64,000 nucleotides of DNA. Origin: Lama glama (Eukaryota). The position numbers were made by a program, and so were the translations under genes. The stretch spans positions 8,930,001-8,994,000 of the forward strand of contig CM052816.1 in NCBI GenBank assembly GCA_028534125.1. The letters run 5' to 3'. Shown piece after piece: positions 1 through 64,000 of the stretch (position 1 is its first letter; each line of letters begins with the position of its first letter). The notes below the pieces were generated by a model, which was not told the DNA's origin, made no database searches, and saw only the letters and a list, made by a program, of their open reading frames with translations.

Positions 1-889
1 ATTCCTAACATGGGACCTTGATTTCTAAGTGTTTTCCTTTCAACTGCGTTGTAATCATAAAAGTCCAAACAGACAAAGGAGGGAGCTGAGTGAGTCTGGG
101 AGAAGCACATGGGAAGTGAGGAGCTGCCTAGTCCTGGTAGCTTTGTTTCTGTAGCCTGGAAGCAACTGGCAGGCAGCAGGTGGTCTAAAGCATGAGCCCT
201 GGGGGGAAAGTTCAGCTTGCAGCATTAAGGGGCAAGAACCCTTCCTTGACCTGAGCAGTTACCATTGTGCGGGGCAGTTAACGCACATCATCTCATTTAG
301 TCCTCACAAACTGCACGAGTATTTCTGTCTGTGTGCTACGAGGGACGGAAGCTCAGATAAGTGAGGTCACCCAGCCAGTAAGTGGTGAGGCCAGGCCGTC
401 TGACTTCAAAGGTTGCACCCCTGTACCTGAGTCCTCCATCAGAGGACTTGGGCTCAGAGCAAGGGGGGCCAGACTGGGGCAGGGAAGAGGTGAACCCCCT
501 TATTGTAGGGCTGGAATCCTGCTCGGTGGGTCTTTCTCCACTGGGCCTGTTGAACATTACAGCCCTAACTGAAGATTACAGAAAAGAAAAACAAGTGACT
601 CAAAGCACATAGCTGACTTAACAGCAGGATGCTATCCCAGGAAGAAACTTACACATCATGGTTGCAGGAAAGCTTTCAGCCAGCCCTTAGCTCTTCAAAG
701 ACAATCCAAGACTCTGCCCAAAATCTCACTTTCAGGTGTGATGAATATACATGTGTCTTTGATGGCTTCTTCGTCTTTAACTCCAGAGAATTCAAACCAC
801 AGGGATTTAACCCATCAAATAATTTAATTTGGGGAGAAATCATATGCATATAATGGTATAATGCTTATGACAAATGGTCATACCCTCTC

Positions 890-1020
890 CCAGGGGGTTT
901 GCTGGAAAAGCAGATTCCTGGACCTCCTTTCTGGAGAATCTGATTCAGTAGGCCTTGTACTGGGACCCAGGAATCTGCATTTTAACAAGTACTCCAGTGA
1001 TTTCAAGGTTCAACCTCTGA
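890..1020. mobile_element. MER5A-like DNA transposon fragment
   Basis: gcagattcctgg...tctgattcagtagg...ccaggaatctgcattttaacaag. Confidence 0.65.
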
Positions 1021-1209
1021 AAAATACTCCACCAGAAGACATACTAGAGGCATGTCTGTGAACATAAAAAATGTGAGAAGACCTCCCTCACACATTAAAA
1101 TATTATCATTAGATATCCCCTTCTGAAATAACTGAGAGTCAAGGTGGGACTGAGAGCCCCTACAGCAGGTTGTAACTAGCTGGAATGTGGAGTCTTGTTT
1201 AGAAGAGCA

Positions 1210-1410
1210 CAGTGATTAAGGGCTTTGGGGCGAGACCCATGCGAATTGGAATTCTTGTGCTGCCACTTCTGAGCTGTACAAAGATGGGCACGTTAGAGAG
1301 CTCTGGCCTTGGTTTTCTCATCTGTCAAGTGAGAATAATAGGATCCCAACCTCCTAGGCTGGGAGAACTAGGTAAGGTCATGCTTGCAAAGCACTTTGTT
1401 TGGTGCTTTG
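1210..1410 (+). mobile_element. MIR SINE remnant (one of many; similar remnants near 6110-6300, 6600-6780, 11340-11415, 23990-24300, 48720-48910, 60030-60260)
   Basis: MIR core-like ctctggccttggttttctcatctgtcaagtgagaataata. Confidence 0.65.
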
Positions 1411-3819
1411 CCTGGAGCCAGCAGTCATCAAGGAGGCCATATTATTATTGTTGCTATTTCCTAATATTCCCCAGAACTAGTATTGATCAGATAGTATTTA
1501 GCAACAGATTTGCTATAGTTTTTTTTAAATAAGCTCTGTGAGGACCTGTTTCAATTTGTGTCTCATAGTAGATGCCCAATGAGAATTTATTCAGTAAACA
1601 CAGTAGTGATTGACCTTGTCTACCCTCTGAATTTAAAGATGTCAGAAATGAAGGTCTAAGAGGTTATTTGACTTAGCTATGGTCATACAACTAATTGAAG
1701 CCAGTGTTAAATTTACACAAAGCTTGATGCTTAGATGAGTCATAGAAGACTGGCTGAGAGCACAGGCTGGGCGTACCCAATCTGGGCCCCGCTCCCAGCT
1801 CTGCCATTTTCCACAGTGGGGAGTATCTTGACTTCCCTGAGCATCCAGTTCTTCATCTGCTAAGGAGGGGTAAAGCAGTAGCTGCTGAGCATGGTCACTG
1901 TGGAGATGAAATGAAGAGATGCATATAGTGCTCAGTGTACTTGGCAGTATTCTCTTCATGGGACCTCCCAGCAGATTCAGGTGCAGTGCTGGGCACAAGG
2001 GAGAGGGTAACTGGGGCAAGAGGATGTTGAGGGACTCTGCAAATCCTGCCGCATGGACTGTTCATGGCCCTGGGTCTGACACTGAGCTTGGGTGGTTATG
2101 GCAGTTGGAGGCAGTGGAGCCCCTTTCCTCAAAGTGCTCCCTTCCCAAGGACCCCCTCCATGATGGGTGAGGGGGCAGTATCTTTGAGTTGGAAAGGCAC
2201 TAATACAACCCAGAATCCTGTCCCTGCCACCCCGAGTCAGGAAAGATCTTATCCCCTTCACCAACTTCTCCCAGCTTCACTTCTGGTCCAGGTAATATCT
2301 GCTCTTGGCGGGCATCAGGACAGGGCTCTCTTTTACGTCTAGAATTTATTTAGAACAATGAACACATTTCATTGTTTTTTTTTTTCTTTTTTGGTTTAGT
2401 TGAGCCTTAGGGAGGTACAGTGAAGTCCAGTGAGGAAAAACCGGGAAGAAATGGTCTGATCGTTGTTTATAAGTCTTCAGTCTTTCACCAAGTGGAATAG
2501 ACAGGCACAGAAACCCAAGAGGGGTGATAGTTGTTCTCTGGGATGCAAAAAAGTTTGCCAAATAAAATTAGCAACCTACTTAAAATATATATCTAAGATT
2601 AGACCACTCTATGCTTATTGTTCCTGGTGAATACTTATCTAAGACTAAGATCAGTTTTCTTTCTGCTCCTCCACCCTCCTCACCTAACTGAAATCAACAT
2701 GAGATGGTAGAGAGCAGATATTTAAGCCCCACGTAAAAAGCACTGCCACTTGCTCCCAGGACCGTATCCCTGGTCTGCACCCCTGGTGCAACCTGAGTGA
2801 AACCTTTAAGCAAAAGGTTTTCATCACAGCCAGTGTGGGTTCTAGTGCAGGGGAGGTCAGATTTACTGAGAGATCTCAAAGGTAATAAGTCCAATTTCCA
2901 TGGCAAAAGAGAAGTGAATAATTCATCTTCAGGAAACCGTAGGAATAATAAACCATGTCTGGGCTCCTACCAAGTCAGTCCGTGGGCACTTTGACTTGTG
3001 ATCTCATTCCTGGGCACCTTTTAGTCTTTGGACTTTACAAAAATGCTTGGAAACAGCTTGCAAGTTGCAATTTCATTAAATGCAAAGCTGAAGGAGGAAA
3101 CCAATTTCTCTTTTCCCCACCTCACCACTTGACAAGCTTCTTTAGAACAAAGATAACTCATCCCTCTTTGTTATCAAAGTCAGAGAAAATGCAACCAGCA
3201 TGATTAAAAATGGAAAACATGAAGAATTGTCAGAATGTGGTTTTATGAAGGGTCTGCAGTTTTCCTTTTGGTTTACTCAAATTTCCTTTCTCATTTCCAA
3301 ACAACAAAATAACCCATTTCCATCTCATAAAGACTCCTGACCTGGAGAAAGAACCAGTACATTACTTAAAAAATTTTTGATCGTGGTTTTATAGATGATT
3401 TTCAGCATACTGTGTTTTAACAAGCTATCACATTAATGAAGTGTGGCATTATAGCAGTGGAAAGAAAAGCAGTACACCTAGCAGATGCGGCCTCAGTGCT
3501 TAGGTAGGGGGAGGGAAAGAAAGAGGAACGTTTTCTGTGGCCTTCAATCCCACAGGCCCTTCCAGACATACCTCCCTCCAAGCTGCTTTCATATTCCATT
3601 CCTTAACCAGTTAACCCAGGCTATATACTGTTCCCTCTGCCTGTCAGAATTCCCGTCTCCTACCAACCAGTAATGCCCCCCTTCAGCTCTCAACTCGCTC
3701 TTGACTTCCTCAGGGAAACCTTCCCTGTCCTCTCGACCACATACATTCCCTCTATTTTATACTGTCATAGCTTCACTGTCCCTGTGGTGCTTATCATAAT
3801 GAAATGTTAGACTTTTCAC

Positions 3820-3950
3820 TGGCCCCCCGGATCCATGGATGCAAAACTGGTGGCTGCAGAACCCTTGGCGTGCAAATGCCGACGGTGAGAGGCTTGAGCA
3901 CCTGCGATTTTGGTATCTGTGAGGGTCCTAGAACCAATTCCCTGTGGTTT
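3820..3950. mobile_element. MER2/Tigger-like DNA transposon fragment
   Basis: gattttggtatctgtgagggtcctagaaccaattccctgtgg resembles the MER2 terminus. Confidence 0.55.
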
Positions 3951-6900
3951 CCCCAATTTGAGCCTTAACTCCCTGAGGGCAGGAATAGTGCCAGCTTTTG
4001 CTACTGCCTAACTGAGTAACTGCTTTAAGTATTTGTGGAATGAGTGAATGCTTGAAGCAAACTTACGAGTTATAAGGTCTAATAGCTAGTTAATGTGATT
4101 TTAAAACCAAGCCTGTCCTTATAGTGCTGCAAGATGGTAAGAAGATGCTTGAAAAAAAGAAGAAAAAAAAGATAACAGAAAGCTCCAGGGAACAAGAGAG
4201 AGCAGAAGCCCAATTTCTCATGTGGCTAAGCTTCCCAAACCCTATTTGGTCAAACTTGTATCCCTCATATGACTATGGCTGCCAACTGGTTTAGTGATGT
4301 GCATTTTGTAGTTGGTGAATTTTAATCCTAACATATAAATTGGGAAATAAATAATAACCAACTTATATGAGCAGCCTAAACTACTTGAGTTCAGGTCTTG
4401 TTCTCCATTTTCTAGCTGTGCATCTTTGGGACACTTATGTAACTGCCCAACGTCTTATGTACATCACTGGTGACCTGTGAGCATATCTGCCTCACCAGTG
4501 GGAATGGGCCCTACCACATGAGAATGTGCCTAAAACAGTATCAGGCACACGGTAATTACTCAATAAATGTTAGCTATTTACATTACTCTTCCTTTACTAT
4601 TACATGTCATACCCTGCTTTAAGAGATTTATGTGTATTATTTACATAATTTAGTTTAGTGAAGTTCATAATTTTATTCTTACAGGCGTGGGAACTGAAGA
4701 TTGCAAAATGGGAAGAATACTGCTCCCAGTGCTCCTTCAGGATGCTGCTTCCATCTATGTTAAGCCCTGGGTTAACTCCGCAGAAAGGTCCCCAGCAATA
4801 CAGGTGAGGTGGGTAGAACTGCTCTTTCACTCCTTGGGTACAGAAATGTCTCCTTCCCATGCCCACAGTCTATTCCAAGTTGTTGCAATCTACCCATCTG
4901 GGGCCATTGGGATGCTTCACTTCCTTCTCTGAATATATAAGCACTTCTCTCTGAGTCCAAGTGAAGGCCAAACAGTGGCCAGGACGTTGGAGGGGACAGT
5001 ACGATTTGGTCTAGCACTGGTGATCACTAAAACAAACACTTCCTGTTGTCCCAGAGCACACAGGGAAGACCACGGTTCATGTGGGCTGGAAAAGAATAAA
5101 AAAGGAGCAGCAAAGAAACCCAGCTGCAAAGCCAGTGCCTTGTGCTGACTGCTTTCCAGGAGTTAAATATAGCTCCTGTGTGAGGGAGGCAGTGGGGGCA
5201 AGGTCACCTTGAAAGGCTTTTGTGTGTGTTAATTACAGCTTATGCAGGAAACTGAATATCCTTTATGCTGAAGAGAATTGTATGAGTTTGACTCCCTGGA
5301 ACAGAAACAGAATCCCAAGGAAGGGAGGTGGTAAAGAAGAGTGGAAGATTTGGTAGGAGAGGATCTGGTTTGGATTCTAATTCTTTCTACTTGCTAGTGT
5401 GGAATCTGGGGCAAGTCATTTAGCCTCTCTGAACATCATTTCCTTCTATAAGAAGGGATTTAGAACCCTCATGTGCAGGTTTGTGGGAGGGGAAATGGAG
5501 AATGGCTGGGAAAGCGTTTGTAAACTGTGGGGATTCTTACTGGGGATGGACACGTTTCTCTGTAGCAGAATTCTCTGCTGTACTCTTGTTTCAGGAAGAC
5601 AGAGTGGCAAGAGGTCAGGGAGGAAGCAGGTCAGTAGGGAAGCAGGTTGTGGGGATGTTTCAGGGTGACTCACTTCCTGGGAGTCAGGCCAGGGTGCCAG
5701 GCTCAGGGAAGCCCTGCATCTTAGTGGCCTTTTGAGCAGGTCCTGCCCAGGTCCTGTCATCCACCAGGAGAGCTCTTGTTCTGGGCACATTGTTTCTCAG
5801 CCCTGGACGGCTAGGGAAGCTGCAGCTCTCTCTCATCAAGACATTTCCACACAGGAGTGGGTGGGGTAAGCCACTGACTTCCGAGGAAATAACTTGTGGC
5901 CATGGGACTGGGCTCTCCCAGAATTGTTCCTTTGTCTGCAGATTCCTCCCTGTTTAGCTGACAAAGGAAATGGTTCCAGGAGGAAGTGGAAAACTGTGAC
6001 ACACACATGCTCACCCCTCACACACAAGATGGCAGCTGCTTCCGTTTGTGGTAGTCCCTGCCATCTCCTTACCAAAAGAAGTGGCCTGGGATACCTGATA
6101 CAAAAGCAGGTAGTATTTTTGAGCTCTTAAGTGATCCTAAGCATTGTGTGTGGATTACCTCATTTAATTTTCATAATGGCTTAGTGAGGTAGTTATTGTT
6201 CTTTACCCTCTATTTTACACCTGAACCATGTGAGGCTCAGAGAGGCACAGTCATTTGTCTAAAGGCACACAGCTAGCAGAACCAAGACTCAAAGCTAGAC
6301 ACTAACTCTAGGGCCTAAACTTATATTTGCTGCATCGTAATTCCTTCTGGCTGCCTTCTTCTAACAGAGGTTCCCTACCCGCAAAGCTTGCTGGAACCAG
6401 CAGTGAGCCCCTCATGACCATTCCCTACTGGTGACCATTCCTAGGATGGGCTCTTGGCCTGAGGCCTGAGGAACATAGCATGTATTTATCTTTATTCTGT
6501 TCAATGGAGTTTTAAAAAATTATCATTGTTTACTATTTCTTACCTAGTCTCAATATCTGAGGCCCCACTTGTAGTGTTTCCGTTGCATGGCTTGTTCTCC
6601 AACTACTGCACACTATTAGCTGTGTGACCCTGGGCAAGTTACTTCACTTGTCTGTGTCTCTTCATCAGAATAATGGGGATAGTAATAATACCTACACCTT
6701 ACAGAGTTGTCATAAGGGTCCAGTGAGATGTTATGCGGACTGCTTAGAACAGTTCCTGACACATACCAAATTGACTGCTGTTATTAAAATTTCCTCTGCT
6801 CTCCAGGTAGTGCCCTCTTATCCTTTGAGAGTTGGTTTAGAGGCCACTTCCTCCAGGAGGCCTGTCCTGCTCTCCTGGACAGGTGAAGTCACCCTGTTAT

Positions 6901-8155
6901 ACCCTCCAGAGCAGACAGTTTATTCACTGTCCTTCTCCATTAAAGTGTGAACCATGAGGGTGGAGATGAAGCCTGACTTAATATCTGCCACTGCTGCCCA
7001 GTGCCCAGCACATCCTGAGCACACAGCAGGTGCCTTGCAGAGGGATGAACTAATAGCCCAGAATTCAGAGGAGCAACCACAACTAGGGAGGGGGCTGTAA
7101 GTCCTGCCTATGACAATTGTCTCCAAGAGCAGAAGGGCTCATGGGGGTAGGGGAAAGGGAAGGTGAAGCAGACTTGTTCCCTGGGGCTCTGGAGGACAGA
7201 CCTGGACCAGTGGTGCCAGCTCCAAGACCACAACATTAGGTTCACTGTATACAGGAACTCTCCAGAAATCTGAACTAAGAAGAGAGGCAGATGCCTTTTC
7301 CAAGAGGGCCTGAGCCCAGGTGGAACAGCCTCTTGGCAGGAAGGTTGGGGTGCATTAGTACAGTGGGTAATTGTGACACGGGGTGACTGGGGCAAGAAAC
7401 ATGCAGAATCAAACCTGGGATTTGCCCTCCCAGCCCAGTGACCCCAAGAAGGTGACATCAGCTTTCTCATTTGTGAAGCAGAGATAATGAGAGCACTTAT
7501 CTCAGAATGTCATGATGACAGAAAGGGAGATAATTCATGAGGAGCTTTAAGCATGTATGAAACCTGCAAAGGTTGGCTATTACTACTGCTGTTGTTGCTG
7601 TTAGCAGTTACAGGGGATTCAAGCATCACCCAGAGGTTAGTCTGGACATTCTAGGTCAGAGGCTAAAGGTTAGTCTCAGAATGGCCACCCTGATTGCTGC
7701 CTGGATGGGAGGTCTAGGATTTTCCCTGTCTTCCTTCCTTCCCCTTGCCTGCAAAAGCCTTCCAGTACTAACCCTGGATTAGATTCTGGGCCAGGTACCC
7801 AGGAATGCAGCACACAGGGAGACCAGCCACCTGGGCAGGCTTTGGGAGGTGCCTAGGGTAATTCCTGCCTTCAGGGCTGGTGGGTAGGCTCAAGAAAATG
7901 ATGATTGAAGGTCCTGGGAATGAATGTCTTGAGTCTTAAGGAACCCCAGACAAATGTCTCCTTTGCTCTCCCATTAGATCAACAATTCTACACACTTAAC
8001 TCTATTTGCAAATGGACAAAATTTGAAGTTTTACATTTCCCTGTCCTTAATTTAAACATGAAGGTGAGTTAATCTTACACAGTTTGCTGTTCACTTGCAG
8101 TGTTTGCTGTGGCTCCTATCTGGTCACTTCCTTCCAATCTCTCCCTTTCTATTCT

Positions 8156-8282
8156 TTTTTTTTTTTTTTAAACTTAATTAATTTACTTTGGGGGTAATTT
8201 GGTTTATTTATTTATTTAATGGTGGAACTGGGGACCTCATGCATGCTAAGCATGCACTCTACCACTGAGCTATACCCCGCTC
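8156..8282 (-). mobile_element. tRNA-derived SINE (camelid vic-1-like), internally deleted, TSD TTTCTATTCT
   Basis: Reverse complement reads GGGGTATAGCTCAGTGGTAGAGTGCATGCTTAGCATGCATGAGGTCC with A-rich tail; 10-bp repeat at 8146-8155 and 8285-8294. Confidence 0.85.
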
Positions 8283-10305
8283 TTTTTCTATTCTGATGTG
8301 AGCTTTAATTTCCCCCAAATGGCAACATTTGCATAACCCCCTCCTGCTCACATCTCGTCAGTAGCTCCCCAGGGCCTAGGCACCAGTTTCTTTTGTGACA
8401 CAGATGGTAAAAGATCTTCCCATGCTCCCTGCACTCCCTGTGGTTTATCCTCATTCCCTCTGTAATTCCATCTCTTCCCAGGAATGGGTAGGCGAGAGGC
8501 GAGAGGGAAAGCGTCAGAGAACTTGGATTCTATTCTGATTTGTTAAGAAAGGTGATCATTTATAAATCCCTAATTTAAGCATTAGCTTTTTTGTTTGTTT
8601 GTTTTAATTGAATGCTTCCTGTGTGCTGAGTGCTTTCCTTGAATGAATCCAATTATCCCCCAGAGGTAGACAGGAGATTATTATCTCCCTTTCTGGTTGA
8701 AGAAACTGAGACACAGGATTAAGTGGAAGGAGTAGAGCTGGGATTCAAATGCTGGCAACCTGACACTGCCGCCAGCGCTCTCAGCTCCCACGTTATGCTG
8801 CCTCTATTATTAGTTACCAGTCACACTCTCAGTTAGGGCTCTGGAGGATAAGGCCCTGCTCGAGGCTGCATTTTACCTCTGCCTGCTTCTCTGGGCTGTA
8901 AACACACTGACCAATTTGTGCCCTGAGCACAGTTTCTGTGCCTCTCTTCTTTCTGCTCTGTTTTCTCCACCTAGAATACCATTCCCCCAGTGTTCCTGAG
9001 GTTCTTGGCTAGAAAGTGTCCCTTGAGTCTTCTGGGCCTTCATATATTCTCTTTGATGGACACTGACCAGATATGACCCCATGTAACAGGCACTGGTGAC
9101 AGAGTCTCACTTTCTCTGCCTCAGTAGGAGACTTGGGGTGCAGGGACCCTGAGCTACCCCTCCGCAGCCCTTTAGAGCTACAGATGGTTGCTGGCTGGAG
9201 GTGAGGAAATGCTGTCAGTCCCCCCAGCTTCCCAGCACTCTCCTAGATCAGTTTTCTTTTTGGTTCAAGTGGAGCTAAAAAAAAAAATCCCCTTTGGTTT
9301 CATATCAGCTGGATTTGCTCTCAGTAAATCCTTCAACAAGAATGGGCAGGGAGAATAAACATTTATTCTACAGATGAATAAATCTGATTCCATCTTCAAA
9401 AGAAAGCCTTAGTATAAATTATCATAATTTCTCCATTCTAAGATTTCACTGATTTAAAGATGTTTTATTGAGTAAATAACAGCTTTTTGGAAAAAAAAAA
9501 CAGAAAAATGAACAGATCAATGTATCAAATTTAAGATATGTTCTGATTTTTAAAATGTCATAGTATCAGTGAAATATTTTTAAAAATTTTGCCCAATTCA
9601 ATTTTTTTTTCTTTTGATTCTGGTGGTTTTAGAAAAAGGGCTCCCAAGCCTTGACTAAACCCCTGCGAAGCATGGGCAGGTGTCAGCAGTGTCCCAGCCC
9701 TGAACCCCTGGGCTTGCTGGGTCAGCAAGGGCATGTCAGGCTACTCACACGCCAGTGGCAGCCCTGAGGCCCCCAAGGCCAGTGGACAGGTTTTCTCCCC
9801 ATCTGAACTATGTCTGTGCTCTACTGATACCTCATGACCATGTTAGTGGTTCTGGGGAAAGCCAACTGGGAGTCCATCATATGACCTTAGGCAAGATACC
9901 ACCCCCGTCTTGAGCCTCAGTTTCCCCAGTTGTAAAGTGAGGGGCGTAGGATGAGACAGGTGACTTTCAAATGCTCTTCAGATGGAGCTGTGGGATCTGG
10001 GAGGCTTCCTTAGGGGCTGCCTTGGGAGTAGCAAGATGGAATGGGCTGTGCTTAGCATTCTCTTTCCCACTTCCCCCAAAGCAGTGCTCTGTTACTTAAG
10101 ATTTTGTTTGCAAAAGGATTCTGGGGCTAAAAGTAGTTTGAAAAACACTGGTAAATGGCATTCTGGAGTCTTTCCAACGTTAGTCTTGAATACATATTCT
10201 TGTATCATCTAAGGACAGTGCTTCATTCCTCAGCCTGGACACACCCTCAGAATCCTTCTCACCAGTGCTCCAGGCAGACACTCCCAAACTCCCTACAGTC
10301 TAATC

Positions 10306-10531
10306 CAGGGGTTGGCAGACTTTTTGTGTACAGGACCAGATAGTACATATTTTAGGCTTTTAAGGTCACATATGGGCCACTGTTGCAACTACTCAGCTCT
10401 GCCCTTGTAGTAAGAAAGCAGCCATAGACAATACATAGTGAATGGGCATGGCTGTGTGCCAGTAAAATTTTATTTACAAAAAGAGTTAGTGGACTGGATT
10501 TGGTCTACCAGCTGAGGTGTACTGATCCCTG
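10306..10531 (+). mobile_element. MER58A-like hAT-Charlie MITE
   Basis: CAGGGGTTGGCA...GATCCCTG ends; core actactcagctctgcc...aaagcagccatagacaatac. Confidence 0.8.
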
Positions 10532-13500
10532 TACTATAATAAATACTTTGACCTGACAGGTGTAGAGACTGAAGCCCAAGGAAGGGATTCAAGGAACTGG
10601 GTTTGGTTGGGGTCCCCATCCCCTGGACTGTGAGCATGCGTCCACTACTCCACACTGCTCACTGAGCCATGACCCTTACCCTGATTTGGATCGTGGGGAT
10701 CTGGGACTACACATTTGAAGGAATGGTGCCTGGAAAAGACATGTGCCCCACTTCTCCCTCTCAGGAGATCAGTTTTCCCCTAGGTTCTTAGAGGGCTATA
10801 AAAAGCCCCTAAGCTTGCCTCCTGCGGGACGTGCTGTCGATAAATTCCCCAGAGCTGGAATGATTGCAATGTGTGCCACATTCTGCCCCCCATGCAGCCT
10901 GACAGCTGTGCAGGGAGAAGTATCAGGCCCGGCCAGCTCTGCACCTCCACCCCTACTTGGGGTGTGGCTGGGATTCCCCAAATGGAATTTTAGATGGAGG
11001 ACAAACCCTGCTTGGCCCTCCTGGGGCAGGCTCTCTGCCAGTTCCAAGAGGATGAGTGCTTCTTGAATTCTAAACACCAGAACCCCAAGGGCCACAGTGG
11101 GAGGAGTGTGAAGGGTAAGAAACAGAATCTCACACCAGCTGCCTGGCCATCCATTCATTGATGGAGGATGTCTGTCCTGGACTTGTTCAGGTCCTCTTTC
11201 CCTCCCCTGCTTCCCACCTTGAAGTCTTTACCTAGTAAGTACTTGTAGCTTATCTAGCATAGCAAGTCCTTCATTCAACTGGCCTGGGAATGCCCCTCTA
11301 GCATTCTTGGAGAAGCCGTGGAGAGCAGTGGTAAAGAACTCGGGTTTGGAGGTGGGCAGGGCTGGGTAAATAAATCGACCTTTCTAAGCCTTAGTTTCTT
11401 CACCTGTAAAATGAGGATATTTTAAAAAATACATATACAACACATTTTAAATTATGTCCTAAAAATAAATTACAGTAAATATATTTAAAATGCAACACAT
11501 AGCAAAGTCATGATAAACATTCCCACTGAATTCCATTGTTGGGGTGAGACTGCAGGGCTCGAGGAAGATAAACATCACAAATATATCAAAAACTTCAAAT
11601 GGTCACGCATGCACACGCTCACATGGACCACAAACATGCCTTCACAGGGACTGTGCTTGCTTGTCTACCACAGAACCAGATTCTGCCATAAACTACAAAA
11701 CTTTTAATACAAAATTATATTTACATATTAATAATTTTTATGTATGTCCTAGCTGTGATTTTAGAAGATAAAGGCTACACACTGTACAGAAACTCTCAAC
11801 TCATAGCTGCTGGCAACATTTTTGGATAGAATTTCTCCTCCAGTAAAATTAGTGGCATATTTTATGTACATGAAGGTTAAACTGCATCAACTTTATGATT
11901 GTTGAGAGGATTAAATGGCTCAATGTCCATATGAAAACTGCCTGACTCCTGGTGAGTGCTCAGCTGGCACTTATCATTAAACATTTGCTGTGTGCTGGAC
12001 ACTAGAAATGAGATGTAGAGACAGTCTCAGATCACAGCCTTCCTTCATTTATACACATAATAGTACAATACAATCTTCTTAAAGTGGAGACCAAGGAGGG
12101 TGGTGGTAAGCCAAAGTCAGAAGGGAGTTCGGGGGAGGATGTGGCAGGTAGTTTTTGTGGAGATGAGCGGTCTCTTTCAGGGAGGGGGAATAGCAGAGTC
12201 ATCTTTTTGAATGTCACTTTTTGCATCTGTCCAGTGGGGAGAATGTCTCAGCTGACCACGTCACAAGTCTTTTGCCAGAGTTAAGAGAAGTCATAGAAGA
12301 GAAACTCAGGGCTGAAAGGGCCCCCAGAGAGAGGATTTTAGTTGTCAGTTCCCTGTTTGAATAGCCTTCCTATTATACAGGTTCCTTCTGGCCCAGAGTG
12401 ACACCCCCCTGCCCCGACCCCCTCAACCCGTGGACAACTGCTGAATGAGAGCATGTATGATTACCAGAGGTGGCCCAGGCTCCAAAGGAAGCACAGTGTG
12501 ATGCTCAACATCCCTAACACTAAGTGGAAATGGAGATTGGGAAAGATTGCCTTGAGGAAGTAATGTTTGAGCAGATCACTAAGGATGAACAGGAAGGAGT
12601 TAACCAGGTGAAGGTACAAAGGCCAGTGTGAGGAGAGCCTAAAGAAGGTGATGATAGGTAGGGCAGGGCCTTGTGGGCCACCACCAGGATTGTAGTCTGA
12701 TCCTAAGAACAATGAGAAACCACTCAAGAGTTTAAGCATCATCAGATCTATAATTTTAAATAACTGTCTTTAATTGTATCAGGCCGTCTTCTCCAGTTCC
12801 ATCAACAAGCATAGATAATTCATAAGTCCCATTAAAAGCTATGATATATATTTGCATACAAGATGAATGCTTTAGGTTAAAATATCCACTCCTACAAGCC
12901 CTGTTCTCTATAGTTTGCAAAAGGGTCATGCCTATGGAAAGCTCTTGAATATTGAGTAACAGCTGTTTTAACCTGTATATTACTGGGCTCCCCATAGGAG
13001 CCATTCTGTGGCTCCCTTGATCTGTGGCCACTCAACCTCTGTTTCATCATGTTCCTAGGCGACTCCAGCTCTGTCACTGAATAGCTCTTTTCATTTGTAC
13101 GCTTCTCCCAGATTGAGCCCCAGTTGGCCTCTGTTTAACCTCTTGTACAGCCTTCTGAGAGTCTTTCTATTACCTCTTGTACAGGACAGCTAGTTTGAGA
13201 ACTGATCCCGTGTCCTCCCTTCAAATTTAGTCTTGTTCACAAACAGCCCCATTTCCTTCAGTAGCTCTCCGTGGGTTGTGTCGTTAACAGAAAAAGAGAA
13301 ACAGGAAGGATGATCTGATTTGGTGGTGAATGAGTTCAAAATTGGGTCACTTGGAGGTTGAGTTGACTTCCAAATGGAAATGTACCACAGGCAGCAGCCA
13401 GTGCAGGAGTGGAGCTCCACTCATGGCTGAAAATGGACATTGAGAGCAGCCCTTATACAGGGGCTTGGTTCTCTGCAGGAGTGAGTGTAGAGAGGGCTGA

Positions 13501-15270
13501 AGTGTTGGGGAGAAGGGGTGAGAGCTATCAAAGAAGAAAAAATGAGCTAGAGAAAAAGATGGAAATAACAATTATTAGGCACCTGTGATGGGCGAGGCAC
13601 TGGGCACTGGGCAAATAGTACCACGTTGCAGCCTCCCAATTCTGGGTGTCATTCTTCCTGCTTTACAGACTAATGGAACAAGACTTAGTGGGGTCACTAG
13701 CCTTAGGGCAAGAGAAGCCCAGAGGCTATAAGCACCTGTAACAGTGGAATTGGAGATGGAGTAGGAGGAGGGGCAGAAAAGGCTTCTTGGAGGAATGGAG
13801 CAGTGGTTATTCAATTTTCCAGTCTTACGTGATTCCAAAATCAGTGCTTTCTCCATCTTTGCAAATAGGAGAATCCACTTAGAAAAGAGTGGAAGGTCAG
13901 AGCTACAGAAAAGCCCAGGACTGGGAAGGGGTGAAAAATTAGACAAAATGGAAGCTGTCTGTGGCTCTCAGGAGTGGGCTTTCAGCAGAAGGCATGATTG
14001 GAAGTGAGACTGCTGGGAGTGAAAGAAGTGTGTGGGAAGAAACAGGAGGCTGCAGTGTGCATGTGTGTGCAGGGAGGGCCTTATTTTTTTGTTCAATTGC
14101 AAGTTTTTTTCAGAAGGGTAAGAAGGGCATGAGAAGCTAATGGTATCCAAAAACAGGATTGTTTTTCTGAACGAAAGATCAGGATGGAATAATGATAGGC
14201 TCTTGGCAGAGGGCAGGGAGGGAGGAACTTACTTGGCAGGGTGTTCACCCGTGTGAGAAGAGGGGCTTGAAACTGATATTTGAGAGAGAGGCAGAAAAAC
14301 CCTGGGTGGAACAAGGAAATGGAAGCAGTGCCCAGTGATCAGCAGAAGCCTCTACATGGAAGGGAGTAAGGTTAAATCCTATACATACACCCACTGCAGA
14401 GTGTGGCTAAAATCTAAGTAATTATATTTGATAAATGTAACATTGATCTTCCACTGAATGTTTCCTAAGCCCTGGCTTACATGCATTACCTTTTCCCATG
14501 ACACTCCAAATGAGATGAAACATGTTCAGAGAAATCAAGTAATTTGCCCAATTCATACAAGATCATACAGCTAGAAAGTTGTGGTCAAAACCTTAATTTG
14601 ACCATTCTCTGAACCACCTGGCTCTACTGCATCTCCAGGTTGACAGAGATGACTTCATGGAACATGGGTGAGCATTCCTTTCAGAAGATGAATAATTGAT
14701 AGAAGGAATAGAGAATGAACTCGGGTGTCAGGGAAGAGATACAGGAATTCATAACCTTAGGGACAGAAGTTGGGCAATGAGTCATGGATGGGAGCTTATC
14801 ATAGGAGTGGCTACAGGCTCCTTGACCAGTAGAAGCCATGGATGGGGAAGATGTGGCTTTCCTAGTATAGATCTCAAAGCTGGTCCAACAGAGGCAAGAC
14901 ATAGAGTGGGTTCGTCTATCATCTCTTGAATAATCAAAATCTCATTTAATAAAAAGCAGAGCTTCACATTATTTCCTGAGTTGCCCAGGAGGCAATACGA
15001 CCTCCCAGAGAATATTGCATGCAGCAAAAGAAACTCCCATCTTGGGCTGAATTCAACTAGCTGAAAAAGAACTTGCTGTGAAGTGGAAAGGAAAGGAACT
15101 TTGAGGAAATCGATCGCTTCATGTGAGCTAGGCAGATCAGACATAACCTCGGACATTAAGAAGGCATATTAAAAAATAAGAGAAAATTTAGACCAAAGAC
15201 TTTAAAGCAAAAATAGCTTGAGAAGACTGGAAAGTTCACAAAAGCAAAATTGTAAAGACCCAACCATGGC

Positions 15271-15414
15271 GGGGAGGGTATAGCTCAGTGTAGAGTGCAT
15301 GCTTAGCATGCATGAGGTCCTGGGTTCAATCCCCAGCACCTCCATTTAAAAAAAATGATAATAATAATAAATAAATGAACCTAATTACCACCTCCACCCT
15401 GAAGAAAAAAAAAA
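15271..15414 (+). mobile_element. tRNA-derived SINE (camelid vic-1-like)
   Basis: A box TAGCTCAGTG, B box GGTTCAATCCC, A-rich tail; same family as 8156-8282. Confidence 0.88.
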
Positions 15415-16384
15415 CTGGCCTAGGCACAACCATAGTCAGTAGGCACGAATAAATAGAATAAATAAGAGAAAATAGATGTGTTGGAGTATATATCAGTAAT
15501 TTATCAGTCACTCAGAAATGCCCATGTGATGGTTCAGTTACTGCAGGTCAGAGATGGATTTCCAAGAGATAAGCACTATGAAGGAACTCCAGGATACAGA
15601 GATTATGATATGGTCCCTGTCTTTGTGTTGTACAAAGAGCTGATTAGCTCAGTTCTTAAAACAGAGTAGGGACTCAAAAAGTGTCCTCAGAGTCAGACCA
15701 GCTTGGAGCCAGTAGAATTTTATTATGTTGAGTCTGATAAAAAAGATACTAATTATTGCAACAGCCAGCATTTATTAAATGGGTCCCCTATGCTAGGCAT
15801 TGTTTGAAGTATTTTTCATACATTTACTTTTTATAACAACCCCAAGAAATAGGTATCATCAGTGTCCATATTTTATCCTTGTGAGGATAGAAAATTGAGT
15901 GACTGGTCCTGTAGAAGGTGGTGCCTATAGAGTTACCTTTACCAATGGCTGATTCTCTAAGTATGATATTCATGAGTTAGGAAATCCTGCTGGAAGACTT
16001 TGATTATAATTTAAGTGGTTTCTGTGTCTGTTGCTTCATCATATAATCCTGCTTTACTCATGGGAAGACACATTTCCTGTTAGAAGAGAAATACTACTTC
16101 CCAGGTTTGTTTTCATTCCTGAGTCAGTTGACTTTGATGCTGAGATTTTATGCTGTAATTGCTACTGGAGATCTGAACAACAGTGCAGTTGTGATGTGAT
16201 GGAGGTGCCCAGACCTGGAGCAGGAAGATTTGGTGTCCAAGCCCTGCTGTAGGGCTTTGGCAGGTCACCTGCCATCACAGAGATAGCCAGCAGCAAGCTT
16301 AAGATCAGGACTTTGGTTCAAACCCAGCTGTCTCTCACATGGTGAGTGACTGTACAAATTAATGTCAGTGACCTAATCCTGCTA

Positions 16385-16772
16385 TTATGAACTGAGTTGT
16401 GCTCCCCACCAAATTCATTCATTGAAGCCCCAACCCCCATGTGACTACATTTGGAGATAGGGCCTTTAAGGAGGTAATTAAGTTTAAGTGAGTTCATAAA
16501 GGTGGGCCCTAATCCAATAGGACTGATGTCCTTATAAGAAGAGGAAGAGATACCAGATACCTCTCTCTCCGTGCGTGCACAGGGAAGAGGCCATGTGAGG
16601 GCACAGTGAGAAGGTGGCCATCTACAAGCCTGGAAGAGAGGCTTCACCAGAAACCAACCCGGATGGCACCTTGATCTTGGGCTTCTAGCTTCCTGAACTG
16701 TGGGGAAATACATTTGTTGTTTGAGGCATCCAGTCTGTGGTATTTTGTTTGGCAGCCCTAACTAACTAACAC
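16385..16772 (+). mobile_element. ERVL-MaLR solo LTR (MLT1A-like)
   Basis: Hallmark strings: tttggagatagggcctttaaggaggtaattaag, gggccctaatccaatag, cagtctgtggtattttgtt. Confidence 0.85.
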
Positions 16773-18350
16773 ACTGCCAAACCTGCTTTCCTATGAGGTG
16801 GGGATTAATGATAGTACCTGCTCATAGACCCACCCCATTGCTTGTTCTGAGAGAAGCCCTGTAAAAAGCTGAGTGCCTTGATGATTTCAGTTGTTAACTC
16901 TTGCCAGTTTTCCTCCCCAGTCTCCTGGGCATGACAGTCACACTCCCTACATGGTAGATATGGGGTTGAAATGAGACCTGTACTTCTTAAACCTTCCCTG
17001 ACAACAGAAGAGAGTGCACACACACACCCAGGGATATGGGCACAGTAAGAAATTTCCACTGAAATGATTTTTGAAGTCTTAGATTTTATCTTAAAAACCC
17101 ATAGATTTTGCATTCTAATTCATATATAGTTGTGTTTGCTTTAATTAATACAAGGTTTGCAGTAACTTCTAAAGGTAGACAACTGAGGATCTAGACAGCG
17201 GAGGGTCCTGTGTGCTTTGGTCACTTCACTCAAATTTGAGAAGGCCTTTATAAGTCACAAGAACTGTTCTGATGTGAGGATTTAGTAGTAGGTATTTTTA
17301 AAAATCAGTTAATTAATCAACTTGGGGTGCACTATACAATATGTTTCATATTACCAATTAACTAATGAGACCACTGGTTGTGAGCTCCTACTGTGTGCCA
17401 GGCACTGGTGTCAGCAGAATGACCACTCAGATCCTCTCCCAGCCTTCTGGAAGCTTACATTCTGGTAGGGTAGGTAGACACTAAACACAGAGTCAGATAA
17501 CTAACTCTTAGAGTAACGGCACATTGTGCCAGGAGCTGTGAAGGGGAAGGAAAGTAGGCTAGGAATGCCTGCAGCAGGGGAGAGGGTCAGAGCCCTAGGA
17601 CATTGTGAGTACTAACAGATTCCTGGGGAGTCTGGCTTCCTAGCCGAGTGCTCTGGAGGCAGCCTTCTTAAGTGAGGCATCAATTTTTAAGCATTTTAAA
17701 CTAAGTGAATTATTGTCACCCTTGATCTGTCAAGGAGGACATGGTCTGTTCTCCACAGTTCTGGGTAGGCGAGGTGTGGATTTTTGTACTGGGGACCAGA
17801 CGGGGTTGGATGTGATGGGGTGGAGGGCAGTGCTCTTTGCTTTGTACAGTGTGGGAGGTGGGGATGGGAGACTGAAGGACATTAGACATGCCTCTTCTCT
17901 CTTTCTCTTTCTCCTCCCTGGCGAGTGTATGCTCTTTGCAAACTTGTCCAGGAGTCAGTTAACAGGTGAGAACTGCTTTACAAATCACATCCTCTGTCCC
18001 CAAAGAGCCAAATGGAAGTCCCCTCCATTTTCTGCTTGTCTTTCCAGCTCCCAATAGGAGAGAGTGATGCAGCATTTTGTGTTGGAGATGGTGTGGGTGG
18101 GGAAGTTGTCCCCAGCATCTTGAACTGCAAGTCAGGGGTCCCCTACAGCCCTCTGAACTCTGGCTTTACCTATAATAGGAGTGTAGGGAGGTTACCCTGA
18201 CACCTGCTCCTGTTCTCATCCCTGCCCCCAGTGCCCTCCTAATTTCTTCCTCACCCCTGGCCACTCCTTTATTTCCCCTTGGAAGCCTCAGCACAGCAAA
18301 CTGGTAGATGGAGGAAGGGTGTAAGATTGTAGGGAGGGGGAGGAATTTTC

Positions 18351-18352
<2 letters not shown>

Positions 18353-18397
<45 letters not shown>

Positions 18398-18411
18398 GCC
18401 ATAATAATAAT
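18353..18411. repeat. (AAT)n microsatellite
   Basis: About 14 perfect AAT units plus an interrupted tail. Confidence 0.95.
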
Positions 18412-19129
18412 GCTTCTCATGTTGGTACAGCACTCGCCAGTTTACCAAGTGTATTCATACCTGTGAGCTCCTTGGACTCCAGAGGTGAGGAGTTAGGACC
18501 CTGGTGTTCTGATTCCCAGCCTTTGATACTGCCCCCATGTCCAAGCAGGCCAGTTTTTTACAGACATGAGCCCACTGAGGTGTCTAGGTCTTTACTTAAG
18601 CACAACCCCCATCCCCCATGAACACCTTCTCTTTGCTCCTGTCAGTTACAGTTTCAACAAGCCTGCACCATGTTTGTGAAATTTTATCAAATACTTTCAT
18701 CATATATTCTCATCAAAAAAGAGTCCAATCAGGAAGAACCTCAGATACCATCTAGTCCAACCCTGTCACTAGCCCAGAGAGGAGAAGGGACAGGGCTAAG
18801 GTCACACAGCTTGTCAGGAACCGAGCCAGGTCTTGGGCACACCCTGCGCCCACCCACACGCATGCCTGCTGTTCCTCCTCCAGATGCCCTGGGTAGCTGC
18901 ACACTTCGGTCTCCTGGGGCTTCACAGCCTGCTAATAGTAGGGCCTTCACATGTCGGGGTGTTTCGGGAGTGTGACTGGTCAATCTTATTCTACCCTTGG
19001 GAGGAAGGGGAGGGAATGGAGTAGGAGGAGCTCGCTGTCCTCAGGAATCTCCTGGGGGATTCTTTTATGAAGTTAAGACTGAGTGTATGAAAACTGGTTT
19101 TACACATAGGAGGCGACTCAGCTCCGGGA

Positions 19130-19760
19130 CATGAGTCCCTAACAGACCCCAGGCTGCCCCGGCACAGGAGGCACCTGTACACACAGCACCGGGCTTTCAA
19201 CCCACCCAGACCCCGCGCCCCTTCTGATCGCTCCTGGCCGCCCCCACCCCCCGCCCGTCTCTCCCTCCTCCTCGTCGCCCGCCTCTAGATCGCCCAGTTC
19301 TCCCCTCCCCAGCCCACAAAGCAACAAGTGCTGGCGCTGCGTTTCTTCTTACCCCGGCCTCGGTCCATGGCGCCGGCCGATCTCGCGGAGCAGGGCGCGG
19401 TGGCTCCACCCGGGCTGGCTGTTGCGGGCGCGCGGCACTCTGCAGTCCAGCCCCGCGGGAGCGCCCTTCGCGCGTCCCCTCCCCCGACAGGATGCTCCCC
19501 CGGCGCCCCCGCCCGCCCTTGCACGCTGCTCCCGGAATAGACCCGGAGCCCGCCTCCCCCCACCAACCCCCGGGCCGCCACCGGTGTCCCGCACACGCCC
19601 GCGCCACGCCCTGCCTTCTGCAAGCCTTTGCGCCCCTCCGCGAGGGCCTGGAGGACCAATGTCCCGGTTCACACACTTGCCCGCACAGACCAAGGCGTTG
19701 TTCAGCTCAGCTTTCACTCCGCTAGTGCCGGTGGCTTACTAGCGCACTTCCCAGCCCCAG
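19130..19760 (-). promoter_or_regulatory. CpG island / AFAP1L1 promoter and 5' UTR with GC boxes
   Basis: Dense CpG and high GC against a CpG-depleted background; CCCGCCC motifs. Confidence 0.88.
19353..19368 (-). CDS. AFAP1L1: AFAP1L1 first coding exon (ATG GAC CGA GGC CGG G; MDRGR/), followed by an intron running past base 1
   Basis: Strong Kozak GGCGCCATGG, GTAAGA donor, inside a CpG island; recalled human AFAP1L1 starts MDRGQV; AFAP1L1 is the known downstream same-strand neighbour of ABLIM3. Confidence 0.85.
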
Positions 19761-20120
19761 ACTGTTAGAACGTGTTTTTCTCCAATGGAATCAAAATCTC
19801 TTTCCCTGCCGCTGCCACCCATTTCCTGGCTTTGGGTTTATCTTCTCCATTCAACAGGTCTTTCCTGAGCACCTTCTAGTGCCAGACAGTGAAACAAACC
19901 CTATGCTGGTGCAGTGTCAATAGTGGTGTCAATGAGGAGTGAAATAATAATAATAAAGATCTTTAAAAAAATAAAACCACCTAGGAAAAGGAGAGAAAGA
20001 GAGGATTGCTCAAAGATGAGCAGTGGTTTGGGACACTTCCGACTTTTGAGGTTCCCTGTGTACTACAATGTGAAGAGTGCTGACACAGAGTGATAAAACT
20101 GTGAAAAGAATGAACAGGGC

Positions 20121-20154
20121 TTTTGTTTGTTTGTTTGTTTGTTTGTTTGTTTTT
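20121..20154. repeat. (TTTG)n microsatellite
   Basis: Direct inspection. Confidence 0.9.
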
Positions 20155-21390
20155 AGCATATAAATTCAGTGCAATGTAAGTGTGCTTGTCCCCAAATGAT
20201 TACAGGATATAGAAAAAATATTGCTCTGGCCAGTATAGTCAGGAATGGGATTTAAGTTTAAAGTTGTATGAAGAATGTTAACATCTTTCATCCTATTAGT
20301 GTGTCTCTGTGAAAGTAAGGCTAACCCATTTATAGACAGTATGAAATGTCTATATTTAAGACCCTTCATAAAGTGAACTCCAGGCTTAATTCTCCTTCTA
20401 GGCACTCCTCCTCCCCAAGATAGGTCAGGTCACAGTTTGCAGGTTTGACTAGGCCATCTCTTTACTTAGAACATTCTGGCATTGGGACCACCTTGTGCAA
20501 AGACAGAGAGACAAGGAAGGGCCTGGGAAAGAGCGTCCTGCATTTTCCTGGACTGGGAATATTTTCTCCATTGCTTTGATGGGCAAGTTGAAATTAACCC
20601 TGGCTTTGCCAAATTGCATCAGTAGTTTGTTTAGTATGTCTGTGTGTGAGCACAGAAGAAATACAATGTAGTGAAAAAACCATAGGATTGGAGTCTGAAA
20701 ACTTGTGTGTGAGCTCCTACTCTACCACTTACTAAGTGTATAACTTTAAGCCTATGAGGTTTGCTTGCTCATCTGTGCTATGGGAAACCTCATGCTGACC
20801 TCCAAGGCTGTTGGGAGAGCAAATGAAATGACAGTACAAATCCACTTTGTAAACCGTAAATAACTATAAAAATGTGAGCCATTATTATTTTCCAAGTTCT
20901 TCTTTGTTCTTGCCTACTTTTCCAATTTGAAAAGGTCAGTTTAAATTCTAAAGCAGACAGCCAACAATTTACAAGTGGATTAACTTCCAAAAGTTCACTG
21001 TTTGAATTCTGAAATGCTTGGAAACAAGGCTATAAATTGTAGTCAAATTCCCAGGCTAGCTCATTAATACTTTAAAAAACATAACTATTTCATTTGAAAT
21101 AAATTTTAAAAATACATAAAACGTAACTATTACAAGAACAGTTGGAGGCTTTGGTAGATTTTTAGATGCTTCAGAAACTTTCAAAGACTTTGAGGTTTAT
21201 CAGAGAATTGGAAAAGAAAAAAGAACTAAAGGGAATTTATATGTATCTACAGAATAATTTATGGAGTGGAATTAACTGAGCTGTGGTCTAGGAAAGATGT
21301 AAAAATGGGAGAACAGTCTGCACAGCTCTAAGGATTAACAAAAAAGCTGCTGCAAAGGTGTAGTGGTTCAGGTTTAATAATTACCCATAA

Positions 21391-21409
21391 TGTCCACTAG
21401 GTGGCACTG
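21391..21409 (+). promoter_or_regulatory. CTCF-like binding motif TGTCCACTAGGTGGCACTG
   Basis: Near-consensus core CCACTAGGTGGCAC at 21394-21407. Confidence 0.7.
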
Positions 21410-24400
21410 TTGACTAAATTGACTACAGCTTGGTTGCTGTTGGGTAACTGAATGATAGATGAGGTGGCTATTTGTGGGTTTGGGACTAGGAATAACTATA
21501 TATATTTTTTCTGTGATTTTCCTTTAATTGGGTCTATATTAACCATAAAAACTACGCCCACTTTTCATCAGTTCACTTAGGAATATTTGTTACATTCTGT
21601 GCCAATTCCTCTTGGAAGAAGTAATGCTAAATAGGCATGATCTCCGTACTCAGGAAATCAACAGTCTAGTAGAGGAGATAAATATGTACAAAATAATTTA
21701 ATTAAAAATTATTACGTGAAAAGTATCAGAGGAGAGATAAAGTGCTCTTGGAGTTCATTAAGACAAAGCAAGAACTCACTGATCATGGAGACAGTAATGG
21801 ATGACAGACATTTGGGTGAGCCTGCAATGAGGAGATAACATTACAGGCAGAGAAAACAGTGAGAGCAAAGACACAGAGATAGAAAACTGCAGGATGTGTC
21901 TGCACAGCAGTTTGGTTTGGCTAGATTGTAGGGGCCGGGAGGGAAGCGCTGGACCGAGAATGGGGTTGAAGGTTGTGGATGCCGATGCCTGGTCTTCTCT
22001 TCCCCTTTCCACTTCGCTGTACAAATGCAACTCTTTAGAAAGGATTTTAAAGATCTGCCTCATATCTTCCCTTTCCTTATTGTTGTACTAGGTTTTCGAG
22101 GTTTGCCTGGTGCTTGTCTGAAGGTTTGTGTGGAGAGCTTCAGCTCTGTAAAAAAGATATCAAGTTTGGTCTCAGTGAACAATTCCAGGAAAAAAGCTTT
22201 CAGCTCCTGTATGCTCCCAGTCTTGTGAAAACAAATGATATTCCCCAGTCTCATTCTTAGCTTATCAGGTGGAACTGGGAAGCCCTGGGAAAGAAAAATT
22301 TGGAGGCTAAACGTCCTTTGTCCCAGTGAGAGAAACATACTTTAGCTTTCTAACTTGTCCCCTTGCCTCCAGGTCTGCTTCCATCATGGCCACCAGAGTG
22401 TCCATTCCACAGCTCCAGTCAAATCCCCATTAAAAGTATTTGTGGCTCTCCTTTATCCCCAGTGCAGAGTCCAAATTTCTTATTATAGTCTTTGTGGTGC
22501 CTTCTTCACTGAGCCCGAACCCACCATTCCTCAGAATAGATAAACAGCGCTCTCAGGAGATCCTGGGAAGAGTAGAAAAACTACAGGTTAGGGGTTCAGA
22601 TCTGGGTTCTTGAACTGACTCTGTCACTGTGTGACTCTCCGTTCTTCCATCGGGTCATCATTGTTTAACTTCCTACTTACCTCTCTCCTTACCTCTCCCC
22701 GGCCCCCTAGATTGACAGCGCCCTGTGTCTTAACTCGTTGCTAGATCCATAGGGCCTAGCACAGTGCCCGGCACCTAGTAAGTGGAGAAAGTACTGTGGA
22801 GTGAGTCAGTGAGTAAATGCTCAAGGACTCATGAGGCTTCTATTAACGCAGGTATCCTGGGTGGGGGGTTCCCTTTATCCTCTGGGATTGTATGTTTGCT
22901 TATTTATTTGCAGAAGAAAATGAGATTGCAATGAAGTGCAGCCTCACTGCCTGCCACTGCAGACATGCAGCCCAGCCCACGGCACTTCTCCTTGGCTCAG
23001 GGCCCGCTCCTGAACCCCTTTGTGCAGGGTGAGCCCCAGAGCCCTTTGCTTGAGTGTCTGCCCAATGCTGGTCGCTAGATGAAAACCTCTCTTGTTCCAC
23101 TTAGCACAATGTCACCATTATAGCTCCTATCCAGGGAAATGACACATGCCTGCTAATTCACCCTGGGCCCCGGAAGGCAGATAGAGATCTGAATGGCGGC
23201 TGCTGGGAGAAGGAGAGTTTCACAGAGGGATGAAAACCCCTCCTTTTGTTGCACCTTCAGGTTTTGGTTCCAGGGCACTGGGCTCCTACCTGCACCCGGG
23301 TTGCAGGCTCAGCTTTAACTGTCACAGCCCAGGGCACTGTTGCATCTGGAGGAAAAGGAGCTTTTGTTCTTGTGCCCCAGTGCTGTGTGCCCCCTCCCCT
23401 CCGGTCCCTCCTCAAGAAAACAGCACCCTTGGCTCCTTAAGTGAGGCTCACAGGCTGAAGTGCCCACAGAGCCAGGCAGGGGAGGTGTGTGTGTGAGCTG
23501 GCTACCTGGCAAAGCAGAGCACTCTTGTTCCATCTGAAAGGCCAGGAGCCAGCAACTCAGACCAGCATGGCCAATGGGAACATGGGCCTGGAGTGACCAG
23601 ATCTTCAGCCTTTTCAGGAGAACCTAGGAATCCAGATTTCAGCTTTTGATTTAGAAATGTTGGTAACTAAGTCAACTGTTTTAAAACATTGCAAGGGCCA
23701 AATAAACACCCCAAACACCTCTGTGAGGTTAATCTGGCCCATAGGCTACCCCTGTGGAACCTGAGAAAAACTGTGGGCTTCTAGATAGCCTGTCCAGCTG
23801 GGTACCTCTACCTGAGGGCTGAGGTGATAACTCAACCCTTCATACTGCAGCAGGGACTAACTCTCTTTTGAAAGGCTGCACTGCATCACCTCTCTTCATC
23901 TCTAGGCTGCAGGCTGACACCAGTTTGTAGAAGTCCAAAGTGAATTTCTTTTTTTTTTTTTTTCAAAGTGAATTTCTTAAACCTGGAACTAGAAAAACTT
24001 CAGAGCTGAAAGGAGCCCGAGAGATTAGCCAGTGTGGTCCCTTCATTTGTCAGATGAGGAAACTGAGGCCAAGAGAGGGGAAGAAATCATGCCTGGAATC
24101 ACACAAGATCTTACAGGCAGAACCAGGAGTGGTGCCCAGGGCTCTAGACTTGGTATCTGGTGTTCAAGTTCAGGCTCTGCCACATACAGCTGTGAAAACT
24201 TGAATGGGTTACTTAGCAAAGGCTCAGTTTCCTCATCTGTAAAATGAGGATGAAAGTACCAGAGAACTAGCTGAGATATGTAAAATGCTTAGTGCAGAAG
24301 TGTGAGTTATTGTAATCAGTGTGGGTTTCCTCCAAAGACACTGTCAGATGCTTATGGAAATATTAAGGAACACTGAAATCTCAGCCGCACATCCATGCTG

Positions 24401-25447
24401 CCCCCTGCAGGGAGTTTTATGTAAATCAAACCATTGGAAAAGTGATAGATTTGCCAGCTTCCACCTTCTCTGTAGAAACACCTGATACCCTTGGACAGCG
24501 GAGCTTCCAGCTCCTGTTACCCACAGAGTCCAAGAAGGGGTGGCATTTTGTAGTAGGTATATTTTTAAAAATTAAACAGTGCTATTATTTTGTCAGAAGG
24601 ACAAGTTGCTTAGGACAGTTTCTGCTAGTCCAGGGGGCAAGATCCTGTGTGTGAGGCAGTCACATATCTTGTATGACAATACATTCTTTATCCACAGGAG
24701 GGCTTTGGGAGCCAGGAGGCCTTCGGTCCAGCCCCTACAAGAACTTTTCACGACTGACTGAGGCAGATTTTGACCCCTTCACATGTGCCGCTCGGCTTCC
24801 CTGGTGAGTCCCACCGCCTATCGCTTGCTCCCTAGGGGCAGATGCCCGTGCTAGTTAAACGGGGATCACATGATCTCCCACACAGAGAGCAAAGCTCTGC
24901 ATATGAGACTCCACTGTCAGTATTAATTCACTCTGGGAGCCAGTGTGTTTGTCACGACTCCTTTGGTGGCAAGTGACATAATCACAACTCAAACTGGCTT
25001 AAACCAAAAAAGGAATGTGTTAGCTCTGATGCTAACTGGGGATTTGAAGGGTGAAGCTGGATTTCAGGCAAACTCAGATCCAGGAACATGAACAGTGCTT
25101 GCTACTTTCTTTCCATCTCCTGACTCCACCCTCCTCTGTTCAGTCTTCATCTTCAGGTGGTGTCTCTTAATCTGTGCCAAAGGCCACAAAGCTCCAAGCC
25201 TGCACACGCTTACCAGTTGAAATTCCAGGTAAGAAAGGCTTGCCTCTCTTGCTGTAGTTCCAGCACCGGCCCAGACAGGGCACTGATCATCTGGGTAAAC
25301 CACCTGATCTAAGAGCCAGTGAGATGCTGAGCAGTCAGTTGGACCTCCCCTGCAGGCAGGTGCTGTGCTGGAAGCACATCATTCAGTCCTTACCACCTAA
25401 TGAAATGAGTGCTGTTATTCCTATTTTGCAAATCTAATTTCATGTGG

Positions 25448-25890
25448 TGTATTAGTTTGCTAGGGTTGTCATACCAAAATACCACAGACTGGGTGGCTTA
25501 AACAATGGAAGTTACTTTTCTCCTGGCTTAAACAGTGGAAATTAATTGCTTCACTCCAGTATATTTTAGTTCCTCAAATACACTGGAAGTCTGCAATCCA
25601 GGTGTTAGCTGAGTTGTTTTCCTCTCAGGCCTCTCTCCTTGGCTTGCAGATGGTGGCCCTCCAGCTGCCTCATTACCTGTTCTTTTTCCTCTGTGCACAT
25701 GCACCCCTGTGTCCTCATTTCCTTCTCTTACAAGGACACCAGTCAGACTGGAACACGCCCATCATCATGGCCTCATTTTAACTTACCACCTCTTTAAAGG
25801 TCGCATCTCCAAATACAGCCACATTCTGAGGAACTAGGGGTTAGGGCATCAACATATAAATTTCAGGGGGGGCACTCTTCAGCCCATAAC
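25448..25890 (-). mobile_element. ERVL-MaLR solo LTR (MLT1A/B-like), carrying a small templated insertion
   Basis: tgtattagtttgctagggttgtcataccaaaataccacagactgggtggcttaaac ... ttcagcccataac. Confidence 0.85.
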
Positions 25891-26267
25891 GCTCCCTAGT
25901 AAATGGTGAGGGTGAGACTTACAGTTAGAGGCGGAGCCTAGCCATGGTGCTGTCATTTCCCTGCTACAGCTCATGGTGATGCCCACTTAAGCGAAGTCTT
26001 TACAATCCAGAGCAGCAGGGAAAGGGACGGTATCCAATGAGAACCTTAGTGTGATGTCCCGGGAACAGCCTGGTGGTATACGGGAGTCTTGGCTCCCCAA
26101 GGTGGGTTGGGGTTAACTGGGCCCGGCTTGATTGTCAAAGTACTTGTGTTTTCTTTTCTCTGAAGCATCTTCAGATTGTTTTCCCTTTGGCTTTCCAAAG
26201 TCCAGCCATCATGAAGAAACTAGGCAGAACAAATCTTTTCTCCTCTCCCACTTCTGTCAAAGAGAAG

Positions 26268-26545
26268 ACATTTCCCAAAGTGTGGGATTCAGACTCATGG
26301 TGAATATGGGAGGTAAGTTTAGATGTTACCCAGGTCAAAACATTTGAAGAGTTACGAATTTATTTGAATTTGTATTAAAAGCCTTAAACTGGTCCTTATC
26401 CATATTTCACTGCTACTGATACATAGAAAAGTCAGGTATGAGTCAATTGAAAGAAATACATCACATAAATAGCATTAAGTAAATAAATAATCTGATGAAA
26501 ATTGTGAAGGTTGGTATCTGAGTGACTGAAATTCGGGAAACACTG
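26268..26545. mobile_element. Old hAT-Charlie-like element
   Basis: Ends catttcccaaagtgtggg and gggaaacactg resemble Charlie TIRs. Confidence 0.45.
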
Positions 26546-27407
26546 GAACAGTCTCCCTACAAGTAGGAAACATTTTGGTTGTGGGCATAGATGTCACCTT
26601 GCTTTTTTTTGACCTGATTCATCTATACTCTTGGCCCTTATTTGCCCTGAGGACTCATCATGAGGGTGACTGCAGGACTTTGGTTTCTCTGCCTGTGCCC
26701 CTGTGCCGATCACATTGGGGGCCAGGTGAAGAGGCGAGTGGATGCTAGGGTGATAGTGAGAGGCCAGCTTTTGTGGTTAAGGCTTCTGGGTTTTATTTAT
26801 TTAGAGTCTTGCTCTAGGGCTCCTGAACAGCTTGGCAGTGACTCACAGCTCTGTATGTAAAAGCAGGTGTTTATCACTGTGTGATCAAGAGTTTTAGCAA
26901 CTCAAAGTCTGATGTGGAAGGAAGCATTTAAAATTTAATTACACATAGGGCATAACTCTGCAGACTCAATTCATAATTGCTATGAATTTTAGCAGTGCTT
27001 TGTTCCCCTTGAATTTCAAGCCCTTCTGCTCCACATTTGGCTCTGTTCAGTGGCCAGCCGCAGCTGCTGACACCTGCCACTGCCTGTCCCTGTGTTTCCA
27101 TACCAGGTGCCTGGTGAGGATGAGTGGCTCTGGGCACAGGGGAGCTGGCTGCTTGTCCTGATCTGCTCAAATGCTCAGTGGCCTGTTACCGTGGCTGCAT
27201 TTTGCAGCCACTGTATTGGCTTTAAGCTCTAATTTTCTGTGATTCCTGTGCACCTCTCCCCCCAGGTTGTGTTCTGCTTTATTAATGTAAGGTTGCCCTC
27301 CAGTGTCCAGAGAGATCATGTGCCTGGGGAAAGGGCTCCCTTCTAGAACTTGAGAAAGTTGGACACAAAATATTGCAGTGTCTGTCCAAAGAAGAAAGAT
27401 AGTTTAG

Positions 27408-27572
27408 AGCAGCACTTCTCAGACTTCACTATGTGTGTGAATCACCTGGGGGTCTTAGTGAAATATGGGTTCAGACTGAGTAGGTTGGGAGTGGGGCCTG
27501 AGATTCTGCCTTCCTGGCAAGCTCCCTGGTGACTCCCTTGCTGCTGGTTGCAGCCCACACATTGAGCAGCAA
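27408..27572. mobile_element. MER5-like DNA transposon
   Basis: gcagcacttctcagactt...gaatcacctggggg...ggggcctgagattctg...cacattgagcagca. Confidence 0.65.
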
Positions 27573-30500
27573 GACTTGGAGCAATTCTCCCTGCTTCTTG
27601 TAGGTTAACAACCACAGCGCAGGCCAGATAGTCTCCACATAACCTGCATGAATGAGAGGTGTCCTTCTAGTCCCTCTGTATGTTCCGGCTCCTGCCTTCC
27701 ACCTCTTCTAATCTCATTCTCCCCTTCATTTGCTTCACTCCAGTATATTTTAGTTCCTCAAATACACTAAGCTCTTACCCACCCCAGTGCCTTTGCAGAT
27801 GCTGTTCTCTGGCCTAGAAAACCTCCACTTTTCCCTTGAGTGCTTCGTTGTCATCCTTCAGTAACTGTATGAAGTGAGTTTCTGTCTTTTCTTCGTTTCC
27901 AGTGCCCTGTTTGTGTCTCTGTAGCAGTTATCTTTGTGTTCGTCTCTTTTTCTGTTCACTTATTTACAATCTGTTTCCTCCTCTCGACCAGAACTACATG
28001 AGAGCTCACACCTGCCTTGCACACAGTTGTATTCTCAGTGCTCCTGCCTCACAGCAGATACTCAGTAAGTAAATATTTGCTGGGCGTGTGTGTAGCCAGG
28101 GAGCAAGGGAACATTGCTGAGTATCCTTTTGCACTCTGGAGCCACCTGTCTCGAGGGGCCATGGTGGGGATGATACTTAGAAGAATCACAGAATTAGAGG
28201 TCAGGAAAGGAGCTACTTTTAAGCTGTATCTCATCATCAGAGATTTCAAAATGTGAAAAAGAAAGTATGTCTTAGAATGGATAAAATACATGAAATCTAA
28301 CATTTCTTAAACAGTTATGTCAAATTAGTTTATGACACATTAGATTAAACAAAGACACTGCAGGACTTCATAGGACTTTTGGCAATGTGCATTGTGATTC
28401 TCTGAGAAGAAGGACAGAGGCTGTGGCTGAGACACTGCAATTCACTTACCCAGAGGCCATTCCCTGTCTGCTCTGTTTCTCTTTGTCAGCAGGGTACCCA
28501 CCTCCCACTCTTGAGGCTGAAAATGCCAGTTACTCAATTTACCTGCTGTTTTTGCAGCAAGGGCGAGGGCATATTCCCTAGTCCTACCAGCAGAACCTGC
28601 GGAGAAGCCTACTGAGGACTTCTGGGGAGGCTTTTCTGATTAAAAGAAACACACAAAGGGAAATTTCTTGAATTTTTTTCCTGTTTTTCCATGCCTGGGG
28701 CTGCAGCAGTGTCTTGTAAAGATAAGGAGTCACACCTGAGGGTGGTGGAGTGGAGCGATACGAAACACCTGGGCAAGGCTGGCGGCGTGGAGAGATGCAG
28801 AGAAGCTGGGCTCCCAACACGCATTGCTGAGCTGCTGGATCGGCTGGCCATGAGCCTAGGAGCTCTGCTTGTGCAAAACGGTGTGTGTTCTCATTGTTTA
28901 AGCCACTTGTAAGACGGCCCTCTTTACTTGTAGCTGCAGGCATCCTGACTGATGAGTAACTAAACTGGCTTCTCCAGTCAGACAAGCGGGAATTGGCTTC
29001 TGGCTCCACCATGGTGTTCTGTGTCCTCTTCAAAGCTGCTCCCTCCTCTGAGAGACGCAGGTAAGAATAACGGCTACTTCTTGGGTTGTTACAGAGGCTT
29101 AAACGAGATGATGGGTGCAAAGTCCTCAGCAGAGAACTCGGCACATTGTTGGTACTGAATAATGAGGAACTTTCCATTTCTTGGAATCCGCTTCCATTTA
29201 CTTTATCAGCGTTGCATAGTTCTGAGGGTATAGGCCTTTCACTTTCTTGGTTAGGCTTATTCCTAGGTATTTTATGATTTTTTGAAGCAATTTTAAACAG
29301 GATTGTTTTTTCACTTTGTTTCATTGTTACTATAAAGAAATGCAACAGCTTTTCACCGTTGAGTATTTTGATGGGTATTTTGAGTATCGATGGATTGGGG
29401 GTGCTGATAGGGGATTTATGGTTTGTTACATATAATCCCTGAACTGTGAATTCACACGTAACTGATCAAGAGTTGATTGCGTTAGGGTTTAGCTTCTGTA
29501 AAGATCCAGATACAAATATGTTGGCTATGGGTTTGTCATAAATGGCTTTTATTATGGTGAGATATGTTCCCTCTGTAACCACTTCGGTGAGACGTTTCTT
29601 TTTTTCTTATTTGGAGTCTATGGTCAGTTACAACGTGTCAACTTCAGATGCACAGCATAATGTCCCAGACATGTATATATATAGACATGTTTGTTTTCAT
29701 ACTCGTTTTCATTAAAGGTTATTATAAGATATTGAATATAGTTCCCTGTGCTATACAGAAGAAATCTGTTTTTTATCTATTTTTATATATAGTGGTTAAC
29801 ATTTGCAAATCTCAAACTCCCAAATTTATCCCTTCCGACCCCCTTTCCCCCAGTAACCATAAGATTGTTGACTATGTCTGCGAGTCTGTTTCTGTTTTGT
29901 AGATAAGTTCATTAATGTCCTCTTTTTTTCTTTCTCTTATTTTTTTAAGATTCCACTTATAGTGATATCGTATGATATTTTTCTTTCTCTTTCTGGCTTA
30001 CTTAGAGTAACGATCTCCAGGTTCATCCTTGTTGCTGCAGAAGGCATTATTTTATTCTTTTTTTTTAATTTCTGAGTAGTATTCCATTGTATAAATATAC
30101 CACAGCTTCTTTATCCAGTCGTCTGTCGATGGACATGTAGGTTGCTTCCGTGTCTTGGCTATTGTTATATAGTGCTGCTATGAATATTGCTATGAATGTA
30201 TCTTTTCGAATTAGAGTTTCCTCTGGATATATACCCAGGAGTGGGATTGCTGGATCATATGGTAAGTCTATTTTTAGTCTTTTGAGGAATCTCCATACTG
30301 TTTTCCATAATGGCTGCACCGAACTACTTTCCCACCAGCAGTGTAGGAGGGTTCCCTTTTCTCCACACCCTCTCCCACATCTATCATTTGTGGACTTTTT
30401 AATGATGGCCACTCTGACTGGTGTGAGGTGATATATCTCATAGTAGTTTTGATTTGCATTTCTCTGATGATTAGCAATATTGAGCATTTTTTCATGTGCC

Positions 30501-33500
30501 TGTTGGCCGTTCGTGTGTCTTCACTGGATAATTGCTTGTTGTATGTCTTCTGCCCACCTTTGAACTTTGTTGTTTGTTTTTTGGTTATTAAGTTGTATGA
30601 GCTGTTTATATATTCTGGTAATTAAACCTTTGTCAGTTGCATCATTTGCAGATATTTTCTCCTGTACCATAGGTTGATGTTTTGTTTTACTTATGGTTTC
30701 CTTTGCTGTGCAAAAGCTTGTAAGTTTAATTAGGTCCAATTTGTTTATTTTTGCTTTTATTTCTATTGCCTGGGTAGACTGCCCTAGGAGAACATTGCTA
30801 AGATTTATGTCAGAGAATGTTTTGCCTGTTTTCCTCCAGCAGGTTTATAGTGTCTTATCTTATGTTTAAGTCTTTGAGCCATTTTAAGTTTATTTTTGTG
30901 TATGGTATGAGGGAGAGTTCTAACTAACTTCATTGAATTACATGCAGCTGTCCAGTTTTCCCATCACGACTTGCTGAAGAGACAGTCTTTTCTCCATTGT
31001 ATATTCTTACCTCCTTTGTCGAAGATTAATTGACCAAAAGTCTGTGGGTTTATTTCTGGGGTCTCTATTCTGTTCCATTGATCCATATGTCTGTTTTTAT
31101 GCCAGTACCATGCTGTGTTGATGACTGTAACTGTGTAGTATTATCTGAAGTCTGGGAGGGTTATTCCTCCAGTTTTGTTCTTTTCCTTCAGTATTGCTTT
31201 GGCAATTCTGGGTCTTTTGTGATTCCATGTAAAATTTAGGATTATTTGTTCTTGTTCTGTGAAAAATGTCCTGGGTAATTTGATAGGGATGGCATTAAAC
31301 CTATAGATTGCTTTTAGGAGTATGGCCAGGTTACCAGTATTGATTTTTCCAGTCCAAGAGCTTAGGATCTCTTTTCATTTCTTTAAGTCAGCTTTAATTT
31401 CCTTAATCAGCATTTTGTAGTTCTCCTTGTGTAAGTTTTTCCCCTCCTTGGTCAGATTTTTTTCTAAGCATTTTATTGTTTTTTAATGTGATGTGAGTTC
31501 AAAAGGGATTGTTTCTTTACTCTCTCTCTCTCTGATATTTCTTTGTTAGTGGAATGAAGTGCAACATATTTCTGTATGTTAATCTTGTATCCTGTTACCT
31601 CGCTGGATTCTTTTATCAGCTTTAGTAGTTTTTGTGTGGAGCTTTTAAGGTTTTCTATATATAGTATCATGTCATCTGCATATAGTGATAATTTTACCTC
31701 TTCTCTTCCAATTTGGATCCCTGTTTATTTCTTTTCCTTGTCTGATTGCTGTGGCTAGGACTTCAAAACTATATTGATTTGAAGTGGTGAGAGTGGGCAT
31801 CCTTGTCTTATTCCAAATTTTAGTGGGAAGGCCTTTGGTTTTTCACCATTGAGTATTATGCTTGCTGTCGGTGTGCCATAAATAGCTTTTATTATGTTAT
31901 GTTCCCTCTATACCCACTTTGGTAAGAGCTTTCATCATAATTGGGTGTTGAATTTTATAAAATTCTTTTCCTGCATCTATTGAAATGATCATGTGATTTT
32001 TTGTTCTTTCTCTTGTAGATACGGTATATATCACATTGATTGATTTACATATGTTGAACCATCCTTATGTCCCTGGGAGGAATCCAACTTGATCGTGGTG
32101 TATGATCTTTTTTAGTGTGTTGTTGGATTCTGTTTGGTAATATTTTGTTGAAGATTTTTGCATCTATGCTCATCATTGATACTGGCCTGTAATTTTTTGG
32201 GGGAGTAGTGTCTTTGTCTGGTTTTGGTATCAGGGTGATGGTGGCTTCACAGAATGAGTTTGGGGGTATTCCCTCCTTTTTAAAGTTTTGGAAGAGTTTG
32301 AGAAGGATCAGTATGAGTTCTTTGTATGTTTGGTGGAATTCTCCAGGGAAGGCATCTGGTCCTGGACTTCTGTTTGAAGGGAGACTTTTTATTGCTGATT
32401 CGATTTCATTTCTAGTGATCATTATGTCCAAGTAGTCTACTTCTTCTTGATTAAGTCTTGGTGGAGTGTATGTTTACAGAAGCTTGTCCATTTCTTCTAG
32501 GTGGTCCAATTTGTTTCCATATTTTATTTATATATATATATATATTTATACACACACACATATACATATACACCATATATATCTCTTACAGTTTTTTGTA
32601 TTTCTGCAGTATTGGGGGTTGTAATTTCTCCATTGTCCTTTCTTATTTTGTTTATTTGTGTCCTCTCTCTTTTCTTCTAGATGAGCCTGGTAAGAGGTTT
32701 GTCAGTTTTGTTTACTCTTTCAGAAAACCAGTCTTGGTTTGATTGATTTTTTTCTATTTTTTAATCTCTATTTTATTTATTTCCTCCCTGATCTTTATTA
32801 TTTCCTTCCTTCTGCTGACTTTAGGTTTTGTTTGTTCTTCTTTTTCTAATTCTTTTAGGTGATACGTAAGGTTGTTTACTTGAGATTGTTCTTACTTTTG
32901 AGGAAGGCCTGTATAGCTATGAACTTCCCCTCTTAGGACTTTTGTTTTTGCTGCATCCCATAGATTATGTATGGTTGTGTTTTAATTGTTTGTCTCAAAG
33001 TATTTTTTAATTTCTTCTTTTATTTCATTTTTGACTCATTGGTTTTCTTTTTTTTTAATTGAAGTACAGTCAATTACAATGTGTCTATCTCTAGTGTACA
33101 GCACAATATCCCAGTCATGCACATATATAAATATATTCATTTAAAATTTTTTTCTATTAAAGGTTATTGCAAGATATTGAGCATAGTTCCTTGTGCTATA
33201 CAAAAGAAACTTTTCTAAAAAATTTGTTTTTATATATAGTGGGTAACATTTGTAAATCTCAAATTCCCAAATTTATCCTGTCCCACCCCCTTTCCCCCTA
33301 AGATTGTTTACTAAGTCTACGAGTCTTTCTGTTTTGTAGATGAGTTCATGGTGTCCCTTTTTTTTTTTTTTAAGATACCACATATGAGTGATATCATATG
33401 GTATTTTTCTTTTTCTTTCTGGCTTACTTCACTTAGAATGATGATCTCTAGGTCCATGCATGTTGCTGCAAATGGCATGGTTCTATTCTTTTTGATGGCC

Positions 33501-34208
33501 AAGTAGTATTCCATTATATAAATATGCCACAACTTCTTTACCCAGTCATCTGTCGATGGACATTTAGGTTGTTTCCATGTCTTGGCTATTGTGTATGGTG
33601 CTGCTGTGAACATTGGGGTGCAGGTATCTTTTGTTTGTTTGTTTGTTTTAATAGACTTTTTTTTTTTTTAGAGCAGTTACAGGTTTACGGCAGAATTGAG
33701 CAGAAAATACAGAGTTCCCACATAGCCCTCACTACCCACATATACCCAACATCCCTCATCACTGTGACATATTTGGTGCAATTAGTGAACCAACATGGAC
33801 ACATTATTATCAACAAAATTCCATAGTTTACATTAGGGTTCACTCTTGATGTTGTACATTCTATGGACTTTGACAAATGCATAATGACATGTAGCCACCA
33901 CTGTAGTATCATACAGAGTAATTTCATCATCCTAAAAATCCTTTGTGCTCCATCTATTCATCCCTCCCTCCCCGCTGGAGACCATGATCTTATTATTGTT
34001 TCTGTACCTGTGCCTTTTCCAAAATGTCATTTGGTTGGAATTGAACAGTTTGTAGCCTCTTCTGACTGGCTTCTTTCATTTAGTAATATGTCTTTTAAGT
34101 TTCTTCCATGTCTTTCATGGCTTGATAGCTCATTTTTTTTCACTGCACATATATTTTTAAATTTACATATATGTACTGTTCATTGTTTCTAAGAACGTTT
34201 AGAGCTTT

Positions 34209-34308
34209 NNNNNNNNNNNNNNNNNNNNNNNNNNNNNNNNNNNNNNNNNNNNNNNNNNNNNNNNNNNNNNNNNNNNNNNNNNNNNNNNNNNNNNNNNNNN
34301 NNNNNNNN
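34209..34308. other. Assembly gap (100 N) with the same 93 bp on both sides
   Basis: 34116-34208 is identical to 34309-34401. Confidence 0.97.
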
Positions 34309-35024
34309 CATGGCTTGATAGCTCATTTTTTTTCACTGCACATATATTTTTAAATTTACATATATGTACTGTTCATTGTTTCTAAGAACGTTTAGAGCTT
34401 TAGCTTTTTAAACTTTCATAGTTATCAAAGGAATAAAGCCAACCACAAAATAAAAATTAATTCAAAAAGATATATACACCTTGCTACATTATTTATAATT
34501 GCCAAGATACAGAAGCATCCTAAGTGCACATTAATAGTTGAATGGATAATGAAGATGCAGCATACATATATGTAATGGAATACAACCCACCATAAGAAAG
34601 AAGGATACTTTGCCATTTGTGGACCTTTATTCACTTTTTTTTCCACTTCAAAAACCATAATTTTATAACCTACATAAACATTTCCAATACATCAAAAACA
34701 ACAAAATACCTAGCAATAACTTAACCAAGAAGGTTACCTATATTCTGAAAACCAAAATGACACAAAGAAATGGAAAGATTTCTTGTGCTTTTGGATTGGA
34801 AGAATCAACACTATTAAAATGGCCACACTACCCAAAGCAATCCACAGATCCAGCGCAACTCCCATCAAAATACTCACGACATTCCTCACAGAACTAGAAC
34901 AAACAATTCCAAAGTTTATAAGGACCACAAAAGACCCCAGACAGCCAAAGCAATCTTTTGTAGGTCTTTTTTTTTTTCTTTCCTTTCTTTCTTCTTTTTG
35001 TTCTCTTTTCTTATGGTTTGATGA

Positions 35025-35900
35025 CTAGAGAAGGTCCTTTAAGATCTGTTGTAAAGCTGGTTTGGTGGTGCTGAAATCTTTTAGCTTTTGTTTATCTGTG
35101 AAGTTTTTGATTTCTCCATCAAGTCTGAACAAGAGCTTTGCGGGATAAAGTATTCTTGGTTGTAAGTTTTCCCCTTGCATCACTTTAATATATTGTGCCA
35201 CTCCCTTCTGGCCTGTAGAGTTTCTGCTGAAAAAGCAGCTGATAACCTTATGGGAGTTCCCTTGTATGTTATTTGTTGCTTTTTTCTTGCTGATTTTAAT
35301 ATTTTCTCCTTATCCTTAATTTTTGTCAATTTGATGACTATATGCCTTGGTGTGTTCTTTGGGTTGAACCTGTGTGGTACTCTCTGCACTTCCTGGACTT
35401 GGGTGACTGTTCCCTTTCCCAAGTTGGGGAAGTTTTCAGTGATTATCTCTCCAGAAATTTTCTCAGCTCCTTTCTCTCTCTCTTCTCTTTCTGGGACTCC
35501 TATAATGTGAATATTTGAGCGCTTTATGTTGTTCCAGAGTTCTCTTAAATTATCCTCATTCCTTTTTATTCTTTTTTCTGTTTTCTGAAGTAGCGGTTTC
35601 CACTAATCTGTCTTCTAGCTCACTGATCCATTCTTCTGCTTCATTTAGTCTATTCTTGGTTCCTTCATGTGTTACTCATTTCAGTGATTTTGTTCTTCAA
35701 CTCTGGGTATTCTTTATATTTTCCAACTCTTTGCTAAAGACTTTGCTATGTGCATCTATACTCCTCTTGATTTCTCTGAACATCTTGGCCATCATTACTT
35801 TAAACTCTTTCTCAGATAAATTGCTTATCTCCTCATCACTTACTTCTTCTGGGATTTTATCTTGTGCCTTGGGCTAGGAAATATTCCTTTGCCGCCTCAT
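35025..35900 (-). pseudogene. Disrupted L1 ORF1
   Basis: Starts MRRQRNIS*, contains ORF1 RRM/CTD motifs, ends LQQILKDLL*. Confidence 0.85.
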
Positions 35901-38900
35901 ATTGTCTTTCTATGTGTTTGTGGATTCCTTCCACAGGCTTTGGGATTGTAGTTTTCTTATTTCTAGTATCTGCCCCTGGTGGATGAGGATGGACTAGAGG
36001 CTTATGCAGGGTTCCTGGCAGGAGGAGCAGGTGCCTGGCCACTGATTGGTGAAGCTTGGTCCTGGGTCTCTGGTGGGTAGGGCCCTGTCTACAGGCCTTT
36101 GTGGCTTAGGAAATCTGATGGGTGGGGCTGTGTTCCCTCTCTGTATGTTGTTTGGCCTGAGGCTTCCCTGCAGGCTATTGGGTGGAGCTAGGTCTTGGTG
36201 CTAATGATCCAATCAAGATGGCAGCCTCCAGGAAAGCTCATGTAGATTAACACTCCCAGAATGTCCGCCATCAGCTTTTATGTCCCCTGGGTGAGCCACA
36301 GCCATCCCCCATGTCCCCAGAAGACCATCCAAATCCAGCAAGCAGGCCTGGCCCAGGTTCCTACGAAGTCACTGCCTCTGGTACTTGGACCTGGCGCACA
36401 TGAGATTCCATGTATGCTTCCCACACGAATGGAGTCTCTGTTTCCCCCAGTCCCATGGGACTCCTGGCACCAAGACTAACTGGCCTTCAAGACCAGATGT
36501 CGTGGGGTCTCCTTCTCTTCCCAGTGCCAGAACCTGAGCTGGGAAGCCTGACGTGGGGCTTAGGGTTCTCGCTCCTGTGGGAGGGCCTCTATGACTTAAC
36601 TATTCTTCAGCTTGTGGGTTGTCCACCTGGGAGGTATGGGGCCCAATTATATCACAAGCATGCCCCTCCTACCATCCTGCTGTGGTTCCTTTCCCTCTGT
36701 ATGTTTCCAGTTACAGAAGATCTTTTTTGCTAGGTTCCAGTCTTTTTTTTGGATGGTTGTTTAGCACTCAGTTGTGGATTTGTTGTAGTCATGAGGAGAG
36801 GTGAGCTAGCGATCCTATCACACCGCCATCTTGACTGGAAGTCTCTATCTTTCTGAATTAGAGTTGCCTGCAGATATCGCCCAGGAGTGGGATTGCTGGA
36901 TCATATGGTAAGTCTGTTGATTCATGTATGTTGAACCATCCTTGTGATCCTGGAATTAATTCAACGTGATCATGGTATATGATCCTTTTTATGTATTGTT
37001 GGATTCAGTTTTCTTATACTTTGTTGAGGATTTTTGCATCTATATTCATCAGATACTGGCCTGTAATTTTCTTTCTCTGTAGTGTTTTGGTTTTGGTCTG
37101 GATTGATGGTGGCTTCATAGAATGACTTTGGGAGTGTTCCCTCCTCTTCAGTCTTTTGGAAGAGTTTGAGAAGGATAGGTCTAAGTTCTTCTTTGTATAT
37201 TTTGTAGAATTTTCCAGTAAAGCGATCTGATCGTGGACTTTTGTTTGAAGGGAGTTTTTAAATTATAGATTCTATTTCACTTCAAGTGATTGGTCTCTTC
37301 AAGTTATCTGTTTCTTCTTGACTTGATTTTGGCAGGCTGTATATTTCTAGAAATGTCCATTTCTTCTAGGTTGTCCAATGTGTTGCCATATAAGTGTTTA
37401 TACTAATTTCTTATAGTTTTTTTTTGTATTTCTGTGGTGTTGGTTGTAATTTACCTCTTTTATTTCTTATTTTGTTTATTTGGGTCCTATCTCTTTTACT
37501 TGGTGAACCTGCTTAGAGGTTTGTTGATTTTGTTTATCCTTTTTAAAAAACCACCTCTTGGTTTTAGTCATCTGTTCTATTTTTTTGTCTCTATTTTATT
37601 TATTTCCCCTCTGATCTTTATTATTTCCTTCCTTCTGCTGACTTTGGGTTTTGTTTGTTCTTTTTCTGACTCTTTTAGGTGGTAGGTTATGTTATTTATT
37701 TCAGATTTTTCTTGTTTTTTGAGGAAGGCCTCTATATCTCTGAACTTCCCTCTTAGAGCAGCTTTTGCTGCATCCCATAGATATTGTAAGGCTGTGTTTT
37801 CATTGCCATTTATCTCGGGGTATTTCCTTATTTCTTCTTTGATTTCATCATTGACTTTTTTTTTAAGTAGTATGTTGTTTAGTCTCCATGTGGTCTTTTT
37901 TTCCCTGTTTCTCTTTCTGTGGTTAATTTCTAGTTTCATAATGTTGTGGTCAGAGAAGATGCTTGAAATAATTTTATTTCCTTTAAATTTGTTGAGGCTT
38001 GTTGTGTGTCCTAGTATGTTGTCTATCCTAAAGAATGTTCCATGCATACTTGAAAAGAATGTGTATTTTGCTTTTCTTGGATGTAGTGTCCTGTCAATAC
38101 CAATTTAGTCTAGCTGTTTTATCATGTCATTTAGTATCTTTGTCGCCTTATTGATTTTTGTCTGGAAGATCTGCCTTTTTATCTTGGCATTTGAGTTGTC
38201 TAGTTTTCACTGGTTCCTCTTATAGTTTCTAGTTCCTTGTTAGAGTGATCTGCATTTCTATTGATAATCTTTCTTAATTCATTTAGCATTTTTTATTACC
38301 TCCTTTTTGAACTTGGGATCTAGTAGACTAGAGAGGTCTGTTTTATTGTTTGCTCTTTCAGGGGATTTTTCTTGTTCTTTTAATTGGGAGTAGTTCCTCT
38401 GCCTTTTCATTTTACTTAAATTTCTCTGTCTCTGAATTTAGGAGAAAAAATTACCTACTGTGGTCTTGAAGGTCTGTTTTTGTGTGGGAGTGTCTTTGTG
38501 TAGACTGTGTGAGTCCAGTATTTTTGGCATGGATGCTTGCTGTATCTTTCCTCAGAGTGTGCTGGCCTGTTATCCCCTTGATAGGGAGTGTGATTGGTGC
38601 TGTGACCAGAGCCTGCTCTAGAAGTTGGGTGGGGCCTCCTCTTTGTTCTGTGGCTGTCAGAACCCTGTCAAGAGTGAGGTTTGATCCCCAGTTGTTGGAG
38701 TAGAAGCTCGAGGGTCACATTCATTGAGGCTCTGTTGCGTGTAAGTGTGTGCTCTGTCCTCAGTGAGGTGAGTGTTGAAGCAAGTAAAGCCCATCTGATC
38801 ACTGTGATACTATGAGTTGCCAGCGCAGGCGTCCTCAGTTTTGCCCAGAAGCAGCCCAAGGTCACATCCCCTTCTCCATTGTGTTCGTCTGAAACATAGT

Positions 38901-40244
38901 GTTAGGCTGGTGCTGGAGACTGGGGTGTTGTGGTTGCAGGAATCAAGGTGGTTGGGCTGCTGCCTAGAATCTGGGCTGCCTCTTTGATAGAACTCTTCCA
39001 GGGCTGGTCTGCCCCAGATCTGGCTCCAAGCTGCAGTGTGAGGTAGGCAGGCCTGGAGCACTTCCACTGGGAGAGGTACTGCTGTGTACTCCTCCCCAGG
39101 CACTGTCCACTGGGGTGAGTCTGTGATGCCACACCACCTGGTGTGTGTGCCAGCATAGTCCACTGATGATGGACCTTCCCTCGGACCTACCCTTCCAGTG
39201 GGAACCCTGATAACCAGCTCTGAGGTCAGCCCCATCCCTGCCACATGCAGGCTCACTGAGCCTGCTGCCATTGGTGCCACCAACAGTGGGGCTCATATGG
39301 TGGGCCCATGCCCCATGCTGCCTGCTGACATTGGGGCTCCTGTGGGGGACCTGTGCCCTGCCCTCCACATGCTAACAGTGGCAGCCCAGGTCACACTCCA
39401 GGCCCCTTGGGCTCTCTATAGACCAATTCTGCAGCTAGACCAGGTCCTCTCCCATGGTCCATCTGCTGAAGCCCAAGTTTCAGCACCTAGCTGCTGCGCA
39501 TACTAGCATCATCCTTGCCTGGAGCAGGTTTCTGGGGTGAGACGTGTGGTGATGTGGCAGCCATTATGTGCTGGTTTCTCTCTGCCTTGATTGCTAGCAA
39601 GCCAGCATCCACACACTCCTCATGAGCAGAAACCAGGCTCCTTCAACTCCCTATCTGTCCTGGTTGACCTCCCAGCTGGTGAAGGGGGTTTCCAGGGAGA
39701 GGGAACCTTTCCTGTCACAGCTCCTTCTCATGGGTGCTGGTCTCTTCCCAGTGCCTTTTTTTCCTTCGTCCTGCCCTGTTACATGGGGATCTTTCTTGCA
39801 GCTTTGGTTGTATAAGAGATCTTATGCCAGTTTTCAGTTGGTTTTCTGTGAGAATTTTTCCACATGTAGATATATTTTTGATGTGTGTATGTGGGGAGGT
39901 GAGCTCCATGTGCTTCTACTCCCCATCTTGACCTCCTCCCTCTTGTGTTTGTCAGTAACTGCAGCACTGAATCAGACGAGGTCAGTGCAGAGGTCGGGCA
40001 GTTTCTGGCTTACTGAGGATGAGAACTCTGACACTCACCGTGCTTCCCCACCTCCAGGTTCACTGCCTCTTGGAAGTTGCTGGCTCACCTTGGTCTTGCT
40101 GTTCTTATTTTTTGATCACAGAACCTTAGTTGTTATGGGAATATCCTCCTCGGTCCTGCAGGACCCCATGTTCTGCAGGGAGCAATCTGGGTAATGCTTA
40201 CCTTGTCAAATTTGCTTCCAGAAAGAGAAACCAAGGCCAAGGGC

Positions 40245-42350
40245 AGGCTTCTCTCTAACCCTTTTATTTTGAAAAATGTGCATGGTTCAGCCTCTTCCCA
40301 CATCACTCATTTCTACTCACACTAGAAACAACAGAAAGACACAAGTCTGAGTTGAAGTTATGTGCTTTTATGGGGAACAAAAATACCCAACAACTGTAAC
40401 AAAAGCCCTTCAGTCTTGCCAAGTTCTAAACCAGTGATAATGAGGCAGTTTCAATGACTGTCTGGCTGGGGACATTTCTAAAGGGGTCACAGGACAGTTG
40501 AAAGACATTGGCCAAAAAGAGAAGTTGCAGAGAGGGTTGACATTTTAAATGAAAGCATATTAGATCTCCCTTCTGGCCCCTCATCCTATCACCCTTTGAA
40601 GTTACAGTTTCCTCCCAGTTTGCAAAGATCCTTCCTGAACTTTGCTCGAATGCAGTCTCTTCCAGAAAGCTTTCCTTGGTCGGCATCAACTGCATCGGCC
40701 TTCTCAGTAATGTCACACTTTCTCATGCTTTCTCCTATCCCTTTGTGCCTCACATCCATCATGTCTGTGTATGTGCCGTATGATACCCATGTTCGTAGGC
40801 ATGCCCAGCAGAATGGGCCCTATGTTGATCATCCCAGTATTTCCATCTCCCTCCCCCATTCAGTGCTCAGTATACAGCAGGTGCTCAGCATCAGCAGGTG
40901 CTCAGTGAGGGTTTGTTGAGTTGAAGTCAGTTCTACATTTGCCACATGACATCACCAGCCTCTTGAGAGCTACAATTGTCATTTCCACTTCTTCATCCTT
41001 CCTCCATGACTTCCATGGTCTGACTCAGGGCATCTCCAGGAAGGAACCTACCCCACCAACCATACCAACTCATGGTTGCAGGTTTGGCTAGAGGAGGTGA
41101 GAAGGTTAAGCTTTCACCCCTGTGCCAGAAGGCAAGGAGGCAGGAAAGGCAGCCACTGGGGAAATTAGGATGACCGTGAGTGGTGTTGGTCAGTGCTCCA
41201 TTTTGGAATCTCACAGGCAGCCATTCTTCCAAAAGTTTCCTCCATGAACCATGGCCAACTTTGCAGTGGGAGCCAAGGACTAGTGGGGGTCTGGTTGGGT
41301 TTTTCTGCCAGCCTGGGGACCAGCAGACATAGACCAAGAGCCTTTCTTTAGGACATGGCCTATATTACCTTTGAGGGGGTGTGTGTTAGAGGTTGTCTGT
41401 CTAGTTGTTCAGTTGGAGCTGTGGTGGGAACAGTAGCCCTGTGGTGAGTTGTCAGGCACATAGATTGTAGTAAGGCTGAAGAATACAGGCTGTGATAATG
41501 GGCCTCTCCTCCAAAGGGGGTGGGATCAGGAGGGTCAGGATAGTGAGGGAGGGTCCCAAGAGGTCCTGCGGCTCCAACTCTGTCTCCTGCTCCCTCCCTC
41601 TGGTTCTCCACGTGGGGGCCAGGCAAGGGGCCATTGGAGGTAATGTGTGGGGAAGGGAAGTGCTTGTTGTTTTCCTACCATGAGTCACAGATTTGGATCA
41701 GAGGTGAGAATCAAGGGCAGAAGGAGGACTGAAGAGGTGAGAAGCCAAGGCCCTCTCCACTTCTGTTTCCTTCTGTAACGAGTGGATGTGAGGCCCACAC
41801 TCACAGCTGCGTCACCCCCAGAGAGCACTGAGGTCCTAGTAGGGGCGATGAGAAAATTCTTCACAGGCTCTCAAAGGTGCTCAGTGACTTGGGGAGAACT
41901 CTGGATCCTCCCGTGGGAGGGCCCCTCTGGGGCCAATAAGGTATGAGAAGTGCGTGGTCAGCATCCTCCCTGGAGACTGGGGGGAAAGAGCCGAGGAGAA
42001 GAGAGACTCCTTCAGGCACCTCTTTTAGGAAAGAGAGTTGGACCTTGGGGAACTCAGGACAGATGTTTCAATATAAAAAGGCTCCCCAGTAAAAGGCTGG
42101 GAGTCCCCTCAGATCCCTTCCCCAAACCCATTGCACTTAGAAAAGAGAAAGTAAGGAGCATAAAAAAATCTTGATGACGTGGGCTTGCCTGACGGTACAG
42201 AAAGCAAGTCTCATGGCAGGCAGTGAGTCCCGATACACAGGAGAGGATTATACCGAGCTTCAGGATAGAGGTTTTATATCTCTAGCTCTATCTCTAGTTT
42301 TATATACATAGATCTTTATACAAATGCATATGTATTTATAGAGCCTCTGC
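40245..42350 (-). other. ABLIM3: Putative ABLIM3 3' UTR (~2.1 kb)
   Basis: Repeat-poor sequence after the stop codon, ending near an AATAAA; the 3' end is inferred. Confidence 0.6.
40263..40268 (-). terminator. Candidate ABLIM3 polyadenylation signal AATAAA
   Basis: TTTATT on plus strand; GT/T-rich element (CTTGGCCTTGGTTTCTCTTTCTGG) about 35-55 nt downstream on minus strand. Confidence 0.55.
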
Positions 42351-42464
42351 CTAGAACAGCCGGGCTTGCTTCTTTAGTTCATTCCTCTTCCAGAGGGCCA
42401 GCCGGTCAAACTCAGAGATGGTCATACCGAAGACTTGGTAGAACTCTTCCTGGGACAGGTGGCG
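42351..42464 (-). CDS. ABLIM3: ABLIM3 last coding exon, villin headpiece C-part ([37 protein letters not shown])
   Basis: Canonical headpiece C-terminus [13 protein letters not shown]; TAG stop at 42351-42353. Confidence 0.98.
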
Positions 42465-44605
42465 CTGAAAGGAGGTGGGAGGAGACAGAGAGGGAAGAAC
42501 TTGAGGATGTGAGGTGCAGGAGTGGCCCGGGGGAGGGGAGGCGGCTTACTTACACCCAGAACGGCCGTCTTCTGTTTTCCACGTCTCTTGTGCTGAGAAG
42601 CCCGCTGCCACCCCACCCCTAGTTTCATGTATAGTTCTGGCTATTTGACTTCCCATAAACAATATATTGCACATAAACACGCATACACAATATACTCCTT
42701 ATTTTTGATGGAGCTTTGTTCTTTTAAATTAGCCTCATCATGCTCAGTAACTGGCTGGCGTTGCCTGGGAGGAATGTGCCCTTAGCTGAAAAAATGAAGC
42801 AGGTCCTAAGTGGAACTAATGACTGGACATTAGCAGCTCTCTGCACGTTTGTAGCTGAACAGCAAGTTCTTTCTTTCAGACTGATCCAAGTGACATACCT
42901 CCATGGCTGTCATACCTTCCACAGACCTTAATTCATCTACACATCCTCATGGCATTGTGCTTGGCTGATGTCAGTGTCCTGCCTCATAGATGTAGTGTGT
43001 CACAACCAGAAGTGACCCTGGCACCACCCACCAGTCATTTCCAAGATATGTCCCTGGTTACCCTGGGTCCTTCATCAGGGTGCCTTGTGATCACTGTGGG
43101 AGTCAGAAAGGAAGGGGCAGCAGCTCCGGGCCTTCCAGCCCTGCTGCCAAACACGGTGGCTTCGCATGCTTGTGCAAGAGATAAAGGCTTTCAGGTACTA
43201 TTCAGTTAAAAAAATTGCCCCTACACATTTGCCCCTTCTCTTTCTTCTCTGACCAGTGTACAGTGGTCCTAAATAGGAGGAGGAGGAGGTGGCTTCCTTC
43301 ACTGCTAGCCCAGCATGCTAGAGCTGGAAGGACTCGCAGAGCTTCCTGGCCTCCTGATCCACTCGCATCCCCTTCCTAAGGCCTCCTCTGCTCAGGTCAG
43401 GGGTGGTTGATATGCTTCTCCCAAGAACTGCTGAGCTTCCTCTCTTATGAGCCTGCATTCAATTCCACAAACATCTCCTGACACCTCCCCTAGTCCAGGC
43501 TCTGTGGTAGATGGCAGACAACGTGTCACACACAGGAAATGGATGGATACAAAGGAGAGGGTAAGGTGGTAGGTCTGTGCTCTGGACACAGGGCTGCGGG
43601 AGCCTGGCGGAAGAGGTGAGCAACAACCTGGGGGAGGCTTTGGGGTACCGGCATCACTAGAATGCAGCCCCGAGCAGTGAGCAGGCTGGCAAAGTGGCAA
43701 GGGTGTCTGTAGGGAAAGGCACGAGGGTGGAAAGGGCAGGGTGTGCTCCTGGAATCCATGTAACCAGGGACCAGAACTCCACCCAAGTGGGCTTGATGGC
43801 TCCAGAGCCCAATGCCACGCCCAGGCCACCTCTGTGCCTTCTTTACACTGCTCCCACTGCTCTCGATGCTTTCCTTCCTCTCTTTATCCATCTAAACCCA
43901 CCTCCCCTTCCCTTCAAAATCTATCCAAATCCTTCCTCTTCCTGGAAGCCTGTGTCAACCCACCCAGCCTTTGTGGTCTTCTCTGAATAACAGCAATGAA
44001 ACATTCCTGGAGAACTTTCTATTCAGCACACTGCCAGGCTCTGTGTCAAGGGCTCTGTGTGTATTGTCTCATGTATGTCATTTGGCAGCTTGGGGGAAGC
44101 ATGACAATCACCCGCTTTACAGAGGAGAGAACTGCTTGGTGAGGTGGTCACGTGGCCAAGCCGTTCTCCCTAGGGATGCAGCATCACGGCTGGAAGCTAG
44201 GGAGTCTGGCTCCAGACTTATGTGTTTACGCTACACAGCGCTGTCCCCATCCTTCCCCCACCACAGGTACTGGTTTTCTATACAGTCCTGCATAATTATC
44301 AGTCAGACTGCAGGCCCTTGAGGGCGGGAACCAAATCTAGCTCTCTTACGTCTGCAGAAGCATCAGCCCCCGATGGGGACACACTGTAGCTGTGCACCAC
44401 AGAAGCTAACTGAATTGAGGAGGCTGCATGGAACATCATGGAACAGTCTTGGACTAAGGAAACCAGGTTGGAGTCTCTGCTTTTTCAGTAAGCTGCATGG
44501 CCTTAATGCCATTCATTCTGCCTGCCCCTCCCAAGCTGGGTTAGATTAGGCAATTTCTGGAATTGCTTCAATCCCAGAGGCTCACGCTCAGTTCTCTAAA
44601 CTTAC

Positions 44606-44686
44606 CTCTAGACGTGTCCGGTCCACATCCTTGGGCAGTCGGTTTCTTCCTCTTGTGGTCACCAGCAGCAGTTCATAAGGGTAGAT
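44606..44686 (-). CDS. ABLIM3: ABLIM3 coding exon, villin headpiece N-part (IYPYELLLVTTRGRNRLPKDVDRTRLE), 81 nt
   Basis: Headpiece LPKDVDRTRLE motif; CAG acceptor, GTAAGT donor. Confidence 0.97.
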
Positions 44687-45204
44687 CTGAAGAGAGAGGG
44701 GGGGTGTTTGCTGGTTGGGTGACAGTGGTGGGCTTGTCTCTTCAGATGTATTTTGTGTCTGGGCCCCCTCCTCTATCCAGAAATGGCCAGAGGTTGAAGT
44801 CTGGAGGAAGGGCTGAGTTTGTCCTCTTTGGGGTTTCCTGGCAGCCCCAAGGTACCGTCTCCCAAAACACAAGGTGCCAGAGTCCTCAAATACTGCCCGG
44901 GATTACCTTGTGGCTTCTGGCCTTAATGTGAGCACAGGGGTGCCTGAATGTAAATGTCTCGTATCTGTGATTGACAAGCCTCCAGAAAGTCTCTGAGGCC
45001 TCGGGGGAAACTGTCTGATTTCAGGAAGCAAGAGACGTAGGGCAGAATTTAGGGAAAGTAGGCCAAGGAGGGACTGGAAATGCTAGTCCTGAGAGGACCC
45101 TTGGGGTTATTTATTGATATTCCCTTCCCTGCCTGGATGGGGCTGTCGTCTTTCTGCTGGTCCCAGAGTCCCAGAGACACCCAGGGTCTATGTATCTTCT
45201 TTAC

Positions 45205-45212
45205 CTTGTACT
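45205..45212 (-). CDS. ABLIM3: ABLIM3 8-nt micro-exon (AGTACAAG; E/YK), phase 1-0
   Basis: Minus strand reads tctcttctctctctacag|AGTACAAG|gtaaag; needed to bridge the phase-1 upstream exon and phase-0 downstream exon and gives the recalled GMREYKIYPY. Confidence 0.9.
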
Positions 45213-45916
45213 CTGTAGAGAGAGAAGAGACACACACACAGTAGAAACCATCAGTCTTTGCTTTGTGTCACTACACTGGCCTCTGCCACAGAGACCCTGT
45301 CCTTAATGAATTCACCCCAAATCAAGGCTGGTATGAACACAATAGAAAAAGGGATTGGGCTGAACCAGAGGTGTATTTTTAGGGGCAGTATGACTTTTGA
45401 GATACTTAGAATATAAATAAGAACAGTCTGAGACTGTGAAACACATGGGTGAGACCCTTCATCGTCTGGAGGGAGTCCTCCAGGGTTTGACGTGGGCCCG
45501 CTTTCCTGCCTGAGCCTGCTTGTAGGAGCTGGCGGAGGCTGGTGGGAGAGCATCACTGGCAGAGAGCATGAAGCTCATGGAATTTTTGCTGGGAACACAG
45601 TGCATCTGGCTCTGAGTGTTTCCCTCCACACGAGGCTGGCAGGCAGCTCTAGCTCAGCAGTCCTGGGAGAACAGCCCTCTGTGATGACGCTGGGAACCCA
45701 GATGGGGCAGATGGCCTGGAGATCACCCGAGGCCAGGGACTTGAGAGGACGAGGGAAGAGCAAGGGAAAGGGAGGGAACAGGAAGGGAAAGGGAGGGGAA
45801 CTCAGAGTTTGGACAGAGCCCAGCTTGAGGCCAGTGTCGTTTGCTGGTCACCCGCAGTTACGAGCAGTGCATCATAACAAGGGCCCTCTGAAGCCCCAGG
45901 AGAGGCCGGCACTCAC

Positions 45917-45977
45917 CTCGCATGCCCCAGTTGACGGCGTTCATGCTGTCATAGTGGAACAGGTCAGCGCTGGGTGT
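45917..45977 (-). CDS. ABLIM3: ABLIM3 coding exon (TPSADLFHYDSMNAVNWGMR/E), 61 nt, phase 0-1
   Basis: Translation match; CAG acceptor, GTGAGT donor. Confidence 0.95.
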
Positions 45978-47414
45978 CTGCAGGGGAGACAGAGACCAGG
46001 GTTGTTCTGAGGCAGGCCCACCTCTGCCTCCCTCAAGTACTCATGTGTTCCAGAAAATGGACTGGGCCTGGTGGGACACAGGGCCCTCTCAGAAGCCTCT
46101 GTCTCAAGTTGGGGGATATTTAATTTACTCCCATACCCCTAGTGCCTAGGCCTTGCACACAGTAGGCACTCAATAAATGTTCATTTATTGGTGAGTTACA
46201 GCTCATGCTTTCTTTCATTACTCAAGTATCCCCCCTTTTTTCTGAGACTGTCTTGACAACCCTGTCTGAAACTGTCAGTCGCCCCTCCCTCGACTCCCAG
46301 TCCCTCTTATCCTGCTCAGCTTCCTCCCTTTCTTCCCCAGCACTTCCTACCTTCTGTGTAAGCTGACTTGTATGCTGTTTACTACTTGCTTTCTGTTTCT
46401 CCCTGCAAGAATTTAAGCTCCAAAGGTCTTTGTTTTGTTTGGTCATTGAGGTACTCCAAGCACCCAGAGCAGTGCCCAGCGTACATAACAGGCTTTCAGT
46501 AAACACCCGTTCATGAGCGCACGTCTAGGCCCTGGGTGTGTGGGGCACGGGGCCTGTGTGCTCCTCGACGGGGGTGGACGCAGGGCGTTCACACCAGCCA
46601 TTGCGCTCTCGTGGAGCTCTGATCCCTTTTGTGTGCTCAACACTAATACTGTCTCTTAACAAGTCTGCCACTTCTGTTCCTCTGCAGTGTCTCCTCTACA
46701 TGACAGGTTTTCAATGGGAGGAGCTGGAACATGAACTCTACGGGAGCAGATTTATTCACTGCAGGACGCTCAGCACCCAGAACAGTGCCTGGCACTTAGT
46801 GGGTACTCAGTAAATAAACGCCTGTCTCAGTGTGCCTGCCCTTCACCCCATCACTTGTCTAGCCACATAGCTGCTTCTTTTTCCAACAAGACATATTTTT
46901 CTTTCCCATCCAGTCCTTAAACCAACTCACAGCTTCCATGGGGGTCTTACGCCACAGGCCATCAAACAGCTCAGAAGGCTCCAAGCCTTGGCAGGTGAGT
47001 GGAACCGGCAGTCAGGTGTGGGCTGTGGGGGCAGCTGGCCAGGGCTCGCATCCTGCCTCTGCACTTACTAGGAATGAGAGCTTAAGCAGGTCACTGCACC
47101 TACTTCTCTATGCCTCCATTTCTTCATCCACAAAATAGGGTTAATAAAAATAGTAACAACCTTGCAGGGTTACAGTGAGTGAGTGCCTGTAAAGGGCTGG
47201 GCACACAGTCGTGGTGCCAGAAGTACCAGGTGCTCCGAGCCCCTCCCGTGGGGGCTCACAGGGAGGACGGCAGTCGTGGCCTCGGGGTTCTTTTGTTAGT
47301 GCACGTCTAACCCCGAGGCCTCTGCCCGGCTTTCATCCACAAGTCATCAATCATAAGCTAGTGCTGGAATTGTGAACCTCTGGAGGACAGTGCCCCCAGC
47401 ACAGCCCCTCTTAC

Positions 47415-47473
47415 CCTGTGCAGCCCATTTCTTCTGTAGGCAGGCAGGGAGGCAGATTTGGAGAGGAGGGGAT
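47415..47473 (-). CDS. ABLIM3: ABLIM3 coding exon (D/PLLSKSASLPAYRRNGLHR), 59 nt, phase 1-0
   Basis: Family SKSASLPxYxRNGLHR motif; TTTTCAG acceptor, GTAAGA donor. Confidence 0.96.
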
Positions 47474-48052
47474 CTGAAAAGAAGGAGCCAAGATAATTAC
47501 CAGGAGCCCCAAACCAGGGTTACCTCTCTCTCAGGTCATCTGGCTGCAAGTGGCCAATGTTCCTCCCCAACCCTGTGGGAAGGGCCATGGACAGAGGCCA
47601 CCAGCTCCTTCCACTGCTCTCCAGACTTGCAAGTGACCATCTTGAAGGTGCCTCACCCTGGCAGAATTCTCAGCCCACCCGTTCACACAGTCTTCTGGCC
47701 TTAACCTGCACGCATGTATCCCATGGTGGGCCCATGTGTCCTGACCGCAAGGTGGCTCTGAACAAAGGCCCCAGAACTGGAGCTGAGCTCAGAACTCAGG
47801 CAGGCAGGCCCTCATGTGGGTGGAAGAGGCATGTGCTCTTTCACTCTGGGAGCTGTTGGGCTTGGCAACCTTGGTTCCAGAACCAAAGATTGAGGCCCAC
47901 TCTCTGACAAACACAATGGGGTGCACTATTTTGGATAAGGACTGTGCTGGGACATCCATGTTGTATGTCATACAGCTAAGAGGGACCTGCAGCTGACTCA
48001 GCTCTGGCCCTCCCAGGACATGTGGGCTGAAAGTAGGGTGGGCAGAACTTAC

Positions 48053-48082
48053 CGCTATCAGCCAGGTAGTGGGACCGAGGGG
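48053..48082 (-). CDS. ABLIM3: ABLIM3 30-nt coding exon (S/PRSHYLADS/D), phase 1-1
   Basis: TTTTGCAG acceptor, GTAAGT donor; translation match. Confidence 0.93.
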
Positions 48083-48199
48083 CTGCAAAAGAGAAGCCAG
48101 AGATGAGTGTTCATGGAGACACAGACATGGCTCCGTACCTGGGCCACTCAGGCTGGCAGGGCGGGGGGGGGGGTGGTCCGCCTTCAGTACTTCCTCTCC

Positions 48200-48321
48200 C
48201 ACTGGGCACTTACTAATTGTGGCACCTGCACCCCACCTCCCTCCCCGCCCAGCTTGTACCCCAGCACCTGCACCAGGGAGGGAGGTGGGGTGCAGGTGCC
48301 ACAATTAGTAAGTGCCCAGTG
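48200..48321. repeat. Perfect inverted repeat, 46-bp arms (48200-48245 and 48276-48321) with 30-nt spacer
   Basis: Arms checked base by base as exact reverse complements. Confidence 0.97.
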
Positions 48322-49363
48322 CTCAGTGATACTTGTTGCACAGATGCCACTGAATGGAGCTGAATTTTGAGCAGCACTGGTGCACTGCTCAGAGCCCAGA
48401 GCCAGGGGTTGAAAACAGTGCCCCTCAGTGGTCAAACAGGGAAATAGCTCATCAGTTCATCTCAGCTCTGCCATTAATAGATACCCAACTTCAGGCAGGT
48501 AAACCATGCCTCATTTTCTTATCTGTAAAATGGGAAAGGATAGGGGCTCCTTTAGAGGGTTATTGTGAAGAATATATGATACAATACGGTAAGGCCCTTA
48601 GCAGAGTGCCCAAGAGATACAACCCTCAGTAAAACCGGCTTTGTCATCACCGTCATCACACCACTCTCATCCTTGATCTCACCTAGAGTCAGGGTGCAGC
48701 ACAGCAAAGAGGGAAAAGCTTACGGCCTTGGAGTCCCTCTGACTTGGGTCTGATCCTGGCTCAGCCACTGACTGGCTTTCTAACTTTAGGCAAGAGGCTT
48801 AACCTCAGGTCTCTCATCTACAAAGGGGGTGATAATAATCCCTCTACACTGTGGTTCTTTGTGAGGACAGAGGGTGATAATGTGCCTGGCACACAGGATT
48901 ATAATAAACGGTACCTTTTATTATCCATCAAGTATTGACTGTTAGGATTTCCTGGCAGGACTGAATCCCACAGGAGTAAGAAAGAGGGGAGGCAGGCAGA
49001 CCACAGGAACAGGGAGGAGCTTACAAAGAGAGACTCGGGAAAAGTGCTTGAACCAAGCCTCTGCTTGTATGCCTCCAGTGATAGGAGGCTCAGTGTTTCA
49101 AAGGGCAGCCCCTTTTATTTTTGAGCCATTCAGACTGTTAGAAGCGGTTTTTCTTTCCATGGAAACTGCTTGGAAGTCACAGCTTCAGGTGACCCGAAGA
49201 AGAAACTTCTCAGGACGGAGCATGGGCTTATTTAGTGCCCCATACAGCCCCTCACCCGTCTGTTTTAGACCCTGGCGAGGCTGTAGGAGGTCCGATTCAC
49301 CGATGGAAGAACTGATGGGGAAGAAGGTGCCCCCGCCCCGGCTGGCTCAAGGGCAGCACTCAC

Positions 49364-49511
49364 AGCCGTCGAGGGACATCTCGTAGCCAGCTGTGTGCAG
49401 GGCCTCCCGGCTGCTGGTGGAGCTCCGGGGCGGGGTCCAGGGATCCGCGTAGGAGCTAGACCGGGCCTTCATCTCTTCCTTCAGAATTAGCCGGCCAATT
49501 CCGCTCTGGAG
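49364..49511 (-). CDS. ABLIM3: ABLIM3 coding exon (LQSGIGRLILKEEMKARS...AGYEMSLDG/S), 148 nt, phase 0-1
   Basis: Family SGIGRLILKEEM motif; CAG acceptor, GTGAGT donor. Confidence 0.97.
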
Positions 49512-49859
49512 CTGAGGAGGAGCAAGACGAAGTTAGAAGGAAGCAAGGAATGCGGAGATGGAGCAGGCTTAGGAAAGGCTGAGGGACCAGACTCTCCATG
49601 GTGAACCTCTGGAATTTTCTGCCTTCCCCGTGTCCCTCTCTCCTGCAGCATTTTCCTTTGGGGGACTTCATTTCTCTCCCACAAGTAGTCCTGTGGTCAG
49701 GGGGTGCTCTGGTGGTGGGCACAGAATTCAGGCCTGGCCAACAACAGCACCACTGTGGCCGCAGTGATGGGTTCAACGCTGGGCAGATGGCTTCAGCCAG
49801 GCCAGTGAGAGCCTTCCTGGGACTCTTTGTTGGAGTTGCTGGCACCCATGTTTTTAAAA

Positions 49860-50926
49860 AAGATTTTTTGGTTGAGGTGACACTCACATAATATAAAATT
49901 AACCATTTTAAAGGTGAACAAACTACAGTGGCATTTAGTATTCATGATATTGTGCAACCACCACCTCTAGCTAGTTCCAAATCACTGTTATCACCCCAAA
50001 AGAAGACCCTCTACCCATCAAGTGGTCACTCCACTTTTCCCTCTCCTCCCAGGCCCTGGTAATCACCTATCTGTCCTGTCTCTGTGGCTTTACCTATTCT
50101 AGGTATTTCATGTGAATGGAGCCATACAATACACGGGGCTTCCTGGCTGGCTTCTTTCACTAAGCACAATGTTTTCAGGGTTCATCCACATTGTCGCATG
50201 CTATCAGCACTCCATTCCTTTTTATAGCTGAGTAATATTCTGTCAGATGGATATACCACATTTTCTTTTTTCATTTGTGAGTTGATGGACATCTGGGCTG
50301 ATTCTACCTTTTGTGAGTAGTGCTCCTGTGAACCTGTGCATACAGCTTTCAGGTCTCCTGGGTATATACCTAGGAGTGGAATTGATGGATCTATGAACAA
50401 AGAATGTCATCTGCCCTATCAGTAAACAAAGGGTGTCGCAGCCATCAAGCCATCATCCTCTGCAGCCACCCCCCAAAGGTGCACCCTGAGGAGATTCAGG
50501 ATGGAGCGAAACTGGATACTGGCCCTAGGCAGTTAAGGTGCACATCAAAGGGAGGATTTTAGTGAGCCCAGACTCTTGCATCTTCCCATACATAGCAAAG
50601 TGCTAAGTTCATTAATTTGAGATGTCTGGTTTTTCTTTAATTAGCAGCAATCTTTTGATGTTTGACTACCTGTATTCCCCCCCCCCCCAAAACTCCTGTA
50701 TATCTGGTTCCTCCCTTACCTCTTTGGAGCAGTCCCTCAGAGCTATCTGAGAGGCTGTCTTCTGGGCTTAAGTGCTCAGTATGTCTGCTGAATAAAATAT
50801 AATTCTCAACTTTCAGGTTGTGCATTTTTTTTTGATCGACAGTTTCTACAGTAATTCTGTTTAACTATTTGAAGAACCACAAATTCTCCGTCAGCAACTG
50901 CACCACTATCCACTTCCACCGACAGT
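49860..50926 (-). mobile_element. Old L1M (L1MB-like) 3' fragment interrupted by an LTR
   Basis: [11 protein letters not shown] remnant; L1 sequence breaks at ~50391 and resumes at ~50850 (gtaattctgtttaactatttgaagaac). Confidence 0.75.
50392..50841 (+). mobile_element. ERV1-type solo LTR (~450 bp), antisense to ABLIM3
   Basis: Ends ...GATCGACA; AATAAA at 50791-50796; cleanly splits an L1 fragment; family not determined. Confidence 0.7.
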
Positions 50927-51247
50927 GCCACTGCAGGAGTCGCGCAGGAGGAGTCGCTGGCACCCACTGACCAGCATGAGAAGAACCTGCCTAAGCATGA
51001 AGTCAACACTGAGGCAAGCCAGCACAAGAGCAGGGAGAGACAATTTCCCTGTGGCAATTTGTTGAGCAGCTGGATCAAGTGGTACCTGAAGCTAATCCTA
51101 CCATTTGACTTTTCATTTATGCCAAATTTTTGCATTTTCTTTTTCTATCATCAGTGGGTTTGAATTTGGTCTCTGTCACTCACAAATGAAAAAAATACTC
51201 AGTAACATATCATCGAAGCACCTTATTCAGTGGTGTGGCCTGCTTAC

Positions 51248-51312
51248 CTTGTGCATGCTGCGGTCAAAATCGTCCTCCTCTCCTCCAGATGAGAACCTTC
51301 TGGCTCGGGGCA
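51248..51312 (-). CDS. ABLIM3: ABLIM3 coding exon (V/PRARRFSSGGEEDDFDRSMHK), 65 nt, phase 1-0
   Basis: Translation match; CAG acceptor, GTAAGC donor. Confidence 0.95.
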
Positions 51313-52645
51313 CTGCCAAAAGACAGCTAGAATCAGCTCCCACCCATGCTCCCCATTCGGCCTGCCCCAGGGAGAGGGCTTAGCAGGTAGCACAGCGTCA
51401 ACAGGCAGGGGTCTCCTTGTGGCTCCACCAGTTTCTAGCCAAGTGACCCCGCACAGGTGCACTCAGGTGAATCGCCTCCATGGTGGCCTCCCTATATGGA
51501 GACGCCCAGCATCCCTTGCCATTTTGGGGCCAGGAGGTGCAGGTGAAGCTGACTGTCCCAATGGAGCTGATAGGCCTCAATGCTGGGACTTCTGCCACTG
51601 GTGGGAAAGAGGAGTCCTCCTGCCAAGGGTAGGAGATGAGCCTGCACCTGCCAGAGCTCATCTTGCCACGACAAGGGCAGAGTCAGCCGGAGACTGGAGC
51701 TACTCGACCTAGGGGACAGGTCGGGTCCTGCTGATGCTCACCCACCCCTAGATCAGCTGGGCTGCAAGAAATTTCAGTTACATGATCCAGAAAAATCCCT
51801 GTTTTGCCCTAAGCCATTTGGAGATTTTTTTTTCCTTTTTGTTTGTTTTTGTGATTGAAATAGTCTCATCTAAGATTCCCCCCTCCCCCGATGCCTGCTG
51901 GGCATGATCTCTCTTGCCTGCAGCCTCGAAACACTTATCTCTCGTGGGCACTGGTCACCGTCCACTTTGGGTTATAGCTGTGCTTACGTCTTATCCCGTT
52001 TCTAAATGGAGAATTCTCTGAGGGTGGGGCAGGGTCATCTCTGAGCTCCTGTGAAGCTTTGCTCAAAATGGACATTCATTTAGTAAAGGTGTGTGTTGAA
52101 TCAAAGTGTCACTTAATGACAGCTCCTCCCCATACTTGAAAGAGACAGCTAGGGGTGTCTGGGTGGGACGGCACCTTGAGGACCATTAGGATGCCAGGGT
52201 GCCTGCGAGAGCCTTCCATCTCCCGCCATCCTCTTTCCCATTCACCAAGCCGTTTTCCACCTACAGCCAAAGTGGTCTCTTAAAAACACAAATCTGGTCA
52301 TGTCACCACTTTTAATAGCTTCGTACTAATGGCAGCTGAGTCTCTGTGTCTGAGAAGCTTTTGTCACCTTCCAGGCTGGACAGCACGCCCCTGCCAGCAG
52401 CTCTTGTACCTCCTGTACCTCACCTGCTGTACATCACCTCCCTCTCCAGGCTCGTCCACAAGGGCACGGACCACGTCTACTTTGCCGGTGTCTTCCTAGG
52501 GCTCCTGGCTGGCCCTCAATTCATACTGGCTGAGCTAATAAATGAATGATTGTGTGAAAGAATGGGCAACTGTCTGTCCTGGCCCTGTGTGTCCCTGGTG
52601 CAGGTGATGGGACTCTGGTCCTGGCTCCCCTGTGTAGGGTGATAC

Positions 52646-52780
52646 CTTTGGGGGACCCATGGTAGGTCCAGTACTCAGACTCCGCAGCATAGTAGGGGTC
52701 TGGCGAGTAGGCTGGACTGTACTTGGAGGCCTGGCTGATGTCTTCACTTGTTTTGCTCTTAGTTGCCGTCGACAAATCAC
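52646..52780 (-). CDS. ABLIM3: ABLIM3 coding exon (G/DLSTATKSKTSEDISQASKY...EYWTYHGSPK/V), 135 nt, phase 1-1
   Basis: Translation match; CAG acceptor, GT donor. Confidence 0.95.
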
Positions 52781-54476
52781 CTGCAAAGGACCCAAGAGAG
52801 AGCTTCAGGGAGGGAGAATGTCCTAGAAGAGCATCCTCGACACTCTCCCATCTGAGCCAGGCTCCAGCCCGGGGGGTGAGGCCACTCCCAGGCCAGGGTC
52901 TGGGACATGGGGCACTGGAGCTGGAAAGGTCCTGAGGCTCAGCCTCTCCTTTTACAGTTGGGAACCCGAACACCCGAAATGGGTAGAGGCTTGCTCAAGA
53001 TCACACAGCACGTTAGACCAGAACTGGACCAGACCCCCCTGCTCAGGGCTGCTTCTACCAACTCCACGGACTCTCCTAAGTAAACACTAAGGCCATGGCG
53101 CCTCCAAGTTAAGACTAGACAGGTCCCAGGTGAGTCCTCGCCCTCACGTTCCTCGCCCTCTAGAAGCCAGCCTTGTGGATTCGAGCCACACCTAAGGTGA
53201 GATCGCCAGGCAGGGCTTTGTTGCATGTGGAGTCAGGTCCACTTTCTCCTCATACTGAAATGACAAATCCTGCCTGGGGGGGCTAGGTGGCCAGAAGGAA
53301 GGAGCACTGGGCAGGGAGTCAGCAACGCCACCTAGCTCAGCTGTAGCACTGGGCAAACCCTGCCCCCTCCGCCTCAGGTTCTGTGAGCATCACAGGTGGG
53401 CTGCTGGCTGAGGTATCATCTAGCTTCATGCTTGCACCTGACGTCCACCACGTGGGGTGACCCTCAAACCCACTGCAGGCACAGAGCCCTGCAGGGCCCA
53501 GACTGGTGAGAGGCTAACCAGGACAGAGAGAGGGCTGGGGAAGCGAGCTGGGTCCCTGGTCTGTCCTCAGGAGAGAAGCTATGGGGACAAGCTCCGGGCT
53601 TCGTAGAGCCAGAGCAGCGGAGGGTCCTGGGGTGGTGCCAGCAGCACTCGCTTCCAAAGCCTGGAAATCCTCTTTGATGTGGGTCCTGGGCAGCCTCCCT
53701 CACCCCAGCTGGTCTCATCCAGCCCTTTCACCCGCCCTCTTATCTGCAAGATCTACCTTCACCCCACACTCCTCCTAAGGCTGCTTCGCTGCTGCCCCTT
53801 GGGCTCACCTGGGAAGTCTCGCAGAATCCTGAGGGGCTTGGGACCTGGGGGCCTTTTCTGGATACAAAGTCAAACTACCTTTGTCAGGGTTGGTGTCTTT
53901 GTGGCCACTCAGGGTACACAGCAGGTCCATCACAGCCATGTGTGGGTGTGCACTGCTCAGGACTCGCCCGGACCCCAGCCCAGGTCCGTCCAAAGTCGGG
54001 GTCTCACTTGTCTAAATTGTCAGGTCTTCAGCACCCAGAGCCACTGTCTATACCTGTACCACCTCCTCCACCAGCTCAGTGAGTTTGGATCCCAGTACAG
54101 GGCTGCTTCTGCCTGTCTCCATGCTCGTCCAATTCTGTGCTCCCCTCTCTGTTCCAACCAGGCCGAAGGCATTGGGGGGTGATGCAGAGTGGCAGCCCCG
54201 CCTCTGCATCCTGAGGGATGGGTGTGCCCATTCAGCTGAGCCTCTCTCAACGCTTTTGCAAGAATGAATGGGTCTCAGCAATGAATGACTCGGTGGTTCC
54301 CACACTGAGCGCAGGTAGGAGTCATGAATGGAGCCAGTTACAGTGCAGATTCTTAGGCTGTGCTCTTAGCACTTCTATTTAAGGAAGTCTAAGGCAGGGG
54401 AGGGGCCAGGGCATTGGTTTTTAAAATAAATCTCTTGGGTGCAAATGGTCCACAGACCATTCTGTAAGAAACATTA

Positions 54477-54502
54477 AATGAATGAATGAATGAATGAATG
54501 AA
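54477..54502. repeat. (AATG)n microsatellite
   Basis: Direct inspection. Confidence 0.85.
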
Positions 54503-55055
54503 CAAATGCAAGCACCCTCAGCTCCTTTCTCATCCACATCCTCTCTCCAGGTCTCCACTACTCTCAGGACATGGTGACTGAGGCCAGTTTAGAGCAGTGG
54601 TTTCCAAGCTGGGCTGGCCATTAGAATAACCTGGAGAAACTGTTACAAATACATAATTTGGATTTATCAAGTCTGTGGTGGGGCCCAGGAGTCTCTATGC
54701 ATGCCACATGATGTGAACGAACATCCAAGTTAGTATCAATACCTTGGAACGTCACTCTCCTAGGGCCATGTGCACTTGACAAGGTTACTCTAACCATGGA
54801 ATTTAGGACCAGACAGCAGGGAAGGAAAGGTGGGGAGATGGTGGGAAAGGGTGTAGGGAACACAAGGCCTTCCTTGCTCATTTGAAATGTCACCAAACTC
54901 CTCCCTAACGCCACCTTGAGCGATTAGGGGCAGCCGACAAGGACTGAGTTGCAGCCTTGCATGTGCCCCTCCTGGTGGCCCTGCAGAGCCACCCGCACAG
55001 ATGATTAACTGCCCCTCCCCTTGCCTGGCCAGGCCACCTCTGTCCCCGACCATAC

Positions 55056-55103
55056 CATGCCGTTTGTAGATCGGGGGTTTCCGGTAGATGTTACTTTCTC
55101 CAG
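55056..55103 (-). CDS. ABLIM3: ABLIM3 coding exon (A/GESNIYRKPPIYKRH/G), 48 nt, phase 1-1
   Basis: Family NIYRKPPIYK motif; CAG acceptor, GTATGG donor. Confidence 0.96.
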
Positions 55104-56446
55104 CTGCCAGACCAGGAAGGGACAGTGGGGAGGAGAGAGAGAGACAGGAGAAAAGGAGACAGCAGTTGGTTAGCTGGTCCCAGAAGGGAAATGGGTAGCA
55201 ACTTCTACCAGGGCCCTCCCATCTTTCCCCCGGTGGACTTCCTCTTCCAAAGCTGAACTTCCAACCTCATCTCATCAGGATCCAAGAAGGGTGAGGGGAG
55301 AGGAATGGATGGATTCAAACGGGGCTGAGGAAGGGACCTGGGGCTTGAATGGTGGGCATGCAGGCACAAGGCGGGCGCGTGCTCAGCAGAACCCCATGCG
55401 GAAGGTGCCCGCTGCCTCCACCCGGCGGCCACGTGGAAGTGCCCAGAATGCTGCAGCCACAGCCAGCACTCTCGCCCTCCCCCTCCCTCAAAAACAGATA
55501 GGATGGGACCTTTCTGGAGCAAGTGAGAAAGGTGTAGATGAAACAGCAGGACGAACTCCTGGGGAAAAGTGAGTGGGGAGTGAAAACCTGAGCTCAGAGT
55601 CGGGAGACTGGGGTCTAGGCCCAGCTGTGCTGTAACTTAGGGTGAGACCTTGTCCAGATCACACCCACGAGGTCACCTAGCCCCTGCCTTCCTCTCATCT
55701 CCTGTAACTCTCCCCCATGCTCCCACTTCCAGCCATGCTGGTCTGCTGCTAGCACAGTGTTTCAGGACCTCTGGATTTGCTGTTCCTGCCACCTGGGACA
55801 TTTTTCCCTGGGTTCTCTTATCGCTTCAATATCACCTCCTCCAGGAAGCCCTTCCTGACCACCTCACCTAGCCTGGCCTCCCCTAACCCATCACTCTGTC
55901 ACAGTGCCCTATTTTATTACGTTTAGCACCTGTCTCCTGAAATTATCCTTTTACTTAGTTGTTTACTCCTTTATTAGCTCTCTCCCCACATTAGAACATA
56001 AACACCATGAAGGCAGGATCTGGGGTGGTCTGAGCACAACTGCAACTTGGGGGCCCAGAACAGTGCCTGGCTGTACAGAAGGAACAGCGCAGGCTCAAGG
56101 AAGCTCAGTGACTGGCCTGAGATCATGAGCTTATAAACAGCAACATTAGGATTCAATCCCAAGGGTTTTGATACAGAAGCCCGTGACCTTCAGCCTGGTT
56201 ACCGCTGTGACCCATCATGGCCCTCGGACCGTGAAGGCACTTCCCTGGGCTGCTACCTGGCGGTCCCCATCAAGGCTGGCTCTGTCAAGTGGGAGGGCTA
56301 AGGCCTGTCGGGCTGGAGGTGCGTTAGTGTGGGTGACTGGTTAGGGAGGGACCCCAGCACCCCGCTTCTCTTTGGTGCCAGTGCGGGGCGCCCGGCGACC
56401 CCACAGAGCATGCACCCACGCTGGGAATCCTGGGCTGACAGCCTAC

Positions 56447-56545
56447 CTGGGATGTGAAAGTGCTTGGGAGCCTGGTAAGAGGTCGGAGTGGAGGACCTCA
56501 CATCTAACTGGCTATGGTACGGAGAGCTCCGGCCACTCTCGGGCC
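56447..56545 (-). CDS. ABLIM3: ABLIM3 coding exon (G/PESGRSSPYHSQLDVRSSTPTSYQAPKHFHIP/A), 99 nt, phase 1-1
   Basis: Family QAPKHFHIP motif; CAG acceptor, GTAGGC donor. Confidence 0.95.
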
Positions 56546-57214
56546 CTGGAGCACGCAGGCAGTGGTCCCAGAGAGAACAGAGGCACAGAGAAAACAGGCA
56601 TTAACGCAGTGGCGGCAGTTAGGGCAGCAGTGAGGTGATGGCAGCAGGGGTGGTGAGGCGGCGGCTGTGCTCATGCACCGTGTTCGCGGGAACAGGCTTG
56701 ACCCTGCTTCCTTGCTTCATCCCAAAGTCAGACTTTGTGGGACGTGAGAATCAACAGCAGTGAGCTTCAGGAAGGCATCTTTGCCCCGCTTAGCTTCCCA
56801 CCTCTCCCCGGTCCCCAGGCCCCTCCTTTAATTGCTCTGTCTACTTCATCCTTAACCTCAGGGTGGCCCTTCGGCAAGTCCAGGCCACAGCCCTGTTTCT
56901 GCTCCTCTGGTTTTACTTTCTGGACAGGGCAGGACAAAGGACAAGGACGGAGACATCTTATTCCAGCCAGGGCGGCTGGGCTGCCTGCCCACCACTCCTC
57001 TTCTGGCAGCCCACCACCCACCTTCTTGCTGCTTCTCGGCACCATGTACCCCTCCTCTCCCACTGCCAGCGGTGTCTGCAGGGACTCAGTGAGGCCTGGG
57101 TGGCCACAGGAGATATCCCAGAGAAGCCCCCAGCTGTCTCTGCAGCTGAGACATCAGGCCTCTATGTTGTTCCCCAGATTCTTCCTGACCCTCTGGAATT
57201 TCCCCCTTCCTTAC

Positions 57215-57344
57215 CAGACCGGTAGTAGTGGTGAGGAGAGCGGGAGAAGGTGGGGGACATGCCCTGCCGGCCGTAGGTGGGGGAGTCGATGTATCCTGGG
57301 CTGGAGGCCCGTCTCTGCCGGAGGTCCAGGTTCTCATAGATGTC
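57215..57344 (-). CDS. ABLIM3: ABLIM3 coding exon (DIYENLDLRQRRASSPGYIDSPTYGRQGMSPTFSRSPHHYYRS/G), 130 nt
   Basis: Translation match; CAG acceptor, GTAAGG donor; phase 0-1. Confidence 0.96.
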
Positions 57345-57850
57345 CTGGGGGAGGAAGCGCGACCGTGAGCCAGGCCTGCAATGAGCAGGGCCTGTGGCCC
57401 AAGGGTCTAGCAGGCAGGTGGGGGAGCGGCAGGGAATCTGGGATTCCAGGCGCTGAAGCATGGTGCTGCCCTTCTGAATACAGAGCCCCTCTCCCCAGGT
57501 TACATGCACAGACCAAGAAAGGCTACAGAGGCTTTCCAGGGCCTTCAACCATTGCTCACAGGCCCTTGCATGGAACCCATGAGTCAGGTCCCTGGAATCC
57601 TGGCCAAGGATCACAGAAGCATCAGGGAGGCCATCTCTGGGTAGAAAGAGTACCCCAGGTTCTCCCCCAGCCGCCTCTACCCTTTAAGCCACTGCCACTT
57701 TCTCCAGGTCATGCTCCTAGGTCTCCCTGTCTCTGCCCGGGGCTGGGGGAGAACCTTCGGGGGCTGGGTGGGGGCAGAAACTGGAGGTCTGCTTGGTCAG
57801 CATAAAGGGATACAATTACACAAAAGGTCTTCCTGAACCAGTTTAATTAC

Positions 57851-57880
57851 CTGGGAGTAGGGAGATAAGGTTCCCAGCGA
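57851..57880 (-). CDS. ABLIM3: ABLIM3 30-nt coding exon (SLGTLSPYSQ)
   Basis: Reverse complement reads TCGCTGGGAACCTTATCTCCCTACTCCCAG, with AAG acceptor and GTAATT donor; fills the gap in the recalled protein. Confidence 0.92.
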
Positions 57881-59427
57881 CTTGGAAGCGAAGTTTGCAG
57901 GCAGTCATGGAAGGAGCGAAAGGAGACAGGAGGCGAGAGGGAGGGACAGAGAGCGGTTACGGAGGGAAGAGGCCTGCAGCTTCCCCGCGGCCTCCCGCCC
58001 GGAGAGCAGCCTCACTTAGACTCCCAGCCTTTCGGCAGTGCTGACAGGCGGGAGGAAACCTTGAGATTATGGCCCTTTTTTTTACAACTGGCGAAACCAC
58101 GGCTAAGAGGGGACCGGATGACGCGGGGCCCCTTAGAGAAGAAGCAGTAGGGTTGCCACCTGGGCCCAGGCTCCCCCAACCACAAGCCTAGAGCCATTCT
58201 ATGGCCCTTCCCTGTCCCTCTACGAGTTCACAAGGACAGGACCCAGGACAGGGACCCAAATGCAGGGCCAAGCAAGGGTCAGGCTGGTGCCATCAATATG
58301 GGAAGTGGGCCGGTGGGGAGGGAGGGGCCAGGCAGCGGGAGACGGAACGTGCCGCCTGCAGAGGGCAGTGGCGCTCAGCTCCAGCGCACCCAGGCCAGAC
58401 TGGACGGCCGGCCCCGGGTGAGGGAAGACTCTGAAGTTCCCACGACAATGGAGAAGTGCAGACTCTTCTGTGAAATCTAACGTTTGAATGTTCACAACTA
58501 ATTTACATTTTAAAAAGACATTTTGTGAGTGAAACAAAACAAATCTGGGGGCTGGCTGGACCCAGTTTCCTATCTCTGGCTTCAGGAGAATCAGCTTCTA
58601 CCAAACACTTGGTCCCCTTTTCCTGGTCCATTTCAGAGGCCAGGACCCAAAGAATCTCAGCACTGGGCTCTTAAACCAAGTGGAACCCCAAACCCCTTAG
58701 AGAGGAAGGGGACAGTGGTAAAGTGGGGACAAGAATTTGGTCCCTACCAACCAAGCCAGGGCTCCTTCTAAAGCTCCAAATGATCTCAGCTCAAGGGGCC
58801 TGGGAAGGGCTTGGAAACCTGGGACGGAGACTGCCAGGACCTCTTGGGTAACAGCCACCCTGCCTTCTCTAGGGAACACTTTCTCTTGTCTGGCAATCAT
58901 TTAATTATTTCAAAAGCCACCTGATGGTGAGTTTTTATGAGTGTCTCTTGCTCTCAGCACAGGGGCTTAAGGCCAGGTGCAATATCCAGAGAACCTACTT
59001 AACCAGGGATTATAACCCCAAAAGGCCACTGAGCCATGGGCTGTGTATAAGGTTTCTCCTCTGTAAGAGAAGCAGCAGCTCAAGTGATACGTGGTCACAG
59101 GTTCTCAGCTTTAATGTGGAGGTTCTCAGGGAGTGGTAGGGACTGGGAGAACTGGGGAGCCCATGTCCTGCCTATAGGCGGCACTGTTCCCCATCTCGGG
59201 TTGGTGGAAACACTGGTGTAGTGTGGCCAGCTCTGATTTTTCAAGAAATGCCAGATTTTGGATGAAATTGCCTGATTTTTAAATGTTGACTGTAAATACC
59301 AGTTTTTTAAAAAAGAGTCTGGGGGCCAACACTGTGGAGACCAAAGTCTCTGTGACAGAGAGGACTGGGGACCCCGCGGGCCCTCCTCTCCCCCAACAGC
59401 CCCAGAGAGCGGGGCGGGACGCCATAC

Positions 59428-59583
59428 CTCTCCATAGCCACATCTCTCCAGCATCTCGTCAGACGTGTATCGGGAATGAGGCTCGTAGGAAATGAGGTCG
59501 GGGCGTTGTACCTCGTAGATGGACTTAACCTTGGGGAGAGCTGCCAGGTCTTTGTAATTAAGGATCTCATTATCCACTTTAGC
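59428..59583 (-). CDS. ABLIM3: ABLIM3 coding exon (AKVDNEILNYKDLAALPK...ERCGYGE), 156 nt
   Basis: ABLIM/dematin-family YKDLAALPKVK motif; polypyrimidine tract plus AG acceptor; GT donor. Confidence 0.97.
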
Positions 59584-62500
59584 CTGAGGAAGAAGGAAGC
59601 AGACAGGAAAGAAGCAGAAAGATAAGAGGGAAAGGAGAGAGGAAACACAAGCCAGGCACAGGAGGAATGAGCTGCTCCAGTTAGGATGGGAGACTCTCAG
59701 AATGTTACAGTAACACTGGTCACTCATTCCAGCAGAGCTAACACCGACTGAACACATGACATGTGAGGTTCGGGGCTTCACAGGATCGACCTCCTCTAAA
59801 TGTCAGGATGCCTCTGCGTCTGAGTAAATGTCAGTTTTATTCCTATTTTCCGGATGAGGAAACTGAGGCTCAAAAGACTCTCCAACTTGTGCCACTTAGC
59901 CAGTAGGGCCGAGTCCAGTCTGAACTACACAGCCTGGGTGCTGACTGCCCTCCAACCCCACACAGTGAGGACACCCTCATTCACAGCATCCTTGAAGGTG
60001 GCAAAGACAGAATTAACCATGACCGTAAAACACTAGCTAACATTTGGTGACCACTTATTATGAGCCAGACTCCATCTTAAGTCCCTTATGTAGATTAACT
60101 CAGTTAATTTATACAACTCACAACTCTAATAGTAGATACTAATTTTATCCTCATTTTTGCATAAGGAAACAGGCACAGAGAAATCAATGAACTCGTCCAA
60201 GTTCACACAGCTAACAAGGAGCAGTACCAAAATTCAAACCCAGGCAGTCTAACCTGGGAGCCTGCTGCCTCCATTGGCCTCTCCTGGCTTCCTGGGGTGG
60301 CGAGTTCACTGTCTTACAAGTGTCAGACGGCTGCACTCAGACAGCTGCTCTTTATGTGGGACTGACGCGAGCCTCTACCTACTACCTGACTTCGCCTGAG
60401 TTCAGCCCTCTAGAGCTGCAAGGACCGAGAGACAGCCTCCCCTGCCCGGGACAACCCACATCTCCTGGCTCCTGAAGCCACATCCTTTCCTTGTCTGTAT
60501 CCTCCAGCCGGTCCCTCTGTTTCCAGTCACCTGGTTCTGCTGTGGTCAATCAGGACCTGTCCTCTGTAACCACTGTGGCTCACAAGGTAGATTGAGAGAG
60601 AGGCCATTAGACAGAGAATCCAAGGAGACTATACCCTGTACCGTCTCCCAGTGCCTCGGAAGCCAGGTTAAGTCTCAGGACCAAGACTCCAAAGAGAGCA
60701 ACTTTCATATCAAGACCTTATGAGTGCTGACGTAAACACTTCCCAAGGCCCTCCCTCTCCTCCATCCCTGTCCCAATCCACAGCTGTTTGGGCACCATGC
60801 TGTTCATCGTCCACTCGCCCGAGACCCACTGTCCGCTCCTCCTGGCCCCGCTCTGGGCTCTGAGGTCCCACAAACTGTGTCACAGGCTCCCTGGCTTTGC
60901 CCAGTGTGGGGCTGAGTGGAGAAAGCAGCTTGTGCGTGTCTCCCTGGCACCCGCCCAGCCCGGCCGCAGGGGCTGGGCCCCTCTGGCTGCTCTTCCTCAG
61001 CTCCAGCTCTCACTCCTCCCTTTAGCTTAGGGTGGTGACAGCCTCTCACTGTTGCTGCCCCTGGATGCCGCACTAGGTCTTGTGGTCCCCTGACCCTGCC
61101 TGCCCCTCTGCAAACGCTCCCATCACAGTTAAACCTTTGAGGTGTGCCAGCTCACTCCTGCCAGAGCCTGCCCAGGCCTGACACCCACGTCTGTACCAGT
61201 TTGGGGGAGTGTGGGCAGAGGGAACCTTGTTAGGAGAGTCCACGTACTGCCTTTTGTCCTGGGATGTTAGCTCTTGACCTTGAGAGCTCTTGGCATCTTA
61301 CTAATTTGTCTCGACTCATCAATATTCATCTCGGCACTTTACTCCAAACCTCAAAAAAAACAACTAAATTTATATTTCTTCCAATAGCCGCCTTGTTTAC
61401 AGGGTTATAAATGAGCCTTAGGTCTGGAGGCACAGTGACAGAATGGAGGCATCCTAACATAGCTAGCCAGGAAGGAAGGAAACAAACACGTCAGGCTGAC
61501 CAGTAGAGTCACCCAAAGGTAATTCTAGCAGTCAGCACGGAGTAGGGCAAAGTTTGAAAGTTGGAAAGAACCTGTCCCCTGCAGGCTCACGGATCATTCT
61601 GTTTTAATACCAAACCTCCGTATTTATGAAAGTTAAACCAATACTTGATCTTTCTGCCAGTTACTGAATGTCCCAAAAGTGGTTGACTGGACTCGTCTCT
61701 GAATTTGGAAGCTATGCTTGGAATGGTCTGACTTAAAACATGGCTCACATGACATGCAGAGTCAGTCCCCAGAGCAGCTGGAGGAGAGACACCATTCAAG
61801 GGAGAGCGGAAGAAAACAGAAGGGGAGACACATGCCTCTGCTGGGACACCAGGGGTGACTGGTCTCAGTGGATGAGCCCCCAGGTGGAGGGCCCGATGGC
61901 AGGCATCCCCAGCTGCTGGCGCTCATCTGCAGTGGGGCTGCTTCTCATGAAGCAACTCCACGAGCTTCCTCCAGAACTCCGGGGTGGACATCATCAGGGC
62001 CTAACTTATTTCACAGAAGTTAATGAGGCTCCCCAGGAGCACCGGCGAGGCCACCCTGGGACAAAAGACATTCTGTGCAGCTGCGTGTGTCCTGAGCTCA
62101 CAGATCCTGGTAACGCTCTTCTAGAGACGTGCTCACTTTTGTCAGTAACTTCTCACATTACAGGCCCTGAAACTAAGCTCATTCATCCTGCTGCGGTCTG
62201 GCCCCACTCACAGCACCGGGGTGAGACTAGCATCTCTCTTGATCTGGATCGGACTCTTCAATGAGGACAGCTTATGATCAAAGTTGCTAGTCTTCTGTGG
62301 GAGCCACACGTTGCAGTGGCCAACGTTGAAGTTGTGGTCGATGATAACTTACGTCTTTTTTTTTTTTTTTTTCATTTGAACAGAGGACGGAAGGAAAGGA
62401 AACAGTCTCATGAATGGGCTTTATCCAGGGATCAAGGAGGATCTTGGATGTGGATTTGGAGTGAGATAATGATCCAGCAATGGTAGGCAGGGCCCACCCA

Positions 62501-63542
62501 CGGCTGGCTGGTGTGGGGACAGTATCTAGAGCTTCTTACTAGGAGTGGGTTTCCTGCTCTAGACTGCTTCCCGCATTTCTGGTCTTCATGGCAACTGTGA
62601 CCTGAGAAAGGCTGTGAGAGTCCGGACTCAGTCCGATTGGGGTTTGCTGACTGCCAGCCCCCGCCCCGCTCACTGCAGTCCTTTCTGGCTCTGCTCCCTA
62701 CCCTCATTCTGCTTCTCTCTCAGGCATGAGCTTAGATGTTTCTTCCTCAGGGGACTCTTTCCCCCAACAAGACCGACAGGTCCCTCTGTTCATCTGTAGC
62801 AACGTCAGAGCACCGTGCACTTTTCCTTCCAACTGCCTATCACAGCGGCCTCTGACTGTGCGTGGAATTACGGAGTCAGTGTTATGAGGACAGGCATCCG
62901 GTCAGTGCAGCTCACCAGGGCCCAGCACTTAACCCAGAGGAGACATTCAGCACGCATTTGTTTAGTGAATGAATTAATGAATGAATGACCTGTGATGTCA
63001 TCTAAATCAACTCCTGTCCCTTTTGCCACATCGCTGCAAATGAGGAGTGTCTCTGTGTTTGAATGCCTCTGGGGATGGGAACTTGGACACATGCATCCCT
63101 GGGCTTCTCTCATGATTACTAAGCTCTTCTTTATGTCTGCAAATGCTTGACAGTCGTGTTTCCACATTCATGTGGCATCTTCCCTCTTTTTGCCTCTTCA
63201 TCACACACCACTATCTCCACATCAACATCCTACCCAAGAGCCACTCCAAACACCTCTCTGATCCAAATTTTCATCTTGCCCCGGTCTCCACTAGTCATGG
63301 AGAAGAGGCACGTGGCACTGGTTTTGGAGCCCCTACTGCAATTTACGAGGCCGCGGGCATGGTGAGGGCTGCGTCCATGTCATCCTTGTCCCCCACCGCA
63401 TCCTCGGGACCCAGCACGGAGCCTCCAGCAGGCACACGCTAGATATTGGGTGGACAGAAACCTGACCGCTGTCCTTAGAGACTCTTTAGTTACGAGGCCT
63501 GGGGATAAGCAAGGCCTTTGGCGGCTGAGAAGTGATACATAC

Positions 63543-63614
63543 GCAGATGACTCGGTTGGGTGACCCGATGCTAGAGCCAGGGGGTGAGATGGAAGTTTCA
63601 GACGTCCGCCTGTG
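63543..63614 (-). CDS. ABLIM3: ABLIM3 coding exon (HRRTSETSISPPGSSIGSPNRVIC), 72 nt, phase 0-0; upstream LIM-domain exons lie outside the window
   Basis: Translation matches recalled mammalian ABLIM3 just after LIM4; CAG acceptor at 63615-63617, GT donor at 63541-63542. Confidence 0.95.
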
Positions 63615-64000
63615 CTGTGGGAGAGACGAGACAGAGGGTGAGAGGCTGCGGCACCTCCAGCTTGGCGGGGAGGGGGAGACAGGCATACAGTTCTTCAGGG
63701 AACATTAGCAGTGCTGTTAAAAGCACTCTCTGGCTATTTCTGCACTGTCTATCTTCTGCCTTTTTAATCAGCGTCTGAGTATGAATGAAATCGGAAATGC
63801 ACAGGACTTTAGGTTATTGATATAATTTTTTTTACATATCTGTAACTGGCCTTTTTGATAGGAAGCAGCTCATAAAAGCCTTAAATTTTTCATTTAGGCT
63901 TATCCCACTCAATAACATATTTACTTTACGTGAATAAAATTGGTTAGTATCATTCCTTAGCAGTTTGTTTATATAAAACCTAAAAAGTAGGTTAAACTTC

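Follow-up and report, generated by a model that had tools for sequence, protein, structure and literature searches.

An intron of the gene for actin-binding LIM protein 3 (ABLIM3) contains a perfect hairpin. An inverted-repeat search found two arms of 46 nt each, at positions 48200-48245 and 48276-48321, which are 100% complementary and are separated by a spacer of 30 nt. We consider it fairly probable that this is a real inverted duplication at a single locus, of the template-switch or snap-back type and probably neutral. Remarkable as the structure is, hairpins of its class have already been published, and nothing points to a function. All positions refer to the window, the whole stretch of 64,000 nt (64 kb) of DNA that was analysed.

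If the hairpin is real, it offers a clean, unmutated example of a single slip of replication or repair leading to a long perfect RNA hairpin in a transcribed gene. It would also provide a naturally occurring system in which to examine ADAR editing, the sensing of a 46-bp duplex as dsRNA and the structural masking of splice signals. Hairpins of this kind have been proposed as raw material for new miRNAs, as set out in the available text of PMC10710096. If it is an artefact, it flags a kind of local assembly error; either way, knowledge of ABLIM3 itself is unchanged.

The hairpin and its place in ABLIM3

The gene around the hairpin is ABLIM3 and is carried by the minus strand. Exons for the Pfam domains AbLIM_anchor and VHP lie on the minus strand of the 64-kb window, and a 59-aa exon translation was matched by 280 of 284 candidate proteins at E <= 0.001. 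The named proteins among the 120 matches listed were mostly actin-binding LIM protein 3. The closest named protein among these matches was a partial ABLIM3 from Camelus dromedarius, which matches even translated intron read-through and thus points to a camelid or something closely related. The exon chain was obtained by tblastn of five of the 120 listed proteins against the window. Together with the parts of the hairpin and its neighbourhood, it gives the following layout, in the order of the pre-mRNA:

49364-49511, minus strand: upstream ABLIM3 exon, LQSGIGRL...EMSLDG plus one base
48083-49363, minus strand: ABLIM3 intron with the hairpin, 1281 nt, GTGAGT...TTGCAG, between exons 49364-49511 and 48053-48082
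48276-48321, minus strand: right arm (plus-strand view), 5' arm of the hairpin in the ABLIM3 pre-mRNA, with UACUAAU at 48310-48304 and a C-rich tract
48246-48275, minus strand: spacer and apical loop, 30 nt, containing the GCACCTGCACC copy at 48264-48274 (plus strand); unique in the assembly
48231-48250, minus strand (transcribed sense): four-tract G-quadruplex motif, a regular-expression match only, straddling the junction of loop and 3' arm
48200-48245, minus strand: left arm (plus-strand view), 3' arm of the pre-mRNA hairpin, with A|GUAAGU at 48213-48208
48159-48173, plus strand: G-run, GGGC followed by 11 G (the 11 G at 48163-48173), 27 nt left of the hairpin
48053-48082, minus strand: 30-nt ABLIM3 exon, (S)PRSHYLAD(S), acceptor TTTTGCAG|CC, donor GCG|GTAAGT
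47415-47473, minus strand: downstream ABLIM3 exon, DPLLSKSASLPAYRRNGLHR

An earlier, sequence-only reading had proposed the ABLIM3 context and the 30-nt exon at 48053-48082, and both are borne out by the protein matches and by the exon layout from tblastn. It had also described 46-bp arms that are exact reverse complements around a 30-nt loop, with UACUAAU in the 5' arm and A|GUAAGU in the 3' arm of the pre-mRNA, and the assembly confirms each of these elements at its place. The hairpin does lie upstream of the 30-nt exon as that reading had it, but the gap is 117 nt and not about 118 nt.

The peptide of the 30-nt exon was present in all ten database proteins matching an EMS..G pattern. Of 45 database ABLIM3 proteins with motifs of the exons on either side, 37 contain it. 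Among the eight proteins without it, seven show the exact skip form NG-Y-PLISK, in frame; these are predicted ABLIM3 proteins, one of them a bat isoform and six from birds (P0019, P0052, P0053, P0055, P0063, P0066 and P0072). The absence of the exon from database proteins may reflect true isoforms or microexons that gene predictors missed. A search of the literature found no paper on an ABLIM3 microexon and nothing on this locus under the heading of an ABLIM3 intronic hairpin.

The perfect 46-bp stem is far beyond chance. Folding of 48180-48340 as minus-strand (pre-mRNA) RNA gave -121.9 kcal/mol (z = -13.98), a value equalled by none of 200 shuffles, and the plus-strand RNA gave -110.3 kcal/mol (z = -13.45). 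The 122 nt of the hairpin alone folded at -114.1 kcal/mol as RNA and at -62.8 (plus) and -66.8 (minus) kcal/mol as DNA. The predicted stem comprises 46-48 bp and the loop 26-30 nt. A 33-nt arm word, searched with up to three mismatches, matched nothing in the 64-kb window apart from the two arms (chance expectation 0). The region 47500-49000 contained no other inverted repeat of note and no direct-repeat families.

The loop had further been said to hold an 11-nt copy that can pair with the 5' arm and give a shorter, mutually exclusive fold. The copy (GCACCTGCACC, 48264-48274) is present and is complementary to 48289-48299, but the fold that it permits is far weaker than the full stem: the 5' arm and loop alone yield a 12-bp stem of -29.2 kcal/mol, as against -114.1 kcal/mol for the full 122 nt. 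During transcription the inner 12-bp pairing would form first and would then become negligible relative to the full stem.

Copy number and integrity of the locus

The hairpin occurs once in the assembly, which comprises 2.35 Gb in 1,072,352 contigs. A 221-nt query returned only its own locus, the 30-mer of the loop was unique, and no second copy of either flank was found in the assembly. The 26-nt core of the arm, searched through the whole assembly with up to three mismatches, was found in the two arms and in one other place. This arm-like word at C1:20023161 (three mismatches) was taken as a chance match, since the similarity stops at 27 nt; its flanks are dissimilar. The ends of the hairpin lack a target-site duplication, with the left flank ending in ...CCTCTCC and the right flank starting with CTCAGTG..., so that the sequence-only reading was right on this point, and the element proved to be single-copy in addition.

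These results bear on the view that the hairpin is a miniature inverted-repeat element (MITE) or another interspersed repeat with terminal inverted repeats. A length of 122 bp with terminal inverted repeats is in keeping with such an origin, as is a match of 13-15 nt between the arm and the 5' region of a MIR-like SINE family. Against it stand the single occurrence of arms and loop in 2.35 Gb, hairpin ends without a TA, TTAA or 8-bp duplication, a score of merely 1.1-2.8 bits for the match to the MIR-like profile, and arms that make up 75% of the element, unlike those of a MITE. Because arms and spacer are unique in the genome and no target-site duplication is present, we regard the MITE reading as largely refuted and give it a likelihood close to nil.

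The MIR-like SINE profile was built from 30 copies in this same genome, 30 of the 314 matches of a motif (0 matches in the control). Classification of the arm as part of a MIR SINE was rejected, as the profile matches it over only those 13-15 nt. Between 47000 and 50000 the profile found three MIR-like SINE copies on the minus strand, at 48934-48715, 48610-48501 and 47204-47022 (E = 1.9e-8 to 2.4e-5), and the first two share both intron and strand with the hairpin.

Searches for relatives by translation and by exact words gave little. For the 171-aa frame at 47792-48304 (minus strand) none of 146 protein candidates reached E <= 0.001. The 87-aa frame at 48107-48367 (plus strand) had one match among 1.84 billion representatives (P0121, 39.8 bits, in 10 stretches), which was taken as compositional. 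In metagenome contigs, an exact 30-nt word from the right flank and an exact 28-nt word from the arm each had 0 matches.

A different explanation of the perfect repeat is that the inverted 46-nt copy, or the arm together with the loop, was made by the assembler or the gap closer and is absent from the animal. The assembly is indeed highly fragmented, with its 1,072,352 contigs and fixed gaps of 100 N. Moreover, the run of 11 G stands 27 nt from the hairpin, short-read assemblies break at such places, and the G-run at 48159-48173 may be a trouble spot for polymerases or for sequencing. Over the 2.5-kb stretch around the hairpin, even the best DNA runs contain no more than 0.91 of the words sampled, which also counts on the side of an artefact. 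On the other side, both flanks are collinear with the exon order of ABLIM3, the region 47500-49000 is without local direct duplications, the nearest N gap is 14 kb away, and no competing contig for either flank was found among the million small contigs. A general argument also speaks against an artefact: an assembler that follows a de Bruijn path can use only those junction words that are present in the reads. On this evidence we judge an assembly origin unlikely.

In fourteen DNA runs, from four organisms and several studies, the words sampled from 47000-49500 were represented to at least 0.85, and in RNA runs to up to 0.33; the coverage by DNA runs means that the locus is well covered and says nothing on the hairpin itself. 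The only scaffold gap in the window consists of exactly 100 N at 34209-34308.

Origin and age of the inverted copy

We infer that a single event copied one 46-nt arm from the other as its reverse complement. This would have been either a template switch during replication, according to the four-point model of template-switch mutation (TSM), or a snap-back during repair, primed by microhomology. The inner ends of the arms lie in a CCC/GGG-rich tract, which could supply the priming microhomology, and the adjacent G-run and G-quadruplex motif are plausible stall sites. At the outer junctions, inspection revealed no convincing microhomology. Transcription of ABLIM3 would then yield a pre-mRNA with a perfect 46-bp duplex in which a latent pseudo-exon is buried. 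Such a duplex would be long enough for ADAR editing and would most likely have no selected function, the hairpin being, on a prior drawn from the literature, a neutral passenger of a common class of mutation.

Snap-back of the Pol-theta type leaves templated insertions at repaired double-strand breaks that are typically shorter than 46 nt. The ABLIM3 hairpin resembles these products in that an inverted copy lies beside its template and the inner junction falls in a CCC/GGG tract able to prime a fold-back.

Hairpins made by template switching are described in print. According to the available text of PMC10710096, template switches make perfect stems in one event and have been reported in primates and mice. 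In genic regions of the human lineage the same text counts 53,666 putative events, 31,007 of which led to new stems. Copied fragments in human template switches span 25 to 125 bp; those of at least 25 bp were repeatedly confirmed, and in complex sequence lengths of up to 90 bp were reached (PMC9435742, in the part available). The ABLIM3 hairpin shares with the cases in the available text of these two papers (PMC10710096 and PMC9435742) an inverted copy of adjacent sequence, a perfect stem and an origin in one step, as well as a copy of 46 nt within the reported range, complex single-copy sequence and a position in the sense strand of an intron. It differs from them in a stem that is longer than in most of the miRNA-yielding cases reported there. 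When the properties used to recognize TSM were looked for, an exact nearby reverse complement of at least 8-15 nt was found (46 nt, 100%, 30 nt apart), and the copy contains all four bases, is not of low complexity and is no repeat (C21 T10 A8 G7; unique in the genome). The arms contain no CpG. As a 46-nt copy within the reported range and in the sense strand of an intron, the repeat fits a known and frequent class of mutation.

The sequence-only reading had spoken of a recent template-switch duplication seeded by the inner hairpin. Its first part agrees with the documented class, but the seeding is unsupported, because simple extension of the 11-bp inner hairpin should produce a 33-bp stem with a 14-nt loop and not the 46-bp stem with a 30-nt loop that is present; this argument comes from reasoning and not from computation. 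The word 'recent' is only loosely bounded. No mismatches were found across the 92 arm positions, which, barring conversion between the arms, puts the 95% upper bound on the age at about 33 to 15 My for rates of 1 to 2.2e-9 changes per site and year.

The hints as to which arm is the older one are weak and opposed to each other. On the minus strand, the right flank is a better continuation of the MIR-like upstream segment than 96% of random flanks are (p = 0.039; 0.0225 with shuffles), while the left flank gave 0.975 in the same test and thus no continuation. On the other hand, the C-rich composition of the inner left arm persists without a break across the spacer.

Besides the hairpin, one perfect inverted repeat with arms of at least 30 nt was found in a sample of 159,523 nt, which is too small for a rate. 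It lies in L018 (2332-2361 and 2452-2481; C13, around 18.465 Mb) and consists of two arms of 30 nt on either side of a 90-nt spacer. Each arm is single-copy in the assembly, the middle of the spacer matches a dispersed repeat, and it adjoins a TAGG-type microsatellite. The L018 repeat may be another product of template switching. The occurrence of a second such repeat, again with single-copy arms, is a hint that events of this kind, or errors of this kind, are no rarity in the assembly.

Splice signals, small RNAs and editing

The sequence-only reading had suggested that the stem masks the branch point of the 30-nt exon, and this did not stand. From the branch-like A at 48305 it is 222 nt downstream to the acceptor of that exon, and 16 AG dinucleotides intervene, eight of them in the 117 nt that separate the hairpin from the exon. 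The acceptor moreover comes with its own pyrimidine tract and with a CUCAU branch candidate (A at -22), neither of which is part of the stem. With the branch-like A so far away and a proximal candidate at hand, the signals that the stem masks are not those of the 30-nt exon, and no splice signal of this annotated exon was found within it. The pairing of donor-like and branch-like motifs is itself automatic: UACUAAU and GUAAGU are nearly one 10-nt word and its reverse complement, so that a palindrome holding the donor-like word must hold the branch-like word.

The same motifs do, however, outline a latent pseudo-exon, so far as can be judged from the letters of the intron:

48214-48267, minus strand: predicted latent in-frame 54-nt pseudo-exon, with UACUAAU, pyrimidine tract, AG at 48269-48268 and GUAAGU at 48213-48208

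The first AG after UACUAAU, at 48269-48268 in the pre-mRNA sense, is carried by the spacer 48246-48275 and follows the branch-like A by 37 nt. The 33-nt tract before it is 70% pyrimidine. The 54 nt from 48267 to 48214 are in frame from the phase-1 upstream exon and contain no stop codons. The stem covers the branch site and the donor together with the greater part of both the tract and the body of the pseudo-exon, and leaves the AG alone in the loop; the putative exon would thus be buried.

It is conceivable that the hairpin acts as a structural splicing switch, in which the stem hides branch site, tract and donor and thereby silences the 54-nt cassette or changes how far the 30-nt exon is included. 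Opening of the stem by a helicase, by ADAR editing or by an RNA G-quadruplex would then change the isoform. Such a role would suit the full exon-like layout (the A of UACUAAU 37 nt before the AG, 70% pyrimidine, 54 nt free of stops, A|GUAAGU), the overlap of the G-quadruplex motif with the junction of loop and 3' arm, and the lack of the 30-nt exon in eight of 45 database ABLIM3 proteins, which are possibly misses of prediction. It is opposed by the distance of the masked signals from the 30-nt exon, to which they do not belong and which has its own branch candidate at -22, and by the automatic pairing of the two motifs in a palindrome. In addition, a stem of -114 kcal/mol should stay closed, which would leave the pseudo-exon permanently silent. 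We therefore consider a splicing switch very unlikely.

Stems that mask signals of a used exon are known from the donor of MAPT exon 10 and from TSL2 of SMN2, where they are short and imperfect. The ABLIM3 hairpin is like them in holding a donor-like GUAAGU and a branch-like UACUAAU in a duplex, and differs in that its stem is perfect and 46 bp long and the masked signals belong to no annotated exon. A still bolder proposal would be that one lineage-specific template switch wrote both the in-frame 54-nt cassette exon and the 46-bp stem that silences it, giving a self-locking splicing switch that could be opened by ADAR editing, a helicase or a G-quadruplex, or diced into new small RNAs; to this we attach an even slimmer chance.

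That the hairpin might be a nascent miRNA, another suggestion of the sequence-only reading, was not supported. In an E-value search of Rfam all matches at the hairpin were to miRNA models and lay below gathering, the best being mir-4716 with 54.5 bits as compared with a gathering score of 76. The same models matched both strands, which indicates that the perfect stem itself scores. The likeness to young intronic miRNAs (Rfam mir-4716, mir-4433, mir-4436 and mir-3138) consists in a long, near-perfect intronic hairpin with scores on both strands. The difference is that the hairpin scores 46-55 bits against gathering scores of 74-90, and no relation to these families in sequence was seen. At gathering, Rfam returned a single tRNA-like match (15274-15344) for the whole 64-kb window and nothing at the hairpin. 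This match, on the plus strand and with 48.6 bits against a gathering score of 29, could be a tRNA gene or the head of a tRNA-derived SINE.

On the small-RNA view, the hairpin would be the precursor of a young intronic miRNA or endo-siRNA; it would have arisen through template switching, and Drosha and Dicer would process it from the excised ABLIM3 intron. The available text of PMC10710096 gives a stem of about 35 bp and an apical loop of at least 10 nt as preferred for pri-miRNAs; the loop of 26-30 nt agrees with this and, with the sub-threshold Rfam matches headed by mir-4716 (54.5 bits), speaks for a precursor, but the perfect stem of 46-48 bp is too long. Of 99 intragenic miRNAs derived by TSM, the same text places 81 in introns, on the sense strand, and it finds only 57 annotated miRNAs (0.9%) among 6,054 stems of miRNA size, a base rate that tells against a precursor here and on which the hairpin is probably neutral. 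A table of intragenic miRNAs lists a pairing of miR-95 with ablim3 for Placentalia (PMC11848845, in the part available), but no Rfam miRNA reached gathering in this 64-kb part of ABLIM3. Nor does the 3' flank of the hairpin contain a CNNC motif within its first 25 nt. Given this, and Rfam matches below gathering to the same families on both strands, we hold a small-RNA precursor to be extremely improbable.

The favoured reading, a neutral inverted duplication, leaves room for editing of the transcript. Substrates of ADAR hyper-editing are transcribed RNAs that pair with themselves over about 30 bp or more, and the predicted 46-bp duplex in the sense strand of the ABLIM3 intron exceeds this length. 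Inverted SINE pairs, which are ADAR substrates, likewise form intronic intramolecular dsRNA of more than 30 bp; the ABLIM3 hairpin differs from them in that it does not consist of two repeat copies, is much shorter and is perfectly paired. On the predicted fold, the 46-bp intronic duplex is a plausible substrate of ADAR.
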